Shown piece by piece: positions 1 to 19,016 of a DNA stretch of 19,016 nt (positions are counted from its first letter, which is position 1; the number at the start of each line of letters is the position of its first letter). The stretch comes from Candidatus Heimdallarchaeota archaeon (GTDB taxonomy: Archaea; Asgardarchaeota; Heimdallarchaeia; Heimdallarchaeales; Kariarchaeaceae). The notes below the pieces were generated by a model, which ran no database searches, was not told the DNA's origin, and worked only from the letters and a program-made list of their open reading frames with translations. The stretch is taken from NCBI GenBank assembly GCA_015523565.1, contig WAKA01000117.1, forward strand, positions 1 through 19,016. Direction: 5' to 3'. Made by a program: the position numbers and the translations under genes.

Positions 1-51
1 TATATGACCTGTCTATAATTAATATGTCTAAAACTGATATATGGTGATGCT

Positions 52-2613
52 ATGACTGAAACATTAGCTAAAAAAAAGTTTACAATCGAAGGAATGACCT
101 GCGCAAGCTGTGTCCAAACAATTGAGAATTATGTCGGCAAGAAAGACGGAATCAAAAATATTCAAATCAATCTTCTTGCTGAAGAGGCTGAGGTTGAGTT
201 TGATCCCAATTCTGTTGATGAGAACACAGTTATGGAATGGGTCAGCGATATAGGTTACAAAGCCAAACCACTTGAAGAGAGCCAACAAGGTGAAGTGATT
301 TTAGATATTGAAGGGATGACCTGTGCATCTTGTGTTAACACTATTCAAAGTTATGTTGGTTCTCTTGAAGGTGTTAAAGAAGTTTCTATAAATCTTACAA
401 CTGAAAAAGGACGAGTTGTATTTGATGATTCAAAGATTGGTGTAAGAGATATAATTAATGCAATCTCTGATGTGGGATACAAAGCAAAACTATCTCAAGA
501 AAAAGTTGATGTTGAACGCCTAGAAAGAAAACAAGAAATCGAAATGTGGAAGAAAAAACTAACCATTAGTGTGATTTTATCCACCCCTGTATTTTTGATT
601 GCAATGATTTTCAATTATCTTAATCTTGGTGCATTTTCTGATTTTCTAAATTATGAAGTAATCCCACAAGTTGAATTAAGTTCTGTTATTGAATTGATTT
701 TCGCGACCCCTGTGCAATTTTGGGTTGGTAAAGATTTCTATGTCAAAGCGTACAAGGCTCTAAAACATAAGGCTGCAACCATGGATACTCTTGTTGCCTT
801 AGGAACATCTGCAGCATACTTTTATGGCGTTTTTGTGATGGTTTACTCATACTTTGTCCCAGAATTCGAAGGAGAGGTGTTTTTTGAAACATCTGCATTA
901 TTAATCACCTTTATTGTCCTTGGAAAATATCTCGAGGCAAGTGCAAAAGGTAGAACATCGGAAGCTATCAAAAAGTTGGTTGAGTTACAGGCAAAATCTG
1001 CAGTTATTGTTGAATTGGATGAAAATGGCAATGAGGTTAAGTCAGAAGAAGTTCCTATTGAACTCATACAAAAAGGGGACATTATGAAGGTATATCCTGG
1101 AGAAAAAGTTCCGACTGATGGTATTATTATAAAAGGCGAGACTGCAATTGATGAATCAATGATTACTGGAGAATCAATGCCAGTTAACAAAAAAGTAGGT
1201 GACGAGGTGATTGGTGCAACAGTTAATCAGCAAGGTGTGATTTATGTCAAAGCAACAAGAGTTGGAAACGAGACTGCACTTGCACAAATTGTCAAACTTG
1301 TCCAAGATGCTCAAACATCTAAGGCTCCAATCCAAAACTTGGCTGATAAAATATCTGGTGTATTTGTCCCTATTGTAATTTCAATCGCTGTACTTGATTT
1401 CATTGTTTGGTACTTGTTAATTACCTATGGGATTGTTCCAGCTTCTTGGTTGCCTCCTGGAACCTCTCCTTTCCTTTTCTCATTTATTCTTGCGGTCTCT
1501 GTACTAGTGATTGCCTGTCCGTGTGCATTGGGACTTGCAACACCAACAGCAGTTATGGTTGGAACAGGTATCGGTGCAGAAAATCATATCCTAATTAAGG
1601 GTGGTGAACCTTTAGAAACAGCACATAATATTTCTGCTATAATTCTTGATAAAACTGGTACCATTACTCATGGTAAACCTGAAGTAACAGATGTTATCTC
1701 TCTCAATGGAGTTGAGGAAAAAGATCTTGTTTTCCTTGCTTCATCTGCAGAATCTGGATCTGAACATCCCTTGGGAAGGACAATCGCAAATTATGGAAAG
1801 GCTATATTGGGAAACTTGGAAAATCCTGAAAAATTTGAAGCAATTGTTGGAAAGGGAATTATTGCAACTGTTTCAAATCAACGGGTGCTCATTGGATCCC
1901 GAACATTGCTGGAAGAAAACGGAATTAAGGTGGACAATGACGTTGAAGATCAATTACAGAAATTGGAAATGCAAGGTAAAACAGCAATGCTGGTGGCAAC
2001 CGATAAACCATTAGGAATCATTGCTGTCGCAGACACAATCAAACCTGAGTCCATAACCGCTGTCAACAAAATGAAAGAAATGGGTATTGAGGTTTGGATG
2101 GTCACTGGTGACAATATTAGAACTGCAAAAGCAATCGCGGCACAAGTGGGCATTGAAAATGTGTTTGCAGAAGTCAAGCCTGACGAAAAAGCAATGAAAG
2201 TTAAGGAACTCCAAGACCAAGGTCATGTGGTTGCTATGGTTGGTGATGGCATTAATGACTCTCCTGCACTTGCCCAAGCTGATGTGGGAATTGCAATTGG
2301 CGCAGGAACTGACGTAGCCATAGAAACAGCAGACATTGTTCTAATGAGAAGTGACCTAAGAGATGTGGTTGTTGCCATTGACTTATCAAAAACCACTTTC
2401 AACAGGATCCGATGGAATTTTGTCTGGGCATTTGGATATAATGTCGCAGGTATTCCATTGGCCGCTGGTGTTTTCATTCCAATCATCCGTGCAATTACAG
2501 GAACTACTTTTGTTCTCCCACCCGCTGTTGCAGGTGCCGCTATGGCATTCTCTTCAGTTTCTGTCGTTACAAGCTCATTACTCCTGAAAAAATACAAAAA
2601 ACCTCAATTCTAA
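52..2613 (+). CDS. copA: Cu(I)-translocating P1B-1 type ATPase
   Basis: Two N-terminal GMTCASC metal-binding domains, TGES actuator motif, CPC in TM4, DKTGT phosphorylation site, [15 protein letters not shown], and the Cu(I) signatures YN and MAFSS. SD GGTGAT at 43-48. Confidence 0.97.
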
Positions 2614-2673
2614 GACTAAATTGAAACTGAAAAAAACTACTGATAAAAATTCAAAATTATAAAATTTGTAATT

Positions 2674-2895
2674 TTATTCAACTTTTGCTTCAACTACTTT
2701 GTATCCTAATTGATTTATCGCTTCAACAACTGTATCTTTTTGGCTTGGGTCTGCAATATCCAATTCCCCTTTACCAGATTCCCAATCAACATTGATGTTT
2801 TCGGCAAAGTCAAATTTTCTCAAACGTGCAGTAATGCTATTGGAGCACCCTCCACATGTCATTCCTTCAATTTTTAGTACTAAATGGGTTGCCAT
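2674..2895 (-). CDS. copZ: Copper chaperone / single HMA-domain protein (CopZ/Atx1-like)
   Basis: 73 aa with GMTCGGC and a C-terminal AINQLGY pattern typical of HMA domains. SD AGGTGAT on the minus strand at 2901-2907. Adjacent to copA. Confidence 0.9.
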   Translation of the reverse strand: MATHLVLKIEGMTCGGCSNSITARLRKFDFAENINVDWESGKGELDIADPSQKDTVVEAINQLGYKVVEAKVE

Positions 2896-3222
2896 ATCGT
2901 ATCACCTAATTCTTTATGATATGTTGTTTTTTGATACATTCTGAGAATTATAAATATTTAGATGAGGGTATGATCCACCTCTGTTAATTACCTCTTAAAT
3001 AAATGTTGTCTGCCATTTATCCATCATGTCTGATTTGTTTCAATGTTGTATGTTCTCAGTTTAAAATTCCATTTACTTTTATCTATCTCTCCCTCTTTTT
3101 TATTAAATGTCAAAATAAACCTTTGATTGTGAGACAACCTCATTTTCTTCAATTCATTGTGGAAACTCTAATAAACAACCCTTACAATTATCAATTGATT
3201 ACTCCAAGGGAGGGTGTTTAAG

Positions 3223-4812
3223 ATGGATGAAAGTCAAGTAATCGGTGCAGTCTTCTCAAAAACTACTCCTCATGAATTCATGTTTGTCATTGACATTGAA
3301 CAAACTGAAAACCGTCCTGTTGAAGTGGGTGAATATGTTGGATTCTATTTGTTCAATAGACCTGCAATTGGCGTTGTTTCCTCAATTGAACGAGTCAACG
3401 AGGAAATCATTGACAGCTTGGCCAGTTCGCCTGCATCAATCAGACGAATGCGGGAACTTGCAATGGAACCTGGTGCTGAAAAACTTGTAGCAACTGTAAA
3501 AATACACGGATTTGTTGAGGAAAATGGTCGTGTGACAAAACCGCGATTTCCCCCTCTTCCAGGCTCATCTGTCTTCCGTGATCCCAATGACGAATTGCGA
3601 ACTGCCATGGGCACAGGTGAAATTACCATTGGTACATTGTTGGCAAATCCCCAAGTGAATGTAACCCTTAAGATTCAAGCGTTGTTAAGCCGTCATTTTT
3701 CAGTTTTGGCTGTGACTGGTGCAGGAAAAAGTTATACTGTCTCTGTCATCTTGGATCAAATAATGAAAACGTTCCCTAAATCTTCAATTGTGATTATTGA
3801 TCCACATGGGGACTATTTCTTTTTCCGTGACCTGTTCGGCGAACGAGTCCAAATATTTACTCCAGATGGACATAACAATACAACTCGACTAAAATTCAAA
3901 ATAAGCAACTTTTCAACCTCTGAACTGGAAAAATTTGCCAATATCCCCTCTAATGCAACAAATCAATTGAACCGTTTTGAAGAAATTGTCCGTACGTTAC
4001 GGGAAAGTGCCGATGATTGGGATTTTGATGATGTCCGTAGATTATTGCTTGATTATGCAAATAATATCGATAATCCTTCAAAAGAGCGTGATGTGGCTTG
4101 GAGCACGTTTAGGAGGATGAGGACAGGAAGGATTCCTGAAGAGTCATTCCTTGACAAGACTGTGGAAACTGATTTATATAACGAAAATGCTCCTTGCTTA
4201 GTTAAACCAGGTCAAATGACAATAATCGGAACTGGTCTTCTCCCGAAAAGAGGAAAAGAGACCCTTGTCAGGCAAGTTCTTACTCGAATTTTTGAAGGGG
4301 CGGTTGCATGGAGACTAGGATTGGAAAATCGACCTAAAATTGTCAATCCTGTACTTGTTGTTGTTGAAGAAGCTCATCAATTTGCCCCACCCGACGATAC
4401 TGCATGCAAGGAAATCATTTCACAAATTGCGGCAGAAGGTCGAAAATTCGGCGTGGGTCTTGGTATAATAAGTCAACGACCTGGCAAAATTGATGAAAAT
4501 GTTCTTTCTCAGTGTAACACACAAATAACATTGAAAATAACTAATCCAAAAGACCAAAGGGCAATTGAAAATGCAAGTGAAACAATGTCTGCTGATTTCA
4601 TGAAAGACCTGCCAGGATTGAATACAGGTGAGGCAATCATTACGGGATCCGCTATTGGTCTTCCATCAATGGTTCGCATCAACAAGATAGATGCAACTCC
4701 CAGTGGTGATGACATAGACGTTGTTGGGCTTTGGAAGGAACTTCCTTCTTCTGATGAGCTCCAAACAATTGAATCTGTTGAAGCCGACGATGATTTGGGT
4801 GATCTCCTATGA
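3223..4812 (+). CDS. herA: HerA bipolar DNA helicase/translocase (FtsK-HerA ATPase)
   Basis: N-terminal HAS-barrel-like region, Walker A AVTGAGKS, IDPHGDY, Walker B VVVEEAH, EGRKFG arginine finger, SQRP. Start moved from GTG 3214 to ATG 3223 because SD GGGAGG lies at 3208-3213. Overlaps mre11 by ATGA. Confidence 0.93.
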   Translation: MDESQVIGAVFSKTTPHEFMFVIDIEQTENRPVEVGEYVGFYLFNRPAIGVVSSIERVNEEIIDSLASSPASIRRMRELAMEPGAEKLVATVKIHGFVEENGRVTKPRFPPLPGSSVFRDPNDELRTAMGTGEITIGTLLANPQVNVTLKIQALLSRHFSVLAVTGAGKSYTVSVILDQIMKTFPKSSIVIIDPHGDYFFFRDLFGERVQIFTPDGHNNTTRLKFKISNFSTSELEKFANIPSNATNQLNRFEEIVRTLRESADDWDFDDVRRLLLDYANNIDNPSKERDVAWSTFRRMRTGRIPEESFLDKTVETDLYNENAPCLVKPGQMTIIGTGLLPKRGKETLVRQVLTRIFEGAVAWRLGLENRPKIVNPVLVVVEEAHQFAPPDDTACKEIISQIAAEGRKFGVGLGIISQRPGKIDENVLSQCNTQITLKITNPKDQRAIENASETMSADFMKDLPGLNTGEAIITGSAIGLPSMVRINKIDATPSGDDIDVVGLWKELPSSDELQTIESVEADDDLGDLL

Positions 4813-6245
4813 AATTCATTCATACTAGTGATTGGCATCTGGGATATGCACAATACAACCTTGAAGCTAGATTTAATGATTTTTTCAGGGCTGCTGTATA
4901 TACTGTCGATAAAATCATTGAACTGAACCCTGATTTTGTAATCCATACTGGTGATATTTTCCATCATAGCAAACCCACCCCAGGTGCGATTAGACACGCT
5001 GTATTTATCCTCCAAAAGTTAAAGAAAGCGGGTATCCCATTCTACCTTATCCGTGGAAACCACGATGCAAAAACATCTCGTGAGCTTGCTTATGGAGGGA
5101 CATCACTTAAACTATTAAGTGAACTCAAATTAATTGAGTATATTGATGACAAAACAATCTTGCTTGATGAACTGAACGTGGCAATTGCTGGAATTGGTCA
5201 TTACTTTGGCACGTTGGCTGAAAGAAAAGTGAAAGAGGTACTTTCAAATTCAAAAATTCCCAGTAACTATTTTAAAATCCTTGCCCTCCATAATTTTATC
5301 CAAGGACAACTGGACAAGGTTTCTGAAACTGTTTCTATTGGTCTTATAGATTCCCTGAATCTTGACTATGTTGCTGGAGGACATTACCATATCCCTTGGG
5401 TAAGAGATAATGTCAACATTTGGGTTCCTGGGAGTAGTGAAGCAACATCTGCGAATGATTGGCGAAGGGACGATGTCTTATTCAATTCTGTTTCTGTATA
5501 CTCTTCTTTTTACGAAATCGAAGCTGTAAACAAATCTGGTAAATGGGAAAAAACTGTGAGAACACATAAAATCCCCATTCGTCCAAAGATTTTTCTGAAA
5601 GTTGAATCTTATGCAGAAACAGCCTCCGAGGTCAAAAAGGAATTGATTGATGAAATTCAAGAGAAAATGGTCAAGCTACATGACTATTTTCAAACTGAAC
5701 ATGAAGATTTTCTTGTAAAATATAAGAAATACAAGGATATACTTCATAAGCCCGTTGTAAGAATTCATCTTTCAACGGATATGAGACGGGAGGAAATGGA
5801 TCTCTTTCAACCCTCTGATATTCAGACTGATCTTGACTTGCTTAAACTTGAAATAATTATTAATCAAGAGGAAGACGAATTCTATATCCCCACAGAAACT
5901 ATTTCTACCCTTCATATCGACCAAATCATAAAAGAACTTAGCATAGAGATGGGAGGTGAGGAAATATATCCCCTTGTTCAAAAGGTGATCCAAGAATTCG
6001 ATAACCGCCCAGTCTCTAGGGATCTTAATGATGAGGAAATTGATCGTTTTATAGGTTTTGTTGAAACTGGAGTTTCCAATGAAACTCATGAAATAAATGG
6101 AAAAAGCATGGATAAAGCAGAATTGAATAAGAATCTTGAGGAAACGTCTAAAGATAGATCAAACCCAAAAAAAAGAGAAACCAGCACTCAGAATGAGTCT
6201 TCGACAATTACCATAAAAAGTTCATTGGAGGATTGGTTGAAATGA
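4809..6245 (+). CDS. mre11: DNA double-strand break repair nuclease Mre11
   Basis: Metallophosphoesterase motifs SDWHLG, GDIFH, GNHD, ALH, GHYH. Lies between herA and rad50 with ATGA overlaps on both sides. SD GGTGA at 4798-4802. Confidence 0.95.
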   Translation: MKFIHTSDWHLGYAQYNLEARFNDFFRAAVYTVDKIIELNPDFVIHTGDIFHHSKPTPGAIRHAVFILQKLKKAGIPFYLIRGNHDAKTSRELAYGGTSLKLLSELKLIEYIDDKTILLDELNVAIAGIGHYFGTLAERKVKEVLSNSKIPSNYFKILALHNFIQGQLDKVSETVSIGLIDSLNLDYVAGGHYHIPWVRDNVNIWVPGSSEATSANDWRRDDVLFNSVSVYSSFYEIEAVNKSGKWEKTVRTHKIPIRPKIFLKVESYAETASEVKKELIDEIQEKMVKLHDYFQTEHEDFLVKYKKYKDILHKPVVRIHLSTDMRREEMDLFQPSDIQTDLDLLKLEIIINQEEDEFYIPTETISTLHIDQIIKELSIEMGGEEIYPLVQKVIQEFDNRPVSRDLNDEEIDRFIGFVETGVSNETHEINGKSMDKAELNKNLEETSKDRSNPKKRETSTQNESSTITIKSSLEDWLK

Positions 6246-9058
6246 CATTTTTCAAAATTAACAAATTAACTCTTAGTAATATCAGATGCTATAATGATGC
6301 AACATTTCAATTTTCTGACAACAGAAACGTCTTGGTTGGTACTAACGGAGCAGGGAAATCCACTATCATCAACTCTATAGGCATTGGACTCTTTGGTAAG
6401 GACTACTTGAACAAGATGTCATTGAACACAAAAGATTTGATCAAATGGGGTGAAAATAAGGGGAAAATCAATCTGGAATTTTCAACCGAAAAAGGAAAAT
6501 ACCGTTCTGTTTTTGAAATCTCTGAAAAAGGAAAAAATAGCTGGAAACTCTATGACCTAAACACAGGAAAAGCAAAACAGATTACTACCAAGATAACGGA
6601 AACAAAAGAAAAAATAATCGAACTTCTTGATGGATACCTTGATGAAGTGACTTTCAAAAACGCAGTTTGTAGCCCTCAAGGAATGATTACAAATCTTCTT
6701 GACCTTACCCCTAAGGAAAGGCAAAAGCAGATCTACCAAATCTTGGGTGTTGAACAATTCGAAAAAACATTCGAACTGACAAATAAACTGATCAAGAAAC
6801 TTGAAAACAGAAAAAAAACTCTGGTTGAAAAGATTGAGACTCTTGAAAGTGTTATTGTTCCTATTGATAAGTTACAAAAAGAATTGGACGACCTCAATGA
6901 AGAATTTAACAAACTCAGTAAGATGCTTCCAATTAAGCAAAAAGAAGCTGAAACCCTTCGTAAAAAGATACATTCACTTGAAGAAAAAAAGAGCCATTAT
7001 GAAAAACTCCTCACACAACAACGCACTATCGAAAACGATATTGAAACCCTGAACAAAGAAAAAGCATCTTATGAAAAATCATTGGAATCTCTAAAAGCAG
7101 AAACAAAGATTAATGTGTCTACAATAAATGAACTGAACGATATTTCTGGAAAATTAAACAATGAAATCAAGGAAATGCAAAAACAAAAAATAGGATTGAC
7201 CAATGAAAAGCAAAAGTATCAAGAAACTAAAAAACACATTGAGGATGATGAAAAATCCCTAAATCAAAATAACAAACAATTGGAAATGAAAAAGTCTCAA
7301 ATTTCTGAGCTATTGCAAAAAGCTGGAACTGAAAATATCGATGAATTAGAAGAACAAATAAAACAGCTAGATACGAAAATTGCACTTTATAATCAAGAAA
7401 TCAATGAAATCAAAAAATCTATTGAACATCTCAAGACTATAAAAAAACAGCATGAACAGACTATCTCGAAATATAATGAAAAATATGGTCGCTTGGTAAA
7501 GCAATTCGAAGAGGCATTTAAAACAAAGATAGGAATGTTTGATAGCGTAATCAATCAAGTTCAAGAAAATATATCCACATTGGAAAAAGAACTTGACAAA
7601 TCACAAAAACAACGGGATAGCCTTAAAGATGAAATATCTGCTGTAAATACCGAAATCTCTCAAAAAAGAGATGTGATCAAGATTTTAAATCAGTCAAAAA
7701 CCAATGCTCAAAATTGCCCAACCTGCTATCAATCATTGAAAAACGTGGACATCTCATCCCTCATTTCAATGCATGAGACCGATGTGAATAAACTTGTTGC
7801 AAAAAAGACAAAACTTGATCATACATTAATGGAAACGAACCAACTTATCCAAACAAAAAAACAAGAACTTGACATGATGCAAAAGAAAATGAAAAGCCTT
7901 GAAAAAATAAAACAAAACCTGGATGAGTTGAAGAATGAAAAAGACGAACTTGAACATGCCAAAAACGAACTTACAATCATCAATAAGAAAATCAATGAAA
8001 AGAAACAGGAACTTCAGACAAAACAAAAAACAAATATCTCTGATTATGAAAAAGAGAAGACACAACTTCTTAAAATTAAAAACCATTACAGAACAATAGA
8101 AAAGGACATTGTCTCTTTGAAGGCAAGAATTTCCCAACTTGAAAGACAAATTAAGAAAAATAAGGATGCCCTCTCAAAAATAAATTTCCAAAAAATTGTT
8201 CAAGATCTCGACATATTGGAAATGCAATTGAAAAATAAACAGAATTTGTATCGAGTACTTACATCCAAATATTCACAATCTCTTCAAAACTTGGAAAATA
8301 AAAAAATAGCTCTTAAAGAAAAATCCTCAAAATTAAAGGAGATTAAAAAGCAACTCGAAAGTATAGACCCTAAGGAATTCAATTCTGAAATCCTCTCGTC
8401 ACTAAAACGACAACAATCTGATGTTGATAAGGCTGTTGGTGCACTTACTCTAAAACATGATCAACTTAAAAATGAACAGATCCCCAATAAGGAAAAAGAG
8501 CTAAAGGATGCAAAAACTAGAATGTCTGAGGTCAATGAAAGCAAAAACAGAGTCAAAACCATTGAAAATGCAATTGACACTTATTCCCTGATTAGTCAAA
8601 TAATCAAAGAGATTCCAAGAACTGTGTTAATAAACATCACATCTTCTGTTTCTGCCCAAACAACAAGACTTGTTCAAAGATTCATGCCAACACATGGATT
8701 TTCCTCAATTAAACTTAATTCTGATGGATCTCTCCAAATTGTTCGCAATGGTCATGAAATAGATTTGCATTCCCTTTCCGGCGGTGAGAAAACAGTTCTT
8801 GCACTTGCTCTGAGGGTTGCACTAACAACAAAGGTTGTTCCCCTTAACTTTATGATCTTGGATGAACCCACTCAACACCTAGACCGAGCTCGTATCGAGG
8901 AGTTTATCGAGATAATGGATCGTGGAAATATCTTCGGGGGGATCAATAGTCAAGTTATACTTGTGACTCATGTTGATGAGTTCAAAAGGGTTGCAGATCA
9001 AGCGATCGAAATAACTGTTGGCTCTCATAATCAAAGAACTGTGTTGGTTCAAAATTAA
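6242..9058 (+). CDS. rad50: DNA double-strand break repair ATPase Rad50
   Basis: Walker A GTNGAGKS, Q-loop SPQG, long coiled coil with central zinc hook CPTC (7715-7726), signature LSGGE, Walker B/D-loop LDEPT, H-loop VTH. ATG 6242 preferred over TTG 6233 (ATGA overlap with the mre11 stop; SD GGAGG at 6227-6231). Confidence 0.96.
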   Translation: MTFFKINKLTLSNIRCYNDATFQFSDNRNVLVGTNGAGKSTIINSIGIGLFGKDYLNKMSLNTKDLIKWGENKGKINLEFSTEKGKYRSVFEISEKGKNSWKLYDLNTGKAKQITTKITETKEKIIELLDGYLDEVTFKNAVCSPQGMITNLLDLTPKERQKQIYQILGVEQFEKTFELTNKLIKKLENRKKTLVEKIETLESVIVPIDKLQKELDDLNEEFNKLSKMLPIKQKEAETLRKKIHSLEEKKSHYEKLLTQQRTIENDIETLNKEKASYEKSLESLKAETKINVSTINELNDISGKLNNEIKEMQKQKIGLTNEKQKYQETKKHIEDDEKSLNQNNKQLEMKKSQISELLQKAGTENIDELEEQIKQLDTKIALYNQEINEIKKSIEHLKTIKKQHEQTISKYNEKYGRLVKQFEEAFKTKIGMFDSVINQVQENISTLEKELDKSQKQRDSLKDEISAVNTEISQKRDVIKILNQSKTNAQNCPTCYQSLKNVDISSLISMHETDVNKLVAKKTKLDHTLMETNQLIQTKKQELDMMQKKMKSLEKIKQNLDELKNEKDELEHAKNELTIINKKINEKKQELQTKQKTNISDYEKEKTQLLKIKNHYRTIEKDIVSLKARISQLERQIKKNKDALSKINFQKIVQDLDILEMQLKNKQNLYRVLTSKYSQSLQNLENKKIALKEKSSKLKEIKKQLESIDPKEFNSEILSSLKRQQSDVDKAVGALTLKHDQLKNEQIPNKEKELKDAKTRMSEVNESKNRVKTIENAIDTYSLISQIIKEIPRTVLINITSSVSAQTTRLVQRFMPTHGFSSIKLNSDGSLQIVRNGHEIDLHSLSGGEKTVLALALRVALTTKVVPLNFMILDEPTQHLDRARIEEFIEIMDRGNIFGGINSQVILVTHVDEFKRVADQAIEITVGSHNQRTVLVQN

Positions 9059-9330
9059 CCTCCACCTGCCGGAGGAAGGATAACAAGTGTGTCCCCCTCT
9101 TTCAATTCTTTTTCTTTTAATTCTGTGTGAGGTATCTGGTCTCCATTAACAGCAAATACAAAGTCTTTGTTTATCTCTCCATTCTTTACCAAAATATCCT
9201 CTAACGTTGGATACTGTGAAATTAACTGATGAATGATTTCTTTCACTTTTGTTGCATTCACATTCAACTCTACTTGTTTTGAGCCTAATTGTTCCCTTAT
9301 GAATGCAAAAGAACGTATTTTGATTTTCAT
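9055..9330 (-). CDS. MoaD/ThiS/SAMP-family ubiquitin-like sulfur carrier or protein modifier
   Basis: 91 aa beta-grasp pattern (IKIRSFAFIRE, AVNG, LKEGDTLVILPP) ending in PPAGGG. The exact role (MoaD vs SAMP/Urm1-like) cannot be resolved from sequence alone. Confidence 0.9.
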   Translation of the reverse strand: MKIKIRSFAFIREQLGSKQVELNVNATKVKEIIHQLISQYPTLEDILVKNGEINKDFVFAVNGDQIPHTELKEKELKEGDTLVILPPAGGG

Positions 9331-9436
9331 TACCTTGTGTATGTCCTCCGCAATAATGAACTATTGCATATCTTCCTAAATTTTTTTCCCATTTCTACAA
9401 GCTCATGAGCTACCCCAAGAGTTCTTTAGTTGTAGG

Positions 9437-9442
9437 TATAAA
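9437..9442 (+). promoter_or_regulatory. Putative archaeal TATA box for the surface-protein gene
   Basis: TATAAA about 30 nt upstream of ATG 9471. No SD precedes this ATG, which fits a leaderless or short-leader mRNA. Confidence 0.45.
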
Positions 9443-9470
9443 GCACCAAAGACTCATAATTGTAATTAGC

Positions 9471-10670
9471 ATGAAACGCACAACAATCACTCTAACCTTC
9501 GGGGTTTTGTTTCTGATGCTTCTTTCTTCTTTTGCAATTGGGCATGCAGAAAGAGTACAGAATGACTATGGTCTTGACCAAGCAAGTTCTTATGATCATC
9601 GCTTAGTCAAGAAGGATATTTCCTTTGGAATCAGAACAAAAGTAATCAAAGGAGAAAATGACCAAGGTGTTCAATTGGTATTCTCTCAATCTGGCTTAAG
9701 GAGATTCACTAATATCACTAGGGGTTTTGGCAATGTAACCTTCCCAACTAACGATACTGCATACATTGTTGGTGAAGGAAACAACACAGTTACAACAACA
9801 ACCAGATTTGTAAAAACTTTTATCCAAAGGGATGAATATGTCGAGAATGTAACTGTCGGAAAACGAATAAGAAAAACTGGTGGTGATACTATTGGTGGTA
9901 CTCCACAAACAATCCAAGTTGACAAGACTTATCAACTTCCAGCCAGCTACGACGAGTTGGCTTCAAATTCAAACTATACCCAAAGGCAAAGGCGTGGGCT
10001 CACTATCTTTATTTCAAGAACTGGTGAACTCGTTGATGTTCCCGTCAATGATTCCAACGGTCAAGAAATTGGTCGAGTTGTTGCCTTTAAATTCCATATT
10101 CATGTCGCAGCATTCTTTGAAGATACAAAAGAATTTGTTGCAAATTATGAGTCCTTTGAATTTGGTTTCGGAAATATGATCCCACAACAAGTTAAGGATC
10201 ATGTCAAAAACGGAACTTCTGCACAAAAAAGATTGCACAAGGGTGTTGCAGGCGCTGCCAGACTCAATGCAACAAAACCACTTGTTGAATGGATCAATCT
10301 AGGATACAACTCCACGTATGACCTCAATATGAGCATGGGTCTTTTCAATTTCAATAGGAAAGCAAAACTATTGCTTATGGTTCCTATTGGCAGAGAAAGA
10401 AGCAGACCTGGTGAATTGGCATTGCAACAAAGCCTTACAACTGATTTTGAAGGTCTTATCGATCAATATGCACAAGCTAATGAACTGAGTGAACTCGACA
10501 GCATGGAAGTTGACGATCTTGACTTGTCATTGGTGGATGAAGTGGTAAGTGTCGAAAACATCGACTTGGACTCTCTAGCCTCAAATGGAAAAAGCTTACC
10601 ATTCAATTTCCTTGCTTCCCTCCTTGCTTTGTTTGTTGCAATTCCGATCATCCGAAAATTCAGGAACTAA
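9471..10670 (+). CDS. Secreted, C-terminally anchored surface glycoprotein of unknown function
   Basis: Starting at ATG 9471 gives a typical signal peptide (MKR + hydrophobic stretch + GHA). 11 N-x-S/T sequons, no Cys, an acidic linker, then an LPF motif + TM helix + RKFRN tail. The upstream ATG 9405 would bury the signal peptide. Confidence 0.85.
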   Translation: MKRTTITLTFGVLFLMLLSSFAIGHAERVQNDYGLDQASSYDHRLVKKDISFGIRTKVIKGENDQGVQLVFSQSGLRRFTNITRGFGNVTFPTNDTAYIVGEGNNTVTTTTRFVKTFIQRDEYVENVTVGKRIRKTGGDTIGGTPQTIQVDKTYQLPASYDELASNSNYTQRQRRGLTIFISRTGELVDVPVNDSNGQEIGRVVAFKFHIHVAAFFEDTKEFVANYESFEFGFGNMIPQQVKDHVKNGTSAQKRLHKGVAGAARLNATKPLVEWINLGYNSTYDLNMSMGLFNFNRKAKLLLMVPIGRERSRPGELALQQSLTTDFEGLIDQYAQANELSELDSMEVDDLDLSLVDEVVSVENIDLDSLASNGKSLPFNFLASLLALFVAIPIIRKFRN

Positions 10671-10693
10671 TGTCTTTAACAAGGGCTAAATAG

Positions 10694-10701
10694 TTATAAT
10701 A
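10694..10701 (+). promoter_or_regulatory. Putative TATA box for rfcL
   Basis: TTATAATA lies 22-29 nt upstream of GTG 10723. No SD is present. Confidence 0.45.
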
Positions 10702-10722
10702 TCATAAAAAAAAGAAAATTTA

Positions 10723-12291
10723 GTGTCACAGCAAGTTCAATATATCCAATTAGTTGAAAAATATCGACCCAAAACAAAAAGCGAGCTTGTTGGAAATAAA
10801 AGTGCCATTGATCGCATTGATCGTTTCCTGTCTGAATGGAGCCCCAATAAAAAACCAAAAGCTATTCTATTGGTTGGTCCTCCCGGGATTGGAAAAACAA
10901 CAGCAGTCTATGCTCTCGCAAATGACCATAATTTGGATGTCATTGAATTTAATGCATCTGATAATAGGAATAAAAAAGACCTTCTCGAATTTGTTCAGCC
11001 ACTCACAGAATATGAAAATTTATTCTTGGATAAAGGAAAGGTCATTTTGATTGATGAAGTGGACGGTCTGTCGGGACAAAAAGACAGGGGGGCAGTTCCT
11101 ACTTTAAAGACTCTGATAAAAAATACAAGATATCCCATCATTCTCTGCGCCAATGATATTGAAGATTCAAAAGTTCAATCTCTTGCCTCGTCGATCCCGC
11201 TTGTCCAATTCTCTAGACCCGATGAATTTACCATCTTTGAACTTCTTGAAAGAATTGCAAAGAAAGAAGGAATCATGATTGAAGAAGCGCAACTGCAAGT
11301 TATTGCTGAAAGTGCCGCAGGGGATATCCGGGCGGCTCTTAATGAACTTGAATCTTTCAGTTTCGGAAAAGATACATCATATGTGCCTCCTTCAAGAAAT
11401 AAAATGAAAAATTGGGTTGACTATTTCAATGGTATCTTCTTTGCAAGATCCGTTGAGGAAGCCAAAAGAGCAACACAAAACCCCCCTGCTAGTGATTATC
11501 GAATGATTCTTAACTATCTTTTTGATCTGACATGTCGATATGTTAAAACTCCTGAAGAATTGGATCTTGCTTACTCTGTGCTTGCAGAAGCTGATCTTGT
11601 CTTGGCAAGAATCAACAAGACTCTTGATTGGGGACTTCTGAAGTATTTCTTCGAATTGATCGGTCCTGGTTTGTATTTTGCACGAAAATCTCGATCTGGA
11701 AAACGTCTCACATCGATTAACAAATTACCTTCTGCCTTCTTTGCAATTGGAAGAGGAAAAATGATAAACAAACTTGCATTTGAGCTTGCTGATGTGGTTG
11801 CTCCTAAGCTCCATCTTGGCAAAAAAGAATTCATTTACAATGAGTTTCCTTATTTGATGAAATTAATGCGTGGAAAAACTGGTGCTATGATCGTTGCTTG
11901 GTTGGATTTAGATGACTCAGTCATTGAAAAAATAACAAAATACAACAAAGATTACTCACTTCTTGATTATCTTGATGAGGCACGATCACTGATTGGGAAA
12001 TCACGTATTAATGACGCTAATAATGACGAACCTCTGTCCGATAATGCAGTTGGTGAACTTCTTAAATCAAGGATATTCGAACCAATTCCTGAAATCAAAA
12101 AGAAGAAAACAAAAAGAAAAAAAAGCGGAAAATCAGACAAAAAGGGTTCCAAAAAAGAAAAAACAGATCCAGAAAAAGCAAAACAAAAAGATGCCCCTTC
12201 CCAATCCACATTGACTGAACAAAAGACAAAACCAGAAGAAACAAAAGACAAACCTGATGACAAGCAATCTTCCTTGGATGACTTCTTCTAG
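10723..12291 (+). CDS. rfcL: Replication factor C large subunit (clamp loader)
   Basis: VEKYRPKT (RFC box II), Walker A GPPGIGKT, EFNASD, Walker B IDEVDG, GDIRAALN, a Lys-rich tail and a canonical C-terminal PIP box QSSLDDFF (12265-12288). Confidence 0.95.
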   Translation: MSQQVQYIQLVEKYRPKTKSELVGNKSAIDRIDRFLSEWSPNKKPKAILLVGPPGIGKTTAVYALANDHNLDVIEFNASDNRNKKDLLEFVQPLTEYENLFLDKGKVILIDEVDGLSGQKDRGAVPTLKTLIKNTRYPIILCANDIEDSKVQSLASSIPLVQFSRPDEFTIFELLERIAKKEGIMIEEAQLQVIAESAAGDIRAALNELESFSFGKDTSYVPPSRNKMKNWVDYFNGIFFARSVEEAKRATQNPPASDYRMILNYLFDLTCRYVKTPEELDLAYSVLAEADLVLARINKTLDWGLLKYFFELIGPGLYFARKSRSGKRLTSINKLPSAFFAIGRGKMINKLAFELADVVAPKLHLGKKEFIYNEFPYLMKLMRGKTGAMIVAWLDLDDSVIEKITKYNKDYSLLDYLDEARSLIGKSRINDANNDEPLSDNAVGELLKSRIFEPIPEIKKKKTKRKKSGKSDKKGSKKEKTDPEKAKQKDAPSQSTLTEQKTKPEETKDKPDDKQSSLDDFF

Positions 12292-12295
12292 TGTC

Positions 12296-13063
12296 CTAAT
12301 TGTTTAGCATCCCTTCCCGCTTTCGGTATTCCCTATAATTTTTAATCTTGTCGAAATCCAATTCCCCTTGTACAATTCCGTCTCTGTTTGGCAATACAAA
12401 AAAATCCTCTAATCTTTTAATTTTCTCATTCTTAACGGATGGATCCACAATTGAACTTGCAAATCCTGTAGTCACATTTTCTAAACCCGGATGATCTGAT
12501 ACAACAATTGGTATAACAAACTCTCTCGATCTAGTTAATGTCAGTGAATACCATTGAAATTTTGCATAGTATTCATGGTTAGGCAATGTTACAGTCATGG
12601 CAGGAACTATCAATATATCTATTCCTACAGATGTCAAACGTTTGATTGTCATATATTGCCATAAATCTGCACAGATGACAACACCGTACCTAATGCCTTT
12701 TTGTGTCTCAAAAATTTTGACGTTTTCCTTCCCTTTTATTCCCCTCTCTCTTTCATGTGCCATTGGACTAAATTTTGGAATTAATTGTATTTCATTTTCC
12801 GTATTCACCACTATTGCCATATTATGGATCTTTCCATTTTCTTTGATAATTCCTGTTCCAAAAACAAGTGGCGGATGTTTTGGCAATGTATCCAGTATAT
12901 TTTTTATTTCTTCAATTTTGATCGGTTTCTTTCCCCACGCATATTCTGGCAATACTGAAATGTCCGCACCATATTCATTCACTTTGCTTATCACTTTCTT
13001 AATCCATGCTTCCATCTGCTGATTGCCTTTTAGAAAAGGAAATGTCACAAATCTTCCTTTCAC
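12296..13063 (-). CDS. Carbon-nitrogen hydrolase (nitrilase superfamily)
   Basis: Glu-Lys-Cys triad contexts VLPEY, IPKF and VICADLW, plus GIDILIVPA. Substrate unknown. TTAAATA on the minus strand at 13086-13092 sits at TATA distance from GTG 13063. Confidence 0.88.
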   Translation of the reverse strand: MKGRFVTFPFLKGNQQMEAWIKKVISKVNEYGADISVLPEYAWGKKPIKIEEIKNILDTLPKHPPLVFGTGIIKENGKIHNMAIVVNTENEIQLIPKFSPMAHERERGIKGKENVKIFETQKGIRYGVVICADLWQYMTIKRLTSVGIDILIVPAMTVTLPNHEYYAKFQWYSLTLTRSREFVIPIVVSDHPGLENVTTGFASSIVDPSVKNEKIKRLEDFFVLPNRDGIVQGELDFDKIKNYREYRKREGMLNN

Positions 13064-13194
13064 ACATCTTGTTGTCTTTATTGACTATTTAATCACTCGC
13101 CAATGTAAGGTTAAACATTTCCCTTTTTATCTAGTGTAAAATAATATCTTTATTTTCTGCTAATTATTTATTTCAGAAATTATTGCTTTGATTT

Positions 13195-13305
13195 TTAAGG
13201 GCTTTTTTACTTTAGTTTGAAAATTATTGTTCTACAACGATCAAAATTACAAAAACATGAATTTTTTTAATATTTCGTCTTCATGTTTTTAAATCAAGCC
13301 CTTAA
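13195..13305. repeat. Nested inverted-repeat element in the hydrolase/sdh divergent intergenic region
   Basis: Perfect 10-bp IR TTAAGGGCTT (13195-13204) / AAGCCCTTAA (13296-13305) encloses a perfect 11-bp IR AAAAACATGAA (13251-13261) / TTCATGTTTTT (13280-13290). Confidence 0.7.
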
Positions 13306-13329
13306 TGTTTGATTAGTAGGCGAGAGATT

Positions 13330-14148
13330 ATGATCGAACTGAATGTTGTTCAGCCACGAACTTACCGTCCAGATAAATGGTGGGTTGAGCCGTTTGCAAT
13401 GGCTCTTTATTTTGTTTTCTTCACCATTTATGTGATATATGTAACATTGGTCGCTCCTCTCGAAGAAAGTATACAGGAATGGGATACCAGCAGTGCAGGT
13501 GTTAATTACATCAGCCCATTTTTCTCTCCTGATCTCAAAAAATTCTTCGGGATTGATACTCCTGTTGTGAACATCCCTGGGATTGGCGACTGGAAAGTTT
13601 CTCCTGCCCTTTTGCTTATTTGGGCTCCATTGGGTTTTAGGGCAACTTGTTACTATGGAAGGAAGGTTATTTACAGAAGCTTTTTCTGGAGCCCTCCAGC
13701 TTGTGCAGTTGATGGGTTTGCCATGAGAAAAGGAAAATACAAGGGCGACGGACCTGGAATATTTGCTATTGTCCATCTTCACCGTTATTTCTTCTATTTG
13801 GCTTTTATCCTTGCTGTTTTCCATTGGATCGACACTTTCTTTGCAATGCAATTTCGTGCTTCTGATGGTTCGTTAGCCTATGGTATCGGAATTGGAACTT
13901 TACTGAGTGCTCTTGATGCATTATTCTTGACATTATACGTCATCAGTTGCCATTCATTCCGGCATTTGATGGGTGGTGGTGCTAACACTCCTGGAACAAT
14001 TCGTTACTGGCTCTGGTCAAAGATCTCTAAACTAAATAAATATCATGGACTTTGGTTCTGGTTGTCATTGTTCATGATTGTCATTGTTGATGTCTATTTC
14101 CGATTGGTGGCAACAGGCACAATAACAGAAGTGAGGTGGTTGTTCTAA
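13330..14148 (+). CDS. Membrane anchor subunit of Sdh1-like (type F) succinate dehydrogenase, Rv0249c-like
   Basis: Multi-TM protein with RPDKWW, ISPFFSP, PLGFRATCYYGRKVIYRSFFWSPPACAV, HRYFFY and SCHSFRH, recalled as hallmarks of the mycobacterial Sdh1 anchor. Coupled to sdhA by a TAATG overlap. ATG 13330 preferred (AGGCGA at 13318-13323). Confidence 0.85.
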   Translation: MIELNVVQPRTYRPDKWWVEPFAMALYFVFFTIYVIYVTLVAPLEESIQEWDTSSAGVNYISPFFSPDLKKFFGIDTPVVNIPGIGDWKVSPALLLIWAPLGFRATCYYGRKVIYRSFFWSPPACAVDGFAMRKGKYKGDGPGIFAIVHLHRYFFYLAFILAVFHWIDTFFAMQFRASDGSLAYGIGIGTLLSALDALFLTLYVISCHSFRHLMGGGANTPGTIRYWLWSKISKLNKYHGLWFWLSLFMIVIVDVYFRLVATGTITEVRWLF

Positions 14149-15980
14149 TGGGATACAATGTTGATGAAGAACTGAAAAAAGTTCAGAAAAAGGAATATGA
14201 TGTTCTAATTATTGGTGCAGGTGGTGCTGGACTCCGCGCTGCTATTGCAGCTGCAGAAGCAGGTGTAAATGTTGGAATTGTCACGAAATCACTTCTCGGA
14301 AAAGCTCATACAGTAATGGCAGAAGGTGGTGCTGCTGCCGCCCTTGGAAATGTCGATTCAAGGGACAATTGGAAAGTGCATTTTAGGGACACCATGAAAG
14401 GTGGTAAATACCACAACAACTGGAAGATGGTGGAAATCTTTGCAAAGCAAGCTCCTGATAGAATTCGTGAATTGGAGCTTTATGGAGCTGTCTTTGACAG
14501 AACTGAAGAAGGCAAGATAAAACAAAGGAACTTTGGTGGTCATAAGTTTCCACGACTTGCCCATGTCGGGGATCGCACTGGTCTTGAAATGATAAGAACA
14601 CTACAAGATAAGGCAATCCATTATCCAACTCTTCATGTGGAAATGGAAACCACAATCACCAAACTGTTTGTTGAAAATGGAGAGGTGAAGGGTGCTTTTG
14701 GTTACAACAGGCAAACTGGAAACTTAATCGTCTACTCGGCAAAGTCGGTTATTATTGCCACTGGTGGGTTCGGCAAAGTATTCCGTGTCACCTCAAACAG
14801 TTGGGAGTTGACTGGGGACGGCGAATCCCTCGCTTACAGGGAAGGCGTTGAACTTACCGATATGGAATTCATACAATTCCATCCAACAGGCATGGTTTAC
14901 CCAAATTCTGTTAAAGGAACGCTGGTCACTGAAGGTGTTCGTGGTGAAGGTGGAATCCTGAAAAATATAAATGGCGAACGGTTTATGTTCAGGTACATCC
15001 CTGAAATGTTCAAAGATGATTATGCAGAAACAGAGGAGGAGGCAGAACGTTGGTTTAAAGGTGACCCCAATGCTAGAAGACCTCCTGAACTTCTTACTAG
15101 GGATGTGGTAGCTAAGGCAATCAGGGCAGAGGTAAAAGCAGGTCGAGGATCGCCCCATGGTGGTGCATTCTTGGATATTGCATCTAGAAGAACTCCTGAA
15201 GAAATAAAAAGGGTACTCCCAAGTATGTATCATCAATTCCTGAAATTGGCTAAACTTGACATTACAAAAGAACCAATGGAGGTTGGACCTACTGCACACT
15301 ATGCAATGGGTGGTATTAGGGTTGATGGTGAAACCCAAGAAACCAATATCAAGGGGATTTTTGCAGCAGGTGAAGTGTCTGCTGGATTGCATGGGGCCAA
15401 TCGCCTTGGTGGAAATTCCCTTACTGATCTGATTGTCTTTGGAAAAATAGCTGGCGACTATGCCGCTAAAAGGGCAAAAGATGCATCCCTAAAATCAATA
15501 TCTGATGAGGAAATCAAAGAGGCAATTGATTTTACTCTCAAACCGTTTGACGATAGCAATAATGAGGATCCATATCAACTACACGCTGAATTGAAAGAAC
15601 TGATGGAAGAATATGTTGGAATTGTCAGAACTGAAGAGGGCTTGAAAACTGCTATTGAAAAGTTGAAGGATATGCTGAAACGAGCTGACAAACTCAAGGC
15701 TGTCGGCGATACCAGAAAATACAATTCCTCATGGCATCAAGCTCTAGATATTAAAAATATGATTACAGTTGCATTAATCATTGCTACTGCCGCTCTTCAA
15801 AGAAAAGAGAGCCGAGGTGCACATACAAGGGAGGATTTCCCTGAAACTGACGAATCCTTGACTAATGTTCTTTATGTCATATCAAAAGGTGATGATGGCT
15901 TTCCAAAGGTTTCAGAAGCCACATATCCCCCTATGCCTGAAGAACTCAAGCAGGCGATGAAGGAAGCAGAGGAGGCATAA
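14148..15980 (+). CDS. sdhA: Succinate dehydrogenase/fumarate reductase flavoprotein subunit
   Basis: GAGGAG Rossmann motif, AHTVMAEGG (covalent FAD His), QFHPTG, TEGVRGEG, RDVV, HYAMGG, HGANRLGGNSL, ESRGAH. ATG 14148 has SD GAGGTG at 14133-14138. Confidence 0.96.
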   Translation: MGYNVDEELKKVQKKEYDVLIIGAGGAGLRAAIAAAEAGVNVGIVTKSLLGKAHTVMAEGGAAAALGNVDSRDNWKVHFRDTMKGGKYHNNWKMVEIFAKQAPDRIRELELYGAVFDRTEEGKIKQRNFGGHKFPRLAHVGDRTGLEMIRTLQDKAIHYPTLHVEMETTITKLFVENGEVKGAFGYNRQTGNLIVYSAKSVIIATGGFGKVFRVTSNSWELTGDGESLAYREGVELTDMEFIQFHPTGMVYPNSVKGTLVTEGVRGEGGILKNINGERFMFRYIPEMFKDDYAETEEEAERWFKGDPNARRPPELLTRDVVAKAIRAEVKAGRGSPHGGAFLDIASRRTPEEIKRVLPSMYHQFLKLAKLDITKEPMEVGPTAHYAMGGIRVDGETQETNIKGIFAAGEVSAGLHGANRLGGNSLTDLIVFGKIAGDYAAKRAKDASLKSISDEEIKEAIDFTLKPFDDSNNEDPYQLHAELKELMEEYVGIVRTEEGLKTAIEKLKDMLKRADKLKAVGDTRKYNSSWHQALDIKNMITVALIIATAALQRKESRGAHTREDFPETDESLTNVLYVISKGDDGFPKVSEATYPPMPEELKQAMKEAEEA

Positions 15981-15982
15981 GG

Positions 15983-16774
15983 ATGTCCGTAGAAGAGAAA
16001 AAAATAGATGTCTACTCTGGTGCTGTCTTGGATCGCAAAAAGAAAATTCGTATCCAAAGAGGGTCTCCAGAAACAGGTATTGAAATGGTTGAATATGACG
16101 TAGAGTATGACCACACTGAAGTTGTTCTAGACATCGTCCACCGTGTTCAAGCAGAATTTGCTCCTGATTTGGCAGTCCGCTGGAATTGCAAGGCTGGAAA
16201 GTGTGGTTCTTGCTCAGCCGAAATCAATGGCATGCCAAAACTAATGTGCATGACCAAGATGATCGATTATGATGACGTAGATGTTCTTGAAATACGTCCC
16301 ATGAGAACTTTTCCAGTTATCAAAGACCTTGTAACTGATGTAAGCTGGAATTTCGAAGTGAATAAACGAATTAAACCATTTAAGCCCCCTGAAGGACTTA
16401 AAGAACTAACCATGCAACAGAAACATGTTGATAGGGTACAAGAATATAGGAAATGCATCGAATGCTTCCTATGCCAAAATACCTGTCATGTACTTAGAAC
16501 ACATCAAAAGACCAATGAATTTGCTGGTCCACGCTTCATGATTAGATTGGCATCATTGGAAATGCATCCAATGGATACCGAAGAAAACCGTCTGAAAGAA
16601 ATCAAGGACGACTTTGGTGTCATGATGTGCAATATCACTCGATGTTGTACTGAAGTATGCCCTGAAGAAATCAACATAACTGACAATGGTATTATCCCAT
16701 TAAAGGAAAGAGTAATTGGCGAGTTCTATGACCCATTGGCAAAAGCAATCTCATGGGTCAAAAAATTACTTTAA
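15983..16774 (+). CDS. sdhB: Succinate dehydrogenase/fumarate reductase iron-sulfur subunit
   Basis: Cluster motifs CKAGKCGSC...C, CIECFLCQNTC and CNITRCCTEVCP. SD GGAGG at 15971-15975. Confidence 0.96.
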   Translation: MSVEEKKIDVYSGAVLDRKKKIRIQRGSPETGIEMVEYDVEYDHTEVVLDIVHRVQAEFAPDLAVRWNCKAGKCGSCSAEINGMPKLMCMTKMIDYDDVDVLEIRPMRTFPVIKDLVTDVSWNFEVNKRIKPFKPPEGLKELTMQQKHVDRVQEYRKCIECFLCQNTCHVLRTHQKTNEFAGPRFMIRLASLEMHPMDTEENRLKEIKDDFGVMMCNITRCCTEVCPEEINITDNGIIPLKERVIGEFYDPLAKAISWVKKLL

Positions 16775-18621
16775 TTTGACAATCTTCGGTTCAAAAATTC
16801 TGTAAATAATTTCATTGATCTAATTCTTCCCTTTATATCACTCATTGCTCCATGTCCCTCATCTGTATATTCTACAAACTCAAAATCTCCATCTGGACCT
16901 TCTTTTCTTCCAAGTTTCAATAATCTGTCTCTGACATTTCGTGATTCTGTAACTGGACATCGTGGATCATTTGTTCCATGTACCAAAAGCAATGGCGCCT
17001 TTATGTTCTCCACATAATTCAAGGGTGACCTTTCTTCCCACAGCTCTGCATCTTCCACTGGATCACCCATTTGCATTCTCAAGAAATACTTGAAATGTGG
17101 CATTGACTTTTCATACATGTTCTTCAGATGTGATACTGGAACCCAAGCACATCCTGCTGCCCACAAATCTGGTGATTTGGTTAAACAAACTAAAGTTGCA
17201 TATCCTCCATAACTTCCACCAAATACTGCAACTCGGTTTGGATCCACACTATAGTTGTCTATGATATATTGCCTTCCTGCAACCCAATCATCATGATCTT
17301 TGCCACCCCAATCTTTCAAACATGCATCCCTGAATTCCACTCCATATCCTGTACTCCCTCTTACATTTGGTAGTAACACTACATACCCCAAATCTGCCAA
17401 ATATTGTGCCATCATGCTGAAGTTAAGGAAGTACTGTCCTGTAGGTCCCCCATGCGGAAGAACAATTGCAGGATACTTAAATGTTGGATCAAAATCCCTC
17501 GGTTTATAGAGAATCGCAGGAATCATTGTTCCATCTAAACTAGGATACCAGATGTGCTCCCCATTCACAAATAATGAGGGATCAATTCCTTTCGTATCTG
17601 TATTCAATAATGTTTCATAATTTTCTGTTTCCAAATCATACATTATCAATTTTGAAGGCATCGTAGGGGTGTTAATTGTCAAAAACAAGTACCTGTCATC
17701 CTTCAATTGGGAACCTGCCGCTATTCCCTTTGGAAAGTTCAATTGCCTTGATTTTCCTGTTTCAATGTCAAAGATGACTGGTGAAATCGACCCATCGACA
17801 TTTTGCATTGCCACCAAAAATTTACCATTGTCACTGAATTTAGCGGCATATTGCTCATGTTTGCCATCACCAAGAATTCTAATTTCTTTTGTTTCAACAT
17901 TGTAAATCCCTGGCTGGGCAACCCCACTTGCATCTGTTGTAAAGGCAATGAATTTACCATCCTTTGACCAATCTGCAAATGAATCATTGCTTCCAATTTT
18001 CATCTGGATTATTCGCTTGGTTTCTGTCCCATCTACTTTTGCAATATAAATGTCTGAATTTCTGAGATCTTTCTCCTCGTTCGTCCCATAAACTACATAT
18101 TCTCCATCTGGTGAAAATTTTCCGCCAAATGCAGGATTTTCATGTGCCGTGATCTGTTCAACAGTTTCTCCGTCGGTTGAAATCCTGAAAACATTCATTT
18201 GCCCATTCCTGTTGCTCGTGATGGAATACCATTTGCCATCTGGGGATGAATCAACAATGTATTCCTGAAATTCTGGAGTATCTGTCAACATTGTAACTTC
18301 GCTTGTCTCAATATCTATACTGTGGATATTGTGCTGTTCATCTCCGTCTTTATCCTTGGCGAACAAGATGCTTTTATCATCCCTAGCCCAAATAAATCCT
18401 GCCCTTAGGGTCTTTGGAACCTCTCCATGCGAAATCTGTTTAATTTCTTTTGTCGCTAGATCCATAATATATAACTCAATCCTTCCTGTTTTATCCCAAT
18501 AAAATGCTAGCTTGTCTTTTGCATGATTAAGAGTGGGCATATAGAAACTTGGCATCGATGCCAATGTCTCTAGATCAAAATTGCCTTTTTCCTTAATTGG
18601 AGCCAACTTCTGTGCTTCCAT
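16771..18621 (-). CDS. S9-family serine peptidase (acylaminoacyl/dipeptidyl aminopeptidase-like)
   Basis: N-terminal beta-propeller repeats (SPDG, SKDG), HGGP, NVRGSTGYG, nucleophile GGSYGG, Asp in NDPRC, His in DEGHG. Confidence 0.93.
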   Translation of the reverse strand: MEAQKLAPIKEKGNFDLETLASMPSFYMPTLNHAKDKLAFYWDKTGRIELYIMDLATKEIKQISHGEVPKTLRAGFIWARDDKSILFAKDKDGDEQHNIHSIDIETSEVTMLTDTPEFQEYIVDSSPDGKWYSITSNRNGQMNVFRISTDGETVEQITAHENPAFGGKFSPDGEYVVYGTNEEKDLRNSDIYIAKVDGTETKRIIQMKIGSNDSFADWSKDGKFIAFTTDASGVAQPGIYNVETKEIRILGDGKHEQYAAKFSDNGKFLVAMQNVDGSISPVIFDIETGKSRQLNFPKGIAAGSQLKDDRYLFLTINTPTMPSKLIMYDLETENYETLLNTDTKGIDPSLFVNGEHIWYPSLDGTMIPAILYKPRDFDPTFKYPAIVLPHGGPTGQYFLNFSMMAQYLADLGYVVLLPNVRGSTGYGVEFRDACLKDWGGKDHDDWVAGRQYIIDNYSVDPNRVAVFGGSYGGYATLVCLTKSPDLWAAGCAWVPVSHLKNMYEKSMPHFKYFLRMQMGDPVEDAELWEERSPLNYVENIKAPLLLVHGTNDPRCPVTESRNVRDRLLKLGRKEGPDGDFEFVEYTDEGHGAMSDIKGRIRSMKLFTEFLNRRLSN

Positions 18622-18691
18622 GTTTTTTAATCTACAATGCTAAAATAAATATTCGCCTATAGATTAAATCAATTTGAACATTCAAAATTGG

Positions 18692-18699
18692 TTTAATTA
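18692..18699 (+). promoter_or_regulatory. Putative TATA box for the metG leader transcript
   Basis: TTTAATTA preceded by a BRE-like CAAAATTGG, 25-32 nt upstream of ATG 18724. Confidence 0.4.
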
Positions 18700-18723
18700 T
18701 GCCTTAAATTGATCTGGCAAAAA

Positions 18724-18798
18724 ATGAAAATGTTTTTATGGATGAAATGGGATGCTAAGTTGGTGAAACCCATGGGGTATCGCGAAATGGCTTACTAA
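18724..18798 (+). CDS. Putative Met-rich leader peptide (uORF) of metG, MKMFLWMKWDAKLVKPMGYREMAY
   Basis: Hand translation gives 24 codons, 5 of them ATG (18724, 18730, 18742, 18772, 18787), with stop TAA at 18796-18798. Directly upstream of methionyl-tRNA synthetase. Translation is not demonstrated. Confidence 0.55.
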   Translation: MKMFLWMKWDAKLVKPMGYREMAY

Positions 18799-18899
18799 CA
18801 TTTATCTTTTCGACAGCCTGACCTATGGGTTTTCATTTGTTTTAAATTGTCAACCATTTCCAATTAGGGAACCAAAGGTTGAAATTTTTCAAATTTTTT
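18762..18899 (+). promoter_or_regulatory. Structured metG leader: two hairpins, each followed by a U-rich tract
   Basis: Stem 1: 18762-18776 pairs with 18822-18837 (15 bp, 3 G-U, 1 bulge), then TGTTTT. Stem 2: TCAACC 18850-18855 / GGTTGA 18877-18882 with inner TTCC/GGAA, then TTTTTCAAATTTTTT. Confidence 0.55.
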
Positions 18900-18908
18900 A
18901 TGAGGTGA

Positions 18909-19016
18909 ATGCTATTGACTGAAGAAAAATATATTGTAACAAGCGCCCTTCCATACATAAATGGAGTCAAGCACATTGGAAATTTAGTTGGTTCATTGTT
19001 GCCTGCAGACATATAT
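18909..19016 (+). CDS. metG: Methionyl-tRNA synthetase, N-terminal part (runs off the window)
   Basis: [36 protein letters not shown] contains TSALPY-N and the class I HIGH-type motif (HIGN) typical of MetRS. SD GAGGTGA at 18902-18908. The true start may be TTG 18915, which has better SD spacing. Confidence 0.93.

Follow-up and report, generated by a model that had tools for sequence, protein, structure and literature searches.

A candidate hungry-codon +1 frameshift sensor of Met-tRNA in the metG leader of an Asgard archaeon

The leader of metG, the gene for methionyl-tRNA synthetase (MetRS), in this Heimdallarchaeota archaeon very likely contains a sensor of Met-tRNA that operates by +1 frameshifting at a hungry codon. 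A short upstream open reading frame (uORF) carries a conserved cassette and stops early in the 0 frame, the +1 frame is free of stops as far as the metG start, and in front of other genes the Met codon of the cassette is exchanged for the codon of the cognate amino acid. We lean towards a fuller reading in which this sensor has a translational output, namely coupled translation of metG. Across the Asgard archaea, one portable cassette consisting of an internal Shine–Dalgarno (SD) sequence, a slippery P codon and a cognate A codon likely provides synthetase and biosynthesis genes with a general means of sensing amino acids, in a coupled form (metG, leuS and proS), a fused form (hisG) and apparently a tandem form (hisG). 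An earlier note on this DNA had proposed that the metG leader is regulatory and is read by a ribosome on the uORF, with the caveat that the output could be translational. Both points are supported.

The metG Locus

The window, meaning the whole stretch of 19,016 nucleotides that was analysed, ends within metG. The leader lies at the end of contig C117, and the gene resumes on contig C123 with an 84-nt overlap. The 5' end of the gene (18915..19016, + strand) was placed by the contig overlap, the SD spacing and comparison with relatives. The start is most likely TTG at 18915, 6 nt past the SD, rather than ATG at 18909; it is preferred because of the SD spacing and the relatives. The metG SD, GAGGTGA (18902..18908, +), is strong and is not clearly hidden, with an unpaired probability of ~0.4 in folding. 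The window DNA is present in hydrothermal vent metagenomes from one study, and there were no RNA datasets among the listed holders of this DNA. One public contig, which may be its source, is identical to it over 18200-19016.

A candidate archaeal promoter is read from the sequence at 18722..18740 (+), composed of a purine-rich BRE and then a TATA-like box (18733-18740). A TATA-like box is found ~40-55 nt 5' of the cassette in most of the homologous metG leaders, so its position is conserved. Transcription is expected to start near 18758-18762, and if it starts at ~18760, the transcript would lack 18722-30 and 18744-50 along with the first three Met codons. There is a 24-codon uORF whose Met-rich 5' part overlaps the probable BRE and TATA-like box, and this part is missing from relatives. 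Conservation is limited to a single Met codon and does not extend to the additional ones at 18724-42.

Divergent to metG is an S9 prolyl oligopeptidase gene (window 16771-18621, − strand), an arrangement also seen in relatives from the genus. Elsewhere in the window, at 3214-9058 (+), there are consecutive genes for HerA, a Mre11-like phosphoesterase and a Rad50-like ATPase, and a 421-aa ORF without a Pfam match (9405-10670) is a possible NurA. Other synthetases in the window genome (G000) include two valyl-tRNA synthetase-like genes (C56:48663 and C68:1881) of different types as judged by their N-terminal motifs; genome G008 has four matches to that family. For ArgRS, there is no PF00750 match at E 1e-20 in G000, G003, G008, G015 or G016, one of these five genomes being a single contig, and the missing match probably reflects a divergent type of enzyme and not a true absence.

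The Candidate Frameshift Cassette

The uORF of interest begins at ATG 18772, 5 nt after an SD, GGTGA (18762..18766, +), with both SD and ATG being the same in genus relatives. In the 0 frame it reads MGYREMAY* (18772..18798, +), ending at TAA 18796-98, and there are alternative in-frame starts at TTG 18760 and GTG 18763. It contains the cassette GGG TAT CGC GAA ATG at 18775-89. The codons GGG TAT form an internal SD-like stimulator (18774..18780, +) that ends 3 nt before the presumed P-site codon. The shift site (18784..18789, +), assigned from codon conservation, would consist of GAA (18784-86) in the P site and the Met codon ATG (18787-89) in the A site, with re-pairing to AAA in the +1 frame. 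The tRNA-Glu(UUC) that would do this is encoded in the genome.

Throughout the order, metG leaders have the same succession within a short uORF: an in-frame SD-like codon, another SD-like codon, any codon, NAA and ATG. The leuS leaders share the ATG GGG TAT layout. The metG cassette is present in 41 of the 46 metG leaders of the order (five lack it), some of them from a family with a MetRS of just ~40% identity. Eleven metG leaders outside the order have it also, namely all eight examined in family f5, both in f6 and one in f20. Family f7 and ~35 further Asgard leaders that were inspected gave no metG cassette. The genomes are related, and the counts overstate the number of independent cases.

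Codon −3 in the 52 metG cassettes is AGG, GGG, GGT or TGG only, Arg is always AGG and Glu is always GAA. Because the −3 codon is so limited, the conservation of the cassette is best read as being at the nucleotide level and SD-like. The SD-like codons occupy −3 and −2 with a fixed 3-nt spacer in all 52 metG and 26 leuS cassettes. We infer that they pair with 16S rRNA, the 3' tail of which was not found in the assembly. The P codon of the metG cassettes is GAA in 33, CAA in 16, TTT in 2 and AAA in 1. Re-pairing in the +1 frame would hold at two of three positions in nearly all cassettes and at all three in a few (AAA-A and TTT-C); CUU-U does not occur. No metG cassette has an A directly after the ATG, where it would create a UGA in the +1 frame.

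Some metG leaders depart from this pattern. That of G006 (L016) has a degenerate cassette with ATA replacing ATG and a closed +1 frame, and resembles a lost switch. In L034, L082 and L089 of genus g11, the promoter and cassette are apparently deleted, and the gene directly follows the upstream gene. The family f11 leaders (L199 and L201-L207) lack the Met cassette and have another conserved motif, AAGGCGGGA followed by AAGCTTCA or AAACTCA, with AAGGCGGGA located ~30 nt 3' of a TATA-like box.

Openness of the +1 Frame

The +1 frame of the window forms an ORF of 45 codons (18785..18922, +) ending at TGA 18920-22, which overlaps the metG start. The overlap of stop and start is 8 nt, and the metG SD at 18902-08 is inside the +1 frame. 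The motif for metG and leuS was defined without reference to frame openness. A +1 frame extending to within 50 nt of the start is found for 50 of 52 cassettes, where shuffles predict 7.8; among the control frames of the 52 leaders, the 0 frame gets this far in none and the −1 frame in 9. When only one leader per genus is taken, the +1 frame does so in 15 of 15 against 3.75 expected. The numbers of stops in the 0, +1 and +2 frames are 250, 10 and 194 for metG and 147, 0 and 59 for leuS. On these counts the openness of the +1 frame is the strongest signal in the leaders, and the earlier note had missed it. The +1 stops of metG fall between −15 and +17 in 43 of 52 leaders, and exactly at +1 or +5 in 23. 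Six of the frames end 23-46 nt short of the start, a distance at which reinitiation would be inefficient, and another two terminate well before it (−92 and −166).

An open frame that leads up to a gene might be an ordinary small gene that begins at a leaderless or otherwise nonstandard start and is coupled to metG constitutively, in which case the cassette would be incidental. We regard this as most improbable. An ATG, GTG or TTG does occur upstream of the site in the +1 frame in 28 of 52 metG leaders, often within SD sequences, and such a codon is close to the predicted transcription start site in genus g11. But in the window, TGA 18764 closes this frame on the upstream side, and no ATG, GTG or TTG follows until GTG 18905, with one CTG at 18818. 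The predicted +1 peptides are unrelated between genera and range from 29 to 77 codons. Their dN/dS of 0.5-0.7 compares with 0.67-1.0 in control frames; in favor of a small gene, g11 metG has a value of 0.51 with a slight third-position bias. Because lengths and sequences vary and dN/dS is near that of the control frames, it is the openness and not the peptide that is selected, with a weak constraint possible in g11. A small gene also leaves the swap of the cognate codon, described next, unexplained.

Exchange of the Cognate Codon

The leuS leaders of the order have the cassette with a Leu codon in place of ATG in 26 of 29 cases, preceded by GTT or TTT, and all of their +1 frames are open. In 25 of the 26 the +1 frame runs past the start, and in two leaders it is in frame with LeuRS and apparently fused to it. 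The Leu cassette is found in 14 further genomes from other orders and classes, with six cases outside the class picked by eye. The leuS leader of the window genome (L059:~830-980; G000:C99:18835) is laid out like metG, with a Leu cassette and a 45-codon +1 frame ending at +5. A Pro codon fills the slot in four proS leaders and a Thr codon in one thrS leader; these were selected with a filter that demanded an open +1 frame and not the cognate codon. The proS of the window genome is without a cassette.

A His cassette precedes hisG in six genomes, including the window genome. Here the +1 frame is that of HisG itself, and it is closed 3-5 codons upstream. The loci are L259 (G000:C84, minus strand), L254, L262, L260, L265 and L267. 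In four of the six genomes, the His cassettes are in tandem, with the +1 frame of the upstream one ending at the start of the next uORF. The HisG frame has an ATG or GTG overlapping the cassette in four of the six, although this codon is just 2-3 nt from an SD.

The P codon follows the first base of the A codon, being NAA-A for Met and Thr and NTT-C for Leu, Pro and His; we relate this to the need for two bases to re-pair after the +1 shift. The exchange bears on other readings of the site that were rejected. Initiation at ATG 18787 cannot be the signal when the slot has no AUG in leuS, proS, thrS and hisG. A −2 shift would leave the P-site tRNA unable to re-pair, and a mimic of the tRNA anticodon (a CAU loop at 18770-72) is not conserved in relatives.

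No cassette was found for ileS, valS, serS, asp/asnS, tyrS, trpS, hisS, glyS, gluS or alaS in five genomes, using automatic start calls of which some are doubtful. Four pheS leaders (L178, L179, L180 and L181) share a uORF whose first codons are start-Pro-Trp-Asn; their +1 frames stay open to +8, +1, +1 and +1, respectively. As Phe follows in just two of them, a variant cassette is possible there. Genome-wide pattern scans were noisy, with 54 matches against 80 in a control frame in one and 20 against 15 in another, and therefore give no member list; the stricter scan overlooked hisG.

RNA Structure in the Leader

The earlier note had interpreted the leader as an RNA-fold switch built from mutually exclusive pairings, in which a ribosome on the Met codons chooses between a terminator or sequestering fold and a read-through fold. 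The strings it quoted were all found where it had placed them, but the switch was not supported. The folding z score of the whole leader is −0.23, with 77 of 200 shuffles folding equally well, and apart from the first stem the pairings fail tests of conservation or probability.

The first stem (18762..18837, +; arms 18762-76 and 18822-37) is the part that stands. It is a duplex of 15 bp with one bulge, and its z score against shuffles is −3.6; the segment 18755-18845 folds into it at −20.5 kcal/mol. It is present throughout the genus (four of four genomes, z −2.2 to −3.6), where it is kept with base changes, and in several other genera. In L007 one change affects both sides of the duplex, and in L009 the pairing is redrawn; both were read by eye and are not part of a formal count, the 3' arms having been left unaligned by MAFFT. 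Stem 1 is absent at metG in g11, the largest genus, and it is not the minimum-energy fold of the full leader, its probability being ~0.38 when folded from the putative start site and 0 when folded from 18722. It would hide the uORF SD, the start and part of the internal SD and is probably an accessory element.

The remaining pairings fare less well. The 9-bp alternative partner of the 3' arm at 18722-30 exists, but it is A/U-rich with one G-C pair, it has P = 0.09, and it lies 5' of the TATA-like box at 18733, so it is probably untranscribed. Stem 2 (18850..18882, +), which had been offered as a hairpin followed by U-tracts before the metG SD, is a predicted local hairpin that does form (P ~0.97), but it is not conserved and its role is doubtful: the z score of the region is −0.8, and z falls below −2 there in just 2 of 52 metG leaders. 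A search of the leader with a terminator-like pattern of the bacterial type gave no match. The two copies of GAAATGG and the complement CCATTTC, proposed to break stem 2, are present as well, but the pairing has P ~0, the complement is found in just one leader of 52, that of the window, and the first copy is likely upstream of the transcription start. The conserved GAAATG is instead to be read as the P-site and A-site codon pair of the putative frameshift cassette, and not as a pairing partner.

When folding was constrained by a ribosome footprint, as the earlier note had suggested, blocking the uORF left both stem 2 and access to the metG SD unchanged. A classical stall-type attenuator is very unlikely. 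It could draw on stem 1, which is significant and kept in several genera, and on stem 2 with U tracts 5' of the SD, but it works with a single conserved Met codon and leaves the stop-free +1 frame unaccounted for.

The search of Rfam advised by the same note returned no significant family and no T-box or SAM match up to E 10. This also weighs on a T-box-like RNA, in which an uncharged tRNA would pair with a specifier codon. A single cognate codon in a fixed slot, with GAA-AUG resembling a specifier loop, gives that idea some appeal, but we find it scarcely credible. There is no conserved fold or antiterminator, leuS has GTT and not GAA before the codon, and the combination of an in-frame start, an early stop and an open +1 frame is the mark of a ribosome.

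How the Sensor Would Work

In the frameshift sensor that we favor, ribosomes would initiate at ATG 18772 and arrive with GAA in the P site and AUG in the A site. The internal SD would pair with 16S rRNA 3 nt upstream of the P site as in prfB, where the spacing of the internal SD is likewise 3 nt. With elongator Met-tRNA plentiful, the AUG would be read fast, the ribosome would stop at TAA 18796, and metG expression would be low. With Met-tRNA scarce, the A site would stand empty, and the peptidyl-tRNA-Glu could slip from GAA to AAA. The shifted ribosome would then read the 45-codon +1 frame past the early stop and end at the TGA overlapping the metG start, where it would reinitiate or clear the region, so that MetRS would rise in a negative feedback. 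By hiding the uORF start, stem 1 may restrict ribosome loading. The slippage, its Met dependence, the reinitiation and the low metG level when Met is plentiful are all what we infer from the arrangement of the leaders.

Archaeal reinitiation requires overlaps or very short distances (PMC10666635). We favor translational coupling because the stops cluster on the start and because the fused cases show delivery of the ribosome to the gene. As the main alternative, the same +1 sensor might instead have a transcriptional or RNA-stability output, with the shifted ribosome covering the U-rich leader and blocking termination by FttA/aCPSF1 or at poly(U). This is rather unlikely, but it has several points behind it. 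A gene for an FttA-type KH domain protein is in the genome, runs of at least five U are present in 41 of 52 metG leaders, and a review speculates that coupled ribosomes exclude aCPSF1 (PMC8116511). The +1 frames that fall 23-46 nt short of the start would fit it, as would the strong SD that metG has for itself, and stem 1 would restrict loading to the first ribosome. On the other hand, U runs are common in leaders that are ~35% U, and the leuS frames passing the start together with the fused hisG and two leuS frames point to delivery of ribosomes. Both outputs can coexist.

Relationship to Known Systems

The closest relative in logic is prfB, the gene of bacterial release factor 2, which likewise has a short 0-frame ORF, an internal SD 5' of a slippery P codon and a slow A codon as the sensor, with the +1 shift restoring the scarce factor (PMC5009743). 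The A slot here holds ATG or another cognate sense codon and not the UGA read by RF2, so that aminoacyl-tRNA would be sensed. The metG +1 frame differs further in ending at the gene start (TGA 18920) and encoding no functional protein, whereas at hisG in the six genomes, and apparently at two leuS genes, the +1 frame encodes the protein as in prfB. The cassette would thus work like prfB, but there is no UGA in its A slot and, at metG, no coding +1 frame. It differs also in being archaeal, in being reused for several amino acids, and in having usually a first-position mismatch on re-pairing, weaker than the CUU-U of prfB.

In ketolide-induced ermCL and in E. coli pheL, ribosomes that shift frame within the leader ORF enter the spacer, with an effect on the gene downstream (PMC5009743). 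Unlike the metG leader, ermCL is responsive to a drug, the pheL shift has been judged incidental, and neither is a conserved cognate-codon cassette. The trpL, hisL and pheM attenuators and the T-box riboswitches sense charging of the cognate tRNA and control synthetase or biosynthesis genes. They differ from the metG leader, which has no codon run, no conserved terminator/antiterminator pair and no T-box fold, and would use one codon and a change of frame. Termination–reinitiation in archaea is similar in the overlap of stop and start and in the SD located inside the upstream frame (PMC6728339, PMC10666635), but the upstream ORF there is a constitutive gene, while here it would be entered only by frameshifting. 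Recoding on archaeal ribosomes is known or predicted for fucA1, magnesium chelatase and haloarchaeal viruses; those shifts are mostly −1 and within genes, and none is reported as a leader amino-acid sensor (PMC8211752, PMC5009743).

A 2016 review of frameshifting knew of no productive starvation-specific shift at a hungry codon (PMC5009743). In the incomplete library available to us, no report was found of such a frameshift sensor for synthetase leaders or in Asgard archaea. The metG leader may represent an undescribed variant of regulatory +1 frameshifting.

Implications

T-boxes and attenuators are, to our knowledge, essentially bacterial, and the proposed sensor bears on how archaea could adjust their synthetases to the state of tRNA charging. 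If it is real, the cassette would be what attenuators and T-boxes are in bacteria, and it would put hungry-codon frameshifting to productive use. It is shorter than 170 nt, follows a clear mutational logic and is testable in existing archaeal reporters. Some hisG and metG starts are likely mis-called by gene finders. The host group comprises the closest relatives of the eukaryotes, and such a sensor would bear on the origins of uORF-based amino-acid control.

Follow-up and report, generated by a model that had tools for sequence, protein, structure and literature searches.

A conserved two-frame leader before metG and leuS in Heimdallarchaeia: a candidate hungry-codon frameshift sensor of tRNA charging

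To our knowledge, archaea lack T-boxes and classical attenuators, and the matching of synthetase levels to tRNA charging in this domain is essentially unknown. The region upstream of metG, the gene for methionyl-tRNA synthetase (MetRS), in an Asgard (Heimdall) archaeon raises the question of whether a leader read by ribosomes could sense the supply of charged tRNA. An earlier note on this DNA had pointed to an upstream open reading frame (uORF) rich in Met codons and proposed that it controls metG in the manner of a bacterial leader peptide. The most far-reaching reading considered in this study, to which we assign a probability of about 0.55, is that Heimdall archaea control at least two synthetase genes, metG and leuS, through a +1 frameshift at a hungry cognate codon, with only the slipped ribosomes reaching the start of the gene.

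The metG locus and its ATG-rich upstream frame

The window, meaning the whole stretch of 19,016 nucleotides that was analysed, is an entire contig (C117) of a 3.57-Mb, 233-contig assembly (G000). The 5' end of metG lies at 18915-19016 on the + strand, where the gene is broken off by the contig end to resume on contig C123. A 287-nt intergenic region separates it from a divergent minus-strand ORF of 616 aa (16771-18621), which, by its C-terminal motifs, has the look of an S9 (prolyl oligopeptidase / dipeptidyl peptidase) serine peptidase. Strong Shine-Dalgarno (SD) sites precede metG in all genera, and since the site in the window (18902-18908, + strand) abuts ATG 18909 and close relatives start at TTG, the TTG at 18915 is more likely than ATG 18909 to be the start codon.

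The 24-codon uORF with five Met codons is present at 18724-18798 as previously described, ending 110 nt 5' of ATG 18909, and so are the eight ATGs within 66 nt (18724, 18730, 18738, 18742, 18747, 18752, 18772 and 18787). Genome ATG frequency predicts 1.4 ATGs in such a stretch, and only 41 loci on both strands of the 3.57-Mb assembly hold eight or more in 66 nt; the enrichment is therefore unusual. However, it is not a feature that relatives have kept, as the homologous 66 nt in 63 of them contain one to four ATGs (median two). Conservation of the uORF among relatives is confined to its last third, from approximately 18762 onward. The first 13 codons (18724-18761, + strand), which carry six of the eight ATGs and to which the earlier note had given a role, lie outside the conserved element and are not conserved even within the genus. 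They overlap a predicted TATA-like box (18733-18739, + strand), approximately 26 nt downstream of which the conserved element begins, and in every group of relatives an A/T-rich box precedes the purine-rich 5' end by about the same distance (~26 nt). The metG transcript is predicted from this arrangement to start near 18762, in which case the first 13 codons would be promoter.

In members of the same genus, a DNA search recovered a 30-nt block ahead of metG that lies within the conserved last third of the uORF. Searching 47 genomes of the order with a degenerate pattern of this core gave 10 matches, compared to none for the reversed control, and seven of the 10 stand 130-330 nt before metG. 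With a shorter, class-level pattern, 20 of the 22 genomes of genus g14 proved to contain a single copy, in all cases preceding a second type of MetRS. After 600 nt upstream of metG were taken from all other genomes and the core was relaxed, 63 usable instances were obtained. Overall, 63 of 83 Heimdallarchaeia genomes, belonging to 12 genera and six families, carry the conserved core ahead of metG, and it occurs before both types of MetRS. Chance, in the form of a functionless ATG-rich intergenic stretch, would account for an ATG richness that is private to this genome; conservation over 12 genera with controls, together with the parallel before leuS described below, makes it extremely improbable as an explanation of the leader.

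The two MetRS types found in Heimdallarchaeia are a bacterial-like enzyme (families f1, f4, f6 and f7), which is approximately 50% identical to alphaproteobacterial and actinobacterial MetRS, and another type (families f2, f3 and f5), which is approximately 38% identical to the bacterial-like one. Since the two-frame leader stands before both, it is either older than the enzyme replacement or has moved independently of it. The leader was not found in the metG upstream regions of family f7. In that family, metG has instead a conserved leader of ~75 nt behind an A/T box (L152-L162), in which a U-rich run and an A-rich one might pair immediately upstream of the SD site, possibly as another form of control.

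Two overlapping reading frames and their conservation

The conserved part of the leader contains a short frame-0 uORF (18763-18798, + strand), which runs for 11 codons from GTG 18763, or alternatively begins at ATG 18772, and ends at TAA 18796-18798. The SD-like GGTGA at 18762-18766 (+ strand), correctly reported as lying upstream of ATG 18772, contains GTG 18763 and coincides with the predicted 5' end of the transcript, and its purine block is conserved in all genera. Numbered from the invariant Met codon discussed below, frame 0 starts at -24 (GTG) or -15 (ATG or GTG), with either a good SD site or a leaderless position; the GTG at -24 is seen in genera g1, g9, g10, g11 and g7. The frame closes two to 12 codons after the Met codon (median five) in 63 of 63 genomes, such that, as in prfB, the uORF ends soon after the proposed shift site.

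This Met codon (18787-18789, + strand), the proposed hungry A-site codon, is ATG in 64 of 64 sequences. Directly before it stands GAA (18784-18786, + strand), the proposed P-site slip codon that would be read as AAA after a +1 shift; the triplet is C/G-A-A in 61 of 64 sequences and U-U-U in two, and the two bases before the Met codon are A in 62 of 64. Farther upstream, an SD-like block that is G-rich and then A-U (18774-18780, + strand) is the proposed frameshift stimulator, with positions -13 and -11 to -7 kept in 57-64 of 64 sequences. By sequence position, it ends 3 nt 5' of the proposed P-site codon (-3 to -1), the prfB-type spacing. The 16S 3' tail of three relatives has the usual anti-SD sequence, to which the slip-site block is complementary only in part. 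None of the 64 sequences has A directly after the Met codon, where it would create UGA in the +1 frame. The interval, common to all genomes, in which a ribosome would have to cross from frame 0 to +1 extends from -11 to +8 around the Met codon. Two features depart from the classical models: the A-site codon is a sense codon (Met, or Leu in the leuS leaders) rather than the stop codon of prfB, and in place of the run of cognate codons expected of an attenuator there is one conserved Met codon, the others being private to this genome.

Overlapping this uORF, a start-less +1 frame, overlooked in the earlier note, stays open as far as metG. In the window it occupies 18767-18922 (+ strand), opening after TGA 18764-18766 and running for 51 sense codons, none of them ATG, GTG or TTG, to TGA 18920-18922, which lies 5 nt after TTG 18915. 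Median open lengths over the 63 genomes are 58 codons for the +1 frame and 16 for frame +2. Summed over 60 leaders, the stops between the ATG and the metG ribosome-binding site number 297, 17 and 226 in frames 0, +1 and +2, respectively, and the +1 frame is open throughout in 47 of the 60, whereas dinucleotide shuffles give a mean open probability of 0.06. The other thirteen leaders have a +1-frame stop before the metG site, part of these resulting from misplaced starts and part being real. Relative to the metG start, the stop that finally ends the +1 frame stands at -4, +1 or +5 in the majority of genomes, and in 50 of 60 it falls between -30 and +26; it thus mostly overlaps or abuts the downstream start, as in translational coupling. 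The relation of the +1 frame to the frame of metG itself varies (48, 8 and 5 of 61). In a few genomes (L187, L194, L174 and L185, corresponding to G028, G036, G043 and G012), the +1 frame is broken 25-170 nt before metG, which may reflect sequencing errors in metagenome-assembled genomes, degeneration of the device or run-on over a shorter distance.

Substitutions in the +1 frame show no codon-position periodicity (0.52/0.53/0.50 at the three positions in g14 and 0.42/0.41/0.45 in g11), which indicates that the openness of the frame, rather than its peptide, has been selected. The +1 frame does not encode a fused functional protein as in prfB; its unconserved peptide terminates where metG begins. 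These observations bear on the possibility that the +1 frame is an ordinary small gene coupled to metG, starting at GTG or at a near-cognate AUC, AUU or AUA two codons before a lysine codon, with the conserved core (Gly-Ile-x-Lys-Trp/Cys) as its N-terminus. Variation in the core falls mostly at third positions of +1 codons, AUN is found at -8 in most genomes with GTG or ATG nearby in the others, and a canonical +1-frame start (GTG or ATG) upstream of the Met codon, at which direct initiation is possible, exists in 28 of 63 genomes. However, in the remaining 35 genomes, including all 20 of g14, the +1 frame contains no ATG, GTG or TTG ahead of the Met codon and is closed by a stop a short way upstream; the rest of the peptide bears no sign of purifying selection, and the G-rich block lies immediately next to the AUN codon, a spacing ill suited to initiation. 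A small gene would also leave unexplained both the invariant Met codon in the other frame and the Leu codons before leuS, and we regard it as rather unlikely.

The leader has in addition a predicted hairpin, whose 5' arm (18763-18776, + strand) covers the uORF start region and whose 3' arm (18822-18836, + strand) lies inside the +1 frame. Its predicted folding energy is -20.2 kcal/mol (z = -2.4). The two arms vary together between genera, with compensatory changes, and each element's own 3' arm pairs with the 5' arm far better than do the arms of other genera in g1, g9, g14 and f6, but not in family f2. In a model-guided alignment of 26 sequences, from which the pair counts were taken with a covariance model built on genus g14, 79% of hairpin cells are paired, compared to 72% in shuffles (0 of 500 reaching 79%) and 40-53% with the partners slid, and eight of the 15 pairs have double-sided changes. 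The g14 model matched elements of g9, f6 and one g1 genome, and gave no match of useful E-value in the window; the long helix was not recovered by RNAalifold from a plain MAFFT alignment. Taken together, the comparisons show a real helix in some members of the class, although other features of the leader are more conserved.

A structured RNA operator or riboswitch, with MetRS, tRNA-Met, methionine or SAM as its ligand and with the short frames overlapping by chance, would be in keeping with this hairpin and its compensatory changes between genera, as well as with the conserved unpaired core and the leader position. Rfam cmscan of 18400-19016 at E up to 10, however, returned only chance-level matches to unrelated families and no T-box, the frames account for the letters that are most strongly conserved, leuS uses the same block with a different cognate codon, and reading-frame openness is a signature of translation; an operator of this kind is thus quite improbable. 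A tRNA scan of the region found nothing, and C/D-box, H/ACA, K-turn, tRNA-mimic and T-box-like readings were dropped because the candidate boxes, picked out by eye, were not conserved.

The hairpin also bears on a classical leader peptide, in which a ribosome paused at the single Met codon would alter leader folding or transcription termination without any frameshift. The conserved uORF with its cognate codon is what such a peptide requires, the covariation-supported hairpin joins the region of the uORF start to sequence 35-60 nt farther on, and runs of four or more Ts follow the uORF stop in most leaders. Nevertheless, no terminator-like hairpin was found in the leader, the conserved hairpin encloses the uORF rather than following it, and the hairpin of family f2 is no better than shuffles, yet f2 keeps the two frames. 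Stalling also leaves unexplained why only the +1 frame is kept free of stops up to metG, across indels and near-saturated divergence, and why its stop falls on the metG start. We consider stalling without a frameshift unlikely, and the bacterial-type attenuation previously suggested for metG finds no support in the leader.

A parallel leader before leuS

If the conserved Met codon is there to be sensed, other synthetase genes might carry their own cognate codons in the same position. The 15 synthetase genes of this genome were located by Pfam and their upstream regions inspected, and the leader of leuS (L200 252-408; contig C99, 18826-18982) was found to share the layout. Its uORF (L200 252-287) has the same G-rich block, then 3 nt, GUU and the Leu codon CUA (273-275). 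A start-less +1 frame of 50 codons (L200 256-405) ends with a stop at 406-408, 5 nt after the leuS TTG at 401. After leuS upstream regions were fetched from 40 further genomes, the two-frame layout was seen in at least 28 of the 41 in all, spread over all seven families, including f7, which is without the metG device. It consists of a start, N-G-G, N-A-U, three bases, GUU (once UUU) and a Leu codon, often with a second Leu codon next to it, and the +1 frame is open for 30-100 codons to the leuS start. The two anticodon positions that can re-pair once GUU + C has slipped by +1 are the same as for GAA + A in the metG leader.

The Leu codon itself varies among CUU, CUA and CUC. Met before metG, and Leu with synonymous variation before leuS, tie the device to the cognate amino acid, and the Leu codon at this position means that the invariant ATG of the metG leaders is not merely a start codon. 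A tiny ORF starting at the invariant ATG was ruled out on the same ground, and a -1 shift from the third frame or reinitiation after the uORF stop was rejected, as no conserved start or slippery pattern was present. The parallel leuS leaders make the sensing of cognate charged tRNA the most economical reading. We conclude that a conserved two-frame, cognate-codon leader architecture very likely exists before metG, as judged from sequence comparison. The idea of a cognate-codon leader that senses tRNA charging is thereby supported in part: a conserved translatable frame with a Met codon and a parallel before leuS agree with it, and attenuation and Met-richness are not supported, so that the principle of the earlier note appears to be right and its anatomy wrong.

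A proposed frameshift mechanism and related systems

On the preferred reading, a hungry-codon +1 frameshift, the metG mRNA would begin near 18762 with the short frame-0 uORF. Five to nine codons in, the ribosome would hold GAA in its P site and the Met codon in its A site, with the SD-like block 3 nt behind the P-site codon. When Met-tRNA(Met) is plentiful, the Met codon would be read and translation would stop three codons later, at 18796-18798. When it is scarce, the A site would remain empty, the ribosome would pause, and the P-site tRNA could slip by +1 (GAA to AAA), after which translation would continue in the +1 frame through the entire leader to the stop overlapping the metG start. The ribosomes may then be passed to metG by termination-reinitiation, and/or the pyrimidine-rich leader with its T-runs, when covered by ribosomes, may escape premature transcription termination. 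The net effect would be a rise in MetRS output when its product runs short.

A prfB-like +1 frameshift at the hungry cognate codon, delivering ribosomes to the synthetase gene, seems to us reasonably probable. We infer that the shift occurs, that it responds to tRNA charging and that translation of the +1 frame increases metG expression. Several points count against the frameshift: the slipped P-site tRNA would re-pair at two of three positions only, the SD-like block matches the 16S tail imperfectly, 28 of 63 genomes offer a start in the +1 frame upstream of the Met codon, thirteen leaders have a +1-frame stop before the metG site, family f7 is without the metG leader, and twelve other synthetase genes of this genome showed no clear counterpart. 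A third form of output, in which ribosome transit unmasks the metG ribosome-binding site, was discarded; the site is strong and is predicted to be slightly more accessible than with shuffled leaders (0.43 unpaired compared to 0.385), i.e., not more occluded, and unmasking is therefore unlikely.

The proposed device can be compared to several known systems. In prfB, an SD-like block stands 3 nt before CUU-UGA. The proposed metG device is similar in having a short frame-0 ORF, an SD-like block 3 nt before the P-site codon and a shift in the +1 direction, and in that slow A-site decoding would report the level of the gene's own product or direct output. It differs in that the A-site codon of prfB is a stop read by release factor 2 (RF2), while here it would be a sense codon, decoded by the very tRNA that the downstream enzyme charges. 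In addition, the +1 frame of prfB yields the RF2 fusion, while here it encodes an unconserved peptide, with the enzyme in a separate ORF at the +1 end; finally, prfB is bacterial and the present leaders are archaeal. In hungry-codon slippage, a shortage of the charged tRNA for a codon leaves the A site vacant there, which lets the P-site tRNA slip by +1. Such frameshifting, like that of yeast Ty1 (CUU-AGG-C), shares with the metG proposal the scarce charged tRNA, the vacant A site and the +1 slip. The bacterial hungry-codon shift, however, is a starvation error and Ty1 is a set-ratio device, and neither is linked to the synthetase that serves the hungry codon.

The metG leader also resembles the attenuation systems of pheM-pheST, trpL and hisL, where cognate codons in a short leader ORF report the supply of charged tRNA. 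Those systems rely on runs of cognate codons, stalling and a terminator/antiterminator, whereas here there is one codon, no terminator hairpin and a second open frame. T-box riboswitches likewise sense tRNA charging before synthetase genes, with a leader codon specifying the amino acid; unlike the present leader, which has no Rfam match, they bind tRNA directly, without ribosomes.

Regulatory frameshifts of such logic are known, among them the autoregulatory +1 frameshift of bacterial prfB (release factor 2) (PMC5009743). The nearest cases cited in the same review are the ermC leader and pheL, and in the ermC leader a ketolide-induced frameshift lets ribosomes run into the spacer, activating ermC (PMC5009743). 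As proposed for metG, the frameshift in the ermC leader ORF serves only to carry ribosomes onward and so switches on the downstream gene. There, however, the trigger is a drug-bound ribosome, the direction is -1, and the ribosome-binding site is unmasked, an effect that folding predictions do not support here. A 2021 review of archaea lists a single programmed frameshift in the entire domain, a -1 case (PMC8211752). No description of a tRNA-charging sensor of the proposed kind was found in literature searches covering Asgard riboswitches, synthetase frameshifts, MetRS uORFs and archaeal autoregulatory frameshifts.

If correct, the proposal would represent a sensor of tRNA charging that works through the ribosome and differs from attenuation, T-boxes and Gcn2, as well as the first regulatory frameshift in Archaea, located in the closest prokaryotic relatives of eukaryotes. 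A device in which the speed of decoding at one cognate codon decides the reading frame would embody a new principle of sensing, assembled from known parts (the geometry of prfB, hungry-codon slippage and leader-ORF coupling). For annotation, it would serve as a warning that archaeal 'untranslated leaders' can be read in two frames.

The device also provides a sequence signature for finding more such leaders. Screening this assembly for the layout yielded 168 loose and six strict matches, among which leuS is the sole synthetase gene; metG itself is truncated at the contig end. The suggestion that cognate-codon uORFs might precede other synthetase genes as well was borne out for leuS but not for twelve others of this genome, including proS and thrS, before which a search that was not exhaustive revealed no clear equivalent. 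Two further uORFs were noted before synthetase genes. On contig C17, a 41-codon, ATG-started uORF lies before a class IIb synthetase gene, with its TGA overlapping the ATG of the gene and no cognate-codon motif seen in it. On contig C151, a uORF of 16 codons lies ~250 nt ahead of the gene for a class Ib synthetase (Trp or Tyr). This uORF has two Trp codons, separated by one codon, directly before its stop and a +1 frame that falls short of the gene, and it might be a different kind of Trp-sensing leader or the product of chance.
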